Of a stretch of 64,000 nt of DNA, positions 1-64,000 are shown piece by piece; the first letter of the stretch is position 1, and the number at the start of each line of letters is the position of its first letter. The notes under the pieces were generated by a model. It saw only the letters and a program-made list of their open reading frames with translations. It did no database searches and had not been told where the DNA came from. Both the position numbers and the translations under genes were made by a program. This DNA comes from Treponemataceae bacterium (GTDB taxonomy: Bacteria > Spirochaetota > Spirochaetia > Treponematales > Rectinemataceae). The DNA lies in NCBI GenBank assembly GCA_963677895.2, contig CAXXGJ010000038.1, positions 96,001 to 160,000 on the forward strand, in the 5' to 3' direction.

Positions 1-1
1 C

Positions 2-427
2 CTCGCCGCGGCGGCGACCGCCGCTGCGGCGGAGTCTCTCGCGGGGCGACGAGTGAATGTCTTTCTTCCAGAGAACCCCTGCGATTTCCGGGTTGACGTT
101 GTTTTAGTAGTTCGGCTCATAAAGAACCTTCTGGAGAACGCCTGCCGTTATTCCCGCAAAAACGGTTTTGTGGAACTGCGTCTCATATCCCGAGACAATG
201 GTCTCGTGATTACCGTCGCGGATGAAGGACCCGGTTTTGGAGACGAGCGGATGAGGGCGCCTTTCGTGAAGTTTAAGCGCGCCGAAGGCGACGCTCCAGG
301 GGGGCTCGGTCTCGGACTCGCGATGTGCAGGGGAATAGTTGAGGCACATGGAGGCAGCATAGCGGCTCGCCGGTCCGCAGGCGGATTCGAGGTTGAAGCG
401 ATTTTCCCGAACTGCCAAGGAGGGTAA
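2..427 (+). CDS. kdpD: Sensor histidine kinase, KdpD-like C-terminal HATPase domain (5' partial)
   Basis: Frame open from the window start; N box NLLENACRY, DEGPG, GLGLGL, AHGG; directly upstream of a KdpE-like regulator. Confidence 0.75.
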   Translation, partial: LAAAATAAAAESLAGRRVNVFLPENPCDFRVDVVLVVRLIKNLLENACRYSRKNGFVELRLISRDNGLVITVADEGPGFGDERMRAPFVKFKRAEGDAPGGLGLGLAMCRGIVEAHGGSIAARRSAGGFEVEAIFPNCQGG

Positions 428-432
428 GAATT

Positions 433-1113
433 GTGCGAGTCCTCGTCATAGACGATGAAGTCAGGATACGCCGACTTCTCTCCATCGCCCTTGGGAGCAA
501 GGGCTGGGAAGTCTTCGAGGCGCCAAACGGCTTCGAAGGCATCCAAGCTATCATGGCGTCCAAACCAGATGTCGTCCTTCTCGATCTAAATCTTCCGGAC
601 ATGGGCGGCGCAGAGTTGCTTCGCAGCGTCAGAGGCTGGAGCAGCGTTCCAGTCGTGATTGTCTCGGTGCGCGATTCCCAGGACGATATAATAGCCCTTT
701 TGGACGCTGGCGCCGACGACTACATTGTAAAACCTTTCTATACGGACGAAGTATTCGCGCGTCTGTCAGCGGTGTGCAGAAGGAAATGGCAGGATGGCGG
801 TTCCATCTATCGCAGAGGAGCCCTGGAAATGGACCTCGGGAAGCGGCACATCGCTAGAAACGGCGAGGAAATCCATCTTACGAACACCGAATACGCTGTC
901 CTGGAGATACTTCTACGCCATGCGGGGAAGATCGTCACGAGGGATAGACTCCTGAGGGAAGTATGGGGTCCCGCGGGCGAAGCGGAGGAGGGTAGCCTGC
1001 GCGTCCATATTCGGGCTCTCAGAAGAAAACTCGAAGAAGACGATGAGCATCCTTCGCTCATCGTAACAGAGCCCGGTGTCGGTTACAGGGTAGCGATTTC
1101 AGAATCACCCTGA
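433..1113 (+). CDS. kdpE: OmpR-family response regulator, KdpE-like
   Basis: VLVIDDE, LLDLNLPD, DYIVKPF, winged helix LLREVWG...LRVHI..LRRKLE...TEPGVGY. Confidence 0.85.
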   Translation: MRVLVIDDEVRIRRLLSIALGSKGWEVFEAPNGFEGIQAIMASKPDVVLLDLNLPDMGGAELLRSVRGWSSVPVVIVSVRDSQDDIIALLDAGADDYIVKPFYTDEVFARLSAVCRRKWQDGGSIYRRGALEMDLGKRHIARNGEEIHLTNTEYAVLEILLRHAGKIVTRDRLLREVWGPAGEAEEGSLRVHIRALRRKLEEDDEHPSLIVTEPGVGYRVAISESP

Positions 1114-1143
1114 CATGGGAGTAATTCGGAAAAATGGTGAGTT

Positions 1144-1174
1144 AAAAAAAGGGCTGCCGGTTTTCGGCAGCCCT
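1144..1174 (-). terminator. Intrinsic terminator between convergent kdpE and the EF-G paralogue
   Basis: A7-GGGCTGCCG-GTTTT-CGGCAGCCC; U-tract on the minus strand. Confidence 0.8.
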
Positions 1175-1199
1175 CGTCATTACATGATGAAATACCGAA

Positions 1200-3296
1200 T
1201 CACTCTTCCTCGGCCTCGGCCGTCTTGAAGGCCTGGGCGGCTTTGATGACATCCTCGGCGATCTTGCCGGAGATGGGAGCGTAATGGGAAAAATCGACTT
1301 CGAACGAAGCGGTTCCCGAGGTCATGGAGCGGAGATCGATGGCGTAGCGGAGAAGCTCGGCTTGGGGAACCTGCGCGTCGACTTCGACAATGCCGCCGCC
1401 GATGGGGTTGCTGCCGGAAATCCTGCCCCTGCGGCCCGAGAGATCCGACATGACGTCGCCGAGATTTTTTTCTTCCGCGAAGACCTTGAGGTCCATGATA
1501 GGCTCCAGGAGGGTGGGGTTGGCGGTCTTGGACGCTTCGCGGAAAGCGCCTCTGGACGCCAGCTTGAAGGCCATTTCTGAGGAATCCACGGGATGTTCCT
1601 TGCCGTCCGTGATGGCGGTTTTCACGTCCACGACGGGGTAGCCCGCGACCACGCCGTTTTCCATCGCCTGATGGATGCCTTTCTCGATGCCGGGAATAAA
1701 GCCGCGGGATACGGACTGACCGAACAGCTTATTCTCGAACTGATAGCCTGCGCCCCGCTCCAAAGGTTCGACCTCGAAGACTACGCGAGCGTACTGGCCA
1801 TGGCCGCCAGTCTGCTTTTTATGCGTATACTCAGCGCCGGATTTCTTGGTTATGGTTTCCCGGTAGGCAACGCGAGGAATCCTCGTCTCGGCCATGATCT
1901 TGGCTTGATTCCTGATCTTGTCGAGGATCATGGTGATCTGAAGATCGCCCATGCCCGCGATGACGGTTTCCTTGGTCTCGACATTGTAGTTTACCTGGAA
2001 GGTCAAATCTTCCTCGGCCGCTTTCAGGAGGAGCTCGTTCAGCTTATCCTCTTCCTTCTTATTGGCGGCGGAGATGGCGACGAGATGGACGGGGGTAGGG
2101 AGCTTCAGGGGTTTGAAGGAGTAGGGCCGATCCATCGCGGAAATGGTATCGTTCGTCTTGAGGCTCGCGGCTTTCGCGATGATGCCGATGTCGCCGGCGA
2201 CGAGCGCCTGGGTTTCCTCGATTTTTTTGCCCTGCGCCGTATAGAGCTTGGAAAGGCGATCCTTTCTGCCGTCGCGCACGTTGACGAATTCGAGTTCCGG
2301 CACGAGGGAGCCGGTGAAAACCTTCACGATGGAAAGGCGGCCCGAAAACTGGTCGATCTGCGTCTTGATGACCATGGCGGTCGCCGGCTTGGCGGCATCA
2401 ACGGATACCTCCATCATGTTGCCGTCGAAATCCTTTACTTCCTCGGCTCCATGAGAGAGGGGAGTGGGCGCCATGAGGGCCAGGAAATCGATAAGAGCGG
2501 CCGTGCCGATGTTCTTGAGTCCGGAACCGGCGAAGGCGGGGACAATTTTCGCGAGAGAGAGGGCGGCGCGGAGGCCGAGAATCATGTCTTCCTGGCTCAG
2601 TTCTCCCTGGTCAAGGTATTTTTCCATGAGGGCGTCTTCGCCTTCGGCCGCGGCTTCGAAAAGCTGGAGCCTGGCGGTTTCCAGCGCTTCCTTATATTCG
2701 GCCGGAACATCGGTGACGATCTCTTTCTGGTCGCCCGCGGCCGGCTTCATATACGCTTTCGCGTTGATGACATCGATAACGCCTTTGATTTCCAATCCTT
2801 CGCCCATGGGGATCGTGACGGGAACCGGCGCGATCTTGAACTTGGCTTTTATATCCTCAAGGCATGCGCCGAAGGACGCGCGATCCTCATCCATCCTGGT
2901 TATGAATACCATGCGCGGCTTGGAACGGCTGTCCAGATTTCTCCAGAGCTTGATGGTCTCGATCTGGACGCCCGATCTGGCGTCGATCAGGAGGAGGGCA
3001 CTCTCGCAAGCCCTGAATGCGAGAATGACCTCGCCTACGAAATCCGAGGATCCGGGCGTGTCGATGAAGTTGATCTTGGTGTCTCTGACGACGCAATGCG
3101 TCAGCGTTGAGCGAACTGATATCTTGCGCGCGATTTCGTCCTCACCGAAATCGCTGACAGTCTTGCCGGATTCGATGGTTTCTGGCTTGGATATCACTCC
3201 GCCCTGAAAGAGAATGTGTTCGAGCAGCGTTGTCTTGCCGGTACTCCCGTGGCCGGCTATGGCGATGTTTCTGATCTGATCGGTTGCGAACGACAT
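1200..3296 (-). CDS. fusA: Elongation factor G paralogue (EF-G2/FusA-like)
   Basis: 698 aa; GHGSTGKT, DTPG, GMGDLQ, VAYRETI, KKQTGGHGQY, HPVDSSEMAF, LLEPIM, LRSMTSG; AAGGAG RBS. Confidence 0.92.
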   Translation of the reverse strand: MSFATDQIRNIAIAGHGSTGKTTLLEHILFQGGVISKPETIESGKTVSDFGEDEIARKISVRSTLTHCVVRDTKINFIDTPGSSDFVGEVILAFRACESALLLIDARSGVQIETIKLWRNLDSRSKPRMVFITRMDEDRASFGACLEDIKAKFKIAPVPVTIPMGEGLEIKGVIDVINAKAYMKPAAGDQKEIVTDVPAEYKEALETARLQLFEAAAEGEDALMEKYLDQGELSQEDMILGLRAALSLAKIVPAFAGSGLKNIGTAALIDFLALMAPTPLSHGAEEVKDFDGNMMEVSVDAAKPATAMVIKTQIDQFSGRLSIVKVFTGSLVPELEFVNVRDGRKDRLSKLYTAQGKKIEETQALVAGDIGIIAKAASLKTNDTISAMDRPYSFKPLKLPTPVHLVAISAANKKEEDKLNELLLKAAEEDLTFQVNYNVETKETVIAGMGDLQITMILDKIRNQAKIMAETRIPRVAYRETITKKSGAEYTHKKQTGGHGQYARVVFEVEPLERGAGYQFENKLFGQSVSRGFIPGIEKGIHQAMENGVVAGYPVVDVKTAITDGKEHPVDSSEMAFKLASRGAFREASKTANPTLLEPIMDLKVFAEEKNLGDVMSDLSGRRGRISGSNPIGGGIVEVDAQVPQAELLRYAIDLRSMTSGTASFEVDFSHYAPISGKIAEDVIKAAQAFKTAEAEEE

Positions 3297-3357
3297 AGTG
3301 ACTCCTTGCAGGGTGGCAGATATGGTAATCCCTATTTATTTATAAGGAAACTCAAAT

Positions 3358-3385
3358 ATTATAAGTCATATTTCCCGGCTGTCAA
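3358..3385 (-). promoter_or_regulatory. Sigma70 promoter of the EF-G paralogue
   Basis: Minus strand TTGACA-N16-TATAAT. Confidence 0.7.
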
Positions 3386-3455
3386 CAGTCGTGTTTTATA
3401 AAAACTATATTGACAATGGCCGCTGATTCGGTCTAGCGTACCCCATAGCAAAAAA

Positions 3456-3528
3456 CGGGACGTAGCCTAGGGGCTAAGGCGTCTGCTTTGGGAGCAGAAG
3501 ATCGGAGGTTCAAATCCTCTCGTCCCGA
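3456..3528 (+). tRNA. tRNA-Pro(TGG)
   Basis: Acceptor CGGGACG/CGTCCCG, anticodon arm TCTGC-TT TGG GA-GCAGA, T loop TTCAAAT; CCA not encoded. Confidence 0.95.
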
Positions 3529-3550
3529 CTACGTACCTTTAAAGTCGATT

Positions 3551-3624
3551 GGGATCATAGCTCAACTGGATAGAGCAACTGCCTTCTAAGCAGTAGGTCG
3601 GGGGTTCGAGCCCCTCTGGTCCCA
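3551..3624 (+). tRNA. tRNA-Arg(TCT)
   Basis: Acceptor GGGATCA/TGGTCCC, anticodon arm ACTGC-CT TCT AA-GCAGT, GTTCGA. Confidence 0.95.
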
Positions 3625-3748
3625 TCTTTCCCTCCTCCTTTTTGATACACATCCATCCGCCGATGAGCTTCTCCCGCATTACCAAACCCGGGGTTCAATC
3701 TATACAGTGTAATCAATATGTTTCGCTAAAATTTTATTGTAAAGTTGA

Positions 3749-3777
3749 TTGACAATTCAATATCCCGAATATAGTCT
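3749..3777 (+). promoter_or_regulatory. Sigma70 promoter of the flavoprotein-cytochrome operon
   Basis: TTGACA-N17-TAGTCT in an AT-rich stretch. Confidence 0.55.
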
Positions 3778-3892
3778 ATCCATGCTTTTTATATCGATCC
3801 GCCTTGGCGTGAGAATTGATCGTCAAATCTTGATTCATGGCATCGCGTCGATGTAATCAACGCAGATTCTAATTTTCCGAAAAAGAGGGAGT

Positions 3893-5758
3893 ATGCAGGA
3901 AAACGAAAAAAAAGGAATCAGCCGCAGGGAGTTCGTAAAGCTTGTCGGAACCGGAGCGGCGGTTGTGGCCGGAGCCACGATAGTTCAGCCCTTGGCCGCG
4001 GATACCGGCAAAGTCGCTGATGCGAAAACCGTTAAGCCGACGCCCGCCGATCTGCCCAGGAAATGGGATCTGGAGGCCGATGTCGTGGTGCTAGGTGCCG
4101 GTGCCGTCGGACTTCCGGCCGCGATCAGGGCCGCCAAAGCCGGCGCTTCCGTCATCATCGTCGAAGCGAACTATGATATCGGCGGTCACGCTATCATCTC
4201 TGGCGGTAACGTTCCCCTTGGCGGCGGAACCAGCTTCCAGAAGAAATATGGCATAAATGACGATGCCGAAACGCTGTTCCGCGATCTTACGGACTGGTCG
4301 GTGGTGGAGGTGAGCGGCATGCCCGATTACCGCTACAACGACAGGGCCGTGCAGCGGGCCTTGGCCGACAATGAAGCCCAGACCTTCGAGTTCCTCCTCG
4401 CCCAGGGCGTCCCCTTTGTGGACAAAAGCCCCGACAATTCCGGCGGACATGCCGTGGGTGTATCCGCGAAACGCGAGCACCATTGCGTATGGACCAAGGG
4501 ACAGAACGCCGAGAGTCCAGCCGGAGCCGGCGGCACGACCCTCATGCGCGCCCTCGAAGACAGCGCCAGGAAAGCGGGCGTGAAGTTCCTGCTCAACTAC
4601 CACATGAACACCATCTACCGCGAACATCCGGATTCCGGCAGGGTATTGGGCATCCAGGCCAACTATACCCCGACCCTTCTTCCGGGATCCCTGTCCCCGC
4701 TTCCGAGTTTCAGGTCCGACGGCAATCTGGGCCTGGACCTCGCCGAAGTGACGATCAAAGCCAAGAAAGCCGTCATCATCGGTACCGGCGGAAGCACGGG
4801 CCATGTCAATTTCCGCAGGATGTTCGATTCGAGGCTGACCGAGGAAATGCCGTTGGCCGGAGGCGAATATTCGCCCCAGGACGCATCGGGCGAGCTCGCC
4901 GCCATGGCTATCGGCGCGACCCTCTGGGGAACCGCGAACCAGACCTTAGACAGGAACGGCGCTCTCAGAAAACGCCCGATCATCGGCACCAGGACCAATT
5001 ATGTCGGATGGAAGAAAGAATCCCCTCTCTTCCCGAAAGTGAAAGCCACGGGACTGAACGTCCGCAGCTGGCAGGACGCCATCATCGTCAATCAGGTAGG
5101 CAAGCGCTTCTACAATGAGATGGAAGACGGCTATCCGAACGGAACGACAGAGGGATACCTGAAGCCGTACGTCCAGGGCGATTGGCGCAACGCGCAGAAC
5201 GCCAAATTTGCCCCGATGAACTATCCTGACGCCGCTCTCGCCATCAACGAGGGCTCCACGGCTCCGGATTACTCCGCTGGTCCCCAGTGGGCCATCTTCG
5301 ACGCGGCGGCGGTGAAGCGCGAAAAGTGGGTCATAGACGGAACCAGCGTTCATCCCGACTATTTCTTCAGCGCGCCCACCCTTGCCGAACTCGCTGCCAA
5401 GATCGAAGCCTGCCCCTATCAGAAAGTGAAGATGCCCGCGGGTAACCTCGAGGCGACGGTCGCCGAATACAATAAGGCGGTGGACCTCGGCGTGGACGAG
5501 GCTTTCGACAAGCCGAAGCCCCAGTACAAGATAGTAGAGGGACCTTTCTACGCGGCCTGGGCCACGATCACCGTACACGATACCTATGCCGGCCTGAGAA
5601 TCAACCAGGAATGCCAGGTCATGAACATGGACGGCGAGGTGATTCCCGGCCTGTACTGCGGCGGCGAATCCGCGGCCGGATGCAGCCAGCACGGCCTGGC
5701 CCGCTGCCTTACCCAAGGGTATATCGCGGGAGCCGTTGCCGCAAAAGAGTCTGTATAA
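3893..5758 (+). CDS. Tat-exported FAD-binding oxidoreductase (flavocytochrome c/fumarate reductase/KstD superfamily flavin subunit), substrate unknown
   Basis: Twin-arginine SRREFVK plus hydrophobic stretch and LAA cleavage site; DVVVLGAGAVG FAD fold; GGHAIISGG; GKRFYNE; GPFYAA; GLYCGGE; GAGGGAG RBS. Confidence 0.88.
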   Translation: MQENEKKGISRREFVKLVGTGAAVVAGATIVQPLAADTGKVADAKTVKPTPADLPRKWDLEADVVVLGAGAVGLPAAIRAAKAGASVIIVEANYDIGGHAIISGGNVPLGGGTSFQKKYGINDDAETLFRDLTDWSVVEVSGMPDYRYNDRAVQRALADNEAQTFEFLLAQGVPFVDKSPDNSGGHAVGVSAKREHHCVWTKGQNAESPAGAGGTTLMRALEDSARKAGVKFLLNYHMNTIYREHPDSGRVLGIQANYTPTLLPGSLSPLPSFRSDGNLGLDLAEVTIKAKKAVIIGTGGSTGHVNFRRMFDSRLTEEMPLAGGEYSPQDASGELAAMAIGATLWGTANQTLDRNGALRKRPIIGTRTNYVGWKKESPLFPKVKATGLNVRSWQDAIIVNQVGKRFYNEMEDGYPNGTTEGYLKPYVQGDWRNAQNAKFAPMNYPDAALAINEGSTAPDYSAGPQWAIFDAAAVKREKWVIDGTSVHPDYFFSAPTLAELAAKIEACPYQKVKMPAGNLEATVAEYNKAVDLGVDEAFDKPKPQYKIVEGPFYAAWATITVHDTYAGLRINQECQVMNMDGEVIPGLYCGGESAAGCSQHGLARCLTQGYIAGAVAAKESV

Positions 5759-5890
5759 ATAAGTAGCTTGTTTTCCATGGCCGACGGCGGGGGAAGGAAA
5801 CGGACAGTCTTCTTTTCCTCGCCGTTGACGCATGAATGCGGCGGACTTTCCGAGTCCGCCGAAGCATTTCTTCATTTTCGGGAGTCATAG

Positions 5891-6418
5891 ATGTTTTTCA
5901 ATGAAAAAACAATGCGGAACTGCGCGATTGCCGTGGCCGTTTCGCTCTCGGCCGTAATGTTCGGCTATGCTTCATCGGACATACGATCGGATACGGGATT
6001 CGTTTACGATTCCGGCATCCAGTCGATTCAGGTCCAGACCACGCCGACCACGGTACAGCCGGCCGACGCCACGAGCGGGGCCAGCGAGGCGGCGGAAGAG
6101 CCCGCTTCGGATGCCGTTTCGAGCGCCACCGATGAAAACGCCGTCAAGGATTCAGCTTATTGCCTGAAATGCCACGGTCCGTTCGAGAAACTCGCGGAGA
6201 GAACGGCGGATTATGTGACGGAGTGGGATGAAAAAGCGAATCCCCATGTATATGTGCCGCATGAATCGAAGACTATCGTGGATTGCGTGGAGTGCCATAC
6301 TCCGCATGATGTACCGTTCAAGGCCGATGAGGGCGCAGCCAAGCCGAATGTCAATTACTGCTATTCCTGCCATCACGCCGAGACGCTCGTCAACTGTAAT
6401 ACCTGCCATAACGAATAG
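5891..6418 (+). CDS. Secreted tetraheme cytochrome c (c3-like) with flavinylation-type motifs in its linker
   Basis: Signal peptide; CLKCH, CVECH, CYSCH, CNTCH and four extra His (119, 124, 139, 162); linker DATSGAS and DAVSSAT. Confidence 0.88.
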   Translation: MFFNEKTMRNCAIAVAVSLSAVMFGYASSDIRSDTGFVYDSGIQSIQVQTTPTTVQPADATSGASEAAEEPASDAVSSATDENAVKDSAYCLKCHGPFEKLAERTADYVTEWDEKANPHVYVPHESKTIVDCVECHTPHDVPFKADEGAAKPNVNYCYSCHHAETLVNCNTCHNE

Positions 6419-6429
6419 GCGATAAAATT

Positions 6430-6475
6430 GAATAGCGGGGAAGCGGCTCGATGCCTTCCGCTTTTTCCGCTATTC
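6430..6475. terminator. Hairpin between the convergent cytochrome gene and tatB
   Basis: GAATAGCGGGGAAGCGG pairs with CCGCTTTTTCCGCTATTC. Confidence 0.55.
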
Positions 6476-6802
6476 TCTTTGGCTTTCTTCCGCTAGTTTA
6501 TCCAGTTCTTCCTGCGTAGGCTCAGCCTTGGAAGGGTTTTCCGGTGACGGAGAGACTTGAGGGGCCGCCTCGGTTTTCTTGTCTTCAGCCTTCTGGTTGT
6601 CGGAATCCTGTACAGCCGCGGTTATATCCATCTGCCTCATGAAATCGTCTTTGACGGCGGTGATTTCCTTGAATATCTTTTTAGCCTGCGCGTAATAATG
6701 ACCAAGTTTCCTGAAAAAAGCCGGCAGATCATCGGGACGTATGACGATCATGATCAGGAGAACGATAATGGCTAATTCCGAAAAACCTATGCCGAACATC
6801 AT
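6470..6802 (-). CDS. tatB: Twin-arginine translocase TatB
   Basis: MFGIGFSEL, N-terminal TM, PDDLP, amphipathic helix, charged tail; ATGA overlap with the tatC stop. Confidence 0.85.
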   Translation of the reverse strand: MMFGIGFSELAIIVLLIMIVIRPDDLPAFFRKLGHYYAQAKKIFKEITAVKDDFMRQMDITAAVQDSDNQKAEDKKTEAAPQVSPSPENPSKAEPTQEELDKLAEESQRE

Positions 6803-7548
6803 TTTTCTCCGAATTTGAAAATCTTCGCGATCAGAAGAGCGAGAAAATAGAGGACGGTCAGGGGAATAGCGACCCCCAGCTGGCTTATGAAATCGGGGGG
6901 CGTGATGATCGCGGACGCGATGAATATCGCCACTATTATGAAACGGCTCGCCTTTAGTACCGATTTGCGTTTCAAAATATTCAGCATGAGAAGAACTTCC
7001 ATGAGGAGCGGCGTCTGGAGAGCGAGCACGGACCAGAGAATGAAGGAGAACACATAGAAGATATTCGCCTGATAATTGAGAAGATAACCGACGTTTTTTG
7101 GAATGAAGTAGGGATTCGTCAGGAAGCTGATGGCGAGAGGGACGATCCTGAAGTAGGCGAGATAAGCCCCGAACACGATCAGGACGAGACTGGAGAATAA
7201 AGTCCAGAGGATCACCCGCTGATGGCGTTTTTCCACTCCCGGAAAGACGAAACGCAGAAGGTTGAAAATATGGACGGGAGACGAAAGGATAAGGCCGGCA
7301 TAGACGGCGATCTTCATCTGTGAGGAGAAACCTTCGATGATAGTCGTCACCACGAGCTTGCTTTCCACGGCGCTGGATACGGCGTTGAACTGCCTGGTGA
7401 ATATGCCGATTATTTTATCCGAAAAAACAAACGACGCGATGGCGCATGCGAGAAAAGAACCCATGGATATGAATATGAGCTTGCGCAGTTCCCTTACATG
7501 CTCGATGAAGGGCATAACCTTGCCGGGATTTTTCACGTCTGCTGTCAT
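6799..7548 (-). CDS. tatC: Twin-arginine translocase TatC (alternative start 7599)
   Basis: MPFIEHVRELR, FVFPG, IITPPDFISQ; multiple TM segments. Confidence 0.92.
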   Translation of the reverse strand: MTADVKNPGKVMPFIEHVRELRKLIFISMGSFLACAIASFVFSDKIIGIFTRQFNAVSSAVESKLVVTTIIEGFSSQMKIAVYAGLILSSPVHIFNLLRFVFPGVEKRHQRVILWTLFSSLVLIVFGAYLAYFRIVPLAISFLTNPYFIPKNVGYLLNYQANIFYVFSFILWSVLALQTPLLMEVLLMLNILKRKSVLKASRFIIVAIFIASAIITPPDFISQLGVAIPLTVLYFLALLIAKIFKFGEK

Positions 7549-7570
7549 AGTCTTCTCGAGGTCAGAGGTT

Positions 7571-7762
7571 TCAGACTTTTGAATCTTTCTTGCCTTCATC
7601 TTTTCCGGAACCTGTCTCCTGCGCGCTTTCCCCGTCTTTCATCGCCTTGGAGAATTCCTTCTTGGCTTCGCCGAGCGAGCGGGCGAACTTGGGAATGGCG
7701 CTGGCCCCGAAAAGCACCAATATGACCGCCACGATTACGATTATTTCCGTCGTTCCTATCAT
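7571..7762 (-). CDS. tatA: Twin-arginine translocase TatA
   Basis: MIGTTEIIVI...LVLFGASAIPKFARSLGEAKKEF; AAGGAG RBS before ATG 7762. Confidence 0.92.
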   Translation of the reverse strand: MIGTTEIIVIVAVILVLFGASAIPKFARSLGEAKKEFSKAMKDGESAQETGSGKDEGKKDSKV

Positions 7763-7901
7763 GATAAAACTCCTTACAATGAAACAGAAAATGCATCGAT
7801 CCGGTGTCGTCCCGCGAAATCGACATGAACCGCGGACCTCGCCGAAGACAGTACATTTCATACTTATCGGTAGGCTATGTCAACACGTATTCGACGTCTT
7901 T

Positions 7902-8372
7902 TTATCCGTTGGCGATGCTCATCTGCACGAGCGCGTCGCAGCGTTCGTTGTCGGGTACGCCGGCGTGGCCTTCCACCCAATGGAATTCCGCCCGGCTCGC
8001 GGCGACGAGAGCGTCCAGCTGTTCCCATAATTCCCTGTTTTTCACGGGCTTCTTGTCGGCGGTTTTCCAGCCGTTGCGCTTCCAGCCCGACATCCACTTC
8101 AAAACGCCGTTGCGGACATACTGGGAATCGGTAAAGACATGCACGGGAGCTTCGGCCCAGGAAGTTCCCTGGCGTTGGCCTTCCGTCTTGCGCGCCACGA
8201 TGAAGCGAAGCGCTTCGATGACGGCGCGCAACTCCATTCGGTTGTTGGTCGTGTCAGGTTCGCCGCCGCTATCCTCGCGGAGCCTGTCGCCGTAGCGCAT
8301 GACATAGGCCCAGGCCCCAGGTCCGGGATTTCCATGGCATCCGCCGTCGGTGTGAATGATGATTTCCTGCAT
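7902..8372 (-). CDS. rnhA: Ribonuclease HI
   Basis: TDGGCHGNPGPG, TTNNRMEL, TDSQYV, VKNRELW, WVEGHAG..DNERCD. Confidence 0.96.
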   Translation of the reverse strand: MQEIIIHTDGGCHGNPGPGAWAYVMRYGDRLREDSGGEPDTTNNRMELRAVIEALRFIVARKTEGQRQGTSWAEAPVHVFTDSQYVRNGVLKWMSGWKRNGWKTADKKPVKNRELWEQLDALVAASRAEFHWVEGHAGVPDNERCDALVQMSIANG

Positions 8373-8464
8373 CGGCGACACTATGGCAGAAAAATCCTCA
8401 TCGGGCAATCCGGGCAGGTGAAAAGTATTGTCTTTCAGAGTCGGGAACAGTAAACTCTTTGGAT

Positions 8465-10276
8465 ATGTTTAAAGAATTCAGATCCATAATACCGTATCTA
8501 AAAAAATACAAGTGGAACTATAGTATCGGCATAATATTCCTTTTGATCGTGGATGCCGCGCAGGTCCTCATTCCGCGTTTCGTCAAAAAAGCGGTGGATA
8601 TCATCGCCGTCGGCAATTTCAAAGTATCCGCCATCATCGCTCCGGCGCTCTGGATGATCGGCATCGCCGCGATCATCTCGCTTGGAAGATTTTTCTGGCG
8701 GTACTTCATCATCGGAGCCTCGCGGAAAATCGAGACCGAAATGCGCGACAAGCTTTTCGGTCATTTCATGGAAATGTCGGCGGGGTTCTATCAGGCCAAC
8801 AAAACGGGCGATCTCATGGCCAGGGCGACGAACGACATGAACGCCGTGCGCCAATCCATGGGAATGGGCTTCGTATCGTTCGTGGACGGCGTCTTCATGT
8901 CATCGATGATCCTCATCGCCATGATCTCGGACAATACCTCGGTGGCGCTCTACACGATCATACCCCTGCCGCTTATCACCGTCCTGATCCTTTTCTTCGG
9001 AAAGCTCGTGGGAGGGCAGTTCAAGCGGGTGCAGGAAGTCTATTCCAAGCTTTCGGACATAGCCCAGGAAACCTTCGCGGGCATGAGAGTGGTCAAAGCC
9101 TTCGTGAAGGAAGGGTACTTTTCCAAAAGATTTTCCACGACCAACGACCTCTACAAAGACGCCTCCATGGACCTGGTGAAGACCTTCGGTTTCTTCTTTC
9201 CGCTCATATCCTTCCTGGCCGGCATCAGCACGGCGATTCTCATACTGGTGGGCGGCGATTCGGTGCTGAAGAACAAGATGAGTCCCGGCGACATCATCGC
9301 CATGATTTCCTACCTGGAAATGCTCATCTGGCCGCTCATGGGCGCCGGATTTACCGTGAATATCATACAGAGGGGCGCGGCCAGCCTGAAGCGCATCAAC
9401 GAAGTGCTCGATACCAAGAGCGAGATCAAGGAGGCCGAGAACGCGATAACGGAGCCGCCTTCCGGCGGCCTCAGCGTGAGAAACCTCGATTTCACCTTCC
9501 CTGGCGCCTCCAGACCGGCGCTGGAAGGAATTTCCTTCGAAATTCCGGAAGGGAAAACGCTCGGCATCCTAGGCAGGGTGGGCAGCGGAAAATCCACCCT
9601 GCTCAAGGTCCTGCCCAGGCTCATCGATCCTGGGGAAGGCCGGATTTTCATCGGAGGGAAGGACATCTGCGCCTATTCGATCGCTTCGCTCCGCAAGGCT
9701 TATGGCGTCGTTCCTCAGGAATCCTTCCTGTTCTCTGCCTCCGTGCGGAAAAATATACTCTTCGGCAAACCGGACCTGTCCGAGGAACGATTCAACGAGC
9801 TCGCGCGCATAGCATCCCTCGAGCGCGATGTCCAGCTCTTCCCCAAGGGCTGGGATACGATCGTGGGTGAGAAGGGATTGACCCTTTCGGGCGGGCAGAA
9901 ACAAAGAATAGCGATTGCCCGCGCTCTTTCCCTGGATCCGGAAATCCTCGTCCTGGACGACGCGCTTTCGGCGGTCGACGCGGAGACCGAAGAGAAAATT
10001 CTACAGAACCTTCTCGTGGAGAGAAAGGACAGGACCAACATCATCGTTTCCCATCGCGTTTCGACGCTGAGGCACGCCGACAGGGTGCTCGTGCTTGCCG
10101 ACGGCAAATTGATCCAGTATGGCACGCACGAAGCGTTGATAGCCGACAAGGATGGGTTCTACGCCGAAATCGCCGGGCTCCAGGAACTGGAGGCTTCGTC
10201 GATTCCCGCGGCGGCGACGGCGGCCGATGCCGATACGGCAATAGCCGATACGGCTTTTACGGGCGGGGGGAAATAA
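8465..10276 (+). CDS. ABC exporter permease/ATPase (MdlA/YheI-like half of a heterodimer)
   Basis: TM domain with TGDLMARATND; GRVGSGKS; LSGGQKQR; degenerate Walker B LVLDD. Confidence 0.9.
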   Translation: MFKEFRSIIPYLKKYKWNYSIGIIFLLIVDAAQVLIPRFVKKAVDIIAVGNFKVSAIIAPALWMIGIAAIISLGRFFWRYFIIGASRKIETEMRDKLFGHFMEMSAGFYQANKTGDLMARATNDMNAVRQSMGMGFVSFVDGVFMSSMILIAMISDNTSVALYTIIPLPLITVLILFFGKLVGGQFKRVQEVYSKLSDIAQETFAGMRVVKAFVKEGYFSKRFSTTNDLYKDASMDLVKTFGFFFPLISFLAGISTAILILVGGDSVLKNKMSPGDIIAMISYLEMLIWPLMGAGFTVNIIQRGAASLKRINEVLDTKSEIKEAENAITEPPSGGLSVRNLDFTFPGASRPALEGISFEIPEGKTLGILGRVGSGKSTLLKVLPRLIDPGEGRIFIGGKDICAYSIASLRKAYGVVPQESFLFSASVRKNILFGKPDLSEERFNELARIASLERDVQLFPKGWDTIVGEKGLTLSGGQKQRIAIARALSLDPEILVLDDALSAVDAETEEKILQNLLVERKDRTNIIVSHRVSTLRHADRVLVLADGKLIQYGTHEALIADKDGFYAEIAGLQELEASSIPAAATAADADTAIADTAFTGGGK

Positions 10277-10279
10277 GCC

Positions 10280-12379
10280 ATGGCTGAATTCTTCGAAACC
10301 GACGACGTGACGAAAGGCTTTGACTCAGCCATTTCGAAAAGAATACTTTCGTATATAAAACCATATAGGCTCATCGCGGCGCTCGCTTTCCTCGCGCTCG
10401 TGGTCTCCACCGCCGGGGAACTCCTGAGTCCCGTCATCATCCGGCGGGCGATCGACGACGCGCTCATGAAGTCCTGGTATGGATTCTCGGTCAATATTGA
10501 AGGTACGGACGCGAACAGGGTGCTCAAATTGTCGGATGCCGATCCGACAATCCAGGGTAAGGTCTTCGTCAGAACCTCCCGGCTCGCGGGCATGAGTTCG
10601 GCGGAGAAGACCCGTCTCATCGACGAGGGGCTCTTCGATCCGGCCGAGATGTACGTGTTCAAGGTGCAGGAGGGCAACGTCGCGCAGGCGGCGCTCCGCG
10701 CCGCGCGCCCCGAGCTTTTCGCCGTCGAAGGCGAGTGGGGCGTCATTTCCGTCGAAAAGCTCAGGGCGCTGCCCGCCGCCGAGGCGGCGGGCCTACGCGG
10801 CGCCGACAGCGCCCTCGTCGGGCGCTATGTGGCCATGCTGCTTGCGGTCCTGGTGACCATTCTGGTCTCCACCTTCGTCATGATCTATTTCAGCAACCTC
10901 CTCGGTCTCAAGATCATGAAGGATCTCAGGATGCAGCTCTTTGGGCACGTGCTCACCCGCTCCCTGTCATACCTTTCCAAGCAGCCCGTGGGCCGCCTCG
11001 TCACCCGGATGACGAGCGACGTCGAAACGATCAACCAGTTCTTCACGGACGTGCTTTCGGCCTTCATCAAGGATTTCTCTATCATGGCGGGCGCCATCAT
11101 CGTCCTCTACTTCTTCGACTGGCGCCTGGCCCTCGTCGTCACCGCCAGCGTCCCCTTCGTCCTCATCATCTCGAATATCGCAAGGAAAAAGGCGAGGGAC
11201 GCCTTCAGGAATCAGCGGCAATGGACGAGCAAGGTCAACTCGTTCATAGCCGAACACCTTTCGGGCATCGATGTCGTGAAGCTATTCGTCAGGGAAGAAC
11301 CCTCCAAGGCCGAATTTGCCGGTCACGACAGCGCCCTCATGAAGGCCAATCTCGGCGAAATGTACGTTTTCGCCACCTTCAGGCCGGCCGTCGATTTTCT
11401 CGCCATCTTCACCACAGCCCTGGCTATCGTTGTCGGAGCGCTGTTCTATCTTTCCCATTCCATCTCCCTGGGCACCCTCATCGCCTTCGTCAACCTCATC
11501 TCCATGTTCTACTCGCCCATAAAGGACTTGGCCGAAAAATACATACTCCTCCAGAGCGCCATGGCCGGGGGAGAGCGAATCTTCAACCTCCTGGACGCCG
11601 ACGACATGATCGTCGACGCCCCCACGATGGAGATGCCTTCCAAGATCCGCGGACATATACAGTTCGACAAGGTATGGTTCGCCTACAAGGAAGAGGATTG
11701 GATTCTCAAGGATCTATCCTTCACCCTCGACCCCGGGCAGATGGTCGCCATCGTCGGCTATACCGGCGCCGGCAAGACCACGGTGGCCAACCTCGTCACG
11801 CGATTCTGGGACATCCAGAAAGGCGAGATCAGGATCGACGGCTACCCGGTGCGCGGTCTTCCCCTCCATGGTCTCAGGAGAGCGATACAGCCCGTCCCCC
11901 AGGACGTCTTTCTCTTCTCCGGCAGCATTGCGGAAAACATCCGTCTCGGCGAAGACGTGACGGTGGAGCGGATGAAACGCGCGGCGGAAGCCGTCCATGC
12001 CAACGAGTTCATCGAGGCGCTTCCCAACGGCTACGATACCCTCCTCGCCGAAAGCGGCAGCAACCTCTCCCAGGGGCAGCGGCAGCTCCTCTCCTTCGCC
12101 CGCGTCCTGGCCCACGATCCGGCCATCATCATTCTCGATGAGGCGACGAGTTCCGTCGATACCGAGACGGAACAGCTCATCCAGAGGGGCATAGAAGGCC
12201 TCCTGTCGGGCAGGACGAGCGTCGTCATCGCGCATCGTCTTTCCACCATCCGCCACGCCGACAAGATCATCGTCCTCGCCCAGGGCCAGATCGCCGAAAC
12301 AGGGACCCACGACGAGCTTATCGAAAAGAAGGGGCTTTACTGGAACCTCTACCGCCTCCAGAACAGCGGACTCGTATGA
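10280..12379 (+). CDS. ABC exporter permease/ATPase (MdlB/YheH-like partner)
   Basis: GRLVTRMTSD; GYTGAGKT; LSQGQRQ; ILDEATS; AHRLST. Confidence 0.9.
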   Translation: MAEFFETDDVTKGFDSAISKRILSYIKPYRLIAALAFLALVVSTAGELLSPVIIRRAIDDALMKSWYGFSVNIEGTDANRVLKLSDADPTIQGKVFVRTSRLAGMSSAEKTRLIDEGLFDPAEMYVFKVQEGNVAQAALRAARPELFAVEGEWGVISVEKLRALPAAEAAGLRGADSALVGRYVAMLLAVLVTILVSTFVMIYFSNLLGLKIMKDLRMQLFGHVLTRSLSYLSKQPVGRLVTRMTSDVETINQFFTDVLSAFIKDFSIMAGAIIVLYFFDWRLALVVTASVPFVLIISNIARKKARDAFRNQRQWTSKVNSFIAEHLSGIDVVKLFVREEPSKAEFAGHDSALMKANLGEMYVFATFRPAVDFLAIFTTALAIVVGALFYLSHSISLGTLIAFVNLISMFYSPIKDLAEKYILLQSAMAGGERIFNLLDADDMIVDAPTMEMPSKIRGHIQFDKVWFAYKEEDWILKDLSFTLDPGQMVAIVGYTGAGKTTVANLVTRFWDIQKGEIRIDGYPVRGLPLHGLRRAIQPVPQDVFLFSGSIAENIRLGEDVTVERMKRAAEAVHANEFIEALPNGYDTLLAESGSNLSQGQRQLLSFARVLAHDPAIIILDEATSSVDTETEQLIQRGIEGLLSGRTSVVIAHRLSTIRHADKIIVLAQGQIAETGTHDELIEKKGLYWNLYRLQNSGLV

Positions 12380-13299
12380 TCGCCGGCTTTCCTTTCCAGA
12401 ACGTCGAAACGCCATTCATAGCCTTCGAGACAGAAGAATATCTTTGCGTCTTCAAGCCGGCGGGTACGCATTCAGTTCCCTTGGCCTCTCGTGACCGCGA
12501 TCTCGTTTCCTGGCTTGGAACCGCGCGGCCCGACCAAGCCGGAGGATTCGAAAAGCCTTCCGATGGCGGCATGGAGCCCCGTGGCGCGATCCCGAATCAG
12601 GAAAAGGGGAATTCCCTCCGGCTCAGGATGAAAAGCGAACTGGGCATGCTGTCGCGCCTCGACGCCGATACTTCCGGGCTCATACTTTTCGCCCGTTCCG
12701 AGGAGGTTTTTCTCCGGAGCCTCGCGGCGCAAAAGCAAGGGTTTATGCGCAAATTCTACCGCCTGGCTGCCGCTCGCGGCGAAAGCGGAGGGGAACTCCC
12801 GGGATCTCGCCCCCTCCGCTGTCCGATCCCAGGAATTGGGCCCTTGCTGGACAATCGGGCAAACGCTTCAAGCGACCTTCGCGAACCTGGTAGAAAGCCT
12901 GAAACATTGAGCGTCGAGAGTTATTTCCGCTCCTATGGCGAGAAAAGGGCCCGTGTCGCCTGCGTGTCGCCGGAATTCAGGAAGGATGAAAAGAAACCTC
13001 TTTCGCCCATATCCTACCGAACGACGATATCCTCTCGGGGGCGATCCCTGGTTGAGGAATTCCATGAAATTGAGAAAGTCGTCGATGTGGAGGCGGAGAT
13101 ATCGTCGGGATTCAGGCATCAGATACGCGCGCACATGGCCTGGGCCGGCTATCCTGTCGCCGGAGACAGGCTCTACGGCGGCATCGCGGCGTCGCGGCTC
13201 TATCTTGAATGTCACCGGGTCGAAATAATCTTTCCCGGATGCGAAAGCCTGGTTTTTGATATCTACGCGCGGAACGAATCGACGGGGAATGTTTCGTGA
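12376..13299 (+). CDS. RluA-family RNA pseudouridine synthase
   Basis: FKPAG, SRLDADTSG (catalytic Asp), GFRHQIRAHMA, GDRLYG. Confidence 0.85.
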   Translation: MIAGFPFQNVETPFIAFETEEYLCVFKPAGTHSVPLASRDRDLVSWLGTARPDQAGGFEKPSDGGMEPRGAIPNQEKGNSLRLRMKSELGMLSRLDADTSGLILFARSEEVFLRSLAAQKQGFMRKFYRLAAARGESGGELPGSRPLRCPIPGIGPLLDNRANASSDLREPGRKPETLSVESYFRSYGEKRARVACVSPEFRKDEKKPLSPISYRTTISSRGRSLVEEFHEIEKVVDVEAEISSGFRHQIRAHMAWAGYPVAGDRLYGGIAASRLYLECHRVEIIFPGCESLVFDIYARNESTGNVS

Positions 13300-14075
13300 A
13301 GATATGGACAATATCGCCCGAAATCGATGATCGCCGCTATATGGAGTTCGATTTTGACTGCCCAGGTGCGCCCAGGGCCATTCTGAGCACCGTGGCGGCG
13401 GGAAACATGAAGTATGACCCCTCCGGGGTGAACCTTGTCCGCGGGCGGTTTTTCTCCGGGCTGGGCCTGGATCCTTCGAGGATACTGTCCCTCCAGCTGA
13501 GGCACACGCGCAACGTGATCTTTCAGGGGAAGGGCAAGGCGATGACAGATCTTCACCAAAAAGCCGATGCCCTGGGCGGAGCCGATGGCCTTGTCGTGGC
13601 CGAGCCCGATTCGATACCCGCCTTGACGGTGGCCGACTGCATGCCCATCTGGCTTTTCGATTCGAAGAAAGAGGTATTCGGCCTGCTTCATTCAGGCTGG
13701 AGAGGGACAGGCATTCTCAGGGAAGCGGTGACAGGCATGGTTTCCCGGTTCGGATCCGCGCCGGAGGACATCTCGGCGATATTGGGGCCGAGCATCGGCG
13801 CCTGCTGCTATACCGTGCCCGAGGAGAGGGCGATGAGCTTCGCGGCCGAGTTCGGCGAAACCTCGATCCGCCCCGCGAGCGCGGAACCGGGAAAGGACAG
13901 CATCTCCTTCAGCATCGACTTGCGTGCCGCGAATATCCACCTGGCGGGGAATCTCGGACTGGGTACTTTGCTGGACGTCAAAATATGCACGTCCTGCTCG
14001 CCGAATCTGGGTTCGTTCAGGAGACAGGGAGCCCAGGACTTCACGAGGATGTTGGCGCTTTGCGGGTATTTCTGA
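13296..14075 (+). CDS. YfiH/PgeF family (polyphenol oxidase-like purine nucleoside phosphorylase)
   Basis: ADGL, TVADCMPI, HSGWRG, GPSIGACCY, CTSC, SFRR. Confidence 0.88.
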   Translation: MKIWTISPEIDDRRYMEFDFDCPGAPRAILSTVAAGNMKYDPSGVNLVRGRFFSGLGLDPSRILSLQLRHTRNVIFQGKGKAMTDLHQKADALGGADGLVVAEPDSIPALTVADCMPIWLFDSKKEVFGLLHSGWRGTGILREAVTGMVSRFGSAPEDISAILGPSIGACCYTVPEERAMSFAAEFGETSIRPASAEPGKDSISFSIDLRAANIHLAGNLGLGTLLDVKICTSCSPNLGSFRRQGAQDFTRMLALCGYF

Positions 14076-14248
14076 TATCCCATTTTATTTTTCCACAGCT
14101 TCACAGAAAAACCGAAGAATGATAATATGTCCGCAAGGACGGAGTCGATTGCGTAACGTGAGCAACCAGCCGCCCTGAAACGCTTCATGTTTCAGGATCG
14201 CAACTTCGCGTGATTGAGCTGAAAGCATACATTTCAAGGAGAACTGCA

Positions 14249-14419
14249 ATGGCATACAAAGTTACCGATGCCTGCGTCAACTGCGGCGCCTGCGAAGGCG
14301 AATGCCCCGTCACCGCTATCAGCGAGAAGAACGATGCCCGCTGGATCGATCCCGACAAATGCATCGATTGCGGAACCTGCGCCTCCAGCTGCCCGACCGA
14401 AGCTATCGTCGCCGGCTGA
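14249..14419 (+). CDS. Clostridial-type 2[4Fe-4S] ferredoxin
   Basis: MAYKVTDA-CVNCGACEGECP...CIDCGTCASSCP; AAGGAG RBS. Confidence 0.96.
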   Translation: MAYKVTDACVNCGACEGECPVTAISEKNDARWIDPDKCIDCGTCASSCPTEAIVAG

Positions 14420-14459
14420 GCCAAGGATAGCCATCGGCCGAAAGCCCCTGGCCACATAG

Positions 14460-14487
14460 AAAAAGCTGCCCTCGCGGGCAGCTTTTT
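14460..14487. terminator. Bidirectional intrinsic terminator
   Basis: A5-GCTGCCC-TCGC-GGGCAGC-T5. Confidence 0.85.
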
Positions 14488-14530
14488 ATTTGTCCGCGGC
14501 ATCGACGCCGGGGTGCGCGCTATTACGGCG

Positions 14531-15859
14531 TCACAGTCTATGCTTCGCGCAGAACGCGTCCAGCACGTCGACGAGATCGGGCTTCCCGATTTCCTGGAGG
14601 TCGTAGCCTACTTTCACGATCGGCTTGTTGATCTTGATTATCCGCGAAAGATCGATCGGCGTCGCGATGAGGACGGCGTCGCAGTCGGTCGCGTTTATCG
14701 TCTTCTCCAGATCCGATATCTGTTCCGCTCCATAGCCCATGGCAGGCAGTAGGGTTCCTATATTGGGATATATCCTGAAGGTTTCGGCCAGCTTGCCGAC
14801 GACGTAAGGGCGGGGGTCCACGATCTGGGCCGCCTGGAATTTGCGCGCCGCCACGACGCCCGCGCCTATTTTCATCATCCCATGGGTGAGGGTGGGGCCG
14901 TCCTCGACGCAGAGAACCCGCTTGCCCTTGATCAGCTCTGGTCTGTCGACGCTTATCGGGCTCGCCGCGTCGATGACTATGGCTTCCGGATTCACTCTCG
15001 TTATGTTTTCGCGTACGGTCTGCACGTCCTCGGGGCTTGCCGTATCGATCTTGTTGATGATGACGACATCGGCCATGCGCAGGCTCGCTTCGCCGGGATA
15101 GAATGAGACCTCGTTGCCGGCTCTCAAGGGATCGGCTACCGTGACCATGAGATCGGGAACATAGAAGGGGAAGTCATTGTTGCCTCCGTCCCAGAGAATT
15201 ACGTCCGCTTCTTTTTCCGCCTGTCTGAGTATCGCCTCGTAATCCACCCCGGAATAGATCACATTGCCCCTCACTACGTGGGGTTCGTATTCTTCCATCT
15301 CTTCGATGGTGCATTTATGGTAGGCCAGGTCTTCCACGGTGGCGAATCGCTGCACTTTCTGGCGCACCAAGTCTCCATAGGGCATGGGGTGGCGGATCGC
15401 CACGACTTTGAGGCCGCGCGCCATCAGCATCTGGACAATCTTGCGCGAAGTCTGACTTTTTCCCGATCCCGTACGCACGGCGCAGACGGCTATCAGGGGT
15501 TTTGTCGACTTGATCTGCGTGTCCTTGGGGCCGAGGAGGGTGAAGGAGGCTCCTGCGGCGTTCACGAGAGCCGAGAGGCTCATGACGTGGGCATAGGGTA
15601 CATCCGAATAGGAGAAAACGCATTCGTCTATGGAAAGCTCAGCTATGAGCCGGGGCAGGTCTGATTCGGCATAAATCGGGATGCCGTCGGGATAGAGGGG
15701 GCCGGCAAGCTCCGAGGGATATTTTCTTCCATCGATATCGGGAATCTGCGCGGCGGTAAAGGCGGCTACCTCGACGGACGCGTCATTTCTAAATCTTGTG
15801 TTGAAGTTATGAAAATCCCTTCCAGCCGCTCCTATGATGATCACTTTTCTTCGCTTCAT
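14531..15859 (-). CDS. COG2403 P-loop enzyme (cyclic 2,3-diphosphoglycerate synthetase-like); probable arginine synthetase ArcE
   Basis: GAAGRDFHNFN, VRTGSGKSQTSR P-loop, RHPMPYGDL, TIEEMEEYEPH, WDGGNNDFPF, EDGPTLTHG; GGGAGG RBS; divergent from arginine deiminase. Confidence 0.75.
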   Translation of the reverse strand: MKRRKVIIIGAAGRDFHNFNTRFRNDASVEVAAFTAAQIPDIDGRKYPSELAGPLYPDGIPIYAESDLPRLIAELSIDECVFSYSDVPYAHVMSLSALVNAAGASFTLLGPKDTQIKSTKPLIAVCAVRTGSGKSQTSRKIVQMLMARGLKVVAIRHPMPYGDLVRQKVQRFATVEDLAYHKCTIEEMEEYEPHVVRGNVIYSGVDYEAILRQAEKEADVILWDGGNNDFPFYVPDLMVTVADPLRAGNEVSFYPGEASLRMADVVIINKIDTASPEDVQTVRENITRVNPEAIVIDAASPISVDRPELIKGKRVLCVEDGPTLTHGMMKIGAGVVAARKFQAAQIVDPRPYVVGKLAETFRIYPNIGTLLPAMGYGAEQISDLEKTINATDCDAVLIATPIDLSRIIKINKPIVKVGYDLQEIGKPDLVDVLDAFCAKHRL

Positions 15860-15974
15860 GCCGAAGGCCTCCCTTGGGAAAGGGCCTTTGCCCCCTCCGG
15901 AAGCTATGATCCGATGTCCACATATACCTGTCAAGATTGCGACATTAAATATGATTTGTTCAAAAAACGTTGAT

Positions 15975-15992
15975 TTTGCATATACATTCAAG
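15975..15992. promoter_or_regulatory. ARG box (ArgR/AhrC operator)
   Basis: TT-TGCAT-ATAC-ATTCA-AG matches TG(A/C)AT-N4-AT(T/G)CA between two arginine-metabolism genes. Confidence 0.7.
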
Positions 15993-16111
15993 CCGAATTT
16001 CCGCTTCGCGAAGTTCATGCAGAAAAGGCCGAGAAAACGACGATAGTTATGCAAAAAGAGCATCGCGGTAAATGTGAAGATTTTTTTTTATTCCTGGTGC
16101 ATACTTCTCCT

Positions 16112-17356
16112 ATGAAAAGTCTGGCGATAGATAGCGAAATCGGCAATCTGCGGCGCGTGATTCTCCATACGCCTGGTCCCGAAATCGAGGCGATGACTCC
16201 GGGAGAGGCCGAAAAGGATCTCTACAACGACATCATTCCCTTGAGTTCGGTCCTGGAAGAGTATCTTCAGCTCAAGAAATTCCTGGCCTGTGTCGCCGAA
16301 GTCCACGAACTCCTGGATCTGCTGACCGACTGCCTTGTCGACGTGGGCAATAAATTCGAATTCCTCACCGATCTGTCGCGCTGCTTTCCTATACGGACCT
16401 CGATGGAGGAGTTCATGGGCATGCCCGCCAGGCAGCTGGCTGAGGCAATCGTCCATGGCGTGCAAGCCCCGGCGAATTCCCTGGCCCATCGCCTGGATGA
16501 GGAAAGCTTCATCTCTAGACCGCTTCCGAACACCTATTTCATGAGGGACAGCGCCGCCGTGATCGGGGACTGCGCCGTATCGGCCGCTACCGCCTTCGAC
16601 GTGCGCATGGTCGAAGCGGTGATCACGCGTTTCATCTTCACCCATCATCAGGACTTCGCGGCCAGAACCCTCCTTTTCGACGGACCTTCGGAGAGAAACC
16701 GCTACATGACCATCGAGGGCGGCGATATCATCGTGCTTTCCCCCACCGTTTTCGCCATCGGGGTTTCGGAACGCACGACGCCCTACGCCGTGGAACGCAT
16801 CGCCAAGAACGCGGCGAGGATTTCGGAGTCGGATATCACGGTATTCGCCGTCGACCTGCCCAAGACGAGGGCGACAATCCATCTCGACATGGTATTCACG
16901 ATGATCGACAGCGACGCGGCACTCGTCTACGAGCCCGCCATCCTCGGGGCGAAGAGAAATTCAGTCTATCGGATCGACGCGGGGAAGGGCGGAAAGCTGA
17001 AGTACAGGGAAGTGGATTCCCTGCTGTCGGGTTTGAAGGAACAGGGCATGGACCTCGCTCCCATACTCTGCGGCAAGGGCCATCGCATCCATCAGCAGCG
17101 CGAGCAGTGGCTTTCGGGCGCTAATTCCTTCGCTTTCGCCCCCGGGAAGATAATCATGTATTCCTGCAACAAGTTCACCGTGGAAGCCTTGTCAGACGCG
17201 GGATTCTCCATCGTCAAATCGGAGAACTTCATAAGCGGCAAGGAATCAGTCGCCGACTACGAACATCTGGCGGTGACCTTCGACGGCATTGAACTGGCGC
17301 GAGGGGGCGGCGGCGCGCGCTGCATGACCCTTCCCGTGGAGAGAGACAAGGTCTAG
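16112..17356 (+). CDS. arcA: Arginine deiminase
   Basis: SEIGNLRRVILHTPG, PNTYFMRD, IEGGD, IHLDMVFT, REQW, ELARGGGGARCMT. Confidence 0.93.
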   Translation: MKSLAIDSEIGNLRRVILHTPGPEIEAMTPGEAEKDLYNDIIPLSSVLEEYLQLKKFLACVAEVHELLDLLTDCLVDVGNKFEFLTDLSRCFPIRTSMEEFMGMPARQLAEAIVHGVQAPANSLAHRLDEESFISRPLPNTYFMRDSAAVIGDCAVSAATAFDVRMVEAVITRFIFTHHQDFAARTLLFDGPSERNRYMTIEGGDIIVLSPTVFAIGVSERTTPYAVERIAKNAARISESDITVFAVDLPKTRATIHLDMVFTMIDSDAALVYEPAILGAKRNSVYRIDAGKGGKLKYREVDSLLSGLKEQGMDLAPILCGKGHRIHQQREQWLSGANSFAFAPGKIIMYSCNKFTVEALSDAGFSIVKSENFISGKESVADYEHLAVTFDGIELARGGGGARCMTLPVERDKV

Positions 17357-17398
17357 CGCGTCACTATTTCCTTTTGAATATGCTCTTTCAAATACAAG

Positions 17399-17432
17399 AA
17401 AAAGCCCTTCCGGCAAAACCGGAAGGGCTTTT
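17399..17432. terminator. Bidirectional terminator between arcA and nrdJ
   Basis: AAAAAGCCCTTCCGG-CAAAA-CCGGAAGGGCTTTT. Confidence 0.9.
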
Positions 17433-17465
17433 ATTATAAATCATACATAGTGAATCAATAAAACA

Positions 17466-20400
17466 TCAGCTGCAGCCTGTCGTGGAACCGCAGGTTTCGC
17501 ACTTGAGGCAGGTGCCGTTACGCACGAGCGTGAGGTTGCCGCATGCGGGGCAGGGGTCACCCTCATAGCCTTTCTGCCTTGCCGTGCGCATGGACTTGAT
17601 CGCAGGACTGAGGGAGGTGGCCTGCGACGGAGGCAGTTCTTTTCGGGAAGGCGTGAACGAAGGGCTCGCGACGGGCGAGGATACGATGGTCTGCACGGGC
17701 TTGGAAGGGTGATTGGAGCGGCCGTTCTCGAATGCCGACTTATGCTCGTTGTCGCTGGACTTGGACTGCATCGCCGTCGAAACGAGGTCTTCGGGCTTTA
17801 TCTGACCCAGTTCGTGTCGGTTCTGATAGGAAATGGCCAGATCCCTGAAAATATAATCCAGGACGCTGGTGGCCATCTTGATGTAATCGTGGCCCTGCAC
17901 GACGCCGTTGGGCTCGAACTTGGTGAAGGTGAAGGCGTCTATGTATTCTTCGAGGGGGACTCCGTATTGGAGACCCAACGATACGGCGATCGCGAAGGAA
18001 TTCAGGATGCTCCGGAAAGCGGCGCCTTCCTTGTGCATATCGAGGAATATCTCGCCCACGCTTCCATCCTCGTACTCTCCCGTGCGGAGGAATACGGAAT
18101 GTCCCGCGATCTTGGCCTTCTGCGTATAGCCTTTTCTGCGGTTGGGCAGGGATTTTCGCAAGCCTCGCGGCGATTGGGGCATGCCTGGCAGCTCCGGCTC
18201 CATCATGGATTTTTCGGGAACGGACTGCGTGATCTCGGCGGCGTCTTCATTCTCTTCCAGGGATCCTGTCTGCAGGGCGACGATGGAGTCCGCTATCATG
18301 TCGACGCCGGGCGACAGCGCGGAGAGCGGCTGCGAGAGCTTGGAGCCGTCCCGATAGAGGGCGATGGACTTCAGCATGGCTTTCCACGCGAGCATGTAGG
18401 CGGCTTTGACCTCTTCGCTGGAGACGGTGTTGGGCATATTGATCGTCTTGGAGATGGCTCCGGTGACGAAGGGCTGCACGGCCGACATCATGGCGATGTG
18501 CGCCTTCCAGTCTATGCTGCGAGTCCCTTTCTTCCCCGAAGGCGTCGCGGTGTCGAATACGGACAGATCCTCTTCCTTGAGGCCGGGAGCGCCTTCCAGG
18601 CCCATGGTTCCGCAGGAGAAAAGCTCGGCTCTCTCAATTTCCTCGGGACTGTAGCCGAGCCAGACGAGAAGGCTGAAGGAGGGATCGCCGTATTCACTCT
18701 CCGAAACGCCGAGGGAAGACATGGCCTCGGCGCCGAGGAGGTGGGGCGAGAAACAGCTTTCCAGGGAGAAAGCGCTCTTGAGGGCGGATTCGATCTTGGC
18801 GATGCTTTCATCTCCCAGTCCCTTTTCCTTGAGCGCCTGGATGGAGATGTCGGGCGAACCCTCGAGGGTTTCTGAACCGAGCGCGTACTGGAGGATACTT
18901 TCGATCGAGGCTTTGTCGTATCCCAGAGCGTGGAGAGCGGGAGGAACGCTTGAGTTGATGATCTTGAAGTACCCGCCGCCGGCGAGTTTCTTGAACTTCA
19001 CGAGGGCGAAGTCGGGTTCGACGCCGGTCGTGTCGCAGTCCATGAGGAGACCAATGGTCCCGGTGGGCGCTATGGCCGTGACCTGGGCGTTCCGGTATCC
19101 GTGTTTCTGTCCGAGGGCGAGGGCATCGTCCCAGGATTCGCGGGCCGCCGCCACGAGATTGCCGGGGCAGGCCCATTCCTTGAGCCCCATGGGCGTTATC
19201 GTCAGTTTTTCATATTCTTCGGGCTTGGCGTCGTAGGCGGCCCGTCTGTGGTTGCGGACCACCCTGAGCATGATGTCCTTGTTGTTGTCGTAGCGGGCGA
19301 AGCTGCCCCATTCTGACGCCATGCGGGCGGACTGGGCGTAAGCCTCGCCGGTGAGTATGGCGGAGAGCGCCGCCGCCACCGCGCGGCCTTCGTCGGAATC
19401 GTAGGCGAGGCCCATGACCATGAGAAGGCTGCCGAGATTGGCGTAGCCCAGGCCGAGTGTCCGGTAGTCGATGCTTCGGCGCGCGATTTCCTTGGAGGGA
19501 AACTGGGCCATGACGACGGAAATTTCCAGCACCGTGGTCCAGAGCCTGATGGCGTGCCTGTAGGAATCGTCGTCGAAAGTTTCAGTCTTGGCGTCGTAGA
19601 ATCTGAGGAGGTTGAGCGACGCGAGGTTGCATGCCGTATCGTCGAGGAACATGTATTCGGAGCAGGGATTGGAAGCTTTTATCTCACCGTCGTTCAGGCA
19701 GGTATGCCATTCGTTCACCGTGCTGTGGAACTGAAGCCCCGGATCGGCGCATTGCCACGCGGCTCTCGCTATGTCGTTCCAGAGTTTTCTGGCCTTTATC
19801 GTCTTCATGACCTTGTCGGTCGTGCGGGCCTTGAGATTCCAGTCCGCGTCGTCCATGACCGCTTTCATGAAAGCGTTGTCCACGCGCACGGAATTGTTGG
19901 ACGATTGGCCTGATACCGTATTGTAAGCCTCGGATTCCCAGGCGGTGTCGTACTGGGCCAGAGGGATCAGCTCTCCCGTTTGGTGGTACATGGAGAGGAC
20001 CTGGTGAATCCATGCCGAGGGTATGCCCGCCACCAGGGCTTCCTTGACGGATTTCCGCAGGGCTGAGTTTTCGGCGAACGAGAAGGAGGCTTCGCGGGGC
20101 AACCCCGAGTTTTCGACAGACGCTATCATGGAGTCGGCGTAGCGGCGCAGGACGGCGCTTCCCGCGGCGAGGCAGGCTACTTTATATTCCTCTTCGGCCT
20201 TCCACGCCACATAGGGCTCTATATCGGGGTGATCGGCGTCGAGAATCACCATCTTGGCCGCCCTTCTCGTCGTTCCTCCCGACTTGACCGCGGCCGCGGA
20301 GCGATCCGCTATCTTGAGGAAGGAAAGGAGTCCCGAGGAAACTCCGCCGCCGGAGAGGTTCTCCTGCGCGGCCCTGATCTTGGAGAAGTTGGAGCCCGTT

Positions 20401-21062
20401 CCGGAGCCGTACTTGAAGAGCCTAGCCTCCCTCGTGATGAGGTCCATTATGCCGCCCTCGTTGACGAGGTCATCCTTGATATCCAGGATGAAACAGGCGT
20501 GGGGCTGGGGTCGGGCATAGGCGGATTCCGATTTGACCACCTCGTTGGTTTCGGGATTCACGTAGAAATGGCCTTGGGGCGGTCCCTCGATTCCATAAAC
20601 CGCGTTGAGTCCGGTGTTGAACCACTGCGGGCTGTTCGGGGCGGCCAGCTGGTGCGCCAGCATATAGACGAGTTCGTCGTAGAATGCTTTCTCATCCTCG
20701 TCTGAATCGAAATACCCGGCTTCCTTTCCCCAGAGGCACCAGGTATAGGCCAGCCGGTGAAAAACCTGGCGGGCGTCATGCTCGGAGCCGGGAACCGGAC
20801 TGTCCGAGGAGTTTGCCGTCTGGGATTCGGGCACGAACTGCGTCCACTTACGCGCGGTCTCGGTCGAAACGCCCGCCTTCCTGAAATATTTCTGGGCCAG
20901 GATATCGGTCGCGATCTGGCTCCAGGAAGACGGCACGACGACGGAGTCCATATGGAACACGATCTTGCCGTTCGGATTTCGTATCTCGCTGGTCCTGCTT
21001 TCCCATTCGATTCCCTCATATGGACCGCTGTCTTTTTTTGTAAATTTTCTCTCGAATTTCAT
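17466..21062 (-). CDS. nrdJ: Class II adenosylcobalamin-dependent ribonucleotide reductase
   Basis: [52 protein letters not shown]-terminal CPAC...CETC; GGAGG RBS. Confidence 0.96.
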
Positions 21063-21127
21063 CCTATTCCTCCACATATCAGCACATAACAGCTATCGTA
21101 CGTGTAAATTCCGACTTTTTGATTTTT

Positions 21128-21174
21128 GTACAATCTGTAACGGCATAACAAAACACCACTACAACATATAGTGG
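21128..21174. promoter_or_regulatory. Tandem NrdR boxes
   Basis: CTACAACATATAGTGG (21159-21174) is a strong match to acaCwAtATaTwGtgt; weaker GTACAATCTGTAACGG lies 31 bp away, upstream of nrdJ. Confidence 0.75.
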
Positions 21175-21279
21175 TGTTCTCTATACGCTGTCCAACTTAT
21201 AATCAATATTCCGCGTGAATGCAATAGGCTTAACGTAAAATAGTAAGTCCGCGGCAAAAATATTCCGATAGGAGAGCAT

Positions 21280-22290
21280 ATGATAAACGGAAAGCGCGCT
21301 TCGCTCCTCATATTCGCGATTTTCCTGTCATCGTGCGCCTATGCCCTGGATGCCACGACGCTCCTGGATTTCGGAAAGAAGTCGAAGGCAGAGATTTCCT
21401 TCGACCCGCTGACGTCCAGCGGGTTCATCGAGCAGAACGGCAGCTTCGTGTCTTTCGTCGTGGATCAACCTTTCATCGTCCTGGATTGGAAAAATCTGAA
21501 GCGTGTGGAGGCGCCTTATCTTTCGGGTGAAAAACTGATGCTTCCCGCCGCATTCGCCAGGGAAGTCACGGATTATTTTTCGATGAAAAACGCCCCGAAG
21601 AAGGAAAAATACTCAGTGGCCACCATTCTCGTCGACCCTGGACATGGGGGCAAGGATACGGGGGCGATAGGCGAGGTGGGGGAACTCAGGCTGCTGGAGA
21701 AGGATCTGACCCTGGAAGTCTCAAAACGTGTGGTTGAGCTCCTCAGAAACAGTTATCCGGACAGGAACATCATCATAACGAGGGAAGGGGACAGCTATCC
21801 CACCCTGGACGACAGGGTGGCCATGGCGAATTCCGCGGGGCTGAAGAACGACGAAGCCGTAATCTATATTTCAATCCACGCTAACGCTTCTTTCAACAAG
21901 AACGCGAAGGGTTTCGAGGTCTGGTACCTCAACCCCGAATACAGGAGGACGGTCGTCGACGCGAACACGGTGAAGGAGAAGGGGACGGAGATAGCGCCCA
22001 TTCTCAACGCGATGCTCGAAGAGGAGTTTACGACCGAGAGTATAATCCTAGCGCGAAAGGTATACGACAGGCTGGGGTTGGCGATCGGCAAGCAGAGCCC
22101 CGGAAGAGGGATAAGAGCCGAGGAGTGGTTTGTCGTCCGCAACGCCAAAATGCCGTCCATACTCATTGAGATGGGATTCATCACTCATCCCGACGAGGGG
22201 GCCCTTCTCGCCGGTTCCGGGTACTTGAGGAAGATCGGAGATGCGATCTACAATGGCATCGTCGATTTCATAGATCATTTCGAAGGGTAA
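21280..22290 (+). CDS. N-acetylmuramoyl-L-alanine amidase (Amidase_3)
   Basis: Signal peptide; DPGHGGKD, EKD, SIHAN, PSILIEMGF. Confidence 0.93.
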   Translation: MINGKRASLLIFAIFLSSCAYALDATTLLDFGKKSKAEISFDPLTSSGFIEQNGSFVSFVVDQPFIVLDWKNLKRVEAPYLSGEKLMLPAAFAREVTDYFSMKNAPKKEKYSVATILVDPGHGGKDTGAIGEVGELRLLEKDLTLEVSKRVVELLRNSYPDRNIIITREGDSYPTLDDRVAMANSAGLKNDEAVIYISIHANASFNKNAKGFEVWYLNPEYRRTVVDANTVKEKGTEIAPILNAMLEEEFTTESIILARKVYDRLGLAIGKQSPGRGIRAEEWFVVRNAKMPSILIEMGFITHPDEGALLAGSGYLRKIGDAIYNGIVDFIDHFEG

Positions 22291-22295
22291 ATCCA

Positions 22296-22751
22296 TTGAG
22301 TGAAAGCGCTTCAAGGCCGGGTCGCCCTCGCGGCTGGCTGTTCGTCATTCCCGCCATCGTAATACTCGCCCTCATCCTCAACGGGCTCAATCCCGCCGCC
22401 CGTCGCGCACGCCTCTACTTCCTCGATGCGCACAGGACCAAGCTCTCGGTAGAAACGAGAAACCTCTCCCTGGTGGGATCCCTGGAAGAACGTTCGAAGC
22501 GAGTGCTCGAGGAACTTATGCTGGGGCCGATCGGTTATTCGCTTCAGCCTCTTTTCAAGCAGGACGCCCGATTGGGCGCCGTCATGCATCGCGGCAATCG
22601 ACTCATCGTGGAACTGACGATACCCGATCCGGCGGGGCTCGATGTTTCCTTCAGGCTCATTAGGTCGGCTTTTGAAAAAACGATAGCGGAGTCGGTGCCG
22701 GGCGCCGGAGTCCTCGAACTCTATGTCAACGGAAACCTGGCCATCCGCTGA
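22296..22751 (+). CDS. Membrane-anchored GerMN-like protein
   Basis: N-terminal TM, LYF, EELMLGP, LYVNG; coupled to the amidase. Confidence 0.6.
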   Translation: MSESASRPGRPRGWLFVIPAIVILALILNGLNPAARRARLYFLDAHRTKLSVETRNLSLVGSLEERSKRVLEELMLGPIGYSLQPLFKQDARLGAVMHRGNRLIVELTIPDPAGLDVSFRLIRSAFEKTIAESVPGAGVLELYVNGNLAIR

Positions 22752-22813
22752 ACTGAACTCGCAGACATGAGATTTCGTTTCTCTATTCGTGGATTCGGTG
22801 ATATATTCCCAGT

Positions 22814-24208
22814 ATGCCTATGGAACAGTCAGTGCTCGTCATTCCGGACAAGGCTAAACTCTCAACGCAGTACGCCGATTCCAAACCTCGCTACGAGGAA
22901 GCCCTGTCGAGCTTTCTCTCGATGGTCGAGTCGGTGCTTTCCAATAACGGCCTGAAACCGACGCTGAAAGGGCGGGTCAAGGAATTCGATTCCTATTACG
23001 CCAAGAAGCTGCGGCTGCTCAAGAAAGCCTGGACGGAAAAGGCAGGCACCCTGCCCGTGAACGACGTCATCGCCATCCGCGTCATCTGCCCTTTTCTCGG
23101 CGATCTGGCCAAGGCGGAAAAGATACTGTCTGAGCGTTTTTCAGTCGAGGAAATAGAGCGAAAGGGAGCGGAACGATCCTTCCGCGAATTCGGCTATGAA
23201 TCCATCCATCTCCTCGTGCGGATTCCCGAGGAGATCATGCCGCTCTGCCCGCATATCGAACGCCATGTCATCGAAATCCAGCTTAGGACCATACTTCAGG
23301 AAGCCTGGGCGGAGGTGGAGCACGAGCTCGTCTACAAGGCCGAGTTCACCCCTTTTGACGAACCCATGAGGAGAAAACTCGCGGCGCTCAACGCCAACCT
23401 CACGCTCTCGGATATAATCTTCCAGGAGATTCTCGAGTTCGAGAAGCGGCTCAACGCCGAGCTTGGACATCGAAGAGAGGTTTTTTACCGAAAAATCGAG
23501 GAAGTGGCCGATGCGCCCGAATCCGGAGCGGGGGATGAGGTCCGGAAGGCCGGCGAGGCTGATTCCGGCACGCTGCCCGGAGACGCGTTGCCCGGAAGCC
23601 CCGGAGACGTGCCGCCAGGAGGCCCCGTGGATGCGTCGCCCAAGGCGTCGCGACCCGAGGACCAGCTCCCCGACGGACCCTTCGGAGGATCGGCGGGCAA
23701 ACACGATATGGACGGCTATGGGAACTTCGGGATGGACGGCCTGCTTCTCGCGGCTCTCGAGGCGCACAACAAGGCCGATTTTGACAAGGCGGTGCGCATC
23801 TACAGCACCATCGTCGCCGAGAAACCGGACAGGGAGATAGCCTCGGTCGTCTACAAACACAGAGGCATGGCCTATTTCGCCCAGTCCAGATATCACGAAG
23901 CCCTCCAGGATTTCAGCTCCTGCCTGACCTTGGATCCCGAATGCTACAAGGCGCTCTATTATCGCGGCGTCGTGAAAAGCGTCCTTGAGGATTTTCTCGG
24001 CGCCGCTGAAGATTTCTCGGCGGCGCTGCAGATTCATCCTTATCACTTCTTCTCGCGGTACAGAAGGGCCCTCTGTTATTTCAAGATGGGCGACACGGCC
24101 ACCGCCCATGCCGACTGCGAAGTAGCGCTCAGGATAGAGCCCGAAAACGCGCTGGCGCTGCATCTCTTCGCGAAAATAAAGGAAAAACTGGCGCTCGAGG
24201 ATTTCTAG
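22814..24208 (+). CDS. RelA/SpoT synthetase-domain protein (small alarmone synthetase) with C-terminal TPRs
   Basis: GRVK, DVIAIRVI, GYESIH, EIQLRTILQEAWAEVEHELVYK; TPR repeats after a Gly/Pro-rich linker. Confidence 0.88.
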   Translation: MPMEQSVLVIPDKAKLSTQYADSKPRYEEALSSFLSMVESVLSNNGLKPTLKGRVKEFDSYYAKKLRLLKKAWTEKAGTLPVNDVIAIRVICPFLGDLAKAEKILSERFSVEEIERKGAERSFREFGYESIHLLVRIPEEIMPLCPHIERHVIEIQLRTILQEAWAEVEHELVYKAEFTPFDEPMRRKLAALNANLTLSDIIFQEILEFEKRLNAELGHRREVFYRKIEEVADAPESGAGDEVRKAGEADSGTLPGDALPGSPGDVPPGGPVDASPKASRPEDQLPDGPFGGSAGKHDMDGYGNFGMDGLLLAALEAHNKADFDKAVRIYSTIVAEKPDREIASVVYKHRGMAYFAQSRYHEALQDFSSCLTLDPECYKALYYRGVVKSVLEDFLGAAEDFSAALQIHPYHFFSRYRRALCYFKMGDTATAHADCEVALRIEPENALALHLFAKIKEKLALEDF

Positions 24209-24290
24209 GAACAGCGAGGATATTGACAAGGGGAGCCATTTCTTGGTAGCTTGCACCCCGGACGCGGAGACGCGAGTTTTCGCGGTATTG

Positions 24291-24362
24291 GTCCCCATCG
24301 TCTAGCGGTCAGGACAGCGGGTTTTCATCCCGCCAACAGGGGTTCGATTCCCCTTGGGGATA
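24291..24362 (+). tRNA. tRNA-Glu(TTC)
   Basis: GTCCCCA/TGGGGAT acceptor, GCGGG-TT TTC AT-CCCGC, GTTCGATT; TTGACA-N18-TAGCTT upstream. Confidence 0.95.
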
Positions 24363-24364
24363 AC

Positions 24365-24415
24365 AGCGATCGGCAATGCAGTTGCGGAGCAACGGCAAGC
24401 CGGTCGCTTTTTTTT
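24365..24415 (+). terminator. Terminator after tRNA-Glu
   Basis: AGCGATCGGC...GCCGGTCGCT followed by a T-run. Confidence 0.7.
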
Positions 24416-24509
24416 AGCCCTGCCATTTGAAGCTTATGTGCGTTGCCGCACAGATCATCGCAAAACCCCGGAGTATCCTTGTTTTGAAGACTCGCAAAAG
24501 GAGCATGGT

Positions 24510-24878
24510 ATGAATGAAAACAAGGAACGACAAGGGCCTGAAGATTCGAAAAACAGAAAGTCATTTTCTTTCAGCCGGATATCCAGCTTGAAAAGACCTT
24601 ACGAATATCTTTTGACGTCCAAACTGGTTCGCGCCTCCAAGCCGATCCTTAGCGCCGGCGTTGTCGTCTAGGGAAGTCTGCACATGGAAAATCAATACGC
24701 CTTGATTACGAACATAGGCATCGCGGCTTTCGCCTCTGCCATGAGCCTATGGCTCTGGATCTTCTCCAAGGCTATTAAAAAAGGAACGACGCCAAGTCAA
24801 GCTCTAAGGTATGTGCGCCACCGAACAGATAAAGCCGCGACTTCTTCTTATATTTATATCGAGACGAAAGAATCATGA
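24510..24878 (+). pseudogene. Small membrane-protein ORF interrupted by an in-frame TAG (24669-24671)
   Basis: AAGGAG RBS before ATG 24510; the same frame continues through TAG into ORF 24684..24878; hydrophobic segments on both sides. Confidence 0.4.
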
Positions 24879-24967
24879 GGCTTTGACGCCAGCGCTACAT
24901 CATCGCGACCGCGCACAACGGTTCTGCGCGAAGCATGCCGCTCCGGAAAGCCTCCAAGGAAAGAAAA

Positions 24968-25312
24968 ATGGTTCGCATAATTGTTAGCGTTGTCCTGTTA
25001 GTTCTTCTCGCGGCCCTTGTTACATTGAATCTCGGGTTCACAACCTCGGTCGATCTATTGGGAATTCGTCGTATGGAAAACGTTTCCATCGTAGCGGTAA
25101 GCGCCCTGAGCTTCGCCTTTGGCATCGTCTATTCCCTGTTCATCTACTTTGGAAGCTATCGTCACGGCAAGGCCAAAAGGCTTTTGGCTGACAAGGTGCG
25201 AAGCATTAGGGAACGAGGGAAACAGCTCGACATTCGCGAGGCCGAGAAAGACAAAGTCGATGGGGCGGCGATTGCCAACGCGAAAACGCAGACCGCCATG
25301 CCTCTGGATTGA
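24968..25312 (+). CDS. LapA/DUF1049-like membrane protein
   Basis: Two TM segments separated by NLGFTTSVDLLG, basic coiled tail; AAGGA RBS. Confidence 0.6.
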   Translation: MVRIIVSVVLLVLLAALVTLNLGFTTSVDLLGIRRMENVSIVAVSALSFAFGIVYSLFIYFGSYRHGKAKRLLADKVRSIRERGKQLDIREAEKDKVDGAAIANAKTQTAMPLD

Positions 25313-25370
25313 TATGACCTGCGCTTTTGAATCGGTTCATACGTTTTAAGCAAAGAAAGGAGTCATCGTC

Positions 25371-25763
25371 ATGAATGGAAAATTGGATGTGGTGAAGGGC
25401 CGAATAAAGGAAGCAGCGGGCGTGCTGGTCGACAATAAGGAACTTCGCAACGAAGGCAAGGCGGATCAGGTAGCGGGCAAGGCAAAAGAGGTCGTTGAGG
25501 AGACCGTCCAGAAGATCAAGGAAGATGCCAGGAAGGTCATCAACCAGCAGACAATCACGAACTTCAACGGAAAAATGGACATAGCGAAAGGCCGAATCAA
25601 GGAAGCCGCAGGCGTATTGGCAGGCGACGAAGCGCTTCGCGTCGAAGGGAAGGCAGACCAGGTGGCCGGGAAGGCGAAGGAATTCGTCGAGACAACCGCC
25701 CAGAAAATCAGGGAAACCGCCCAGAAGACGATCGATCAGCTCAAAGACAAAGCCAAGCAATAA
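25371..25763 (+). CDS. CsbD-family stress protein with two tandem CsbD domains
   Basis: KGRIKEAAG...EGKADQVAGKAKE occurs twice; AAGGAG RBS. Confidence 0.88.
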   Translation: MNGKLDVVKGRIKEAAGVLVDNKELRNEGKADQVAGKAKEVVEETVQKIKEDARKVINQQTITNFNGKMDIAKGRIKEAAGVLAGDEALRVEGKADQVAGKAKEFVETTAQKIRETAQKTIDQLKDKAKQ

Positions 25764-25776
25764 TCGCTCAATCGAG

Positions 25777-25819
25777 AAAAACCCGCATGCCGCGCTCAGA
25801 GCCGGCATGCGGGTTTTTT
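25777..25819. terminator. Bidirectional terminator
   Basis: A5-CCCGCATGCCG...CGGCATGCGGG-T6. Confidence 0.85.
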
Positions 25820-25863
25820 AGCGTAAAGCATCATAAATCCGTTTTCATGCTCCAGAAAATCCT

Positions 25864-27057
25864 TCACGAGATGCCGAAATCCTCCAGCACATCCCTGTAT
25901 TTATAGACGAATCGTTCGGCCTTCCTGACGCTCTCCTCGATGAGAGGGCTTAGGCCCAATGCCCTATAGACCGCCGTCAAGTCCTTGAAAGAGGGCTTCA
26001 GAAGCGGATGCTTAGGCGAGAAGAGCACGCAGCAGTCTTCGTAGGGCAGGATGGAAATATCGAAGGTGCCGATTTTCTTGGCCATGTTGACGGTGTCTTC
26101 CTTGTCGATCCCGATGAGGGGGCGAAAAACAGGGTGGTTGGCGGGCGCTTCGGTTATGGCCATGTTTTCCACCGTCTGGCTCGCTACCTGCCCCAGGCTT
26201 TCCCCGGTGATGAGGGCGTCCGCGCCTATCTTGAAGGCGATGCTGTCGGCGGCTTCCATCATGGCTGATCTCAGCATTATCGTCGTCGCGTCTTCATTGG
26301 CGAGCTTTTTTATCTGGATTTGCACGTCGGTGAAGGGGACTACCCAAAGACGGATCGAGCCACACCAGGCCGCTATCCGCAGGGCGAGGTGTTCCACCTT
26401 CCGCTGCGCCTCGACCGAGGTGTAAGGATAGGCATGAAAGTAGACGCATTCGAGAGGGGCGCCGCGCTTGGCCATCATGTAGCCGGCCACTGGCGAATCG
26501 ATGCCTCCGGAGAGGAGGAGAAGTCCCTTGCCGCTCGTGCCCGAGGGCAGGCCGCGCGGTCCCGGCTCGGTGTGGCCGTAGACGTAGGCTCTTTCCCGGA
26601 TCTCTATATTGACGACGAAATCGGGTTCGTGGACGTCGACGGATAGGGCGGGAAATGTATCGAGAATCGCTTCGCCGGCCTTGGCGGACATCGCGTAGGA
26701 GCCCAGCGGGAAACTTTTGTCGGATCGGCGGGTTTCGACCTTGAAAACTTTATTGCCGGCCGCCAAGGCCTTGCCGGCGACGAGTCCCGCTGCCTCCAGG
26801 ATCGATTCTATGGTCTTGGGGCAGACGTATGCCTTCGAGTAGCCATTGAGGCCGGGGCAGCGGCTCAGGACGAATTCCGCGCGCTCGGTGTAGCGCTCGT
26901 CGACGGAGAGGAAAAAGCGGCCCGGGAATTCCTCGATTTTGCAGCCTACGTCGCCCATGCGCTTGTGCAGCTGCTGGATGAGACGTCGCGTGAATTCTTT
27001 CTGATTTTCTTTTTTAAGGAGTATTTCGCCCGGTTTTATGAGGAACAGCGTTTCCAT
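25864..27057 (-). CDS. thiI: tRNA 4-thiouridine synthase ThiI (no rhodanese domain)
   Basis: GEILLK, THUMP domain, LLSGGIDSPVA, TGESLGQVASQT, RPLIG, EDCC. Confidence 0.94.
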   Translation of the reverse strand: METLFLIKPGEILLKKENQKEFTRRLIQQLHKRMGDVGCKIEEFPGRFFLSVDERYTERAEFVLSRCPGLNGYSKAYVCPKTIESILEAAGLVAGKALAAGNKVFKVETRRSDKSFPLGSYAMSAKAGEAILDTFPALSVDVHEPDFVVNIEIRERAYVYGHTEPGPRGLPSGTSGKGLLLLSGGIDSPVAGYMMAKRGAPLECVYFHAYPYTSVEAQRKVEHLALRIAAWCGSIRLWVVPFTDVQIQIKKLANEDATTIMLRSAMMEAADSIAFKIGADALITGESLGQVASQTVENMAITEAPANHPVFRPLIGIDKEDTVNMAKKIGTFDISILPYEDCCVLFSPKHPLLKPSFKDLTAVYRALGLSPLIEESVRKAERFVYKYRDVLEDFGIS

Positions 27058-27071
27058 GATGCTGTGTTGTA

Positions 27072-28292
27072 TCAGGTTTTAAGTCTGCGATACAAGTCTT
27101 CGGCCATAGAGAGGAAGGATTCGATATCGGCCTCGGCTGTATCGGGTCCGAAGGAAACGCGGATGGAGGAAAAGGAGAGTTCCTCGGGCAGTCCCATGGC
27201 GTCGAGGATTCTTCTGCCTTTGGTCTTGTGGGTGTGGGAGCAGGCCGAACCGGTGGAAACGGCGATGTCGGCGTCGGATAGGGCGCGGGCGAGCACTTCG
27301 CCGCCCAGGCCGGGGAAGGCGGCGGAGACAATCCAGGGGCTCCAGCGCGGGTCGCCGGCCACGCGGCTTGGCGGCACCACGCAGGCGCCGGGAATCGCGC
27401 GGATGCCGTCCAGGAGGAGCCGCTCCAGGGCCTGGGCGCGGGGAAGTCTCGCGTCCAGCGAGGCGGCAGCCTTTGCGGCGCAGAGCGCGAAAGCGTGTAT
27501 ACCGAATAGGTTCTCGGTGCCCGAGCGAATGCCGGATTCCTGGCCGCCGCCGACGGCGAGGGGGTCGATGGCTTTGGAATGCCACAGGGCGCCGACGCCC
27601 TTGGGGCCCTGTATCTTATGGGCGGAAAAGGCCGCGCTTGTCACCCGCCCGCCGGAAAGCCTGAGGGGCACCTTACCCAGTGCCTGGACGCAGTCGACGT
27701 GGAAGAGCGGAGACCTGATGCCGAGGCTCGAGGCCGCCGACGCCGCGGCGCGGCCGATGGCGTCGATATCCTGTACGGCGCCGGTCTCGTTGTTGACGGC
27801 CATGACGGCCACGAGCCTCGTCGTCGGGCGCAGGGCTTCGCCGATTTTTGACGGCTGCACGATGCCGTCCGCGTCGGGTTTCACGAAGGTGACGGAGAAG
27901 CCCAGGCGCGAGAGCGTCTCGGCCTGCGCGTCTATCGCGGCGTGTTCGATGGCGGAAACGACGAGATGCGGTTTTTCGGTCGCCGAGGTCCTTATCGCCC
28001 CCGTTACCGATTCGGCTTTTTTCGCGAGCCTGAAGAGGGAGAGGAGGGGAATCTGGTCGGCTTCGGTGCCCGACGCGGTGAACGCGAGATTCCCGCCCAG
28101 GGATTTTACGCCGGAGGCCAAGGCCAGCGAATCCAGAAATGAGGCGCGCGAGCCTTCCAGGATTTCCCTCGCCGCCTTTCCCTCCTTATGCTGACTGGAA
28201 GGATTGGCGAAATGGTCGAATGTGGCATGAAGCGCCTGAAGCGCGATGGCGGAATCCGGCGGCGTCGTAGCCGCCCAGTCAAGATACTTCAT
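27072..28292 (-). CDS. Cysteine desulfurase (IscS/NifZ-type)
   Basis: YLDWAATT, NPSS, SAIEH, NNETG, HVDCVQ, SAHK, RSGTEN, STGSAC. Confidence 0.92.
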   Translation of the reverse strand: MKYLDWAATTPPDSAIALQALHATFDHFANPSSQHKEGKAAREILEGSRASFLDSLALASGVKSLGGNLAFTASGTEADQIPLLSLFRLAKKAESVTGAIRTSATEKPHLVVSAIEHAAIDAQAETLSRLGFSVTFVKPDADGIVQPSKIGEALRPTTRLVAVMAVNNETGAVQDIDAIGRAAASAASSLGIRSPLFHVDCVQALGKVPLRLSGGRVTSAAFSAHKIQGPKGVGALWHSKAIDPLAVGGGQESGIRSGTENLFGIHAFALCAAKAAASLDARLPRAQALERLLLDGIRAIPGACVVPPSRVAGDPRWSPWIVSAAFPGLGGEVLARALSDADIAVSTGSACSHTHKTKGRRILDAMGLPEELSFSSIRVSFGPDTAEADIESFLSMAEDLYRRLKT

Positions 28293-28313
28293 CGTATGGG
28301 TCCAGTTCCCGTA

Positions 28314-28646
28314 TCATTCTTCGTAACGGCGGTCGACGATGGATACGGGCTCCCGACCCGACGCGAACAGTTCCTTGGAAAGGTAGAGGGCACAGTAGCA
28401 GTTGCCGAATTCCGGCACATCGAGTCTGGACCAGACACAGGGGCAGATAGCCTTGCTGTCGGCTTCCCTGGAGCCCTCAGTATCCCTGCAGGGACAGAGG
28501 TAATAGCCGTAGCGATTGAAATTGGTGGTCAGCCCTTCGATGAGACTTTCATAGAACGGTTCGTCGGGATTGAGTTCCCATCCCTGTTTTTGCGCGACCA
28601 TTCTCGAGAAAAGCCTCGTCTGCTCTTGCGTTTTCTGGTTCATCAT
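28314..28646 (-). CDS. Ferredoxin:thioredoxin reductase catalytic-subunit family protein
   Basis: YG...CPCR, ICPC, GNCYCALY. Confidence 0.9.
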   Translation of the reverse strand: MMNQKTQEQTRLFSRMVAQKQGWELNPDEPFYESLIEGLTTNFNRYGYYLCPCRDTEGSREADSKAICPCVWSRLDVPEFGNCYCALYLSKELFASGREPVSIVDRRYEE

Positions 28647-28954
28647 TCCTCCGTCAGCCCAAGTGTCCTGACCCAGTCGGGCTTGATGAAGCCGACGAGA
28701 TGGGCCGCATCGTCGATAACGGCGAAGGGGAAGGCCACGTTTTCCTTGAATCGTTCCCTGAGGATGGCTTTGATCTCGTTCTTCGTCTCTATGGGCAGTT
28801 GGTCGACATAGATATATTTATAGGCGATGTCCTTCTCTTCGAGGTAAGCCAGGGCTCTTTTGCAGAAGCCGCAGGTGGAGAGCGCGTAGACGACGATATC
28901 GTGATTGCGCTGCGTTCCTTCAATCTGTATGTACGCAAGTTCGTTGAGGTTCAT
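28643..28954 (-). CDS. Glutaredoxin-like protein
   Basis: YALSTCGFCKRA, AFP, VGF; AAGGAG RBS. Confidence 0.9.
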   Translation of the reverse strand: MNLNELAYIQIEGTQRNHDIVVYALSTCGFCKRALAYLEEKDIAYKYIYVDQLPIETKNEIKAILRERFKENVAFPFAVIDDAAHLVGFIKPDWVRTLGLTEE

Positions 28955-30423
28955 GATATCTCCTTTCTCCTTGTAGTATATAAGTCTTCCACTTCGCTCG
29001 CATAGCGCTCCGCGTCGAATTTCTTGCGTAATCCCGAAGCCACCATGGAGCGTACGTTGCCGAAAAGAGCTCTCTGCGGCCATGGACGGTCGTGTCTTCC
29101 AAAGCACCAGGCCACACCGGCATAGCCGTTGGGGTCCCTTCCGTCGATAGAGTATCGGTCATTAAGTCGTATCGCGAGGCTGAAGGCTTCTGCCGGGTCG
29201 GCGAACCAGGAGAGGAGCCGCTTGCCCCAGTACATCCGCATGTAGTTGTGCATTTTCCCCGTGAGCAGCATTTCCTTCTGGGCAGCGTTCCAGTACGGGT
29301 CGGCGGTGAGGCCGGCTTCCAGCTCCGCTACGCTGTAGAGCGTCTTTCTGTCGTCTCGCTCGGACAGGCTTTTCCTGGCCCATTCGGGCGCGGCGGATTC
29401 ATAACGGTCGTAACCGGGGTTGAAGAGGACGAAGTTGAGCGCGAGCTCGCGCCTCACGACGAGCTGCTCGACATAAACTTGCGCGGCGCTCTCCGAATGC
29501 CCGAGGGCCGTTCCGGCCAGCGCCACGGGGGATACCTGGCCAAAATGCAGATAGGGGCTCATATCGCTCTGGCCCGCTCCGCAGGGGTCGTTCCGGTCCT
29601 CGGCGTAGCGCTCGAGCGCTCCTGACGAGAGAAATTCGCCGAAACGGGCCATGCCGGCCAGCCGGCCCGGGACGAACCGAGGCTTCTGCAGGGCGAGAAG
29701 GGGATCTCCCGCCGCCGCGTCCCCGTAGCTCGCGAACAGTTCGTCGCGCGATGGAAAATCCGAGGCTCCGGCCGATACGCGGCATTCAGGTACGGGAAAG
29801 CCTTCTCCCGATTCGGTGGATTTAAGGAAGAAGGGCAGTTTGGCCGAAATTTTCTTCCGCAGGGTGGCGGCTGACCACTCCAGGTGGTCGCTCGCCGCGA
29901 AAGGCGGCACGACGGATTCTGTTTCGACGAGGATCATGGGCGGCATCCCGCGCATCGCCGCTATTTCCTTTCTCCAGGCTCGCTCGAAGGCTAGTTTGCC
30001 CTCGTCCGCCACGAGTATGGCGGCGCCGCGGGCGTATTCGGCTACTTTGGAGGTCATGCCGCCTGCGTCGATGCAGAAGAGGGCGCCTCGCTGCCTGAGG
30101 TCCCGCGCGCATTCGCGCAGTCCTTCCAGCATGAAGTGGTAATGGGCAGGCACAGCCTCCGGATAATCAACCAGAACGAAAAGGACGAGGAGGGGAAGGC
30201 CCAGCGTATTGGCGAGATGGAATCCGAGGTCCAGGGCCGGATTTTCCCTCGATCGCTGGGCTTTCTGCATCCAGACAAGGACATAGTTCGCGGATTTCTT
30301 GGGATAAGCCTCGGGCTGGAAGGTCATGCGCGCCTGTTCTATCGAGGCCGCGCCGGCGCGCGCTTCCCCCGTCAGGACTGCTCCCGTCAGGCTGGCCAGG
30401 TTCCTTTCAGCGTTGCTGTTCAT
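28951..30423 (-). CDS. phr: Class II CPD DNA photolyase
   Basis: WMQKAQRSRENPAL, FMLEGL, MSPYLHFGQVS, EQLVVRREL, WNAAQ, GKMHNYMRMYWGK, DGRDPNGY, HDRPW. Confidence 0.92.
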   Translation of the reverse strand: MNSNAERNLASLTGAVLTGEARAGAASIEQARMTFQPEAYPKKSANYVLVWMQKAQRSRENPALDLGFHLANTLGLPLLVLFVLVDYPEAVPAHYHFMLEGLRECARDLRQRGALFCIDAGGMTSKVAEYARGAAILVADEGKLAFERAWRKEIAAMRGMPPMILVETESVVPPFAASDHLEWSAATLRKKISAKLPFFLKSTESGEGFPVPECRVSAGASDFPSRDELFASYGDAAAGDPLLALQKPRFVPGRLAGMARFGEFLSSGALERYAEDRNDPCGAGQSDMSPYLHFGQVSPVALAGTALGHSESAAQVYVEQLVVRRELALNFVLFNPGYDRYESAAPEWARKSLSERDDRKTLYSVAELEAGLTADPYWNAAQKEMLLTGKMHNYMRMYWGKRLLSWFADPAEAFSLAIRLNDRYSIDGRDPNGYAGVAWCFGRHDRPWPQRALFGNVRSMVASGLRKKFDAERYASEVEDLYTTRRKEIS

Positions 30424-31624
30424 AACGGTGGAGGCTCCTCGCGAGGAGGAATCCGGCCGCGTAAAGAATGCTCGCCAGGACGAAGGGCAGCTGGGGCGCC
30501 GCGGAGTAGAGGAGGCCGGCCAGCCAGCCCACGGGAATGCTGAAGAACATCATCAGCGCTTGGATGAGACTGAATCGATCGCTTTTCTGATCCGCGGCGG
30601 TGCTGTTCATGAACACTGTGTCGCGGAAGGTCTGGAGAAGCGCATAGGAAGCCTGGAGGGAAGGAAAGATGAGAATCGCCGAAAGAGGCGATCCCTTGGG
30701 CATCAGTATGAAGAGAACCTGGGCGACGAGGCAGGCAAGGAATGCGTTGGCCAGGTGTTCCCGGTTCTTCAGGGCCTTCTGGCGCGGAAGGATGAAGAAG
30801 AAGATCACGAGGCTGACGACAGCGCTCAGGGCGGGGACGGCGGATACCACGAAGGAGGAGAGTCCCTTTATGTCCTTCATGTAGAGAATTCGGAAGAAAT
30901 CGATGGAGAGCACAGCGTTGCCGATGAAATAAATACCCGTCATCCTTATGAAAAAGGGATCCCGCAGCGCCAGGCGGGCGCTGGGAACCTGCTGCCACAC
31001 GAGCCTGAGGAGGCCTTGACCCTTGGTCTTTGTTTTGAGGTAAACGCCGGTTTTCGTTTCGCTGGTGCCGATATAACGAAGAATGAACATCAACGTCAGG
31101 ATGACGGAGCCGACCCAGAAAATGCCGCGCATGGCCGGAACGATGCCGGCGCTGGCGATGATCATTCCCCCCGCGAAGGTGGTGAAGCCGCCGAAGGTTC
31201 CAATGAGATTGATGTAGCTGAATATGGTGGCCCGCTGGCTCTCGTCGGCGTCTTCGGAGATGAGGAGATTCCATGAGACATAGACGATCCTCACGGCGGC
31301 GTTAGTGACCGCGGCCACGAGAAACCAGAGGAAACTGCGCGAAATCGCCCAGAGCGCCATCGACAGGGACCAGGCGATGAAATCGAGCCACATGCTCGTG
31401 TTTCTTCGGCCGAACTTGTTGGTTATCGGAGCGGCCAGCGTATAGAAGAGGAGGCCCGCGGCGATGTTGGCCGAATTGACGAGACCCATCTGCACTTCGC
31501 TCAGGCCCAGCTGCCTCTGGTAGAGGGGCATGTAATAGGCGACCATGGGGCCGAAAAACGCCCAGAGCGGTTCGATGGCGATGCATGAGCGCGCGTTCCG
31601 CGGAAGGCTTCTGAATCCTGTCAT
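30407..31624 (-). CDS. MFS transporter
   Basis: About 12 TM segments, ITNKFGRR motif A. Confidence 0.85.
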   Translation of the reverse strand: MTGFRSLPRNARSCIAIEPLWAFFGPMVAYYMPLYQRQLGLSEVQMGLVNSANIAAGLLFYTLAAPITNKFGRRNTSMWLDFIAWSLSMALWAISRSFLWFLVAAVTNAAVRIVYVSWNLLISEDADESQRATIFSYINLIGTFGGFTTFAGGMIIASAGIVPAMRGIFWVGSVILTLMFILRYIGTSETKTGVYLKTKTKGQGLLRLVWQQVPSARLALRDPFFIRMTGIYFIGNAVLSIDFFRILYMKDIKGLSSFVVSAVPALSAVVSLVIFFFILPRQKALKNREHLANAFLACLVAQVLFILMPKGSPLSAILIFPSLQASYALLQTFRDTVFMNSTAADQKSDRFSLIQALMMFFSIPVGWLAGLLYSAAPQLPFVLASILYAAGFLLARSLHRYEQQR

Positions 31625-31723
31625 TATGGCTTACTATGCCCCAGCCCCGGAGCCTTTTCAAGGCGTCGGGGCGGCGGCAATCGCATAATTGCGCAAAGGC
31701 CGCTTTTCCTGTAAAGTGAGGCC

Positions 31724-33538
31724 ATGCACGAAAAGGAACTCATCCGCAATTTCTGTATCATCGCCCACATAGATCACGGCAAATCTACGTTGGCCGACCG
31801 CTTCATTGAAAAGGCCCACCTTGTGGACGAGCGGAAGATGCAGAATCAGATGCTCGACAATATGGACATCGAAAGGGAAAGGGGAATCACCATAAAGAGC
31901 CAGGCGATCACCTTGCCCTACCTTGCCCAGGACGGGAAGAAATACACGCTCAACCTCGTCGACACGCCGGGACATGTGGATTTTTCCTACGAGGTTTCGA
32001 GGGCCATCTCCTCCTGCGAGGGAGCCATCCTCGTCATCGACGCCACGCAGGGCGTGCAGGCGCAGACCCTCTCCAATATGTACATGGCGCTCGAGCACGA
32101 TCTCGAGATTCTGCCCGTCATCAACAAGATAGATATGCCCGCCGCCGACGTCGAAGGCGTACGGCGCCAGATCGACAAGGATCTCGGCCTCGACGGAGAA
32201 GCGGCCCTCGCCGTTTCGGCTAAGATGGGCATCGGCATCGATGAGCTCTTCGAGGCTATCGTCCAGCGATTTCCCGCCCCGAGAGGCTCCTCCGACGATC
32301 CCCTCCAGGCCCTCATTTTCGACTCGCACTACGACGCCTACAAGGGCGCCATCGTACATGTGCGCGTCATAAGCGGAAAAATGAAGAAAGGCATGAACAT
32401 CCGCTTCATGTCGAGCGGCGCCATCCACGAGATCGAGGAAGTCAGCCTCTTCAAGATCGATCAGTCGAGCGATACTGACATGCTGGCCGCTGGCGAGGTA
32501 GGCTATGTGACGGCGGGCATCAAGACGGTCAGGGACGTCAGGGTCGGCGACACCATCACCGACAATGACAATCCCTGCCTCTCCGCGCTTCCCGGTTTCA
32601 AGGAGATAAAGCCCGTCGTCTTCAGCTCTATTTATCCCATGGACTCGGCCGAGTACGACGACCTCAAGGAGAGCATCGAAAAGCTGATGCTCAACGACGC
32701 TTCCCTGATATGCGAAAAGGACAGCTCCCTCGCGCTGGGCTTCGGGTTCCGCTGCGGATTCCTGGGGCTCCTTCATCTGGAGATCATCCAGGAAAGGCTG
32801 GAGCGGGAATTCAACCAGTCCATCATCATGACGGCCCCGTCGGTGCGCTATAAGCTTAAACTCCAGAACGGCGAGACCGTCTTCATCGACAATCCCAGCC
32901 AGTATCCCGACCCCTCGCGGATAGACAGCGCCGAAGAACCTTTCATCAAGGCGCAGATCATCACGCCCGTGGCCTATATCGGCAACCTGATCTCGCTCTG
33001 CATAGGCAAACGCGGCGAACAGCGATCCTTCACGCATCTGGACGAGAAACGCGTCGAGCTCGTTTTCGAGATGCCGCTGGCCGAAGTGCTCTTCGACTTC
33101 TACGACAAGCTGAAATCGACGAGCCGCGGCTACGCCAGTTTCGACTACGAAGTGACGAGCTATCGGCCGACCAACCTCGCCAAGCTGGATTTCCTCATCA
33201 ACGGTGATCCCGTGGACGCTCTATCAATGTTGGTCTACCGCGACGGGTCCTACGACAGGGCCCACAAGGTTTGCGAGCGGCTCCAGAGGAATATTCCGCG
33301 CCAGCAGTACAAAGTCGCCATTCAGGGCGCCATAGGCGGTCAGATCATCGCGCGGGAGACCGTCAATCCCGTGCGCAAGGACGTTCTGGCCAAGTGCTAC
33401 GGCGGCGACATCAGCCGCAAGCGCAAGCTTCTCGAGAAGCAGAAAGAGGGCAAGAAGCGCATGAAGATGGTGGGCAATATCGAATTGGGCCAGGACGCCT
33501 TCCTCGCCGTTCTCAGGACCGACGACGACGAGACCTGA
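31724..33538 (+). CDS. lepA: Translation elongation factor 4
   Basis: AHIDHGKSTLADR, ERGITIK, DTPGHVDF, GFRCGFLGLLH, KCYGGDISRK. Confidence 0.98.
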   Translation: MHEKELIRNFCIIAHIDHGKSTLADRFIEKAHLVDERKMQNQMLDNMDIERERGITIKSQAITLPYLAQDGKKYTLNLVDTPGHVDFSYEVSRAISSCEGAILVIDATQGVQAQTLSNMYMALEHDLEILPVINKIDMPAADVEGVRRQIDKDLGLDGEAALAVSAKMGIGIDELFEAIVQRFPAPRGSSDDPLQALIFDSHYDAYKGAIVHVRVISGKMKKGMNIRFMSSGAIHEIEEVSLFKIDQSSDTDMLAAGEVGYVTAGIKTVRDVRVGDTITDNDNPCLSALPGFKEIKPVVFSSIYPMDSAEYDDLKESIEKLMLNDASLICEKDSSLALGFGFRCGFLGLLHLEIIQERLEREFNQSIIMTAPSVRYKLKLQNGETVFIDNPSQYPDPSRIDSAEEPFIKAQIITPVAYIGNLISLCIGKRGEQRSFTHLDEKRVELVFEMPLAEVLFDFYDKLKSTSRGYASFDYEVTSYRPTNLAKLDFLINGDPVDALSMLVYRDGSYDRAHKVCERLQRNIPRQQYKVAIQGAIGGQIIARETVNPVRKDVLAKCYGGDISRKRKLLEKQKEGKKRMKMVGNIELGQDAFLAVLRTDDDET

Positions 33539-33596
33539 TTCCGCGCGTTGATACCGCGCAACGCTACGACATGCAGCGCTGTGAAAAGAATATATG

Positions 33597-33638
33597 AAGA
33601 GGGCCGCCAGGGTAAAAACCCTGGCGGCCCTCTTTCTT
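33597..33638. terminator. Terminator between lepA and the PPIase gene
   Basis: AAGAGGGCCGCCAGGGT-AAAA-ACCCTGGCGGCCCTCTT. Confidence 0.85.
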
Positions 33639-33654
33639 GTAAACGCAGGCTATT

Positions 33655-35289
33655 TCAGTTCGCGGCTTTGGGCGCTTCCGTGGTTGTCGTTTCGGTGGTA
33701 GCGCTGGCGTTTGGCTGGGCCGCGGCCGTGCTGCTCGTCTTGAAAATCTTGAAGAAGGTCGTGCTGAACTCATCCTTGAATTTCTTGCTCTTCAGGAACG
33801 TATCCCTGGTCTGCGTGTCGATCGTCTGCTGGTGGAAGTAGGGATAGGCGAATTTGACCATGACCGTATCGTCATCCGAAGCTTCCTTGTCCTCGGTCAC
33901 GGCGAAAACGATGACATTGTCGCCCACGACGAGGGGTTTGGAGACTTTGCCTTTGGTCTGGGTGAAAAGCTCGGTCATGAAGGCTTCATCCTGTTCGGCG
34001 GCCTGCAGGGCGGGATCACTGTTCTGGAAGGGCGTCTGGAGGAGAGGGATCTGCTGGTTGTAGGCATAGAAGGTGGGATTGCCCACATTCACGATGAAGG
34101 GACCTGCCGATTGTATGCTGAGGCCCGCTTGTTTGGCGGCGCTCTGGAACTTTGCCCCATCGACGGATGAAATGAGGGTGTTGGCCTTGGCGATAGCCCA
34201 GCTCTCGAGGGTTCCTTTTTCCTTGTCGTTGATATAGAACCGAACCTCGTCCAGCGTGGCTTGTTTGCCGAAATCGGGCATCACAAGTTCGCCGTTGACC
34301 TTGAAAAAGGCCCAAGCCTTGTCGGCTATCTTGTAGACATCGGAGATCTCGCCTTTGGGAAGAGCGGCCACTTTCGCGGCGTCGTCTTTATTGGCGAAAC
34401 CTTCGGCGAAGGTATAGTAATAGACGGTGCCGGCGTCTCCGCCCTTGTCCGCGTAAGCGTCCTGCGAATGACTCTTGGCAGCGTCTTCGAAGGAAAGCTT
34501 GTTTTCCTTCACCTGGGCGAGAATTTTCTTGGCATCGGCTTCCGAGCTGGTTACCGTGACGCGGGAAACCTCAAGGGTCTTGAATAGGTCGGCGTTCTTG
34601 TTGCCCCACGCGGCCACTTCTTCGGCCGGATAGTCGGAGAGCGGCAAGGCGGCATAGGAAATTGTGCGCTGGGGTTTAGCCATCGAGGCTACGAAGGCGA
34701 TCTCAGCCGAGCTTGGAGCCAATGTATACAGATCCTCGTAATAGCGCCTGACGGTGTAATCTTCTTTCGTGTTCTTGCGCAGGGTGAGGCGCGTGGCGGA
34801 CGCTGACTTGTTGTATTTCTCGATGGAGAATTTTCCGTCTTCCTGGAATTCCGGGAGGGTGGCGATGGCTTCGTCGAGACCTTTTTCCGTCAGTCTGAAA
34901 CCGCTGTCGTTCACGGTCTTGATGACGGCCGTCCTGATGGCGGCGCTCTGGAAGGCCATGCTCCATACCTGGTAGGCATAAAGCTGGAAGTTCTGTTCGG
35001 AAAGCCCCTGCTGACGCAGATAGTCGTTGATCTGCGCCACCTGGCTAGCGAAGTACGAGCCTGAGGTATAGGTGATGGGTTTTCCCGCCCAGCTGCCGAA
35101 AGTCGGCGACTGACTGGAGGAACCCATACCGCCGCCGATCGATGGTATGAACACAAAGGCGATGACGGTGATTATCAGGATGACAATCGTTCCCCCGTAG
35201 ACGAAGGGGTTCTTCACGCCGCGTTTGGAGGGCTTTTTCTGGACTTTCTTCGCCTCGGCGCCTTCGGGATTGTTGATCTGGGATGCCAT
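33655..35289 (-). CDS. Membrane-anchored SurA/PpiD-like parvulin peptidyl-prolyl isomerase
   Basis: N-terminal TM, SurA-N-like helical region, FEDAAKSHSQD..ADKGGD, GEISD. Confidence 0.8.
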   Translation of the reverse strand: MASQINNPEGAEAKKVQKKPSKRGVKNPFVYGGTIVILIITVIAFVFIPSIGGGMGSSSQSPTFGSWAGKPITYTSGSYFASQVAQINDYLRQQGLSEQNFQLYAYQVWSMAFQSAAIRTAVIKTVNDSGFRLTEKGLDEAIATLPEFQEDGKFSIEKYNKSASATRLTLRKNTKEDYTVRRYYEDLYTLAPSSAEIAFVASMAKPQRTISYAALPLSDYPAEEVAAWGNKNADLFKTLEVSRVTVTSSEADAKKILAQVKENKLSFEDAAKSHSQDAYADKGGDAGTVYYYTFAEGFANKDDAAKVAALPKGEISDVYKIADKAWAFFKVNGELVMPDFGKQATLDEVRFYINDKEKGTLESWAIAKANTLISSVDGAKFQSAAKQAGLSIQSAGPFIVNVGNPTFYAYNQQIPLLQTPFQNSDPALQAAEQDEAFMTELFTQTKGKVSKPLVVGDNVIVFAVTEDKEASDDDTVMVKFAYPYFHQQTIDTQTRDTFLKSKKFKDEFSTTFFKIFKTSSTAAAQPNASATTETTTTEAPKAAN

Positions 35290-35356
35290 AGTATTCCTTC
35301 TGAAAACAGTATTCAAAAAGTATCGGGAGCTACGGTACCATGATAGGCATTGACTG

Positions 35357-36136
35357 TCAACGATGCGATATCGCCGAAAGCCAGCTCGAGGCTTCGGATT
35401 TGTTCGGAAATTCTTTCCATATAGGCGATTCGCCGCTGGCTTCCACGCCGTTTCCTTCATGGGCGGAGAGCTGAAAGGGAGGAAAGTCGGCCTTGTAATC
35501 CATCGTGGCGGCCCGCGGCACCCAGAATCCCAGATAGTAGTATTCTTTTCCCCAGCGCAAGGCCATCTCGGATTCGGCGAAAATCGAATAGGATCCCAGG
35601 CTTCGTCTGCTCTCGTCAGGATCGAAGGAGAAATAGACCGACGACAAACCGTTGGGGAGAATGTCCAGAAAGCCTATCGCGCAGAGTTTGCCGGCTGCGT
35701 CGCGGTACTCGGAAATAGCCGCCATGGGCGCCTCGAGCATTCCCCGATACGCCGATTCGAGAGAGGTTTTGGATGTTTCGGCCGCGGGGAAGGCTTCTTT
35801 GTGGCGTGTTCTGATATATTTTTCATACAACATGAAGTGATCTTGCCTGAAATCCGCCGGAACCAGCTTTATGGAGATATCCCGGTTCAAGCGCTTCAGT
35901 CTTTGAAAACGCTTTCCGGCAAATATCTTTGACGAGCAGAGTCTTATGGGAATGCACCGCGAACAGTCTTCGCAGCGATAACGATAGAGTATATTCCCGG
36001 ATCTTCTCCATCCGAAGGGAATGAGGGCTTCGTAGTCCTGGAAAAGAGATTCCCCCGGGAGAAATTCGCCGATGGATGTTTTACCAGGAACATAAGGGCA
36101 GGGCTCTGAGAAAGTAAGAAGCGGGGTAGTTTTCAC
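35357..36136 (-). CDS. Bpt/ATE-family aminoacyl-tRNA-protein transferase
   Basis: CPY, GWRRSG..YR..CEDC..C, Y..YI..RH, SSVYFSFDP, SLG, YYLGFW, MDYK. Confidence 0.88.
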   Translation of the reverse strand: MKTTPLLTFSEPCPYVPGKTSIGEFLPGESLFQDYEALIPFGWRRSGNILYRYRCEDCSRCIPIRLCSSKIFAGKRFQRLKRLNRDISIKLVPADFRQDHFMLYEKYIRTRHKEAFPAAETSKTSLESAYRGMLEAPMAAISEYRDAAGKLCAIGFLDILPNGLSSVYFSFDPDESRRSLGSYSIFAESEMALRWGKEYYYLGFWVPRAATMDYKADFPPFQLSAHEGNGVEASGESPIWKEFPNKSEASSWLSAISHR

Positions 36137-36240
36137 GTCGTGGAAAATTGTAGGACATTCTGAGCCTTTGCGTCCATATAGTCACACAGGCAGCCGTTTT
36201 CGACTTGATGAACACGATTTTGAAGCAGTATGTTTATCGT

Positions 36241-36762
36241 ATGAGCATCATGACGCGAACTGGCGATGATGGCGATACGGGACTCTGGTCGGGAGAAAGG
36301 GTGGGCAAGGACGATCTGCGCGTCGAGGCCTACGGCACGATCGACGAGCTCTCCTCGGCGCTGGGTATCGCGAGGCATATCTGCATGGAAGACGAAGTCC
36401 TCTACGCCATAGAAGAGATTCAGCGCATACTATTCCGCGTCGCCGGCGAACTCGCTTCGGTAGGCATTCCCTTCGACCGGCCGATTACAGCCGGCGACGA
36501 GGCGAAAATTGCCGCGAAGACCTCATCGCTCGAAGAGAGAATTCCGCTGCGGGGTTTCGTCATTCCGGGCATGACGGCAGGATCGGCCGCCCTGGATATG
36601 GCCAGAACCATAGCCAGACGCGCCGAACGCAGGGTCGTAGCGCTCGCCAGAAAGGAAGAGGTCTCCATCGACTTGAGGAAATTTCTCAACAGACTCTCTG
36701 ATTATATTTTCATGCTTGCCAGGGCCGAGGAAGTGGCCGCGGGCAAGCTGACCTTCGCGTGA
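36241..36762 (+). CDS. PduO-type ATP:cob(I)alamin adenosyltransferase
   Basis: TRTGDDGDT, KDDLRVEAYGTIDE, FVIPG, ARTIARRAER, LNRLSDY. Confidence 0.93.
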   Translation: MSIMTRTGDDGDTGLWSGERVGKDDLRVEAYGTIDELSSALGIARHICMEDEVLYAIEEIQRILFRVAGELASVGIPFDRPITAGDEAKIAAKTSSLEERIPLRGFVIPGMTAGSAALDMARTIARRAERRVVALARKEEVSIDLRKFLNRLSDYIFMLARAEEVAAGKLTFA

Positions 36763-36786
36763 CAAAAACCTTTCAGGGGGATTCCC

Positions 36787-38061
36787 ATGAAACTATATTC
36801 GCGTCGACAGATGACGCTGGGCATTGCCGCTGGAGTGCTCGTGAGCGCCGCCCTCATTTTCGGTTCCGCTTTTTTTCTGGCCAGGAGCGGACTGTTCCAG
36901 GTCGATAAGGATCAGGATTCCAGCCAGTCAACCATCGAGCCGACTTCCGTCGGTTCCCAGGCCCTCCAGGGACAGATAGCCGCGGAGGGAAAGAATGCTA
37001 CGTCCAACCCCGACGAGTACCAAAACCCCTCAGGCTTGACATATTCAACGGATGAACGCGAGAGCATCAGCCTCTATGAGCGATACAACGAATCGGTCGT
37101 CAATATCACGACCGAAGTCGTCAACATCAACTGGTTCCTCGAGCCCGTTCCCCAAAGTGGAGGATCCGGCTCGGGCTCCATCATAGACACGAAGGGTCAT
37201 GTCCTCACCAATTACCATGTCGTACAGGGCGCCTATAAGCTATTCGTGAACATGGCCGACGGCAGTCAGTACGAAGCCTCGGTCGTGGGGGTCGATTCCC
37301 AGAATGACCTTGCCGTCATCCGCTTCAATCCGCCCTCGGGAATGGTGCTTCGGCCGATTTCCTTCGGATCGTCCAAAGGGCTCAAGGTAGGACAGAAGGT
37401 GCTGGCCATCGGCAATCCTTTCGGCCTTGAACGGACCTTGACCCAGGGCATAGTCTCGGGCCTGGGGAGACCGATACAGAAGGATGAAAAGACCATCCTC
37501 CAGAACATGATCCAAACCGACGCTTCCATAAATCCGGGGAATTCCGGCGGTCCGCTCTTCAATTCGGCCGGACAGATGGTCGGCATCAATACGATGATCT
37601 ATTCGCCTTCCGGCGGTTCGGTCGGCATCGGTTTCGCCATACCCGTCGATACGGCGAAGCGCATCATTCCCGAACTCCTCAAGGAGGGAAGGGTGCGGCG
37701 CGGATGGATAGACATGGAAGCCATACAGCTTTTCCCCGCCCTCCTTTCCTATCTCGAAAAGTCCAGCTACGCTTCGCCCGTGGAAAAAGGACTTCTCGTT
37801 TCGGCTATCAAGGGCGGCAGCGATGCGGACAAGGCTGGCCTCAAGGGCGGAAGCGTAGCCGTCCGCTATGGAACCTCCACCTTCAAGATCGGCGGGGACA
37901 TCATCGTCAGCGTGGACGGCCAGTCCATAGACAGCATAGCCGATCTCTACACCGCGCTCGAGGACAATAAGCCCGGCGAAAAGGTCTCGGTAGAGTTCTA
38001 TCGCGGAAAGCAGAAAATGAGGACGACGGTAACGCTCACGGAACAAGTCCAGGAAAAATAA
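36787..38061 (+). CDS. HtrA/DegP-family serine protease with one PDZ domain
   Basis: TM anchor; GSG, LTNYHV, DLAV, IQTDASINPGNSGGPL. Confidence 0.93.
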   Translation: MKLYSRRQMTLGIAAGVLVSAALIFGSAFFLARSGLFQVDKDQDSSQSTIEPTSVGSQALQGQIAAEGKNATSNPDEYQNPSGLTYSTDERESISLYERYNESVVNITTEVVNINWFLEPVPQSGGSGSGSIIDTKGHVLTNYHVVQGAYKLFVNMADGSQYEASVVGVDSQNDLAVIRFNPPSGMVLRPISFGSSKGLKVGQKVLAIGNPFGLERTLTQGIVSGLGRPIQKDEKTILQNMIQTDASINPGNSGGPLFNSAGQMVGINTMIYSPSGGSVGIGFAIPVDTAKRIIPELLKEGRVRRGWIDMEAIQLFPALLSYLEKSSYASPVEKGLLVSAIKGGSDADKAGLKGGSVAVRYGTSTFKIGGDIIVSVDGQSIDSIADLYTALEDNKPGEKVSVEFYRGKQKMRTTVTLTEQVQEK

Positions 38062-38084
38062 CCGGAAAAATAAAAGGAACAGCG

Positions 38085-40076
38085 ATGAAACCATTCAAGG
38101 TCGTAGCCCCCTTCGAACCGGCGGGCGATCAGGGGAGCGCGATCGGTACCCTTGTCGAGGCCGCGAAGTCGGGAACCAGATTCATGACGCTGAAAGGCGT
38201 TACGGGTTCGGGTAAAACTTTCACGATGGCCAAGGTGATAGAGGCGCTGCAGAAACCCACCCTCATCATTTCGCACAATAAAACCCTCTCCGCCCAGCTC
38301 TATCGCGAATTCAAGAGTTTTTTCCCCGAGAACGCGGTCGAATACTTCGTGTCCTACTACGATTATTACCAGCCTGAGGCATATGTGGCGTCCAAGGATC
38401 TCTACATCGAGAAGGACTCAAGCATCAACGACGAAATCGACAGGATGCGGCTTTCCGCCACGGCGGCCCTCATGGAACGCCGCGACGTGATAATCGTGGC
38501 GACCGTTTCCTGCATTTACGGCTTGGGTTCACCCGACCTCTACCGGGAAATGAGGATCTACCTCGACAAGGGCATGGTGCTGGATCTGGAGACGGTCAAG
38601 CGCAATCTCGTCAATCTTCAGTACGAACGGAACGATATGGTCCTCGAGCGGGGAAGGTTCAGGGTCAGGGGCGATATGCTCGAGATATTTCCCGCTTACC
38701 TGGAGGAAGCCTACCGAGTAGAACTGGATTTCGATACCGTGGCGAGAATCCGCAAGTTCGATCCGCTGACCGGCCACGCCGGAGACGACCTGGACGAGGC
38801 TGTCATCTATCCGGCCAAGCATTTCGTCATGCCCGAAAACCAAGTTCAAAAAGCGGTCTCCAGGATCAAGGAAGAGCTCGAAGCGCAGTACGAGCTTTTC
38901 ATGAGCCAGAACAAACTCATCGAAGCGCAGCGGATCAAGTCGCGCACCGAATACGACATCGAGATGATGGAAGAGATGGGGTACTGCTCGGGAATCGAGA
39001 ATTACTCGGCGCCGCTTTCGGGACGGGGCCCGGGCGAAAGACCCGGCGTACTGCTCGATTATTATCCAAGCGATTTCATGACCTTCATCGACGAATCCCA
39101 CGTAACCCTCTCGCAGATAGGCGCGATGTACTCCGGGGACAGGAGCAGGAAGACTTCCCTCGTGGATTACGGCTTCAGGCTGCCTTGCGCCCTCGACAAC
39201 AGGCCTCTCAAGATCGAGGAATTCGAATCCATGGTGAAGCAGGTAGTCTACGTTTCGGCCACTCCAGGCAAGGTGGAGATGGACCGTTCCTCGGTGGTTG
39301 CCGAGCAGATGATTCGCCCGACGGGGCTCGTGGATCCCGCGATTGAAGTCAGGCCGACCGAAGGACAGATGGAGGATATCTACGCGAGAGTAAAGGAGCG
39401 GGCGGCCATCGGTGAACGCAGCCTCATCATCACGCTTACCAAGAAAATGGCCGAGGAGCTGACGGAGTATCTGAGCGGCCTTGGATTGAGGGTGCGCTAT
39501 ATCCACTCCGAAGTCGAAACCATTGAGCGCGTAGAGATCCTGACGCAGCTGAGAGCCGGCGAGTTCGACGTGCTGGTGGGAATAAACCTCCTCCGCGAAG
39601 GCATCGATCTGCCCGAAGTATCGTTCATCGCCATCCTGGACGCCGACAAGATAGGATTCCTGCGATCGGCCACGAGCCTCATCCAGATAGTGGGAAGGGC
39701 GGCCAGGAACGCCGCCGGTCTCGTCGTCATGTACGCCGACAGGGAAAGCGACGCCATGAAGATCGCCATCCAAGAAACAAACCGGAGGAGGGCGATACAG
39801 GTAGCCTATAACATCGAGCACGGCATCACGCCGACGACCATCCGGAAGTCGGTGCACGACATCCTGGAACGGCACAAGGAAGAGAAGATCGACACGACCC
39901 TCGACGAAGTCAGCTTCCTCAAGAAGACCCACAACATGCTCGTGCCGGAGCAGCGAAAGTCCCTCGTCAAAGCCCTCGAGCAGCGCATGCTGGAACATGC
40001 CAAGAATCTGGAGTTCGAGGAAGCGGCGCTCATCCGCGATGAAATCGCTCGCGTAAAAGAAGGCGGCGATGTATAA
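38085..40076 (+). CDS. uvrB: Excinuclease ABC subunit B
   Basis: PAGDQ, GVTGSGKTFT, YYDYYQPEAY, DESH, GINLLREG, GRAARN, C-terminal UVR domain. Confidence 0.98.
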   Translation: MKPFKVVAPFEPAGDQGSAIGTLVEAAKSGTRFMTLKGVTGSGKTFTMAKVIEALQKPTLIISHNKTLSAQLYREFKSFFPENAVEYFVSYYDYYQPEAYVASKDLYIEKDSSINDEIDRMRLSATAALMERRDVIIVATVSCIYGLGSPDLYREMRIYLDKGMVLDLETVKRNLVNLQYERNDMVLERGRFRVRGDMLEIFPAYLEEAYRVELDFDTVARIRKFDPLTGHAGDDLDEAVIYPAKHFVMPENQVQKAVSRIKEELEAQYELFMSQNKLIEAQRIKSRTEYDIEMMEEMGYCSGIENYSAPLSGRGPGERPGVLLDYYPSDFMTFIDESHVTLSQIGAMYSGDRSRKTSLVDYGFRLPCALDNRPLKIEEFESMVKQVVYVSATPGKVEMDRSSVVAEQMIRPTGLVDPAIEVRPTEGQMEDIYARVKERAAIGERSLIITLTKKMAEELTEYLSGLGLRVRYIHSEVETIERVEILTQLRAGEFDVLVGINLLREGIDLPEVSFIAILDADKIGFLRSATSLIQIVGRAARNAAGLVVMYADRESDAMKIAIQETNRRRAIQVAYNIEHGITPTTIRKSVHDILERHKEEKIDTTLDEVSFLKKTHNMLVPEQRKSLVKALEQRMLEHAKNLEFEEAALIRDEIARVKEGGDV

Positions 40077-40120
40077 TCGCCTTAACTTTTAGGCCATAAA
40101 GCAAATTCAAGGAAGTTCCG

Positions 40121-41131
40121 ATGCAAAAAAGGCCCAGCGGGGAATTCGCCGTAGAGGATGCCTATTTCCCTGTCATAGACGCGCACTGCGATGCGCTTCT
40201 CGCCGTCATCGGCAAGAGCCAGATTCCCGGCGATACGGGAAGGCGTGATTTTCTCGCGAGAAACGAAATCAGCCATATCGACCTCCCCAAACTCCTGGAA
40301 GGAAGAGTCCGCTGTCAATTCATGGCGCTTTTTGCCGAAGACGAAGATCTGCCGCGTGTAAAAGCCTATACGCATGGACTCATCGATGAGTTCGAGGCGA
40401 TCTGCGCCAGAGCCGAAGGCCGGATGTTCGCCGTCAGGACCGCTTCGGACCTGGATAAGGCTTTGCCGGGAACGAGCGTGGGCGGCCTTCTCTCCATTGA
40501 AGGAGCCGAAGCCCTGGAAGGCAGCCTGGATTCCGTGGATGAATTCTACGGCCGCGGCGTGCGCGCCATCGGCATCACCTGGAACAGGCGGAATGCCTTC
40601 GGGCGCGGCGTCCGGGCCGAAGGAGAGGACGGTTTGACGCCGCTGGGCCGCGAACTCGTGGAAAAAATGGAGTCCATGGGCATGATCGTGGACTGCTCCC
40701 ATCTCTCGGACAAGGCCTTCGACGACCTTGCCCAGGTGGCCAGGAGACCATTCATCGCGTCGCATTCCAACGCCCGCAGCCTGAACGACCATCCGCGCAA
40801 CCTCGAGGACCGGCAAATCAGGCGGATCGCGGAAGGGGGCGGCGCCGTCGGGGCCGTCTTCGTGCCCAATTTCGTATCCATGAAGCCCGAGAAATCCTTC
40901 CTCGAACACCTGATCGACCATATAGACCACATCGTCAACGTAGGCGGATTGGATTCGGCCGCCCTGGGCTCGGATTTCGACGGCTACCGTTGCGTGGAAG
41001 GCCATGTTCTGGCGGACGCATCCGAGTTTCCCATCCTGGCGCAGGCCCTCTCGCGGCGCGGCTACGCGGCGGGGCAGATCGAAAAGATCTTCTCGAAGAA
41101 CTGGGAGAGGGTCATCCGTGAGATTCTCTAG
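40121..41131 (+). CDS. Membrane dipeptidase family (M19) peptidase
   Basis: DAHCD, SIEG, TWN, DCSH, SHSN, HPRN, GSDFDG. Confidence 0.92.
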   Translation: MQKRPSGEFAVEDAYFPVIDAHCDALLAVIGKSQIPGDTGRRDFLARNEISHIDLPKLLEGRVRCQFMALFAEDEDLPRVKAYTHGLIDEFEAICARAEGRMFAVRTASDLDKALPGTSVGGLLSIEGAEALEGSLDSVDEFYGRGVRAIGITWNRRNAFGRGVRAEGEDGLTPLGRELVEKMESMGMIVDCSHLSDKAFDDLAQVARRPFIASHSNARSLNDHPRNLEDRQIRRIAEGGGAVGAVFVPNFVSMKPEKSFLEHLIDHIDHIVNVGGLDSAALGSDFDGYRCVEGHVLADASEFPILAQALSRRGYAAGQIEKIFSKNWERVIREIL

Positions 41132-41659
41132 GTGAAAGGACGCAAGATAGCCCTCATCGGCTTCATGGGGAGCGGCAAAAGCTGCATCGGCAAGGTTCTG
41201 GCCTCGAGACTGGCGGTTTCTTTCATGGATACGGATGAGGAGATAGAGCGCGTCAGCGCGCGCAGCATCCGCGAAATATTCGAAAGCGAAGGGGAAGCAG
41301 CCTTCAGGAAGCTGGAGGAGGAAATCCTTTCAGGTCTTGGCCGGCGCGGCGACGACTTCGTCCTTTCCTGCGGCGGCGGCATCGTCATGTCGCCCGCCAA
41401 CAGAATGCTCCTCGCGAGCGCTTACGACACCGTCTGGATCGATGTCCCCCTCGCGGAACTCCTGCGCAGGCTGGCGGGCGAAACCGGCCATCGCCCCCTC
41501 CTCAATTCCGACGACTACGCGAGAAAGGCCGAAGAACTTCTGCGCGTCAGAAGGCCGTTCTACGAGGAGGCCAGCCGATTCGTCTATCGTTGGAAGGAAA
41601 ACGAATCCACGAGCGATTCGGCCGGCGCCATAATGGAAATTCTGGGCGACAGCCGCTGA
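41132..41659 (+). CDS. aroK: Shikimate kinase
   Basis: GFMGSGKS, DTD, GEAAFR, GGG, RPLL, R..FY. Confidence 0.93.
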   Translation: MKGRKIALIGFMGSGKSCIGKVLASRLAVSFMDTDEEIERVSARSIREIFESEGEAAFRKLEEEILSGLGRRGDDFVLSCGGGIVMSPANRMLLASAYDTVWIDVPLAELLRRLAGETGHRPLLNSDDYARKAEELLRVRRPFYEEASRFVYRWKENESTSDSAGAIMEILGDSR

Positions 41660-41755
41660 ATCAGTCGGCCGCGGCATACAGAGGACAGCCGCTGAATCAG
41701 TCGGCCGCGGCATACAGAGGATAGCCGCTGAATCAGCCAGCCGCGGCGTGCAGTG
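41648..41755. repeat. 3 x 36-bp tandem repeat at the aroK/thiQ convergent junction
   Basis: GACAGCCGCTGAATCAGTCGGCCGCGGCATACAGAG twice exactly (41648, 41684) plus a diverged third copy (41720). Confidence 0.9.
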
Positions 41756-42893
41756 GCAGGATGCCGCACTTCCGCGGATCGATGGAAAGCCTGATTTTCT
41801 CGCCCGGGACGATTCTGGACGAAAGATCGGTTTCCATCTCGATGACATCTTCCGCGCCGGGGATTTCGACGCCAGGGATCTCCGCCCCGAAGCTGTCGAT
41901 CTGCTGTCCGGAAAGCATGGGCCTTAGCGCTATCCTTCTGTAATTGCCCTGGAATACCACCCTTTCCACGATAGCGTCCATGCGGTCGATGCCAGCCACT
42001 CCCGCCGCGGCCGAGGCTTCAGTTAAAAAGACCGCCTTCCTAGGAATGAAGAAAAAGACGCCACGTCCCCCGCCGTCCTTTCCGACTGCCTTGTAGGCGG
42101 CCGCGGCGCATGTAAAGCGGCCGAAGGGAGTGACGGCCACCATCAAGCCCTCTCCACGAGGTTCAATGGCCTTCAGCGGCAGGAGAGAGCCCAGCCCGAG
42201 GAAGCGGACGCACCAGGCGTCAGGCGGATTCTCGTAGATGGCCTGGGGCGTGCCTCTGGCGAGAATCCTTCCCTCGTTCATGAGGAAAACCCTGTCGCCC
42301 AATTCCAGGGCTTCTTCGACATCGTGGGTTACGTGAAGCGCGGTTATGCCTTCGCGCGAGAGCGTCGAACGCAGATAAGCCCGTAGTTCCCGCCTGAGTG
42401 GCGCGTCGAGCGAGGAAAGCGGCTCGTCCATGAGGAGTAGACCCGGCTTTATCGCGATGGCTCTCGCGAAGGCCAGCCGCTGCCGTTCGCCGCCTGACAT
42501 GGCGAAAGGCCTGCGATCGAGCAGCGCAGTTATTTTCAGTTTTTCAGCCAGGGTTTTGACGATGACGCCAGCCTCTGTCCCGCGGATTTTTCTCCGCCCG
42601 AGGCCGAACTCGATGTTTTCCCTCCCTGTCAGATGATCGAAAAGGGCGAGGTCCTGGAATACGAAGCCGATATTGCGCTTTTCCGGCGGTAAAAGACCGA
42701 TTTCCCTGCCCTCGACAATTATGCTCCCCGAGTTCTGGCGCTCCAGGCCGGCTACGCATCGGAGCAGCGTGGTTTTGCCGCAACCCGATGGCCCCAGTAT
42801 GACGCCTGTCATGCCCTTCTCCAGGGCGAGGGATGCCGAGAGGCTGAAATCTCCGCGCGCGAAGCCGAGCCCTGAAATTTCAAGATGATTCAT
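41733..42893 (-). CDS. thiQ: Thiamine ABC transporter ATP-binding protein
   Basis: GPSGCGKT, FQDLALF, MSGGERQR, LMDEP, TOBE-like tail; operon context. Confidence 0.8.
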   Translation of the reverse strand: MNHLEISGLGFARGDFSLSASLALEKGMTGVILGPSGCGKTTLLRCVAGLERQNSGSIIVEGREIGLLPPEKRNIGFVFQDLALFDHLTGRENIEFGLGRRKIRGTEAGVIVKTLAEKLKITALLDRRPFAMSGGERQRLAFARAIAIKPGLLLMDEPLSSLDAPLRRELRAYLRSTLSREGITALHVTHDVEEALELGDRVFLMNEGRILARGTPQAIYENPPDAWCVRFLGLGSLLPLKAIEPRGEGLMVAVTPFGRFTCAAAAYKAVGKDGGGRGVFFFIPRKAVFLTEASAAAGVAGIDRMDAIVERVVFQGNYRRIALRPMLSGQQIDSFGAEIPGVEIPGAEDVIEMETDLSSRIVPGEKIRLSIDPRKCGILPLHAAAG

Positions 42894-44658
42894 TGGTCCT
42901 CTCTTTGAAGAAAAAAGCGACGCTCGTGAAGATCGCCAAGATGATTCCCACCGCGCAAGCCTCGTTGAAGCGATAGGATGAGGTGAGTCTGTAGAGCAAA
43001 AGGGGGAGGGTTTCGTACTTCCCGCTTCCGAGTATGAGAGGAATATTGACATCGCCCATAGTGATGGAGAAGGCAAAGGCGGCGGCGCTGGCCACCGAGG
43101 GCGCTATGATGGCCGCGTCCACGCGCGCGAGAGCGTGGTATGGCCCCGAGCCAAGCGTCCGCGCCGCCTCGTTCTTTCTCCTGTCGATGGCGGAGAAGGC
43201 GGCCGACAGGGACCGGGCGACAAAGGGCCACGCGATCGATGTCTGGCCGATCACGATGAGGAATCCGCCGCTGGAATCGAGCAGCGCGCTCCATCCCGCC
43301 GTAATGAGCGCGGGCGAAAGGGCGAGCGGCAGTAAAGTGATCCAGCCGCTTAGCGATGCTCTCGTGCCGCCAATGCCGATTACGCCCCGAAAGCCGCCCG
43401 GGCCTTTGCCCAGTGTCGTTCTTTCGCCGTAATGGGATGAAGCGGCGACCGCCAGGCCGAAAAAAGTAGCCAGAAGCGCGGCCGATCCGCTCAGGAGAAG
43501 ACTGTTGGCCGCGGCTTTCAGCAGCGGGGCGCCGCCGACGAGGTTGGTGCCGGACGGCCGCGTCCCGAAGATGTTCAAGCCAAGCAAGCGCGCGAAATTA
43601 TCCAGCCCGAACCGGGTACCTCCAGCCATGGAGCTTCGAACCATAAAGGCCTCGGCGGTGAGCGCTAAAAGAGGCCCTAAGAAAAATACAACGATGAGCG
43701 CGAAGTATAGAACGATAGCAGAAGCGGCGGCTCCCGAAGGCGATCCGCGCGTGGGCGCCTCCCCGAAACCCTTCGCCGCGGCGACGCTTTTCCTGTCGAA
43801 ATGCGAAAAAGCGCCCACAGCCAGGAGGGCTATGACGGTCTGCGTAAAAGCGAGGACGAGGGCTTTGGGCTTGTCGTTCGTAAACCGTATAGCCCTGTAG
43901 ATTCCCACTTCCAGCGTCGTGCCGGCCAGACCTCCGAACACGAGGACGATGGTGAAGCTGAAAAAGCAGAAAAGGAAAACCAGGCTGGCGGATTGGAGAA
44001 TGGAGGGCAGGAGATAGGGAAGGGTGCCCATGGAAAAGGCGCGCAGTTTGCCGGCGCCCAGGGTTCTGGCCGCTTCTTCCCTGCTTCTGGGCATCTTTGC
44101 CCAGACCGAGCCGACGTTCTGGATGATTATGGGAAAGTTGTAGAAGGCATGGACGAAGACGAGCCCCCAGAGCGAGTAAAGAAGGCTGCCGCCCTGCCAT
44201 TCCAGGCCAGCCCTGGCGAGGGCGAGGGTAAACCAGCCGTTTTTCCCGTAGTAAAGGATAAAGGAAAGAATGACCAGAATGGATGGAAGGCAGAAGGGAA
44301 TCGCGGCGAGCGCAAGAAAGAAGCGCCTGCCGCGAAAGTCGTATTTAGCGATGAAATAGGCGCCCGGAAAACCGATGATCAGGGCGAGCAAAGTGCTCAA
44401 GAAAGCCTGGGTCAGGCTGAATTTGAGCGCCGCGAGAGTGGAGGGAGAAAAAAGCGACCGTATGAGGAGAGCCACCGAGACAGCGTCGCCACTCCCGGCA
44501 TCGCCAGGATAGGCGCCGCCAGGAATGACGACGCCAGGAATGGCGATGCCGGCTGTCCGCTGAAAGGAGGACAGCGTGAAGGCGACAAGCGGAGATAGGG
44601 TGAAGGCCACCGCCGCGAAGGCGATAACCCGCAGTGAACTCGCGTTCCTGCCTCTCAT
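42880..44658 (-). CDS. thiP: Thiamine ABC transporter permease
   Basis: Two EAA loops (EEAARTLGA, NEAARTLGS), HAFYNFP; follows thiB. Confidence 0.85.
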   Translation of the reverse strand: MRGRNASSLRVIAFAAVAFTLSPLVAFTLSSFQRTAGIAIPGVVIPGGAYPGDAGSGDAVSVALLIRSLFSPSTLAALKFSLTQAFLSTLLALIIGFPGAYFIAKYDFRGRRFFLALAAIPFCLPSILVILSFILYYGKNGWFTLALARAGLEWQGGSLLYSLWGLVFVHAFYNFPIIIQNVGSVWAKMPRSREEAARTLGAGKLRAFSMGTLPYLLPSILQSASLVFLFCFFSFTIVLVFGGLAGTTLEVGIYRAIRFTNDKPKALVLAFTQTVIALLAVGAFSHFDRKSVAAAKGFGEAPTRGSPSGAAASAIVLYFALIVVFFLGPLLALTAEAFMVRSSMAGGTRFGLDNFARLLGLNIFGTRPSGTNLVGGAPLLKAAANSLLLSGSAALLATFFGLAVAASSHYGERTTLGKGPGGFRGVIGIGGTRASLSGWITLLPLALSPALITAGWSALLDSSGGFLIVIGQTSIAWPFVARSLSAAFSAIDRRKNEAARTLGSGPYHALARVDAAIIAPSVASAAAFAFSITMGDVNIPLILGSGKYETLPLLLYRLTSSYRFNEACAVGIILAIFTSVAFFFKERTNESS

Positions 44659-44676
44659 AGGGATTCCCTCACCGGT

Positions 44677-45732
44677 TCAGCGGGCCGCTTCCGCCAGCAG
44701 CGCGGCCGCTGTTTCGGAATCGCTGCGGAAATCGGCGATTCGTGTTTTCAGGGTGACGATATCGCCTGGCACGACGGAGAAGGATGCCGGGAGCACTGTA
44801 GATCCGTTGGCGGGATACATCCATTGGGTTTCGGGAAGAATAGCCTGCGCTTCCTCGGAAATGAGGAAGTCGAGAAATTTTTCCGCTTCCTTTTTGTGTT
44901 TGGAGGAGGAGAGGAGGCCGGCCAGTTCGATTTGGGCCGAATGTCCTTCGGCGAAAACCAGGGCTTTGTACCGTTCGGTGTTCTCGTATGACTTGTGGTA
45001 GGCGGGACTCGTGCTGTAGCTCAGGACAAGAGGCGCCTCGCCCTTGGTGAAAAGCCCATAGCCTGTGTCCCAGCCGGGCGTCATAGCGAGCACTGACGGA
45101 CCCAGGCGCTTCCAGTAATCCTGCCAGTTTTCCTTATAGACCGCCTGGGTCCACGCGAGGAATCCTAGGCCGGGCGTCGAGGTACGCGGATCCATGAGTA
45201 TCAGTTTTTTGGCATACTCGGGTTTAGTTAGATCCTCCAGGCTGGCGGGGGGCGTTATTCCTGACTCGCTGTCCCAGATGATGGCGAAGTTGCCGTAATC
45301 GTAGGGGATGAGCCGGTTTTTTTCATCCACAAGAAGTTTGGGATCTATTTTGGGGAGATTGCTTAACTTTACGCTGCTGAAGAGGCCGGTTCCCAGGGCT
45401 TGTCCGGCGGTGTTGTCGTCGAGGCCGATGACAATATCGGCTTCGGCTTTCTTTCCGGCATTGAGTACGGCGGCGAGAAGCCCGCCTCCATCGCCCTTGG
45501 ATACGAATTCCACTTTCGTGCCGGCTTTTTCTTCGTAGAGCTTCGCAAGCGCCGCGCCAGGACCCCATTCGGATACAAAGGAGTCGTAGGTCCATACGGT
45601 CAGGTTTTTGGATTCGGCCTCCTGGCAGGATGTCGCCAGGATCGCTACAAGGACGGTCAAAAGGACCGTTGACAGAACTGCGACGAAAGACTTGCGTGAA
45701 GTCCTCGTTTTAAAGAAACGAATGGTATTCAT
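44677..45732 (-). CDS. thiB: Thiamine ABC transporter substrate-binding lipoprotein
   Basis: LATSC lipobox, TYDSFVSEWGPG, DPRTSTPGLGF, GW, SYSTSPAYH, QWMYP; TPP riboswitch upstream. Confidence 0.93.
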   Translation of the reverse strand: MNTIRFFKTRTSRKSFVAVLSTVLLTVLVAILATSCQEAESKNLTVWTYDSFVSEWGPGAALAKLYEEKAGTKVEFVSKGDGGGLLAAVLNAGKKAEADIVIGLDDNTAGQALGTGLFSSVKLSNLPKIDPKLLVDEKNRLIPYDYGNFAIIWDSESGITPPASLEDLTKPEYAKKLILMDPRTSTPGLGFLAWTQAVYKENWQDYWKRLGPSVLAMTPGWDTGYGLFTKGEAPLVLSYSTSPAYHKSYENTERYKALVFAEGHSAQIELAGLLSSSKHKKEAEKFLDFLISEEAQAILPETQWMYPANGSTVLPASFSVVPGDIVTLKTRIADFRSDSETAAALLAEAAR

Positions 45733-45734
45733 TT

Positions 45735-45830
45735 CTCCCTCCGCCGGTATTACCCGGATCAGGTTCATCGGGTCTTATCTCAGACGCGAGATCCTTCAAC
45801 GAAGAATCTCGTGCCACCCCGGTGTTGCGA
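45735..45830 (-). ncRNA. TPP riboswitch
   Basis: Minus strand CCGGGGTG...CTGAGATAAGACCCGATGAACCTGATCCGGGTAATACCGGCGGAGGGA directly before the thiB ATG. Confidence 0.93.
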
Positions 45831-45857
45831 ATTTAGGCGCCTAGCCGGCGCAATCTC

Positions 45858-47111
45858 TCAAGCCGTCTTTTTTTCATATTCGACGATGCAGGGAATCGTG
45901 CCTTCCACGACTGCCTTGTTTATGATGACGCGTTTGATGCCTTTTTCGCTCGGAAGGTCGAACATGATGTCTATCATCATGGCTTCGACGATGGAGCGTA
46001 GGCCTCTGGCTCCCGTTTTCTGCGCTATCGCTTTTTCCGCGATCGCTTCCACGGCGTCGTTCTCGAAGACGAGTTCTACGTTATCCAGCTTCAGGGAGGC
46101 CTGATACTGGCGCAGCACTGAATTTCTCGGTTCGGTTATGATGCGTTTCAGGTCGTCCTTGTTGAGATCGTCCAGGGCGACATGGATGGGAAGGCGGCCG
46201 ATGAATTCCGGTATCATGCCGAACCTGATGAGATCGTCGGGATGAAGGTGGGAATAGATTTCGTGGAGGTTCTTCTCGCTGTGCAGCTTGATGTCGGCGC
46301 CGAAACCGAGAGCGTGACTGGATACTCTCGATTCGATGATCTTATCGAGGCTGACGAAAGCGCCGCCGCAGATGAACAGGATGTTGGTGGTGTCTATCTT
46401 GAGATATTCCTGGTTGGGATGCTTGCGCCCGCCCTGCGGGGGGACGTTCGCGATGGTTCCTTCGATAATCTTCAGGAGGGCCTGCTGGACGCCTTCGCCC
46501 GATACGTCGCGCGTGATCGAGGGGTTCTCGCTCTTGCGCGCGATCTTGTCGATTTCGTCGATATAGATGATGCCGCGCTCCGCCGCCTCGATGTTGCCGC
46601 CGGCGGCCTGTATGAGCTTGAGGAGGATATTCTCCACGTCTTCGCCTACGTAGCCGGCTTCCGTGAGGGTAGTGGCGTCGGCGATGGCGAAGGGTACCTT
46701 CAGCTTTTTGGCGAGGGTTTTGGCGAGAAGGGTTTTTCCGGTTCCCGTGGGGCCTATGAGGAGGACGTTGGCCTTTTCGAGTTCGACGTCGGAATCGGCG
46801 ATCTGCCGGTGTTGTATGCGCTTGTAATGGTTGTAGACGGCTACCGACAGCACGCGCTTCGCGGAATCCTGGCCGATGACGTAACTGTCGAGATATTCCT
46901 TGATGGCCTTAGGCTTGGGCACGTCCTCGAGGAAAGAGGAGGAAATTTTCTGCTCTTCCTCCCTGAGTATCTGTTCGCAGACATTGACGCACTCATCGCA
47001 GATATTCACGCCTGGGCCGGCGATCATTTTTTTCGAGAACGCGTTGCTTTTGCCGCAGAAGGAACAGAAAGCTTCAGGTTCAGACTGTTCAGGCTTTTTG
47101 GATTTGGGCAT
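45858..47111 (-). CDS. clpX: ATP-dependent Clp protease ATP-binding subunit ClpX
   Basis: CSFCGK...CDEC zinc finger, [35 protein letters not shown]. Confidence 0.98.
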
Positions 47112-47709
47112 GCTTTCTGGACTCCATTATTTTATCCGCCAGGCCGTATTCTATGGCTTCCTGCGCGCTCATGTAGAAATCGCGTTCCATGTCGGAAGCG
47201 AGGCGCTCGATTTCCTTGCTCGTATGACGGGCAAAGTACTCGATGGTAAGTTTCTTGAGGCGGACAATCTCACGGGCCTGAAGGCTTATGTCGCTGGACT
47301 GGCCGGAAGCGTTTCCCCAGGGCTGGTGGATGAGAATCCTCGAGGAGGGAAGGGCGAAGCGCTTGCCGGGCGTGCCACAGGCGAGAATGAGAGCGGCCAT
47401 GGATGAGGCCTGGCCGAGGCAGATCGTCTGCACGTCGGGCTTGATGTACTGGATCGTGTCGTAGATGGAGAGGCCGGCGGTGACCGAGCCTCCCGGGCAG
47501 TTGATATAGATGGAAATGTCCCTTCCCGGATCCTGGGATTCCAGGAAGAGCAGCTGCGCGACGATAAGGTCGGCGGTGATGTCGTTGATTTCCCCGTCGA
47601 TGAACACGACGCGGTCTTTGAGGAGGCGGGAGTAGATATCGTAGGATCGTTCACCGATGCCCGTCTGTTCAATGACGATGGGCACCAGATTGTTCATTTG
47701 TTCATTCAT
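47089..47709 (-). CDS. clpP: Clp protease proteolytic subunit
   Basis: [33 protein letters not shown]. Confidence 0.97.
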
Positions 47710-47765
47710 CGCGGTTTCCTTAGGGCTATGGTAATGATGTTCAGCCGTATTCGAGCCCTTACAAA

Positions 47766-49121
47766 TTACTCATTCCTGCCCATGAAGTCCACAAAGGAGA
47801 CCGCTTCGCCTTCCTTGAATACAGCGCTCGCGAGGACGGAATCGAAGAACTTGTTCTCGCAGATGTGTTCTTTCAGGTACTCGACGGACTGGCGTTTTTC
47901 GTACTCGGCCTTCACTTCCTCGGCCGACATGGATGTGCCTTCGGATTGCTTGGCGTATTCGGCGGCGAGATCCGCGTCGGTAGCCACGAAGGACCCGGCT
48001 TCGATCAGCTTGTCGAGGACGAGCCTGCCGGAAATAGCCTTCTGGACGAGGGGCTTCCAGTCTTCATAAAGCTGGGCACGGCTCTTGCCTGAGTATTCGG
48101 CTATCCTTTCCATTTTCTCGTCGGTATCGATGCCCATCTCGCGCTTGAGGGAATCCCAGCGCATCGAAAGCTCGGCCGCGCTCATGGATTCGGGAATATC
48201 TATGCTCGTTCTCTTGAGCAGTTCGTCGATGATCGCCTTCTCCTTGAGCTCGCGCAGGCGGGCGTCGAGGGAAGTCTGGAGCTGCGTCCTCAGGGCTTTC
48301 TTCAGGTCGTCGAGGGTCTTGTACTTTTCGGAAATATCCTGGGCGAGCTCGTCGTCCAGAGCGGGAAGGTTCTTCTGCTTGACCTTGGTCACTTTCACGG
48401 AAAGCGTGACGGTCTTGCCCGCCAATTCCTTGTATTCGAAGTCGTCGGCATAGGTTTTGCTGAAGGTCTTGCTGTCCCCGGCCGCCATGCCGACGATCTC
48501 ATCGTCGAACTTATAGAGGTTGAGGCCCTTGCCGATCTCGAAAGTGAAATCCTCGCGCGAACTGCCTTCGACAGCGGCGCCTTCCGCGTTCAGTTCTGAC
48601 CAATTGAGGGTGACGATGTCGCCCTTGACGGCGGCTTCAGCCTTCTCGACGACGATGGCGTTCCTGTCGCGAACCTGATCGAGTTCGCGGGTCATATCCT
48701 CTTCGCCGACTTCCACCTTGGGGAGGGAAATCTCGATTGTATCGAGGGAAGGAATCGCGAAGACGGGGAAAACGTCGTAGGTGACGCTGAAGGTGAAATC
48801 CTTGTCGATCGCGAACTCCGGTTCGCCGTCGAGGGCGGGGGCTTCGTAGGCGAGGGGCTTTTCCTCGCTGTCCGCGAGCGCCGACTCCACTGCCTTCTCG
48901 AGAACCCTGCTCATGGCGTCGAGCCTGAGGCTGTCGCCGAACTTCCTCTCGAGGACGGAGGTGGGCACATGGCCTTTCCTGAATCCGTCCAGCTTGACGC
49001 TGCGGGTGTATTCATTCATCATTTCATCGTAGATCGTTCGGACATCGGCGGCCGGGACGGTTGCCGTCATCTTGACTTTGGAGTGTTCGAGCTTTTCGGT
49101 CTTCTTTTCAGAAATCACCAT
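47766..49121 (-). CDS. tig: Trigger factor
   Basis: [12 protein letters not shown] domain, ELAGK, LDDELA; upstream of clpP. Confidence 0.94.
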
Positions 49122-49220
49122 AAGTTCCTCTCGGAAGGAAAGTTTAGCCTCGCCGTCAAAGGCAGGCATTGGGTAGCTTTACGAGGCTTTTTATCAGTTA
49201 AGTATATCCCCGTGAAGCGC

Positions 49221-49255
49221 AAAAAAAAAGGCGATTCGGCAGGTTCCGAATCGCC
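49221..49255 (-). terminator. Terminator after the tRNA cluster
   Basis: A9-GGCGATTCGG-CAGGTT-CCGAATCGCC. Confidence 0.85.
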
Positions 49256-49262
49256 ACATTGT

Positions 49263-49337
49263 TGGAGCGGGAAACGGGAGTCGGACCCGCGACATCGACC
49301 TTGGCAAGGTCGCGCTCTACCACTGAGCTATTCCCGC
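49263..49337 (-). tRNA. tRNA-Gly(GCC), CCA encoded, atypical T loop
   Basis: GCGGGAATAGCTCAGTGGTAGAGCGCGACCTTGCCAAGGTCGATGTCGCGGGTCCGACTCCCGTTTCCCGCTCCA. Confidence 0.93.
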
Positions 49338-49390
49338 GCAATTACGCGCCTTCTCGATGCAGCCGATTCCCGCGGTAAGCAGGAACAACC

Positions 49391-49471
49391 TGCGAGAGAA
49401 GGGACTTGAACCCTCACGCCGTAAGGCACTAGATCCTAAGTCTAGCGTGTCTGCCATTCCACCACTCTCGC
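49391..49471 (-). tRNA. tRNA-Leu(TAG)
   Basis: CTAGA-CT TAG GA-TCTAG, variable arm, GTTCAAG. Confidence 0.95.
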
Positions 49472-49563
49472 GCACGAAGCGCATCCTAGCGGAACGACCA
49501 CCGCGTTGTCAAGAGAGAGCAGTCAACTTGCGCCAGGCGGAAGTTGACCGATCACCTTGCTCA

Positions 49564-49636
49564 TGAGCCGCGCAGGTTTCGAACCTGCGACCCACAGATT
49601 AAGAGTCTGTTGCTCTGCCAGCTGAGCTAGCGGCCC
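49564..49636 (-). tRNA. tRNA-Lys(CTT)
   Basis: ACAGA-CT CTT AA-TCTGT, GTTCGAA. Confidence 0.95.
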
Positions 49637-49655
49637 AAAAAACAAAAACAAAACA

Positions 49656-49729
49656 TGCGTCCGACAGGAATCGAACCTGCGACCTACGGATTCGAAGTCC
49701 GTCGCTCTATCCAGCTGAGCTACGAACGC
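49656..49729 (-). tRNA. tRNA-Arg(TCG)
   Basis: ACGGA-CT TCG AA-TCCGT, GTTCGATT. Confidence 0.95.
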
Positions 49730-49783
49730 GTCTAATCAAGGTACAGACCCAATTCCAACAGTCTGGTGCAGGATCTGGACTCG

Positions 49784-49857
49784 GGTGGGTGATGGGGTTT
49801 GAACCCACGACAACCAGATCCACAGTCTGGCACTCTACCACCTGAGCTACACCCACC
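49784..49857 (-). tRNA. tRNA-His(GTG)
   Basis: G-1 present, CCAGA-CT GTG GA-TCTGG, C73 discriminator. Confidence 0.95.
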
Positions 49858-49875
49858 GTGCAATCGGCAGGCAAT

Positions 49876-49904
49876 ACAATGACGAAAACTCCTTTTTATG
49901 TCAA
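49876..49904 (-). promoter_or_regulatory. Promoter of the tRNA cluster
   Basis: Minus strand TTGACA-N17-CATTGT. Confidence 0.6.
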
Positions 49905-49940
49905 GGGGAAAAATGCTTTTTTTAAATTCCAGGCCGATTT

Positions 49941-50795
49941 TCAGAAAATGGGTTGGGCGACGTATACATTGTCCAGATACTCAAAGGCGGGGGCGGCGAT
50001 TCTATCCATTTCCCGGCTCGAGAGAGGCGGCCGGTTCCATTGGAAGGCGGGGTGATAGGGCGTTATATGGAGGGGTATCTCCCTGGAGAGTGACCCAAGG
50101 AAGGAAGCGATGCCCCGCATTTCTTCCTCGCTGTCCAAGATACCCGGAACGAGGAGCGACGTGATCTCCGTGTGGCAGGAGGCGGCGGCAATCTGTATGA
50201 ATTTCTTGACGGCTTCAAGTTCTCCGCCGAGCTTTTTGTGGTAGGTGGAGGCCGAGTAGCACTTGAGATCGATGTTCGCAGCGTCGGTGAGCGAAAGGAT
50301 GTCCCTGGCGGGCGCTTCAAGGAGGTTGCCGTTCGTCACGAGCACCGTCTTCAATCCCCGCTCCCGCGCCAGCTTCATGCATTCCTTGACATATTCTATA
50401 TGAAGACTAGGTTCGGAATAGGTGAAGCTTATGGACGGCAGGCCGGAATCGCGGGCCATATCGACCAAGGCTTCAGGGTTGATGACTCTGGCTTCCACGG
50501 TTCTGGGCTGGGCGATTTCCCAGTTTTGGCAAAAGGGGCAACGCATCGTACAGTGCCAGAAGCCGACGGAAAAAGTCCTGGTTCCAGGAAGAAAGCGCCG
50601 CAGCGGTTTTTTCTCGATGGGATCGAGGGCTATGGATGATATAAGGCCGTAGAACGGAAGCAGCATTCTGCCGCCTTCATTCATCCTCGTCCTGCATTTT
50701 CCGCTGTCCGCTTCGCCCAGAATGCAGGCATGGGGACATAACCTGCATTGGATGCGGGTATCGTCGAGACGGGAAAAATACTCGGCATCGTGCAT
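49941..50795 (-). CDS. amrS: AmmeMemoRadiSam system radical SAM enzyme (PFL-activase-like)
   Basis: CRLCPHAC...GKC, DPIEKKPL, CTMRCPFCQNWEI, FTYSEP, NIDLK. Confidence 0.85.
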   Translation of the reverse strand: MHDAEYFSRLDDTRIQCRLCPHACILGEADSGKCRTRMNEGGRMLLPFYGLISSIALDPIEKKPLRRFLPGTRTFSVGFWHCTMRCPFCQNWEIAQPRTVEARVINPEALVDMARDSGLPSISFTYSEPSLHIEYVKECMKLARERGLKTVLVTNGNLLEAPARDILSLTDAANIDLKCYSASTYHKKLGGELEAVKKFIQIAAASCHTEITSLLVPGILDSEEEMRGIASFLGSLSREIPLHITPYHPAFQWNRPPLSSREMDRIAAPAFEYLDNVYVAQPIF

Positions 50796-50822
50796 GGACT
50801 GCCTCCGCGTCTTCCTGAGAGG

Positions 50823-51230
50823 TCAGCGTTTCTCGGAATGCGTCTGGAAAACCTGAGCCAGTTTCGTTCTGAGAACCATGGACTCGCGCGGTCCAATAAA
50901 AGTATCGCCTACCTCAAAAGGTTCATAGCGAAGCGCTATGGCGCCGCGTTTGACCCATATTCGTATGAGGGATCTGGCGGCGCCTTGTTCGTTGACGGGC
51001 GAGGGCAGCTCGTCGGCGGCCAGCACGTCGCTAATCCTGAATTCCAGGACGACGCCTTCCTCGAGCCATCGGAGCTTTTCCTGGCGGGCGGTGAGGAGAA
51101 GGCATTTATCGGAATCGTAAGGATGTTTTCGCAGGGCTCCAATGAAGGCGATGGCGTCGAGGGCTTCATGCTTTCCGTATTTGACGACATCGAAGAAGGG
51201 TGCAGAATCCAGGAATTCCGAAATGCTCAT
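50823..51230 (-). CDS. Hypothetical protein
   Basis: 135 aa, GGAGG RBS, between lnt and amrS on the same strand; motif GALRKHPYD. Confidence 0.75.
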   Translation of the reverse strand: MSISEFLDSAPFFDVVKYGKHEALDAIAFIGALRKHPYDSDKCLLLTARQEKLRWLEEGVVLEFRISDVLAADELPSPVNEQGAARSLIRIWVKRGAIALRYEPFEVGDTFIGPRESMVLRTKLAQVFQTHSEKR

Positions 51231-51262
51231 GGCCTCCTCCTTATCTTCAGCCTGTGATATTC

Positions 51263-52873
51263 CTAGTAAAGGACATTTCCCCTGTCCGCGCAAGCCATCT
51301 TCCTGCGGAACCTCACACAAATCATAATGCCGCAGAAAGCCAAAAGTAACGTGCAGAGTTCCGCGAACCAGTCGCCGTATAATGTGTAGAGCGTGGGCTC
51401 GGAAGGGGCGTAGACGGGTATGTCGACCGTCATGGACTGGGCCTCGAACTGGGGCATCTCGTAGAGCGTATTGCCCCAGGCGTCCACGACGCAGGAAACG
51501 CCGGAATTCGTGCTTCGCACCAGGGTTCGCCTGTTCTCGATGGCCCTTATCCTCGCTATAGCCCAGTGCTGGATCTGGGCGCTCTTTGTCCTGGACCAGG
51601 AATCGTTCGTCAGGTTAATGAGGAGGTCGGCCCCTTTCAGGAAATACTGGCGGCAGAGATCGGCGAAGGCATCCTCGAAGCAGATGGGGGTGCCGAATAG
51701 GATCTCCGCGCCGTCGGAAGCCCTGGGCGCAATTGGAAATAAAGTAATTTCTTTGCCCATAACCCAGCCGCTTTCCAGGCCCACGACATCCTGCATGAAG
51801 TTCCTGAACCAGTTGTATTCCCATAGAGGTATGGCCTCGGCGAAGGGAACAGGGTGGATCTTGGCATAGGAATCCAGCAGTCTTCCCTGGCTGGATATGA
51901 GAAGGACCGAATTCGTAGCTTCGTACTTGTCCCAATCGAGGATGACCGGCGCTCCCGTCAGAAGAAGCGATCCGCTTTCGGCGAGAAAGGGCAGGAGAGG
52001 ATCGGATTTCGGATTCTTGGCGAACCAAGGCCGATATTCCGCGAAAGGCCGCTGGAGGCTTGTTTCGCTGAATACGACGAGGTCCACGGGCTGACCGCCG
52101 ATCGCCTTGTTCGTCTCATAAGCCTGTCTGGCCAGATCGACGTTGGACTGCAGCACGGGCATTTCCCCCGAGAGCCAGGGATCCGTATTCTGCTGAACGA
52201 GCGTCGCGCGGATGGTCGCTTTCTGGGGGATAGGTCGCAGGCCGGCAGCCAAGCCATAGACGAGCGCGATAAAAAGCGTGAAAGCGAGGAAAGCGGCTCC
52301 TCTGGCGGCAAAATCGGGCTTTGGACTGGATAGTCGAGGTCTTCCTCGCTGCGTAATGAACTCGGCGCAAATTGCGGATGACAGGGCGAGGAGAAAGGAA
52401 ATTCCGTAGATGCCTGTCGTGTCGGCCGTCTGGAGGAGGAGGGGAATGGAGCTGAGGGAGTAGGGGAGCAGCCCCCAGGGATAGCCGAGGAAACCGATGG
52501 ATTTGAGATATTCGAAGGTAACCCATCCGATCGCGAAGAGAAAGGGGCGATAGGCGCGGACCTCATTTCGCAGAAGGAAATTGCAGTACATGGCCGCGAC
52601 GGCGTAGACAATGGCGTAGGCGAGGGTGGTCGCTCCCAGGGTCCAGAAAGCGAAATCCTTGTAGAAGAAAAGCCAATACGAAGTGAGCGCGTGATTCAAG
52701 GATCCGAAAACGGCGCCGATCAGGGCAGCCCGCCTGGGGCTGCTGGCGCGGCGCAAGGCTATATAGAGAGGAATCAGCGCCACAAAGCCGGTGGGCCAGA
52801 ACCCTGTGAGGAATATTTCATTCGGGAGGGATACTGCGCAGAGAAGCGCTGAAAAAAGCGGCAGAAGGATCAT
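51263..52873 (-). CDS. lnt: Apolipoprotein N-acyltransferase
   Basis: TM region, LGYPW, nitrilase triad FSET / AKIHPVPFAE / ICFED, NDSW, RAIENRR. Confidence 0.94.
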   Translation of the reverse strand: MILLPLFSALLCAVSLPNEIFLTGFWPTGFVALIPLYIALRRASSPRRAALIGAVFGSLNHALTSYWLFFYKDFAFWTLGATTLAYAIVYAVAAMYCNFLLRNEVRAYRPFLFAIGWVTFEYLKSIGFLGYPWGLLPYSLSSIPLLLQTADTTGIYGISFLLALSSAICAEFITQRGRPRLSSPKPDFAARGAAFLAFTLFIALVYGLAAGLRPIPQKATIRATLVQQNTDPWLSGEMPVLQSNVDLARQAYETNKAIGGQPVDLVVFSETSLQRPFAEYRPWFAKNPKSDPLLPFLAESGSLLLTGAPVILDWDKYEATNSVLLISSQGRLLDSYAKIHPVPFAEAIPLWEYNWFRNFMQDVVGLESGWVMGKEITLFPIAPRASDGAEILFGTPICFEDAFADLCRQYFLKGADLLINLTNDSWSRTKSAQIQHWAIARIRAIENRRTLVRSTNSGVSCVVDAWGNTLYEMPQFEAQSMTVDIPVYAPSEPTLYTLYGDWFAELCTLLLAFCGIMICVRFRRKMACADRGNVLY

Positions 52874-52949
52874 ATTCGACGATTATGACAGAAAAGGGCG
52901 TCGAACAAAAGTATTGACCTGAACATTCCGAGGCTATACAGTCCTAACC

Positions 52950-53444
52950 ATGACTGCAGTCTTCGCCGGCACTTTCGATCCGCCCACCTCAGGCCATATG
53001 GATATCATACGCAGGGCATCCTCAATGTTCACCGAACTGAGGGTTGTCATCGCGCATAATTTCCAGAAACAGCCGCTTTTCACCGTGGATGAGCGCGCCG
53101 ACATGCTGCGCGATCTTGTCGCGGAGGCCGGACTGACCAATGTAGTCATCGATTCATGGGAAGGGCTCATTTCAGAATATGCCAAGAAACACCGCTGCGG
53201 CATTCTTCTCAGAAGCGTCAGGAACATGAGCGAAGTACCCTATGAGCAGATGATGGCTACCTTCAACAAGCGTCTCGAGGAGAATCTTGAGACCCTTCTC
53301 ATGTTCGCGAGCCCCGAATTCGTGGATGTGAGTTCGAGCGCCGTGCGCGAATTGCTTGTGTGGAAAAAGCTTCCTCGCGGCATTGTGCCAAATCTGGTGC
53401 AAAAAGAACTGGAAAAACGCTTCGGACCACTTCTACAAGATTAA
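52950..53444 (+). CDS. coaD: Pantetheine-phosphate adenylyltransferase
   Basis: GTFDPPTSGHMDII.RA, VSSSAVREL. Confidence 0.93.
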   Translation: MTAVFAGTFDPPTSGHMDIIRRASSMFTELRVVIAHNFQKQPLFTVDERADMLRDLVAEAGLTNVVIDSWEGLISEYAKKHRCGILLRSVRNMSEVPYEQMMATFNKRLEENLETLLMFASPEFVDVSSSAVRELLVWKKLPRGIVPNLVQKELEKRFGPLLQD

Positions 53445-53486
53445 AATTTGAGGTAAATTGGTGTGCGCTTGAAAAGGGCTCTGCTC

Positions 53487-53515
53487 TTGACAAAATTTGA
53501 AAATTTGTATATTGT
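53487..53515 (+). promoter_or_regulatory. Promoter of rpmF-acpP-rnc
   Basis: TTGACA-N17-TATTGT. Confidence 0.65.
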
Positions 53516-53559
53516 CCCCAGTTGTACTGGGCGAAACTTAGCGCAAATGAGGTTATATC

Positions 53560-53745
53560 ATGGCTGTACCTAAATTTAGGACTTCTAAGGCGAGAACGCG
53601 TAGACGTCGTTCCGTGAACATGAAGCTGACCGCTCCTACGATCGTACAGTGCGGAAACTGCGGCAACCCTGTTCTCCTCCACCAAGTCTGCCCGAAGTGC
53701 GGCTTTTACCGGGGCAAGCAGATCATCGCCCCAGAATCCAAATAA
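53560..53745 (+). CDS. rpmF: 50S ribosomal protein L32
   Basis: MAVPK..TSKARTRRRR, CGNC, CPKCGFY. Confidence 0.97.
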   Translation: MAVPKFRTSKARTRRRRSVNMKLTAPTIVQCGNCGNPVLLHQVCPKCGFYRGKQIIAPESK

Positions 53746-53756
53746 GGAGCACACCG

Positions 53757-53993
53757 ATGGACGAGCTTTTTGAAAAGGTCAAGAAGATTATAGCTGACAA
53801 GCTGGAAGTTGAAGAAAGCAAGATTACGCTGGACGCAAGCTTCCGCCAGGATCTTGGCGCCGATTCCCTCGATACCTACGAACTCGTGTATGGAATCGAA
53901 GAGGAGCTTGGCATCCAGATTCCCGATGAAAAAGCGAATGAGTTCGAAACTGTTCGCGATGCCTACGAATTCATCAAGACCCAGGTCAAATAA
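53757..53993 (+). CDS. acpP: Acyl carrier protein
   Basis: DLGADSLD, IPDE; AAGGAG RBS. Confidence 0.96.
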   Translation: MDELFEKVKKIIADKLEVEESKITLDASFRQDLGADSLDTYELVYGIEEELGIQIPDEKANEFETVRDAYEFIKTQVK

Positions 53994-54035
53994 CGACCAT
54001 TTCGTGAAGGCGCGGGTGGATTCCCTGTCGTGGTT

Positions 54036-54809
54036 ATGCGAATGATCACGCAGGAAGTTACTCCGCGCCAGCTTTTTCTCCATGAGTTCCAAGAACGCCT
54101 CAAAATCTCATTCAACAATGTCTCCCTTCTTGATTCATCACTGACACACCGATCTTTCCTCAACGAAATCAACCAGGCCGAAGCCATTACGCACAATGAA
54201 AGACTGGAGTTCCTGGGCGACTCCGTCTTGGGTCAGGTGGTGGCATCCCTCCTCTACTTCAAGCTGGACGGAAGACCCGAAGGCGAACTGGCGCGCATAA
54301 AGAGCATCGTCGTATCGGAACAGACCCTGGCGCCTCTCGCCATGACCTTAGGCATAGCCGAAGCGCTGCGGTTGGGCAGAGGAGAGGAACTCTCGGGGGG
54401 GCGGACAAAGAAGGCTCTTCTGGCCGATGCGCTCGAAGCTCTCATCGGGGCGATTTTCCTGGACCAGGGTTATGAAGCCGCGCAGCGTTTCGTCGCCTGC
54501 CTGCTGGAATCTTCCATCGATGAGGCTATCAGCGGGAAAAGCAAGGACTACAAGACAGTCATTCAGGAATACGCGCAGAAATATTACAAGGAACTGCCTC
54601 AGTATTTTCTTGAGAAGACGGAAGGTCCGGAACACGACAGGCTTTTCTGGGTTTCCTGCAAGGTCGGCAAGAAAAAATACGGTCCCTGCAAGGGCAAGAC
54701 CAAGAAGGAAGCCGAGCAGGTGGTGGCAGAAGATATCTATTCAAGCCTGAAAAACGGCTCCGCGCTCGCGGCCAAACGTCTCGCCGCCATAACAAGCCTT
54801 TCTCAGTAG
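54036..54809 (+). CDS. rnc: Ribonuclease III (start uncertain, 54030-54042)
   Basis: LTHRS, NERLEFLGDSVL, ADALEALIGAIFLD, dsRBD. Confidence 0.96.
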   Translation: MRMITQEVTPRQLFLHEFQERLKISFNNVSLLDSSLTHRSFLNEINQAEAITHNERLEFLGDSVLGQVVASLLYFKLDGRPEGELARIKSIVVSEQTLAPLAMTLGIAEALRLGRGEELSGGRTKKALLADALEALIGAIFLDQGYEAAQRFVACLLESSIDEAISGKSKDYKTVIQEYAQKYYKELPQYFLEKTEGPEHDRLFWVSCKVGKKKYGPCKGKTKKEAEQVVAEDIYSSLKNGSALAAKRLAAITSLSQ

Positions 54810-56167
54810 CCGCTCGGGTAGCGGTCCTTTAAGGCCGCGGCGATTTTAAGCAGGATTTCCCTTTCGTTCTGGGCAGGATCGTCCAGGACCGTTTCCAACA
54901 ATTCACCTAGAATTTTCCCCATGACGGGCCCCCTGGGCACGCCTATGAGCGCCAAGTCGTTTCCGTTTACCGCAAGGTCCTTGATGCTGAAGGCGGTCTT
55001 CTGCAACAAGATCGCGTCGATGCGTTTCCTGAAGGCGTCGAGAGGGCTGGGGTCGGGTTTCGTGCCCTGCGTGGCGGCCGCGTCGGCAATCCGCAGGTCA
55101 AAAAGATCCTCGATGGAGTCGACTCCCACTTTGGTTATGAAACGCCTGACGGCGGCGTCGCTCCAGTCTTCCGTGAAATTGAACATATGGTTTCTGATGA
55201 GGTGAAGGACCTTGTCCATAACCTCGTTGGGAAACTTCAATCTCCGCATGGCCACGGCAGCCAGCTGGGCGGAGACTTTCTCATGGTTGTAGAAGGTGGG
55301 AATACCGTCGGGGCCCAGAACGGAAGCCGCCGGTTTTCCCGCGTCGTGAAAGAGCGCCGCCAGCCTTACGGCCAAGTCCATTCGCGCTGCATCCACCGAC
55401 AGGAAAAGGTGATCCATGACATCGAAAGAATGCATGCCTTTTTGCCCGCAGCCCCTGGAGGGAAGCAATTCGGGCAGTATTTCGTCCAGGAATCCCGAGG
55501 ATTCCAGAAGCCGCAATCCCGTCGAAGGGGAAGGACTCATGAGAATTTTCTGCAGCTCGTCGCGCACTCTTTCCCGGGAAACTTGCCTGAATGTTCCAAG
55601 GGCCGATGAAATCGCGAAAAAGGTCGATTCCTCGATGGAGAAACCCAGCTGGGCGGCGAAACGGATGGCCCTGAGCGGCCTCAAACCGTCCTCTGCGAAC
55701 CTTAGAGCGGGGGAGCCTACGCTTCTGATGCAGCGCTTCTTTATATCTTCCTGACCGAGGAATGGATCGTAGAGTTTGCCAGATAGCACGTCCAGCGCCA
55801 TCGCGTTCATGGTGAAATCGCGCCTGGACAGGTCTTCCTCGATATCGGCTACGAATTTCACTGAATCGGGCCTCCGCCCGTCCGTGTAGCCGCCCTCAAC
55901 CCTGAAGGTCGTGATTTCCACCGAAAAGCGGCCGGTCAGCACCGTCACCGTTCCATGTTTGATACCCGTGGGAATAACCCTCGGGAAAAGGGAGATTATC
56001 TCCTGAGGCGAGGCGTCGGTGGCCATGTCAAAGTCATTGCCGACCCGACGCTTCATGAAATGATCGCGAAGCGCGCCGCCGACGAGATAGGCTTTCTTGC
56101 CCCTGCTGTTCACCTTTTCGGCGATGAGGCGGATTTCCTTGGGTATATTGAAAAGAGTGAGCATCAT
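54803..56167 (-). CDS. cca: tRNA nucleotidyltransferase (CCA-adding family) with HD domain
   Basis: VGGALRD, DFDMAT, EITTFR, RRDFTMNAMA, EDGLRPLR, SRERV, HDAGK. Confidence 0.85.
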   Translation of the reverse strand: MMLTLFNIPKEIRLIAEKVNSRGKKAYLVGGALRDHFMKRRVGNDFDMATDASPQEIISLFPRVIPTGIKHGTVTVLTGRFSVEITTFRVEGGYTDGRRPDSVKFVADIEEDLSRRDFTMNAMALDVLSGKLYDPFLGQEDIKKRCIRSVGSPALRFAEDGLRPLRAIRFAAQLGFSIEESTFFAISSALGTFRQVSRERVRDELQKILMSPSPSTGLRLLESSGFLDEILPELLPSRGCGQKGMHSFDVMDHLFLSVDAARMDLAVRLAALFHDAGKPAASVLGPDGIPTFYNHEKVSAQLAAVAMRRLKFPNEVMDKVLHLIRNHMFNFTEDWSDAAVRRFITKVGVDSIEDLFDLRIADAAATQGTKPDPSPLDAFRKRIDAILLQKTAFSIKDLAVNGNDLALIGVPRGPVMGKILGELLETVLDDPAQNEREILLKIAAALKDRYPSGY

Positions 56168-56346
56168 CAGGCCAACTTCCCACACTGGATCGACATATGC
56201 GTGAAAGTCTATACCAAGCCCTCCCATATTGTCCATCAAGCGCGTGTCAGCGCCGGTCGTCATGCCGGCTTGCCGATCGGTAATTGCCGTTTGGCGCTTG
56301 GAGGGCATGATTGACAAACTGTCTGCTTGATACGAACCTGATCCGG

Positions 56347-56994
56347 ATGAAAGCGTTAATCATAACGGGCGGGGAAGGCCCTGCACCGGATAATCTCAGG
56401 CGACTGGCCGAGGCGGCCGATCTTGTCATAGCCGCGGACTCTGGCCTCGACGCGGCCATCCAGGCAAGCATCCAGCCTGATCTCGTCGTCGGGGATTTTG
56501 ACAGCCTGGAAGATTTGTCCAGCCTAGACGCGATTCCCCCGGAACGGATCCTTCGGTATTCGCCCGAAAAGGACGATACCGATACGGAAATCGCCTTATC
56601 AGCGGCCAGGGCGAGAGGAGCCGACTATCTCGTCATCGCCGGCGGCGGAGGAGGAAGGCTGGATCACCTGCTCGCCTTGACCAATCTGTTCGCCAGAAGT
56701 GAGACGCCCCGCGAATGGCATACGCTTCATGACTCGATCTATTTCCTGGAAAAGAAAACATCGGCTGTTTTTAACGTTGTCTCCGGGGCGACGGTCTCTG
56801 TTTTTCCCGCCGGGAGCGGGAGAAGCGTGGGCATGTCGTCCGAAGGATTAAAATGGCCGCTAAAGGGCCTTCGATGGGAAAAAGGGCATTTCGGCATCAG
56901 CAACGAAGGCACGACTGAGAAAATCGGGATTTCAGCGGGATCCAGCGCCCTTCTCGTTATCCTTCCCGCCGGCGGCGAACGCCTTCTTGAGTAG
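56347..56994 (+). CDS. thiN: Thiamine pyrophosphokinase
   Basis: AADSG, GDFDS, EKDDTD, GGRLDH, GLKWPL, GISN. Confidence 0.93.
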   Translation: MKALIITGGEGPAPDNLRRLAEAADLVIAADSGLDAAIQASIQPDLVVGDFDSLEDLSSLDAIPPERILRYSPEKDDTDTEIALSAARARGADYLVIAGGGGGRLDHLLALTNLFARSETPREWHTLHDSIYFLEKKTSAVFNVVSGATVSVFPAGSGRSVGMSSEGLKWPLKGLRWEKGHFGISNEGTTEKIGISAGSSALLVILPAGGERLLE

Positions 56995-57444
56995 ATCGTA
57001 GCTTTCGAGGGGATTCTGAACCAGGACTTTCTTTCCGCCAATCAGCTCGGCGATGCCTATTTCGTTCTTATACCGCGGAATGATATGCATATGAAGATGT
57101 TCGATGCTGCCGCCCGCCACCAAGCCCTGATTGTAGCCGATATTATATCCGGCCGGGTTATAGACGCTATCTAGTTTATCCAGACAGAGATTGACGGCAA
57201 GATTCATCGCCTGTTTTTCGTCCTCGTTGAAAAAGCGGATATCGGTGATATGGCGCCTGGGGAAAATGATGAGATGCCCTGGATTATAGGGATAGAGGTT
57301 TAAAGACACTATAAGATGTGCGTTTTCGTATACAACAAGGCGTTCCACATTCTCTGAACCGTCGCGAATCAGGCAAAGCGTGCAGCCGTGCAGCTTCTTC
57401 TCCTTCAGGTAGCCCATTTTATTGAAATTGAAGAAGTATTCCAT
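56932..57444 (-). CDS. HIT-family nucleotide hydrolase
   Basis: CTLC, NLYPYNPGH, AGGSIEHLHMHIIPR. Confidence 0.92.
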   Translation of the reverse strand: MEYFFNFNKMGYLKEKKLHGCTLCLIRDGSENVERLVVYENAHLIVSLNLYPYNPGHLIIFPRRHITDIRFFNEDEKQAMNLAVNLCLDKLDSVYNPAGYNIGYNQGLVAGGSIEHLHMHIIPRYKNEIGIAELIGGKKVLVQNPLESYDLLKKAFAAGGKDNEKGAGSR

Positions 57445-57488
57445 CGTCCCTCCTACAAACTTTGCATGTAGTATAGTACCATCTAACC

Positions 57489-57866
57489 ATGGAGCCTTCG
57501 GAAAAATCGGTCACTCGCGACAAAAATGCGGACGGAATCGTGTCCATTCGACGAATCTTCGGATGGGCGGCCCTAGCTTCGCTTTTGTTCATGCTCCTAT
57601 GCGTCGCCATCATGGCTTCCTCAAAGGCATTGAGGCTTGATCAGAAGGTCAACCAGGTCATCTTCGACTGTCTTTTTTATGGCGGCCTCGGATTTTTCGT
57701 AACGACCTCAGCCAGATTCTGCCTGGACATTATGTATGGCATATTAGGACTTTTGCAAGTAAAAATAACCGAGCTTCTCGCCTGGCTGGCGCTTTCGATT
57801 TTCAGTCTGCTGCCCATCGCCGCGATGTATGCCTTCCTGCGGTTGGCCGCAGGTTTTCGGGCCTGA
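57489..57866 (+). CDS. Hypothetical membrane protein (3 TM)
   Basis: 125 aa hydrophobic ORF filling the gap between the HIT gene and gltX. Confidence 0.65.
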   Translation: MEPSEKSVTRDKNADGIVSIRRIFGWAALASLLFMLLCVAIMASSKALRLDQKVNQVIFDCLFYGGLGFFVTTSARFCLDIMYGILGLLQVKITELLAWLALSIFSLLPIAAMYAFLRLAAGFRA

Positions 57867-57891
57867 AAGCGCTTTTCACCTGGACCCTTCC

Positions 57892-57920
57892 TTGACCCTT
57901 GAAAGGACGGGAGCTATACT
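57892..57920 (+). promoter_or_regulatory. gltX promoter
   Basis: TTGACC-N17-TATACT. Confidence 0.7.
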
Positions 57921-57950
57921 CGCGAGTCGTTTAGAGACAAGGAGCTGCCG

Positions 57951-59441
57951 ATGAGCACAAGAGTGAGGTATGCGCCTTCCCCCACGGGAAACCAGCATAT
58001 TGGCGGAGTTCGCACGGCCCTGATCAATTATCTTTTCGCCCGTTCGAGCGGCGGAACCTTCATCCTCAGGCTCGAGGATACGGACCGAACCCGCTATTCA
58101 GACGAATACGTGAAGAACCTTTACGATACCTTCAAGTGGCTGGGTTTCTACTGGGACGAAGGTCCCGATGTCGGAGGCCCCGCGGGACCCTACGTTCAGT
58201 CGGAGCGTTTTCCCATCTACAGGGAGTATGCCGAAAAGCTCGTCGCCATGGACAAGGCCTACTATTGCTTCTGCGACGAGGAGAGGCTGGGCAAGCTCAG
58301 GGAAGATCAGGCGCTGGCCAAGACGGGAGACCAGGGCTACGACCGGCACTGCAGGAACCTCGATAAAGCCGAGGTCGAAAAAAATCTCGCCGAAGGCAAG
58401 AATTACGTGATTCGCCTCAAGATACCCATGGAAGGGACAACCGTATTCCATGACAGGCTTCTAGGCTCCATCGAGTGGAAAAACGAGGACATCAGCCCCG
58501 ATCCGGTGCTGCTCAAGTCCGACGGTTTTCCGACCTATCATCTCGCCAACGTGGTGGACGACCATTTGATGAATATTACCCAGGTCATGAGGGCCCAGGA
58601 GTGGATACCTTCGGCTCCCCTGCACAGGATCATGTACGACGCCTTCGGCTGGGAGATGCCCGAGCTTTGCCACCTCCCCATGGTGCTCGGCCAGGACGGC
58701 CACAAGCTTTCGAAGCGCCATGGCGCCACCGCCGTCAACGAATTCAGGAAAGCCGGCTACCTCCCCGAGGCGCTGATCAATTATATCGCCCATCTGGGAT
58801 GCTCCTTCGAGGAAGGACGCGATCTCTTCAGCCTCGGCGACATGGAGAGGCTCTTCAAGCTGGAGAAGTTGAACAAGGCTCCCGCCATATTCGATTACCA
58901 GAAGCTCGAATGGTTCAATGGACAATATATCAGGATGAAGACCGACGCCGAACTGGCGGCGGCCGTAAGACCTTTCCTCGTCGAGGCGGGGCTTCGTAAA
59001 ACCGGCCTTGGCGCCGCGGAAGACGAGAAAGCGGAGGCCTTCGAAGTGAAGGCCATGCCGCTCGTGAAGGAGAGACTCAAGCTCCTCTCCGAAGCGCCGG
59101 CCATGATGGCCTACCTGTACGGCAGGCCGGCCTTGCCCGCGGTCGAGGAGTTCATCCCCAAGAAACTCGATGTCGCCGCGGCCGTAGCCATGCTTCGGGA
59201 GAATCTGGCCCTCGTCCGCAGCGTCGATTTCAGCGACATCCCCGCCGCGGAGGAGTGCTTCAAGGCGCGGTCGGTAGAGATCAACGCCAAGCTCGGGAAC
59301 ATGCTCATGCCGCTCCGCGTGGCGATCACCGGATCCAGGGTGAGTCCGCCTCTTTTCGAATCCATCCAGCTCCTCGGAGCGGAGGAATCCGCCGCGCGAA
59401 TAGAAGCGGCAATCGCCTATCTTGGCGCACAGAAGGTCTGA
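57951..59441 (+). CDS. gltX: Glutamyl-tRNA synthetase
   Basis: RYAPSPTG.QHIGG, EDTD, PTYHLANVVDDH, KLSKR, PLRVAITG. Confidence 0.97.
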   Translation: MSTRVRYAPSPTGNQHIGGVRTALINYLFARSSGGTFILRLEDTDRTRYSDEYVKNLYDTFKWLGFYWDEGPDVGGPAGPYVQSERFPIYREYAEKLVAMDKAYYCFCDEERLGKLREDQALAKTGDQGYDRHCRNLDKAEVEKNLAEGKNYVIRLKIPMEGTTVFHDRLLGSIEWKNEDISPDPVLLKSDGFPTYHLANVVDDHLMNITQVMRAQEWIPSAPLHRIMYDAFGWEMPELCHLPMVLGQDGHKLSKRHGATAVNEFRKAGYLPEALINYIAHLGCSFEEGRDLFSLGDMERLFKLEKLNKAPAIFDYQKLEWFNGQYIRMKTDAELAAAVRPFLVEAGLRKTGLGAAEDEKAEAFEVKAMPLVKERLKLLSEAPAMMAYLYGRPALPAVEEFIPKKLDVAAAVAMLRENLALVRSVDFSDIPAAEECFKARSVEINAKLGNMLMPLRVAITGSRVSPPLFESIQLLGAEESAARIEAAIAYLGAQKV

Positions 59442-59445
59442 AATC

Positions 59446-60957
59446 GTGCAGGTTAAAGCATTCGACAACGAAAAATATTTGGCTGAGCAGGCGGCATTCA
59501 TAAGCGCCAGGGCGGTTGGAACCGAAAAACTTTACCTGGAATTCGGAGGGAAACTCCTCTGGGACTGGCACGCGGCCAGGGTTCTTCCTGGCTATGATCC
59601 CAACGTCAAGATCAAACTTCTGTCCATGCTCAAGGACAAGGCCGAAGTCATACTGTGCATCTACGCCGGCGATATAGAGAGAAAGCGTATGCGCGGCGAT
59701 TTCGGCATCACCTACGACGCGAGCGCGCTGCAGATTCTCGACCAGCTGGCGGATTGGGGCGTTTCGGTCGCGGCCGTCGTGATAACCCGCTTCGAAGGCC
59801 AGCCCGCCGCCGAGCAGTTCGGCTCCCTTCTGGAACGCAGGGGCGTGAAGGTATTCAAGCATAAGCCGACGAAAGGCTATCCCAACGATGTCGAATGCAT
59901 CGTGAGTCCGGAAGGCTACGGCGCGAACGACTATATTCCGACCACCAAACCCATCGTCGTCGTCACGGGGCCGGGACCGGGCTCGGGCAAGCTCGCCACG
60001 GCCCTGTCCCTCGTCTACAAAGACTATCTCGACGGCAGGAAGGCGAGCTACGCCAAGTTCGAGACCTTTCCCGTGTGGAACATGCCGCTGAAGCATCCCC
60101 TCAACATCGCCTACGAGGCCGCCACGGTGGATCTCGGGGATTTCAACTGCGTCGATCCCTTCCATCTGGAAGCCACCGGCGAAACCTCCATCAACTATAA
60201 CCGCGACGTGGAAGTGTTCCCCGTGCTCCGCCATATCCTCGACAAGGTTTCAGGCGGCGCCGCGGGATACCGCTCCCCGACGGAGATGGGAGTCAACCGC
60301 ATCGCTTCGGGAATCGTCGACGATCAGGCGGTGCGGGAAGCCGCATGCCAGGAAATCATACGCCGCTATTTCCGGCACAGCTGCGAGTATGCCCTGGGAA
60401 TCTCCGAAAAGCCGCTCATCCTTCGCGTTCAGGCCATCATGGACGAGCTGGGAGTGAAGCCCGAGGACAGGAAGGTCGTGGGCCACGCCAGGACGGCGGC
60501 TGAAAAAGCCTTGAAAGAAGGGAAGGGAAACCAGGGCATATGCGTCGGAGCCGCCTTGGAGCTCCCCGACGGCTCCATCGTCACCGGGAAGAACTCGCCC
60601 TTCCTCCACGCGTCCAGCGCCGTGGTTCTCAATGCCGCGAAACATCTGGCCGGAATTCCATCCAAGATACACCTGCTCCCGCCTGTCGTCACGGCGAGCA
60701 TCGCGAGCCTGAAGCGGGATGTCCTGGGGCGAAAATCGGTGTCCCTGAGCCTGGATGAAGCCCTCATCGCCCTCTCCGTCAGCGCGGCCATGAATCCTTC
60801 AGCCCAGGCCGCCATGGAAGCCCTCAAGGCCCTGTCCGGCTGCGAGCTGCACCTTACGCACATACCGGCCACGGGAGACGAAGTAGGCTTGCGCCGATTG
60901 GGTCTGAACGCTACGAGCGATCCTTTCTTCGCAGGCAACAACCTTTTTCATTCCTGA
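59446..60957 (+). CDS. DUF1846 (UPF0371) P-loop protein
   Basis: KLYLEFGGKL..D.HAARVLPG, GPGSGKLAT, YAKFETFPVWN, NYNRDVE, PTEMGVN; GTG start 4 nt after the gltX stop. Confidence 0.88.
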   Translation: MQVKAFDNEKYLAEQAAFISARAVGTEKLYLEFGGKLLWDWHAARVLPGYDPNVKIKLLSMLKDKAEVILCIYAGDIERKRMRGDFGITYDASALQILDQLADWGVSVAAVVITRFEGQPAAEQFGSLLERRGVKVFKHKPTKGYPNDVECIVSPEGYGANDYIPTTKPIVVVTGPGPGSGKLATALSLVYKDYLDGRKASYAKFETFPVWNMPLKHPLNIAYEAATVDLGDFNCVDPFHLEATGETSINYNRDVEVFPVLRHILDKVSGGAAGYRSPTEMGVNRIASGIVDDQAVREAACQEIIRRYFRHSCEYALGISEKPLILRVQAIMDELGVKPEDRKVVGHARTAAEKALKEGKGNQGICVGAALELPDGSIVTGKNSPFLHASSAVVLNAAKHLAGIPSKIHLLPPVVTASIASLKRDVLGRKSVSLSLDEALIALSVSAAMNPSAQAAMEALKALSGCELHLTHIPATGDEVGLRRLGLNATSDPFFAGNNLFHS

Positions 60958-61081
60958 AGTGGCAATTCAGTCTCTAAAGTGAAGGTTTAGCGACTAATCT
61001 CCTCTCCTCCGCCTTGACCGTCCGCCTCGTTGCGCGGCATAGTAACGCCACCACGCCCCTGAAGCGCGGCAAGGAGCCATT

Positions 61082-62803
61082 ATGAGCGACGAAGAAAGGA
61101 AAGAAGAGGGGTTCGCTGATTTTATCCGCGAGGCCGTTGCGAAAGACCTGGCCGAAGGGAAAACGAAGGAAGTCCATACGAGATTTCCTCCAGAACCCAA
61201 CGGTTGGCTGCATATCGGCCACGCCAAAGCCATCTATGTGGATTTCGGCACCGCCCAGAGTTTCGGCGGGAAATGTAATCTCCGTTTTGACGACACCAAT
61301 CCTGAAAAAGAAGACCTCTCTTATGTGGAAGCCATAAAGCGCGACGTAAGCTGGCTGGGCTACGACTGGGAAGACAGGCTGTTCTTCGCTTCGGACTATT
61401 ACGAAAAGCTCTACGAACTGGCTTGTCTCCTCATTCGAAAAGGCCTGTCTTATGTCGACGATCTCGATGAGGAACAGATAAAGGAATACAGGGGAACCAA
61501 CGTTCCCGATAAAAACAACATCACCTATACGCCTCCAGGGAAAAACAGCCCCTTCAGGGACAGGTCGGTGGAGGAAAACCTCGACCTTTTCTCGAGAATG
61601 AGAGCGGGGGAATTCGCCGACGGTTCGAAAACCCTGAGGGCGAAGATAGACATGGCCCATCCCAATCTCCTCATGCGAGACCCTGTGATGTACAGGATCA
61701 GACGCGAGCCGCACTACAGAACCGGCACGAAGTGGTGCATCTACCCCATGTACGACTTCCAGCACCCGCTTTCGGACGCCATAGAAGGCGTTACCCATTC
61801 GCTCTGCTCCCTGGAATACGAGATACACCGGCCGCTCTACGATTGGTTCATAAGCAACTGCGGCGTGTTTCCTTCACGCCAGATCGAGTTCGCGCGCCTC
61901 AACATCACCCATACCCTTCTATCAAAGCGTCTGCTCATTCAGCTCGTCCGTGAGAAGAGAGTGTCGGGATGGGACGATCCGAGAATGCCTACCATTGCGG
62001 GATTGCGCCGCCGGGGCTATACCCCGGAAGCCATCAAGGATTTTCTCGGCCGCATCGGCATCGCCAAGACCGATTCCATGGTGGATATCCAACTCCTGGA
62101 GCATTGCGTGCGCGAAGATCTCAATAAAAAGGCGCCGCGCTTCATGGCGGTCCTGCGTCCCCTGGAACTGGTGATCGACAACTGGCCAGAGGGGCATATC
62201 GAGATGCTCGAAGCGGTAAACAATCCCGAAAACCCCGAAGCGGGCAAAAGAACGCTTCCTTTCTCGGGTAGACTCTATATCGAAAAGGACGATTTCAAGG
62301 AAATCCCGCCTCCCAAATACTTCAGGCTTTTTCCCGGCAACCAGGTCCGCCTCCGCTACGGCTATATCGTGACCTGTACCGGATTCGATAGGGACCCGGC
62401 CACGGGCGATGTCGTACGCGTGCACTGCAGCTACGATCCGGCCACGAAAGGCGGAGACGCTCCCGACAACCGCAAGGTCAAGGGAACGATTCATTGGGTT
62501 TGCGCCGACGGCGCCGTCCCTCTCGAAGCGAGGCTCTACGACAATCTATTCGCCGCCGAAAGACCCATGGATCTGCCAGCGGGAGGATCTTTCCTGGACA
62601 ATCTGTCCCCGAACTCGCTCGAGACCGTGCCAGGAGCCTTCGGCGAGCCCGCTCTGGCGGGAATCCAGCCAGGGCAGACGGTGCAGTTCGAGAGGCTTGG
62701 GTATTTCTGCGCCGATCCCGATTCGAAACTAGGGAAAACCCTTTTCAATAGGACCGTCACGCTCAGGGACAGCTGGGCGAAAATCGAGAAAAAGGGAAGT
62801 TGA
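61082..62803 (+). CDS. glnS: Glutaminyl-tRNA synthetase
   Basis: RFPPEPNG.LHIGH, FDDTNP, IYPMYDF, QIEFARL, LSKR, KGTIHWV, QFERLGYF, FNRTVTLRD. Confidence 0.96.
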   Translation: MSDEERKEEGFADFIREAVAKDLAEGKTKEVHTRFPPEPNGWLHIGHAKAIYVDFGTAQSFGGKCNLRFDDTNPEKEDLSYVEAIKRDVSWLGYDWEDRLFFASDYYEKLYELACLLIRKGLSYVDDLDEEQIKEYRGTNVPDKNNITYTPPGKNSPFRDRSVEENLDLFSRMRAGEFADGSKTLRAKIDMAHPNLLMRDPVMYRIRREPHYRTGTKWCIYPMYDFQHPLSDAIEGVTHSLCSLEYEIHRPLYDWFISNCGVFPSRQIEFARLNITHTLLSKRLLIQLVREKRVSGWDDPRMPTIAGLRRRGYTPEAIKDFLGRIGIAKTDSMVDIQLLEHCVREDLNKKAPRFMAVLRPLELVIDNWPEGHIEMLEAVNNPENPEAGKRTLPFSGRLYIEKDDFKEIPPPKYFRLFPGNQVRLRYGYIVTCTGFDRDPATGDVVRVHCSYDPATKGGDAPDNRKVKGTIHWVCADGAVPLEARLYDNLFAAERPMDLPAGGSFLDNLSPNSLETVPGAFGEPALAGIQPGQTVQFERLGYFCADPDSKLGKTLFNRTVTLRDSWAKIEKKGS

Positions 62804-62892
62804 GCGCCGTAAAACAGCCCAACCCCTTATAAATAATCCGTTCGCTTTTTCTGCGGGCGGCGAGATACGGGTATTCTGTTTCAGGAGGAAGC

Positions 62893-64000
62893 ATGAGAAC
62901 GCGTTTTACGAAGGTGATGGTATCGGTGATGGCGGTTTTGGCCGCTTTCGCGATGATATCCTGCGGCGGCAAGAACTCAAAGGAGATCAAGATCGGTTCC
63001 GTGAACCCGCTCTCCGGCGAGGCCGCCACCTATGGCACTTCGACCAAGAACAGCGTTGAGCTGGCGACAGCCGAGTGGAACGCTGCCGGTGGCATCAATG
63101 GCAAACAGATAAAGCTGATCATTGAAGACGACAAGGCTGATCCAGCCGAAGGCGCAACGGTCTTTCGCAAGCTCATCGAGCAGGATAAGGTAGTCGCCAT
63201 CATCGGCGGCATCACCTCCCGCGTCGCCCTCGCCGCGGCACCGGTCGCGAACGATGCCAAAATCCCCCTCATCACCCCCACGGCTACCAACGAGAAAGTG
63301 ACCCAGATCGGCGAATACGTTTTCCGTTCCTGCTTCATCGACCCCTTCCAGGGCAAGGTTATGGCGAAATATGTCGCCGGGGATATGGGCATCAAGAACG
63401 CCGGCATCATCTTCGATGTGGGCAACGACTATTCGAAGGGTCTCTCCGAGACCTTTACGCAGTCGTTCGAGGCGCTTGGCGGAAAAATCATCGCCAATGA
63501 AGGCTACCCCTCCGGCACAACCGATTTCAAAGCCCAGCTGACCAAGATCGTCCAGGCCAAGCCTGAATGCCTCTACATCCCCGCCTATTATTCCGACGTC
63601 GGCCTCATCACCAAACAGGCGCGCGAGCTCGGCTTCAAAGGCACTTTCGTGGGAGTCGACGGCTGGGATTCTTCAGACCTCGTGAAGATCGGCGGCGACT
63701 CGGTCGAAGGCGGTATCTTCACCAACCACTATTCCAAGGATGACGCTTCCGAAGTGGTGCAGAGCTTCGTGAAGAAGTACACCGATAAGTACGGCGTCGC
63801 ACCCGACGCTCTCGCCGCGCTTGCCTACGATGCGACAAACATCCTCTACGACGCGATAAAGCGCGCCGGCAACACAAAGCCGGACGCCATCCGCGACGCG
63901 CTCAAGGCAACCGATCTCGCTTGCGTGGGCGGCCAGATCAAGTTCGACGAGTTCCGCAACCCAGTCAAGTCGGCAGTCATCATCGAGATGAAGGGTGGCC
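62893..64000 (+). CDS. Branched-chain amino acid ABC transporter substrate-binding lipoprotein, LivJ/K-like (3' partial)
   Basis: AGGAGG RBS; MRTRFTK...AMISC lipobox; IKIG..PLSG, EDDK, FRSCF.DP.QG, DFKAQLT, DGW; open to the window end. Confidence 0.9.
   Translation, partial: MRTRFTKVMVSVMAVLAAFAMISCGGKNSKEIKIGSVNPLSGEAATYGTSTKNSVELATAEWNAAGGINGKQIKLIIEDDKADPAEGATVFRKLIEQDKVVAIIGGITSRVALAAAPVANDAKIPLITPTATNEKVTQIGEYVFRSCFIDPFQGKVMAKYVAGDMGIKNAGIIFDVGNDYSKGLSETFTQSFEALGGKIIANEGYPSGTTDFKAQLTKIVQAKPECLYIPAYYSDVGLITKQARELGFKGTFVGVDGWDSSDLVKIGGDSVEGGIFTNHYSKDDASEVVQSFVKKYTDKYGVAPDALAALAYDATNILYDAIKRAGNTKPDAIRDALKATDLACVGGQIKFDEFRNPVKSAVIIEMKGG

Follow-up and report, generated by a model that had tools for sequence, protein, structure and literature searches.

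A five-gene insertion beside tRNA-Arg in a Rectinemataceae spirochaete encodes a putative periplasmic reductase, a tetrahaem cytochrome with flavinylation-like motifs and a Tat translocase

A block of five genes, encoding a flavoprotein, a tetrahaem cytochrome c and the translocase components TatA, TatC and TatB, was found inserted between tRNA-Arg and rnhA in a member of the Rectinemataceae. The block likely encodes (probability about 0.6) a periplasmic reductase resembling Mrd/Mcc, which would act on an acceptor other than fumarate and be fed by a wire of flavins and haems. The sequence itself shows the gene content and the insertion, the conflict between gene trees, the conserved motifs and the absence of an arginine loop at the C-terminus.

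Gene content and insertion site

Annotation of the window, i.e. the whole 64,000-nucleotide stretch analyzed, bore out the layout proposed in an earlier sequence-only reading: tRNA-Arg, flavoprotein, four-haem cytochrome, convergent tatA-tatC-tatB and rnhA.

3456..3529, + strand: tRNA-Pro(TGG), ARAGORN; left flank, 5' of tRNA-Arg
3550..3626, + strand: tRNA-Arg(TCT), bordering the insertion on the left; empty sites in relatives
3893..5758, + strand: flavoprotein gene, 621 aa; PF00890 match, E 3e-37; FAD enzyme of the fumarate-reductase/Fcc3 superfamily
3920..3940, + strand: twin-arginine motif SRREFVK in the flavoprotein sequence, which also has a hydrophobic stretch
5755..5890, + strand: flavoprotein-cytochrome spacer with stable hairpins (z -5.1)
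5891..6418, + strand: tetrahaem cytochrome c gene, 175 aa; four CXXCH; PF14537
6065..6085, + strand: cytochrome motif 1, DATSGAS; agrees exactly with D-x-x-[ST]-G-A-[ST], the motif published for ApbE
6110..6130, + strand: cytochrome motif 2, DAVSSAT, flavinylation-like variant
6425..6480, no strand assigned: hairpin between the convergent cytochrome and tatB genes (z -2.4); possible shared terminator
6470..6802, - strand: tatB; best match TIGR01410, 40.8 bits against a cut-off of 56.5
6799..7599, - strand: tatC, above the NCBIfam cut-off; sole copy in the genome
7571..7762, - strand: tatA, above the NCBIfam cut-off; sole copy in the genome
7878..7883, - strand: TTGACA upstream of tatA, -10 partner weak
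7902..8408, - strand: rnhA, right border, outside the block

The TTGACA previously noted upstream of the Tat genes is present at 7878..7883 but is weak evidence, since no -10 element passed the promoter scan and the hexamer occurs 22 times across the window. A further copy lies upstream of the flavoprotein gene, near position 3750.

The block is an insertion at the tRNA-Arg/rnhA junction. Comparison of synteny from tRNA-Arg to rnhA upheld the earlier proposal of an acquired module: EF-G2, tRNA-Pro, tRNA-Arg and rnhA adjoin directly, free of the block, in four relatives (G005, G009, G010 and G022), two of which hold the block at another site. At the remaining 10 of 14 rnhA loci, no tRNA-Arg was found near rnhA. 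Among the marks of a tRNA-anchored island, an empty site in relatives was thus detected, while no integrase ORF was found within the block and no duplicated tRNA-Arg 3' end in the window. Third-position GC placed the flavoprotein gene at the genome median and tatB at the 3rd percentile.

Flavoprotein-tat linkage was seen in three distinct layouts. The complete form, in G327, comprises seven genes in one unit (flavoprotein-cytochrome-resB-ccsA-tatBCA), and its flavoprotein is identical to a protein labelled Breznakiella homolactica at source. G107, from another family, carries a block-type tatC beside the flavoprotein and a native tatC as a second copy. In 5/13 genomes tatC lies away from the flavoprotein-cytochrome pair. 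Comparison of these loci indicates that the five genes have travelled together, both from site to site and from one lineage of free-living spirochaetes to another.

The Tat translocase, its cargo and its phylogeny

Homologues of TatA, TatB and TatC are all present, TatA and TatC above their cut-offs and TatB with a best match below it. The host genome (G000) contains a single tat locus and two strict Tat signals, one on the flavoprotein and the other on a split-Soret-like cytochrome encoded on another contig. As the sole tat locus, that of the block must also serve this second cargo, and the block's Tat would now be the only translocase of the host. The description of the translocase as dedicated therefore did not hold; two tat copies, as a substrate-dedicated Tat would require, are found in G107 and not in G000. 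Nor is the cassette self-contained, since haem attachment (resB-ccsA) is encoded on another contig and the tat genes are shared. The contrast drawn with Treponema and Borrelia, described as lacking Tat, overstates the surprise: TatC occurs in 20/24 same-family genomes and in 43/68 of a larger sample.

This frequency, together with the single tat locus, would suit an incidental neighbour, with tatA-tatC-tatB being simply the ordinary translocase of the family. So would the related tat operons elsewhere, which adjoin other cargo or none, and G020, which holds a block-type TatC (77%) and no flavoprotein in a genome 80% complete. However, the TatC tree conflicts with that of RpoB: G017 is 95% identical in RpoB but 51% in TatC, G107 is 81% in RpoB but 70% in TatC, and TatC rejects the groupings expected from the species tree (AU p 5e-83 and 9e-53). 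According to these trees, TatC inheritance is not vertical. Furthermore, a close flavoprotein is present in 10/14 genomes of the block's TatC subclade versus 3/82 other tatC-positive genomes (kin are not independent), G107 holds both types of tatC, and linkage recurs in different layouts. An incidental neighbour is very unlikely; the empty sites and the tree conflict already go most of the way to refuting it. The earlier claim that the module brings its own export machine is supported in that block-type TatC accompanies the flavoprotein.

The flavoprotein and the direction of its reaction

The flavoprotein has an FAD_binding_2 fold (PF00890; structure model pLDDT 83), nearest to Fcc3, KstD4 and UrdA, and shares it with Shewanella flavocytochrome c3 (Fcc3) and the urocanate reductase UrdA (Foldseek E 1e-31, 22-24% identity). 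Its TIGR01813 score of 146 bits is far under the cut-off of 285.45, and it contains no CXXCH. Identity is 64-93% among the best 120 matches, indicating a tightly conserved subfamily that ranges over spirochaetes, Desulfovibrio, Sutterella, Acidobacteria and Betaproteobacteria. An RR-like motif is present in 100/104 full-length homologues and is strict in 75.

The C-terminal carboxylate-binding motifs of fumarate reductases are HH..GG and NRLGG. In the subfamily, HHTMGG and HGANRLGG are replaced by HD[TS] (118/120 homologues) and xSQHG (xxQHG in 120/120, without Arg). The first His of HHTMGG is kept in the block enzyme as His562, whereas the second is Asp563, and HGANRLGG is reduced to a six-residue-shorter SQHG, leaving a gap against Fcc3. 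The enzyme has no counterpart of the C-terminal arginine loop that fumarate reductases possess. For His365 and Arg402, Fcc3 residues with mutants named in PDB titles, the alignment ends at Fcc3 residue 401 with 365 uncovered, and no Arg follows the aligned RFYNE.

Loss of this loop also suits the oxidative direction, in which a periplasmic dehydrogenase or desaturase similar to 3-ketosteroid or cyclohexanone dehydrogenase would pass electrons through the cytochrome into menaquinone. The best single-sequence PDB match is a dehydrogenase, 4AT0 (phmmer E 4e-26), and KstD and cyclohexanone dehydrogenase align to the model with TM 0.52-0.58, at least equal to Fcc3. In the profile search, however, Fcc3 and UrdA rank first. 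Cytochrome bd oxidase was found in 0/5 genomes, so that electrons would need another sink, which favours reduction. Moreover, characterized pairs of a Tat flavoprotein and a tetrahaem cytochrome are reductases in the account of PMC4427408, and reductases without the conserved arginines are described in bioRxiv 10.1101/2022.12.26.521950. Oxidation is therefore judged unlikely.

The preferred reductase reading is supported by the layout shared with the methacrylate reductase system Mrd/Mcc of Geobacter sulfurreducens AM-1. In PMC4427408 the gene for a Tat-exported flavoprotein devoid of haem precedes one for a multihaem cytochrome c of Sec type, a terminator hairpin lies in the spacer, and the gene pair is transferred horizontally together; that description likewise names no carrier from menaquinone to the cytochrome. 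The likeness is drawn from this published description, in which Mrd has 526 aa (621 aa in the block enzyme) and is annotated with flavocytochrome c homologues. Unlike Mrd/Mcc, the block has co-travelling tat genes and flavinylation-like cytochrome motifs. It resembles Fcc3 in its PF14537-type tetrahaem unit but encodes enzyme and haems in two separate genes. Fcc3 relies on haems, UrdA on an FMN domain; the block appears to combine both.

The same subfamily (44-46% identity) occurs in 12/143 genomes of a largely Tat-less treponeme family, f3. Three f3 members examined at full length are of lipoprotein type with a C-terminal SGAT motif, FMN_bind being Pfam-confirmed in one. This form fits an FMN relay as the natural electron input.

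Cytochrome motifs and predicted electron flow

The cytochrome combines four CXXCH with four further invariant His, predicting bis-His ligation, and has an N-terminal hydrophobic helix (residues 5-26) constituting a non-Tat signal, and a low-complexity linker. Its tandem flavinylation-like motifs were absent from the sequence-only reading. A homologue is present in all eight flavoprotein-orthologue genomes among 24 of the family. The gene lies downstream of the flavoprotein in G167, G107, G327 and a Desulfovibrio locus; it is absent directly after an Acidobacteria orthologue, and the Sutterella loci yielded no such gene.

DATSGAS occupies residues 59-65. The published motif was detected in 18/60 four-haem homologues versus 0.18 in shuffled linkers (max 3), and with G or A allowed in 43/60 versus 0.74 expected, an enrichment of about 60-100-fold. 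A looser pattern, drawn after the homologue motifs had been inspected, matched 60/61 homologues with 104 motifs versus about 1 expected. Among 2899 predicted proteins, the cytochrome is the only one with two such motifs. A seven-residue tag is described as enough for ApbE, and a G-to-A change as retaining about 50% flavinylation (PMC12052999). Furthermore, ApbE modifies unstructured extensions (PMC11334425, section 6), and FMN_bind, for which PF04205 gave no match in the cytochrome, is not required in every substrate (PMC11334425). On this pattern, the linker is predicted, with good probability, to take up covalent FMN.

Alternatively, the pair might be a reductase whose linker remains unflavinylated. 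As in ordinary Mrd/Mcc, the cytochrome would then receive its electrons from another haem, or from the iron-sulfur centres of a membrane protein that oxidises quinol. The strict motif is confined to the 18 homologues noted above, the commonest variants (DATSAAT, EAVSSAS) are non-canonical, apbE (C2:182619-183455) does not adjoin the block, and the G327 and Desulfovibrio cytochromes lack the motifs, which suggests that these are dispensable for function of the pair. Against this stand the enrichment over shuffles, the retention of the seven-residue pattern, often in 2-4 copies, within an otherwise non-aligning linker, and the activity of ApbE on such extensions. An unflavinylated linker is accordingly considered unlikely.

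Flavinylation of the linker would have precedents in ApbE-flavinylated extracytosolic reductases and multi-flavinylated proteins, where [ST]GA[ST]-like motifs occur on unstructured extensions, flavins and cytochromes substitute for one another near PF00890 enzymes (147 clusters are reported in which the cytochrome has a gene of its own), and flavin-plus-haem RnfG proteins are predicted in Christensenellales (PMC8238504, PMC11334425). Unlike those systems, the block has its motifs on a bare linker, and the tetrahaem partner that carries them is soluble and without FMN_bind. The main text of both papers makes no mention of spirochaetes.

Of the ccm/ccs, apbE and quinone genes that the sequence-only reading had named for checking, the host has resB-ccsA, CcdA/ResA-like genes, ApbE (5/5 genomes) and late menaquinone genes, and a maturation system is thus not lacking. 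The genome also encodes four FMN-domain flavin reductases, MqnP and NqrBCDEF. MqnP is present in 13/13 genomes with a close flavoprotein orthologue and in 0/3 f3 genomes. Of the early futalosine steps, MqnA/D were found in 1/5 genomes and MqnC in 0/5; ALAD was found in 0/5, so that quinone and haem would need to be scavenged. The host mqnL is in three pieces, probably an assembly error. NapC/NirT was found in 0/5 genomes, and no membrane electron donor was linked to the block at any locus examined. An NqrF orthologue occurs in only 9/13 genomes; the G000 nqr operon is without nqrA, and its NqrB without the first ~110 model positions.

In the proposed mechanism, the folded FAD enzyme would very likely be exported through Tat, and the cytochrome, with nearly the same probability, by Sec, with scavenged haem attached by ResB/CcsA. 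ApbE would probably place FMN on Ser65 and/or Thr80 (unprocessed protein numbering). Electrons would then, with reasonable probability, leave a donor in the membrane for the FMN tail and run on through the haems to FAD and the substrate. Rather than NapC, that donor would be a protein linked to menaquinol or flavin, the candidates being a NapH-like protein, a DUF4405 cytochrome b and NqrBCDEF. That this flow would conserve energy, as opposed to mere electron dumping, has somewhat less than an even chance. A broader scheme, tentative and on balance doubtful, would have Rectinemataceae running a scavenger respiratory chain on borrowed haem and naphthoquinone precursor, in which a tetrahaem cytochrome with a flexible, multiply FMN-tagged tail stands in for NapC/CymA as a hybrid wire of flavin and haem, supplying a widespread subfamily of reductases whose active site is new. 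Under this scheme Tat, and in some cases genes for haem attachment, would spread along with the unit, the f3 form being wired as an FMN-domain lipoprotein.

Rectinema cohabitans HM, of the same family, is described in PMC6052044 as obligately fermentative and as having no determinants of anaerobic respiration. Unlike that description, the host genome has the block, the flavin reductases, MqnP and NqrBCDEF. The block would likely let presumed fermenters pass electrons to an outside acceptor, and respiration of an organic acceptor, as proposed earlier, would have to proceed in genomes where NapC was not found. The block calls the obligate fermenter label into question for groundwater and digester spirochaetes. 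It marks a large, tightly conserved reductase-like subfamily and is a clean example of cargo that travels with its own export machine and displaces the resident Tat. It also offers a direct test case for covalent flavinylation of a c-type cytochrome on a bare peptide tail, with a cultured host at hand through the seven-gene form and its Breznakiella homolactica label. If true, such a tail would connect flavin-based chains in the membrane with haem chains, NapC not being needed.

Position and movement of the five-gene block

The genes that the sequence-only reading had placed in the window were all found at their positions. In the window, tRNA-Pro and tRNA-Arg(TCT) are followed by a 621-residue flavoprotein with a Tat signal (SRREFVK), a 175-residue cytochrome with four CXXCH motifs, a convergent tatA, tatC and tatB, and rnhA. 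The TTGACA noted upstream of tatA is present as a hexamer, while no -10 partner passed the promoter scan. The neighboring second EF-G gene (window 1200-3296) has a perfect TTGACA-16-TATAAT promoter upstream (window 3358-3385, minus strand). By its nearest named protein match (93%), the host falls in Rectinemataceae. The host genome, G000, is 3.51 Mb with 92.8% completeness and 5.5% contamination. Identical or near-identical genes occur across its contigs (C6:346372-350245 and C29:10586-14819, also C10 and C16), consistent with that contamination or with strain mixing.

The proposal that the block was acquired as a unit was borne out by an empty tRNA-Arg/rnhA site in relatives and by conflict between TatC and RpoB. 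EF-G2, tRNA-Pro, tRNA-Arg and rnhA are contiguous without an insert in four relatives (G005, G009, G010, G022), with a gap from tRNA-Arg to rnhA of approximately 25 bases in G022; no tRNA-Arg was found near rnhA in the remaining 10 of 14 rnhA loci. The site is occupied in G001, and G002 shows the same at its rnhA end. G005 carries the same five genes in a different genomic place; in G022 they are split between contigs, cytochrome-tatBCA on a short one and the flavoprotein on a second. Flavoproteins with at least 72% identity occur in 13 of 401 genomes of the order. The tat genes adjoin the flavoprotein-cytochrome pair in seven of these (G000, G001, G002, G005, G022, G107, G327), a single tatA follows the cytochrome in G017, and tatC lies elsewhere in the other five.

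In G107, of family f6, tatACB is divergent from the pair and a native tatC is also present. In the TatC tree the block copy of G107 groups with the G000 group (support 98/86); its native copy clusters with further genomes of f6 (100/98). In AU tests of groupings chosen after the trees were seen, TatC rejected the species-tree groupings and RpoB rejected the TatC grouping (p < 1e-50). The RpoB tree was built without G327 (only a 40% hit) and with partial rows for G005 and G023, and GyrB, with no hit in 5 of 30 genomes, was excluded as a marker. A classical integrative island was ruled out, as neither an integrase nor an att repeat was found. Since no such trace is left and the codon GC of the flavoprotein equals the genome median, the move is either old or a rearrangement.

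Flavoprotein and cytochrome

The flavoprotein adopts the fold of flavocytochrome c3 (Fcc3), urocanate reductase (UrdA) and 3-ketosteroid dehydrogenase (KstD), with 22-24% identity to those structures, and scores below every NCBIfam cut-off shown. Among 7999 scored proteins, 4876 are relatives at E 1e-50 or better; the best 120 share 64-93% identity and bear generic automatic names only. Desulfovibrio, Sutterella and Acidobacteria have orthologues at 67-69%. Seven residues are invariant in 82 sequences (Tyr370, Trp373, Trp556, His562, Asp563, Gln599 and His600). A fumarate reductase assignment was rejected on the below-cut-off score and the missing arginine loop. Compared with fumarate reductase motifs, HHTMGG is replaced by HDTYAG and HGANRLGG by a shorter SQHG, so that fumarate appears an unlikely substrate. 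Reductases that lack the conserved arginines also form known clades (bioRxiv 10.1101/2022.12.26.521950, in part). No neighboring gene recurred in 14 loci as a clue to the substrate.

In family f3, the same enzyme subfamily was found in 12 of 143 genomes (44-46% identity, frames of 750-790 residues). The three proteins examined over their full length are of lipoprotein type with a C-terminal SGAT motif, and the FMN_bind domain was confirmed for one; MqnP was not found in their three genomes.

Lipoprotein form with a C-terminal FMN-binding domain in family f3
L198:7905-10160, first protein
L199:5818-8103, second protein
L200:7747-9999, third protein

Set against the cytochrome form of G000, this form mirrors the flavin/cytochrome interchange reported in PMC8238504 (in part), where flavin-plus-haem RnfG proteins are also predicted.

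The cytochrome has four further invariant histidines, suggesting bis-His haems. The linker N-terminal to haem 1 carries DATSGAS and DAVSSAT, which resemble sites for the flavinylating enzyme ApbE. The minimal ApbE motif is reported as D-x-x-[ST]-G-A-[ST], with flavinylation halved by a G-to-A change (PMC12052999, in part). Of 65 homologues, 60 were full-length with four haems; the published motif was present in 18 of these 60 (expected 0.18, maximum 3 in 1000 shuffles) and a version with G or A in 43 (expected 0.74), while a looser pattern defined post hoc matched 60 of 61. The motifs were not found in the cytochromes of G327 and Desulfovibrio. Unstructured extensions can be flavinylated by ApbE, according to the accessible part of PMC11334425. 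The structural model of the cytochrome is poor (pLDDT 58, built on 12 sequences) and was excluded from the fold search; over residues 29-81, where confidence is low, it is no more than compatible with disorder. Names from the ESM Atlas were generic throughout. Elsewhere in G000, a 491-residue lipoprotein (C2:64551-66023; L137:2551-4023) has one CXXCH, DTTSAAS near its N-terminus and no NCBIfam hit at 1e-10.

Tat translocation and haem attachment

The description of the translocase as dedicated does not hold for G000, which encodes one copy each of tatA, tatB and tatC and a second strict Tat signal. One of the two signals is that of the flavoprotein; the other belongs to a C25 protein with two CXXCH motifs. 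Both were found with regular expressions, not a trained predictor, so RK/KR or piggy-backing cargo could have escaped the scan. Likewise, the block is not self-contained, as the haem attachment genes of G000 lie outside it; the truly self-contained form is that of G327 (family f4), in which flavoprotein, cytochrome, resB, ccsA and a convergent tatBCA form a single run. The search for cytochrome c maturation, apbE and quinone genes did recover resB-ccsA, ApbE and late futalosine genes in G000.

Haem attachment locus of G000
L027:10156-12817 (C25:180156-182817), split-Soret-like dihaem cytochrome with a Tat signal, in an operon with resB and ccsA

A Tat signal on a c-type cytochrome is unusual. 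The best match of this protein, which heads the operon, is split-Soret cytochrome c, below the cut-off. CcdA-like and ResA-like genes lie elsewhere on C25. ALAD was not found in any of the five genomes searched, so haem is probably scavenged.

TatC was found in 20 of 24 same-family genomes (43 of 68 in a larger sample); in other families the counts were 22 of 42 (f6), 25 of 142 (f4) and 3 of 143 (f3). The split-Soret-like cytochrome is present in 6 of the 24. In G010, G127 and G222 related tatACB operons adjoin its gene and resB-ccsA, and in G004 and G023 they lie near other Tat cargo. Between G127 and G000, the split-Soret-like protein and CcsA are approximately 80% identical and TatC approximately 50%. 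From these comparisons, we infer that the G000 lineage lost the tat copy of its split-Soret type locus and kept that of the block. Two relatives carry other arrangements: G277 has a tatACB of the same subclade amid five other flavin-reductase-like genes (L266:2064-13998), and a locus of G014 (L040:4681-13378) combines a 3-haem and an 11-haem cytochrome with resB-ccsA, tat genes and a polyferredoxin that has a Tat signal.

Electron supply and predicted respiration

Quinone and electron transfer loci of G000
L132:2495-8120 (C25:52495-58120), mqnL-mqnP-ubiX with an SsuA-type ABC transporter
L133:1811-5707 (C12:85811-89707), nqrB-C-D-E-F operon with a short NqrB and no nqrA
L309:4857-5363 (C25:196857-197363), DUF4405 membrane cytochrome b next to a two-component system, candidate electron exit
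L142:8988-14366 (C25:142988-148366), Rrf2-like regulator, hcp-like gene, BigR-like repressor, dsrE2, tusA, NarI/DsrM-like cytochrome b and DsrK/TmcB-like Fe-S protein
L135:3277-5088, L136:3342-5300, L138:690-2909 and C16:4048-6078, four flavin reductases with FMN domains, of which three or more have Sec lipoprotein signals

MqnP is present in all 13 genomes with a close flavoprotein orthologue, which points to menaquinol as the electron pool. The early futalosine genes MqnA/D and MqnC were not found, and mqnL-mqnP-ubiX with its transporter looks like a menaquinone salvage route. The mqnL of G000 is in three pieces with two one-base frame breaks and is intact in G001, G002 and G005; contigs of near-identical strains from three runs have one base fewer at each break, so the breaks are probably assembly errors.

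Several membrane donors were considered. A NapC/CymA-type donor was rejected, as none was found in five of five genomes, and a regular-expression scan of G000 gave no more than two proteins with several haem sites. Cytochrome bd was likewise not found in five of five genomes. NqrF orthologues occur in 9 of the 13 genomes, making Nqr a possible but not obligatory electron entry; a complete Rnf operon is also present, on C6. G000 further encodes two NapH-like proteins, the DUF4405 cytochrome b, a DOMON-cytochrome b561 pair, a DsrM/DsrK-like pair and ApbE. DOMON-b561 was rejected as a general donor, being present in two of five genomes only, both of genus g1. The DsrM/DsrK-like pair was likewise rejected: its neighbors tusA, dsrE2 and a BigR-like regulator make a role in sulfur handling more likely, possibly as a quinol-linked persulfide module. 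The four FMN-domain flavin reductases of G000 give this presumed fermenter a modest set of reductases, and G001 and G002 have more of them.

In the proposed mechanism, Tat would export the FAD-loaded flavoprotein, while Sec, ResB/CcsA and ApbE would assemble an FMN-tailed tetrahaem cytochrome. A membrane donor would reduce the FMN tail, and the haems would hand electrons to FAD and then to an acceptor. By its architecture, the block would work like Mrd/Mcc, the methacrylate reductase system of Geobacter sulfurreducens AM-1 (PMC4427408, in part), and not as a fumarate reductase.

That overall architecture is already known. The predicted FMN-tailed tetrahaem cytochrome, the active-site subfamily and the apparent joint movement with Tat in spirochaetes would be new; these were not met in the mainly open literature, and supplements of PMC8238504 and bioRxiv 10.1101/2022.12.26.521950 may list the genes. 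A literature search gave no match combining spirochetes or Treponematales with twin-arginine translocation and cytochrome c biogenesis, and the portion of the Rectinemataceae literature covered does not deal with cytochromes or Tat. The type species of the family is reported as an obligate fermenter (PMC6052044, in part); that electron flow through the block conserves energy is about an even bet.

Follow-up and report, generated by a model that had tools for sequence, protein, structure and literature searches.

The strict consensus for flavinylation by ApbE is D-x-x-[ST]-G-A-[ST], with seven residues being the minimal length of such a flavin tag (PMC12052999). Exchange of the Gly for Ala keeps about half of the labelling, exchange of the Asp for Ala has a minor effect, and Ser is a 10-55% poorer flavin acceptor than Thr (PMC12052999). 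A 12-residue tag is fully labelled at either terminus in E. coli (PMC9400968). In Trypanosoma FRDg it is Ser9 of DGRSSAS that acts as the acceptor, nine residues alone not being enough, and the motif of the kinetoplastid enzymes is given as Dxx(s/t)(s/g)AS, that is with S allowed at position 5 (10.1101/2020.12.30.424822). The treponemal enzyme Ftp adds flavin to periplasmic proteins and is to some extent species-selective (PMC4436053).

Meheust et al. (2021, PMC8238504) describe FMN_bind and PF14537 domains as able to replace one another in feeding fumarate-reductase-like enzymes, an FMN domain in the FMN_bind-fused Listeria FrdA and Shewanella UrdA, or a tetrahaem domain in the PF14537-fused FccA, linking the FAD reductase to the membrane chain. 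In the part of that survey available here, FMN_bind together with multihaem is predicted only for a multi-flavinylated RnfG of Christensenellales (PMC8238504). Bare tags are known from FMN_red (PF03358) and Flavodoxin_4 (PF12682) proteins, the flavinylation of which was shown by mutants (Huang et al. 2024, PMC11334425). A structured FMN site is found in the membrane subunit RnfD of Clostridium tetanomorphum, where Thr153 is reported to be FMN-linked in a cryo-EM study that saw no RnfD flavin signal on SDS-PAGE (PMC9588780). Finally, in the split flavocytochromes c (Mrd/Mcc of Geobacter sulfurreducens AM-1, FccA of Wolinella) the gene of a Tat-signal FAD subunit is followed by that of a Sec-signal multihaem cytochrome (PMC4427408).

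The locus described here is from a Treponemataceae bacterium (Rectinemataceae; GCA_963677895.2) and lies in a window, that is the whole stretch of DNA that was analysed, of 64,000 nt (contig CAXXGJ010000038.1, positions 96,001-160,000). It encodes a tetrahaem cytochrome c with two flavinylation-like heptamers in its linker, here called tag 1 and tag 2, next to a FAD enzyme. The reading favoured, to which a probability of roughly 0.6 is given, is that ApbE hangs one or two FMNs on this linker arm, where they would act as an electron port.

The cytochrome, its neighbours and known systems

The features of the locus are as follows.

3893..5758, + strand: Tat-signal FAD_binding_2 flavoprotein, 621 aa, no CxxCH (PF00890, E 2.9e-37; SRREFVK)
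5891..6418, + strand: tetrahaem cytochrome c gene, 175 aa (PF14537, E 2.3e-8)
5891..5971, + strand: predicted N-terminal Sec-type signal or membrane anchor, about residues 1-27 (AF2 helix 5-22)
6020..6037, + strand: conserved PxxLxQ-like element ending at Q49, before tag 1
6065..6085, + strand: tag 1, DATSGAS, residues 59-65, strict ApbE consensus, predicted acceptor S65 (6083-6085)
6110..6130, + strand: tag 2, DAVSSAT, residues 74-80, variant, predicted acceptor T80 (6128-6130)
6152..6415, + strand: haem domain, four CxxCH (first Cys C91) and four invariant distal His
6470..6802, - strand: tatB-like gene, convergent (PF02416, E 0.0074, below cut-off)
6799..7599, - strand: tatC (PF00902, E 1.9e-46)
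7571..7861, - strand: tatA, given as the listed ORF, whose real start probably lies further in (PF02416, E 6.4e-14)

The cytochrome ORF, with GGGAG preceding its ATG, is the sole one in the assembly with at least three CxxCH, and in a class-level sample the count was 2 of 301 genomes, the source genome included. Export is suggested by its hydrophobic N-terminal helix together with the CxxCH motifs, a crude regex picks up a lipobox-like Cys in 21 of the 63 near homologues, and for attaching haem the source genome encodes ResB/CcsA. Eight His are invariant in the near homologues, the four proximal ones plus 119, 124, 139 and 162, a pattern in line with bis-His haems, as the earlier note had claimed for the tetrahaem domain. 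In the PxxLxQ-like element Q49 is kept by 93% of the 61 alignment rows, and position 47 is L in 74%; a related LVMQxSW stretch occurs in tag-less spirochaete cytochromes, and PxxLxQ is possibly a processing or assembly signal.

An AF2 model built from the 61-row alignment has a mean pLDDT of 58.6, with residues 28-81 below 50, and the linker with both tags is thus predicted to be disordered or flexible; the model does not pack the tags onto the haem domain. The only structural match of the haem domain is a weak one, to that of flavocytochrome c3 1qo8 (Z 2.6, rmsd 3.7, 69 aligned). Foldseek with the low-confidence model gave no match, a PDB sequence search with the 61-row alignment (A1) nothing under E 0.08, and the ESM Atlas generic multihaem clusters alone (scores 0.88-0.91). 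PF04205 (FMN_bind) is absent from the cytochrome at E up to 1, and the protein is not among the nine FMN_bind matches of the source genome. Longer fused forms were not seen among 7,993 scored candidates, which is weak evidence.

The flavoprotein gene ends 132 bases upstream on the same strand, and such a gene adjoins the cytochrome gene, tagged or tag-less, in 19 of 21 loci (L010-L030). It cannot be assigned to a named enzyme, since it reaches no NCBIfam cut-off among the 25 models shown (146 bits for TIGR01813 against a cut-off of 285), its best PDB sequence match is a ketosteroid dehydrogenase, and when aligned to 1q9i (Fcc3) it keeps the C-terminal His but has Gln in place of the Arg counted as 544, two residues which we take to be the substrate ligands of Fcc3. 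In 5 of the 21 loci tatC lies next to the flavoprotein-cytochrome pair. Just upstream of the flavoprotein gene are tRNA-Pro(tgg) and tRNA-Arg(tct) (window 3456-3626), and upstream of the pair a scan of the + strand for promoters and terminators found nothing. Elsewhere in the genome a Tat-signal C_GCAxxG_C_C protein with two CxxCH is encoded directly upstream of resB/ccsA (L087:157-972, + strand, equal to G000:C25:180156-180974).

Traits of the split flavocytochromes are present, with a haem-less Tat FAD_binding_2 gene next to a multihaem gene at the locus, distal His in the cytochrome, and a maturation system in the genome. The locus differs in its tags, which go unmentioned in the available part of the published account of the split systems (PMC4427408), and in its partner, which reaches no family cut-off and which, set beside fumarate reductase FccA, matches the His ligand whilst the Arg ligand is replaced by Gln. 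Like both the FMN_red and the Flavodoxin_4 proteins (PMC11334425), the cytochrome lacks an FMN_bind domain and bears one or two motifs on an extension or insertion that is unstructured; in those proteins, however, the FMN is modelled into their own ancestral flavin site, whereas the host here is a c-type multihaem domain in which no such site is evident. FMN_bind proteins (PF04205) fold a domain around the motif, whereas the tags of the cytochrome lie in the region that AF2 renders disordered. In FrdA and UrdA as against FccA the FMN and haem modules are alternatives (PMC8238504), but in the window cytochrome both would be in series, with the FMN module cut down to seven residues. The predicted RnfG of Christensenellales shares with it the prediction of covalent FMN alongside c-type haems in a single chain, but has folded FMN_bind domains inside the Rnf complex rather than a reductase partner, and is itself a prediction (PMC8238504).

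The literature search found no paper with bare tags on a multihaem cytochrome, with the proviso that the large tables of two survey papers could list such proteins, and the available part of Little et al. (10.1101/2022.12.26.521950) has nothing on a tag-plus-multihaem architecture. Bare tags and split flavocytochromes are each known; their combination was not found in print. The cytochrome would work like an ApbE substrate fused to the haem subunit of a split flavocytochrome, and is not an FMN_bind protein.

Conservation of the two tags

Both motifs lie where the earlier note had placed them, 15 residues apart between the hydrophobic N-terminal helix and the first CxxCH. Tag 1 fits the strict heptamer, whereas tag 2, with S at position 5, does not, fitting instead the variant heptamer types of verified sites (kinetoplastid FRDg; 7ZC6 RnfD). 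When residues 26-90 were shuffled 200,000 times, 0.42% of the outcomes contained one strict motif and 0.033% a pair of Dxx[ST][GAS]A[ST] motifs.

The near homologue search gave 65 proteins, the named ones being from Rectinemataceae and other spirochaetes, or 66 with the query, and motif counts use the 64 that have an N-terminus of at least 30 aa before the first CxxCH, these being relatives and not independent samples. The relaxed motif [DE]xx[ST][GAS]A[ST] is found in 63 of the 64, against a mean of 3.13 and a maximum of 12 in 500 composition-preserving shuffles, and 44 have two or more copies. A D-type copy is present in 51 (shuffle mean 1.14) and the strict motif in 21 (shuffle mean 0.22, maximum 2), again over 500 shuffles. 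Across the columns of alignment A1 (61 rows), the frequency of the commonest residue averages 0.81 and 0.77 for the two tags and 0.75 for the haem domain, but 0.39 for the rest of the linker; A79 is invariant and S77 reaches 97% in the columns of tag 2. The expectation in the earlier note of motifs that hold whilst the linker drifts is therefore borne out.

The last acceptor mostly stands 11 residues before the first haem Cys (Cys91; range 9-24), whilst the copy number runs from 1 to 4 and the spacing from first to last copy from 7 to 43 residues (58 rows). It was the second motif (SSAT) that had been thought the less certain, yet it is better supported than that, since it is the copy that keeps an almost constant distance to haem 1, and the doubt is weakened further as trypanosome FRDg is flavinylated at a site with S at position 5 and residues other than G dominate the RnfD site of the family. 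Among 128 copies in the family the commonest heptamers are DATSAAT (22) and EAVSSAS (14), neither of which has the consensus Gly. There are 47 copies that start with E, and the 12 with P at position 6 (DATSAP variants) may be dead tags.

A distant set of 135 homologues, found by exhaustive search alone, includes 124 with a usable N-terminus, and of these none has the strict motif and only two, both hexahaem variants, the relaxed one, leaving 122 tag-less; where a distant homologue has a long linker rich in T/A/S/P, as 41 of them do, the motif is missing in every case. A FastTree built from 191 haem domains groups the near, tag-bearing sequences into a single clade of 65 tips (support 0.97), and its two tag-less members are N-terminal fragments. 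Given this difference between near and distant homologues and the drift of the remaining linker, the alignments indicate that the linker tags are under selection. The arm is evidently dispensable elsewhere, as nearly all distant homologues do without a tag and motif-less cytochromes adjoin the same type of flavoprotein.

The heptamer as a probable flavinylation site

Since the commonest heptamers of the cytochromes lack the consensus Gly, the FMN site of RnfD from the same family was used as an internal control. From 30 family loci 28 proteins could be parsed and 26 gave a site, all of the form DA[VATLI][ST][ATGMS]AT, with position 5 being A in 12, T in 11 and G in one, that is non-G in 25 of 26. 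The site aligns with DGVTTAT of C. tetanomorphum RnfD (7ZC6), the last T of which is Thr153 by counting. DATSAAT itself stands at the RnfD site in four family proteins, one from a same-genus genome, whilst the RnfD of the source genome carries DALSTAT, and 21 of 63 cytochromes have a heptamer that is letter-identical to some RnfD site of the family. The heptamer of the RnfD/NqrB site (PMC9588780) is of the same type, and in this spirochaete family often of the same letters; it is structured and part of a membrane subunit, however, whereas the cytochrome tag is on a free arm. In three RnfDs (L217, L219, L221) the heptamer is triplicated in a loop.

The presence of apbE in the genome, which the earlier note had left to be checked, is confirmed (G000:C2:182619-183455, PF02424 E 8e-93), on a contig other than that of the cytochrome. 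ApbE is found in 14 of 14 distinct spirochaete genomes tested (29 entries, five duplicates). It is found as well in 6 of the 10 genomes from outside the spirochaetes, whose cytochromes are motif-less, and a match is present in 62 of 69 family genomes, so that its co-occurrence with the cytochrome does not discriminate. Co-localisation of apbE with the gene of its substrate has been a criterion in both surveys (PMC8238504; PMC11334425). No apbE was found near motif-bearing loci, in the genome loci L010-L018 and 40 metagenome loci, many of them short. The one locus with apbE in the cluster is in Treponema (L027:5915-15804), where flavoprotein, cytochrome, resB, ccsA, tatB, tatC, apbE, ubiD, ubiA and ubiX lie together; its cytochrome is tag-less and the apbE is there without an obvious substrate.

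The family genomes without an ApbE match were considered as a natural experiment and set aside: there are 7 of 69, yet all 7 have an RnfD/NqrB match, and for this reason the absences are possibly assembly gaps. The tag of a TPR protein described below is absent in five ApbE-negative genomes and also in four ApbE-positive congeners, which is uninformative, and one ApbE-negative genome (79% complete) has it. Overall, it is predicted with good confidence that at least one FMN is carried by the tags of the cytochrome, and the chances are about even that both S65 and T80 carry one.

The same heptamer on other proteins

The tag is not specific to the tetrahaem cytochrome but is a family-wide device, found also on a protein without an evident redox role. 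A second small tetrahaem cytochrome, unrelated to the first, is encoded directly downstream of another FAD enzyme gene (L047:1462-1836, - strand; L048:1345-1791, + strand), and DATSAAS or DVTSAAS stands three residues past the likely signal cleavage site in P0204-P0207 and L048; the homologue P0208 (52% identical) is tag-less and P0209 is without such an N-terminus. A lipoprotein with a partial Oxidored_molyb match and one invariant CVSCH (L240:152-1636, - strand, equal to G000:C2:64548-66035) has a bare tag before its folded part in 15 of 17 complete N-termini, and is a candidate for the second protein of the source genome with FMN plus haem.

An Ndh2-like protein (L259:5528-7534, - strand, equal to G000:C2:253524-255533), with a DoxX-like C-terminal membrane domain, adjoins a polyprenyl synthase and has a loop of tandem tag-like repeats. 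D/E-type copies occur in 8 of 8 loops displayed, out of 16 loci, but the loop of the source genome has D-less copies only (AATSAAS repeats). The C-terminal part of this protein is matched in 16 of 16 spirochaete genomes and in none of 10 others tested. An exported TPR protein (L084:281-1849, - strand, equal to G000:C22:23577-25238), present in 66 of 69 family genomes, has a low-complexity tail that ends in DATSGATE; a subclade retains this tag, with 15 carriers among the 30 closest homologues and 4 among the 30 that follow, and the protein has no evident redox role or cofactor. A C-terminal tag is also found on a lipoprotein without Pfam match (L167).

Some further carriers were noticed. DAVTSAT lies inside the domain of an exported nitroreductase-family protein (L085:628-1278, - strand, equal to G000:C6:272124-272774), which by its sequence is a candidate covalent-FMN nitroreductase. 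DAKSSAT follows shortly past the lipobox of an NrfA-like (PF02335) lipoprotein (L083:1219-2607, - strand), and DAT[ST]GAS is near the N-terminus of an exported spirochaete protein of about 238 aa (L160, L182, L183, L188, L204), of which the L182 copy is without Pfam match.

Across the source genome DA[VTAIL][ST][AGST]A[ST] gives 7 matches in 6 proteins, all with a hydrophobic N-terminus, such proteins making up 31% of residues, against 0 matches in the 687,394 residues of the others. This pattern was picked after the motifs were known, two of the 7 matches are those of the query cytochrome, and the scan used a rough set of 2,824 ORFs from our own hexamer model, which dropped at least one real RnfG-like gene. 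Strict matches, conserved ones, are also found in cytosolic PspA, and others in EF-P and FtsH, so conservation of the heptamer letters is by itself no proof of modification. Counts of DNA patterns over the 69 family genomes were discarded as evidence, the loose pattern being near its reversed control and the strict one, in 44 of 69 genomes, giving many matches that are PspA or out of frame.

Proposed mechanism and alternatives

In the favoured reading the cytochrome would be an exported tetrahaem protein whose tags are flavinylated by the genome's own ApbE, giving an FMN phosphoester at T80, near haem 1, and probably at S65. On the predicted flexible arm the FMNs would pass electrons to or from a redox partner in the membrane, and the chain of haems would likely serve the neighbouring Tat-signal FAD enzyme. 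Haem-to-FAD transfer may proceed as in the split flavocytochromes c, a sound inference since the flavoprotein flanks the cytochrome in nearly all of the loci, as in Mrd/Mcc. Four other FAD-enzyme lipoproteins of the source genome use FMN_bind domains, and the arm could be a domain-less stand-in for the FMN_bind domain of these FAD_binding_2 lipoproteins.

The donor is the most speculative step and a guess, with an Ndh2-like NADH dehydrogenase or an Rnf complex as candidates. An electron route through Ndh2 is known in Listeria. The source genome has no match to NapC/NirT, so the usual link from quinol to cytochrome is not evident; for menaquinone it has no MqnA/D and no MenD match, and there is one UbiA with ubiD/ubiX neighbours. 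It does encode two Rnf/Nqr-type clusters, two Fer4_5 membrane proteins, a DUF4405 protein and Ndh2. Taken as a whole, the reading in the earlier note is partly supported.

It could instead be that ApbE does attach FMN but that this lies off the electron path, the tags making a periplasmic flavin store, a redox buffer or a docking handle on many exported proteins. The tags on the TPR tail and at the C-terminus of the L167 lipoprotein would suit this, as would the free variation in copy number and spacing and the occurrence of motif-less orthologous cytochrome-flavoprotein pairs. Most carriers, however, are redox proteins (the two cytochrome scaffolds, the hexahaem variants, Mo-domain proteins, nitroreductase, Ndh2 and RnfD), and the near-fixed distance between the last tag and the haem domain also speaks against it; this explanation is rated unlikely. 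A chance match in a low-complexity linker, for which it might be said that some shuffled linkers do yield a single strict match and that 19 six-frame ORFs of the genome have one, is already refuted by the conservation data, in which the motif far exceeds its shuffled frequency and conservation in the tag columns is on a par with that of the haem domain.

In exported proteins a low-complexity linker of S/T/A/P is a typical place for glycosylation, and the heptamers could be O-glycosylation sequons whose likeness to the ApbE motif is incidental. The linker is of this kind, and the DATSAP variants, the D-less AATSAAS repeats of the Ndh2 loop and two sub-cut-off Wzy_C (PF04932) matches in the source genome would fit; a search with Wzy_C_2 (PF11846) gave no match there, and its control was silent everywhere too. 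The letter identity with the RnfD FMN site argues against glycosylation, as does the conservation of D/E at position 1, A at 6 and S/T at 7, as in ApbE targets, and the source genome (assembly 92.8% complete) has no match to PMT (PF02366), for which the control was positive in 6 of 14; the explanation is accordingly rated improbable. Much the same low standing is given to the heptamers being unmodified short linear motifs that dock the flavoprotein, a chaperone or a protease, perhaps tied to the PxxLxQ element. That second conserved element of the linker has no resemblance to ApbE sites, and cytosolic PspA keeps the same letters for other reasons; against this, the scaffolds that bear the tag are unrelated, differ in their partners and have it at one terminus or the other, and the AF2 model leaves it unpacked.

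Implications

A wider reading, which is tentative and thought rather doubtful, is that periplasmic wiring in the family relies on bare FMN tags, seven residues long, borne by floppy arms on proteins of unrelated kinds. The swinging flavins would pass electrons from an NADH dehydrogenase or Rnf directly to haem chains, replacing quinol dehydrogenases and FMN_bind domains, and would be invisible to domain-based surveys. The carriers in such a scheme may be the two tetrahaem scaffolds, the hexahaem variants, the Mo-domain monohaem lipoprotein, the Ndh2 loop, extra RnfD copies and the TPR protein.

The range of ApbE substrates would then be undercounted, because surveys based on domains miss bare tags. 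If the favoured reading of the cytochrome is true, FMN and haems placed in series by means of a peptide tag alone would be a novel way of arranging cofactors, with the engineered flavin-tag as its man-made counterpart.

Follow-up and report, generated by a model that had tools for sequence, protein, structure and literature searches.

A divergent arcE-arcA gene pair conserved in a spirochaete family, with ArgR-type boxes that may serve two alternative entry steps into arginine catabolism

In one spirochaete family, the genes of arginine synthetase (ATP-forming arginine deiminase, ArcE) and of arginine deiminase (ArcA) are adjacent and probably switched on together, whereas elsewhere the two are normally alternatives. 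The window, which is the whole stretch of 64,000 nt analysed here, comes from a Treponemataceae bacterium (Rectinemataceae; GCA_963677895.2, CAXXGJ010000038.1:96,001-160,000, forward strand), and in it arcE and arcA lie head-to-head and diverge from a 252-bp spacer (15860-16111; Table 1). Both reading frames are open and complete, and the coordinates and frames of this pair, as given by an earlier sequence-only reading, are confirmed. The pair is flanked by two hairpins: that between the ferredoxin gene and the end of arcE is a probable two-way terminator, although absent from the terminator-scan output, while that on the other side is a probable terminator common to arcA and its convergent neighbour, which we take to be ribonucleotide-reductase-like. 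Contig pieces of X1 are 90-99% similar to arcE, arcA and the gene that follows; X1 is RNA only by guess and is silent on expression, starts and strand.

Table 1. Features of the arcE-arcA locus, numbered from the first nucleotide of the window
Feature	Position	Strand	Basis
Hairpin flanked by A and T tails, past the end of arcE towards the ferredoxin gene	14460-14487		Read from sequence
arcE, arginine synthetase (ATP-forming arginine deiminase) orthologue, 442 aa	14531-15859	-	Similarity to Thermococcus ArcE
Shine-Dalgarno-like site of arcE	15868-15872	-	Read from sequence
arcE sigma-70-type promoter (consensus -35, 15934-15929; 17-bp spacer; -10, 15911-15906)	15906-15934	-	Promoter scan
Site 1, main ARG box, palindrome, 42 bp upstream of arcE -35	15977-15990		Matrix score 15.6
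Site 2, ARG half-site, 31 bp from site 1, weak in the source genome	16008-16021		Matrix score -0.7
Site 3, degenerate ARG site, 32 bp from site 2, 23 bp upstream of arcA -35 position	16040-16053		Score 5.1
Inferred arcA promoter (-10 hexamer, 16100-16105; conserved T-run motif at the -35 position)	16074-16105	+	Spacer alignment
arcA, arginine deiminase, spirochaete-specific clade, 414 aa	16112-17356	+	Pfam ADI, PDB matches, invariant residues
15-pair hairpin between arcA and the convergent gene	17400-17432		Terminator scan, minus-strand entry

Both genes are present in 31 of the 37 genomes of the family, where ArcE thus does not occur in place of ArcA, and they are directly head-to-head in 27, which bears out the expected conservation of the divergon; the pairing is kept in 16 of 21 sampled genera. 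Single genes have been lost with synteny kept in G008 (without arcA) and in G022 and G036 (without arcE). In a broad sample, arcA is found near arcE at only 1 of 80 arcE loci, and elsewhere in the phylum the usual pattern holds, as a full-length arginine deiminase (ADI) was found in only one (G116) of 26 examined arcE-positive genomes that lie beyond the 60-relative set or in f4. Three haloarchaeal plasmid records with arcE were found, and the two inspected have no annotated arcA within 9 kb of arcE, while in one of them arcE is divergent from arcC. ArcE and ArcA have been described as complementary with few exceptions, namely Desulfosarcina, Halolamina and Korarchaeum, and the main text of the ArcE papers includes no spirochaete (PMC11032458, PMC13260591).

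The arcE product shares 63-67% identity over 436-443 aa with 15 Thermococcus proteins of a cluster whose ends match those encoded by the TK2200 primers and which is used as a proxy for TK2200, the ArcE of Thermococcus kodakarensis, from which the ArcE-ArcB-ArcC pathway is also known (PMC11032458, PMC13260591). One such proxy is P0011 of T. peptonophilus (63.8% over 436 aa, 602 bits), whose two ends coincide with the peptides that the TK2200 primers encode, and this species carries one arcE according to the ArcE authors (PMC11032458). With P0011 standing in for TK2200, the similarity is full-length, the threshold of those authors against TK2200 being E < 1e-100 and > 380 aa (PMC11032458). The exact TK2200 forward-primer pattern has no match in the collection of genome contigs searched, and the degenerate reverse-primer pattern matches four loci, three of them ArcE of Thermococci and one unrelated. 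The sole Pfam match of the arcE product is CobW/HypB/UreG, and no NCBIfam family is assigned to it. A predicted structure of the homologue P0028 (66% identical to the arcE product; pLDDT 91.7) matches LpxK (4EHY), so that an LpxK-like P-loop fold is modelled for ArcE by way of this homologue; no ArcE structure is present in the PDB by sequence or fold search. The arcA product scores above the Pfam ADI cut-off and, as aligned with 4BOF, 1S9R and 1RXX, contains the Cys-His-Asp/Glu catalytic set and the substrate-binding Asp/Arg. Seven of its residues with presumed catalytic or substrate-binding roles (C404, H257, D146, D259, E202, R165 and R221) are invariant in 117/117 sequences, and the full-length frame and PDB matches likewise agree with the intact ArcA proposed earlier.

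The arcE promoter is the best match of the promoter scan (10/12), and its -35-like hexamer is present in 28/28 spacers. The arcA promoter was missed by the scan and has no consensus -35. Its -10 hexamer lies 6-8 nt before the start codon in 18/28 spacers and no Shine-Dalgarno site of arcA is found by eye, which together imply a leaderless arcA mRNA. As for the ARG boxes (consensus from PMC4865122), the window alone is not above chance, with five matches to the 18-bp consensus at three mismatches, a number reached by 15 of 100 shuffles. Among the relatives, 12/28 spacers contain a site with at most one mismatch from the 14-bp core, against 0.25 on average and 1 at most in shuffles, these kin not being independent. 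Site 1, the strongest of the three, which follow one another at 31-32 bp, is tied third among genome-wide matches, and thus within the top five, for a matrix built without the source genus. One half of site 2 is conserved in position across the aligned spacers, and site 3 scores 10-14 in several relatives, higher than in the source genome, although matrix scores of spacers are partly circular. As the motif also marks argR, argC, arcB, rocD and gdhA, the ARG box in the spacer, which the sequence-only reading had pointed out, is genuine as judged by its sequence and its conservation.

The distances of these sites to the two promoters, as called by simple consensus, are largely fixed. Site 1 lies 40-43 bp upstream of arcE -35 in 24/28 spacers, two of which have a site scoring under 8, and the box distances at this promoter are 12, 34 or 40-43 bp. 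Site 3 lies 22-24 bp from the -35 position of arcA in 17 of 18 leaderless-type spacers and at 44 bp, two more turns, in the remaining one, while in six genomes with a leadered arcA its distance to the called arcA promoter is 66-110 bp. In G033, one box lies 12 bp from one promoter and 22 bp from the other. In G008, arcE has no box although argR is present, and G014 (97% complete) has neither an argR match nor boxes at arcE, arcB and arcC.

The genome contains argR (C38:536774-537250; found also in 34/36 relatives), argG (33/36 family relatives), argH, argC, argJ, argB, arcC, two OTCs, rocD and gdhA. The genes arcB and arcC, both required for the arginine synthetase pathway, lie outside the window, as the sequence-only reading had noted, on contigs C17 and C18 and at C38:493k; argG, argH and argR, for which a check of the genome had been proposed, are also present away from the divergon. 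ArcE is therefore probably catabolic, and a biosynthetic role, raised earlier, is unlikely given argG and argH. No arginase was found in this genome (92.8% complete), and neither of its two DcuC/ArcD-family transporter genes has a convincing box. The top 16 genome-wide matrix matches include rocD, argR, site 1, gdhA, the C17 OTC and a carA-like gene, and an upstream site scoring at least 13 is present at only 21 of 3175 long ORFs. Boxes are found at 17/30 arcB loci and 18/28 arcC loci, upstream of -35, with promoter overlap in one and none, respectively, whereas at argG six of the nine box-bearing promoters are overlapped by a box. The upstream-box geometry of the divergon is thus that of arcB and arcC and mostly not that of argG and argR. 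Its position alone is no proof of activation, as boxes seen by eye at the biosynthetic argC (about 8/29 bp) and carA-like (18/39 bp) promoters are upstream as well.

We give a probability of roughly 0.55 to a model in which the divergon provides two alternative first steps, or gears, of arginine catabolism, co-activated by ArgR and divided by mass action and kinetics. Arginine-loaded ArgR would bind the three-site array and turn on arcE and arcA, plus arcB, arcC, rocD and gdhA elsewhere. ArcE would convert Arg + ADP + Pi to citrulline + NH3 + ATP, giving 2 ATP per arginine together with ArcB and ArcC. Operating near equilibrium, it would stall when ATP/ADP, ammonium or citrulline rise, since its Keq is only about 10; the Thermococcus enzyme has a Keq of 10.1, sigmoidal ADP kinetics (PMC11032458) and a Ks for ammonium of 106 mM (PMC11032458, Table S4), all constants of an archaeal enzyme at 80 C. 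ArcA would be the irreversible bypass, with 1 ATP per arginine, and would keep ornithine, carbamoyl phosphate and ammonia flowing while ArcE is stalled, the split depending mainly on mass action and enzyme kinetics and not on a reciprocal transcriptional switch. Gene identity by sequence, conserved adjacency, conserved site geometry and pathway gene content are what the data show, while the activities of the enzymes, binding by ArgR, the direction of regulation, the leaderless arcA mRNA and the flux split are the predicted parts of the model.

Two other readings concern the identity of the enzymes. That the minus-strand gene encodes a true cyclic 2,3-diphosphoglycerate (cDPG) synthetase is extremely improbable, even though the database names of the Thermococcus cluster say so and this enzyme is both the only PDB sequence match of the arcE product (E 1e-6) and the top fold match of the P0028 model (TM about 0.45). 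The so-labelled Thermococcus proteins are the ArcE cluster, while the real enzyme is a separate paralogue, adjoining a kinase-like gene that is presumably a 2-phosphoglycerate kinase, and shares only 27% identity locally (113-124 aa) with the arcE product. A long, fully supported branch (SH-aLRT 100) parts ArcE from two Thermococcales cDPG synthetases in a tree of 78 rows, long-branch rows included, made by a quick IQ-TREE search, and neither the cDPG synthetase nor the kinase is matched in the 92.8% complete genome with Thermococcus queries. Identity, tree and genome thus uphold the earlier preference for ArcE, and the alignment and tree suggested as a check group the protein with ArcE. A changed job for one partner, such as an ArcA-like amidinotransferase or an enzyme acting on another guanidino substrate that feeds ArcE, sequential and not parallel, is very unlikely. 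It would fit the divergence of the ArcA clade, which is 36-37% identical to the ADI of other treponeme-like genomes and falls under both NCBIfam ADI cut-offs (259.9 vs 414 and 241.8 vs 489.1 bits), and also the residue at position -5 from the catalytic Cys, which is Gly in 117/117 sequences but Arg in the enzymes of Pseudomonas and Streptococcus. The protein nevertheless has the ADI length and N-terminal helical region, all nine of its PDB matches are ADIs, no variation is seen at the other 11 aligned positions of the pocket and catalytic set, and each of arcE and arcA survives alone in some relatives.

The remaining readings concern regulation. It is possible, if on the unlikely side, that the array serves arcE only, and that arcA is constitutive or tuned by pH, ammonium or energy through its non-consensus -35 motif, so that the gears are chosen partly by transcription. 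The insertions in G007 and G026 left the array on the arcE side, arcA is box-free there as well as in G036 and G011, and the distance of site 1 from the arcA start varies from 85 to 219 bp while its distance from arcE is fixed. Against this stand the fixed phase of site 3 to arcA, the array remnants kept at arcA by G022 after the loss of arcE, and L120, where the genes are separated and each has its own box scoring 16, at distances of 12 and 33 bp. The reciprocal control predicted by the sequence-only reading, where activation of one promoter by ArgR would go with repression of the other to avoid an ATP-burning cycle, with ArcE maybe biosynthetic at low arginine, is distinctly unlikely. The divergent genes share sites, ArcA plus reversed ArcE amounts to ATP hydrolysis, reversal is plausible above a Cit/Arg of about 3 (K=10, ATP/ADP=3, NH4/Pi=1), and repression from upstream is possible, some biosynthetic promoters having boxes upstream of -35. 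However, no conserved site overlaps either core promoter (one of 28 spacers has a non-conserved one), the spacing series of both promoters is that at arcB, and the genome has argG and argH. In the four divergon genomes without argG (G003, G013, G032 and G045) no carB is found either, so de novo synthesis there would stay incomplete even with ArcE. Sites upstream of both promoters at fixed, arcB/arcC-like distances, overlapping neither, and the separate boxes of L120 favour co-activation by ArgR.

The futile cycle raised by the sequence-only reading is thermodynamically real, but may be damped by the weak ammonium affinity of ArcE, as judged from the Thermococcus Ks. A rather doubtful extension of the co-activation model is that the family co-expresses ArcE and ArcA as a self-adjusting valve, in which ArcE would harvest extra ATP at high ADP and low ammonium, while at high ammonium and energy charge ArcA and reversed ArcE would form a tolerated or even useful ATP-spilling cycle. 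If true, ArgR would have built, at one catabolic step, a substrate cycle that senses energy and ammonium.

Parallel routes of high yield and high driving force are known from GS-GOGAT vs GDH and from PPi- vs ATP-dependent glycolytic steps; they likewise use two enzymes that differ in ATP coupling for the same conversion, but the likeness is an analogy only, and the ArcE and ArcA genes are physically linked. As in the T. kodakarensis pathway, a full-length ArcE orthologue with a predicted LpxK-like fold is accompanied by arcB and arcC, but here it coexists with an adjoining ArcA under a shared ArgR-type array. The classical arcABC(D) pathway is activated by ArgR/AhrC-family regulators (PMC4865122; see also PMC4278536), and the intact ADI catalytic set and the ArgR-type boxes upstream of catabolic genes are common to both systems, while arcA here is lone, apparently leaderless and paired with arcE instead of arcB/arcC, and the divergon sites are spaced more widely than the ~21-bp tandem at arcB, arcC and rocD of the same genome. 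The cDPG synthetases (PDB 8ORU, 8ORK, 9SXB) are distant homologues and the source of the usual database label, but share only 15-16% identity in structural alignment.

The discoverers of ArcE, who regarded the two enzymes as alternatives, raised the question of why the deiminase has been retained although it is less efficient (PMC11032458). A family with both genes, plus natural single-gene losses, makes this trade-off between yield and driving force testable within one cell. ArgR is absent from the available text of both ArcE papers (PMC13260591, PMC11032458), and from the divergon a transcriptional regulator of an arcE gene can now be predicted. For annotation, these spirochaetes could gain 2 ATP per arginine via a gene usually mislabelled as cDPG synthase or GTPase.

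P0001 is identified by sequence comparison as an orthologue of ArcE, the arginine synthetase typified by TK2200 of Thermococcus kodakarensis (Arg + ADP + Pi = citrulline + NH3 + ATP), an enzyme that the sequence-only reading had described correctly, as judged from the accessible text of PMC11032458. TK2200 was represented by Thermococci proteins from three loci, reached with a motif derived from the reverse primer published for TK2200; their 90% cluster contains 201 members, most of which bear a cDPG synthase or GTPase label. P0001 shares 63–67% identity across 436–443 aa with all 15 listed members of the Thermococcus cluster, and both primer-encoded ends are present in P0011 from T. peptonophilus, a species listed with one arcE by the authors (PMC11032458, accessible text). 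The genuine cDPG synthetase of Thermococcus is another paralogue, encoded beside a kinase-like gene, and shares 27% identity with P0001 across 113–124 aa only. In a tree of 78 rows, which derives from a quick search and includes long-branch rows, P0001 groups with Thermococcus ArcE, apart from cDPG synthetase (SH-aLRT 100). Both cDPG synthetase and LpxK were matches of the structure model built for the homologue P0028, and an LpxK-like fold is likewise reported for ArcE in the accessible text of PMC11032458. Four homologues, each a cluster representative (P0032, P0044, P0051 and P0119), comprise 651–806 aa and may be fusions, while a second arcE copy (G005:C110:3-1250, in a relative's genome) shares 58% identity with P0001.

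P0002 is, on the evidence of its residues and matches, an intact but divergent arginine deiminase (ADI). All 9 of its 9 PDB matches are arginine deiminases, and C404, H257, D146, D259, E202, R165 and R221, which are invariant in 117/117 sequences (P0002 and 116 listed matches of at least 400 aa, of 120 listed), align with the catalytic and binding residues of known deiminases. The protein scores under both of two NCBIfam ADI cut-offs and has Gly where two solved enzymes have an Arg close to the catalytic Cys. The source labels of its nearest relatives indicate a Rectinemataceae-type spirochaete, with a Hydrogenedentales label on one 90%-cluster member. In the relative G011, a disrupted arcA fragment containing a TAG stop (G011:C51:20526-20741) lies 1.1 kb from an intact arcA, the gene between them being presumably HepT-like and of toxin-antitoxin type.

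The start codons of the two frames are 252 bp apart, and each gene is probably monocistronic, as a hairpin lies downstream of both. The neighbouring ferredoxin gene still adjoins arcA in genomes where arcE is lost.

Features of the arcE-arcA locus (window coordinates)
Feature	Position	Strand	Remarks
arcE (P0001)	14531-15859	minus	open frame, 442 aa
arcA (P0002)	16112-17356	plus	open frame, 414 aa
hairpin after arcE	14460-14487		by eye
hairpin after arcA	17400-17432		found by scan
small 2x[4Fe-4S] ferredoxin gene	14249-14419		converges on arcE end

The arcE-arcA pairing is conserved and lineage-specific. Among 37 genomes of the family, including the one holding the window, 27 have the direct head-to-head divergon, two have it with inserted genes, two carry the genes on different contigs (at facing contig ends in G017), four have arcA alone and two arcE alone. 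Direct divergons occur in 16 of the 21 genera, and in 2/6 genomes of the neighbouring family. Flanking genes are kept where arcA (G008) or arcE (G022, G036) is gone. The phylum sample contains arcE in 29/301 genomes; full-length ADI is found in 3 of 32 arcE-positive genomes checked (G014, G056 and G116), short, unrelated-looking matches in two, and no full-length ADI in arcE-positive genomes of families f18 (0/13) and f32 (0/7). Of 579 metagenomic arcE loci, the best 80 were compared, many of them short and just 55/80 with at least 1 kb of upstream sequence; arcC is near 20 of these 80, OTC near 15 and arcA near one, which is a family member. In the haloarchaeal plasmid NZ_CP147842.1 (L240), a 32-bp spacer separates arcE, labelled cDPG synthase, from a divergent arcC.

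The genome encodes argR, argG, argH, argC, argJ, argB, arcC, two OTCs, rocD and gdhA, while argG, argR and carB are found in 33, 34 and 28 of 36 relatives, respectively. At 92.8% completeness (contamination 5.5%), no arginase was found in it, and no match at E 0.01 to the Thermococcus cDPG synthetase or to the neighbouring kinase, presumably 2-phosphoglycerate kinase, used as queries. This gene content points to a catabolic role, as ArgG and ArgH are both present, a condition under which ArcE is argued to be catabolic in the accessible text of PMC11032458. The four divergon genomes without argG also have no carB match, a pattern reminiscent of Thermococcus, in which carbamoyl phosphate comes from arginine (PMC13260591, accessible text). 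The carB gene of this genome (G000:C26:3658-6814) is in six frameshifted pieces and is intact in two congeners (G001 and G002); an assembly error is likely, a pseudogene being the alternative. In two relatives (G045:C57:4029-4958 and G041:C2:490-1419), the open frames that contain carbamate kinase span 657 and 738 aa and may be fusions.

Across 28 aligned spacers (this locus and 27 of 29 direct divergons, G003 being left out), the arcE -35 is conserved and three ARG-like sites lie 31–32 bp apart, site 1 being the main box and site 3 the nearest to arcA. The ARG box of the sequence-only reading, though not above chance in the window alone, is conserved among relatives (12/28 spacers have a site with at most 1 mismatch, against 0.25 in shuffles), and its consensus fits the ARG boxes described in the literature (PMC4865122, accessible text). 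The arcA mRNA (window 16074-16112) appears leaderless in 18/28 relatives, as a -10 hexamer lies 6–8 nt ahead of the arcA start with no visible ribosome-binding site. A conserved non-consensus motif at the arcA -35 position survives in G036, which has neither arcE nor any box. With an ARG matrix built without the genus of this genome, the top 16 genome-wide matches include rocD, argR, the divergon site, gdhA, the C17 OTC and a carA-like gene (named by eye; its 34-aa stub gave no family match), with argC ranking lower; just 21/3175 long ORFs are preceded by a site with a score of at least 13. Other top matches include peptide and other transporters, an amidohydrolase and hisG-like genes. The strongest ARG-like site of the genome (G000:C2:318343 and 318469; L246), flanked by a peptide ABC transporter on one side and an amidohydrolase of the hydantoinase/carbamoylase family on the other, may mark an unknown regulon branch for citrulline or carbamoyl-amino acids. 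A 29-codon leader ORF with two final Arg codons, between the ARG boxes/promoter and argC of the argCJB operon (G000:C2 about 390301-390212, minus; L244), is a possible arginine-sensing leader peptide. G014 has no argR match and no boxes at arcE, arcB and arcC.

Box geometry suggests that arcE and arcA are co-activated. Site 1 lies 40–43 bp above the arcE -35 in 24/28 spacers; of the other four, one has it at 34 bp, two have it at 12 bp and one lacks it. Site 3 precedes the arcA -35 position by 22–24 bp in 17/18 leaderless-type spacers and by 44 bp in the remaining one. Boxes are mostly at 12, 20–23, 33 and 43 bp at arcB (17/30 loci, one overlapping the promoter) and at 25, 36 and 46 bp at arcC (18/28 loci, none overlapping), whereas the box is inside the promoter in 6/9 argG promoters having one (11 loci, namely this genome's and 10/20 fetched, the others being from more distant families) and, by eye, at argR. 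At L120, where arcE and arcA are separated, each gene is preceded by a strong box of its own, at a distance of 12 and 33 bp. The reciprocal control that had been predicted is therefore improbable, although the promoter calls behind co-activation are crude and the box scores partly circular. Also counting against co-activation are upstream boxes at argC and the carA-like gene, a box-free arcE in G008, a box-free arcA in G007, G026, G036 and G011, and the weakness of sites 2 and 3 in this genome; an array serving arcE only is a tentative but unlikely alternative. A changed specificity has a slim chance, and a cDPG synthetase identity for P0001 is scarcely credible, as the true Thermococcus enzyme is a different paralogue.

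Each part of this system is already known, and the pairing with a shared array is the variant. Rare co-occurrence of ArcE and ArcA is reported for Desulfosarcina, Halolamina and Korarchaeum, and the accessible text of both ArcE papers contains no arcE-arcA adjacency, shared regulation or spirochaete (PMC11032458, PMC13260591). No description of the pairing was found in literature listings on ArcE/TK2200, on arginine synthetase with deiminase (since 2024) and on Rectinema with arginine, which include few subscription papers.

The best fit to the facts, with a probability of about 0.55, is a co-induced two-gear arginine pathway. On a total-ammonia basis, the Keq of ArcE at 80 °C is 10.1 (PMC11032458, accessible text), which gives a computed K of 10–15 at 30–37 °C if the free energy stays unchanged. 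At K = 10 and illustrative concentrations, forward flux requires Cit/Arg below about 3 (ATP/ADP = 3, NH4/Pi = 1) or <0.3 at NH4/Pi = 10. The sigmoidal ADP response and ammonium Ks of 106 mM of the Thermococcus enzyme (same source) would limit premature flux and reverse cycling. Given these thresholds, ArcE, which works near equilibrium, would yield its additional ATP only at high ADP and low ammonium, whereas ArcA would run at all times.
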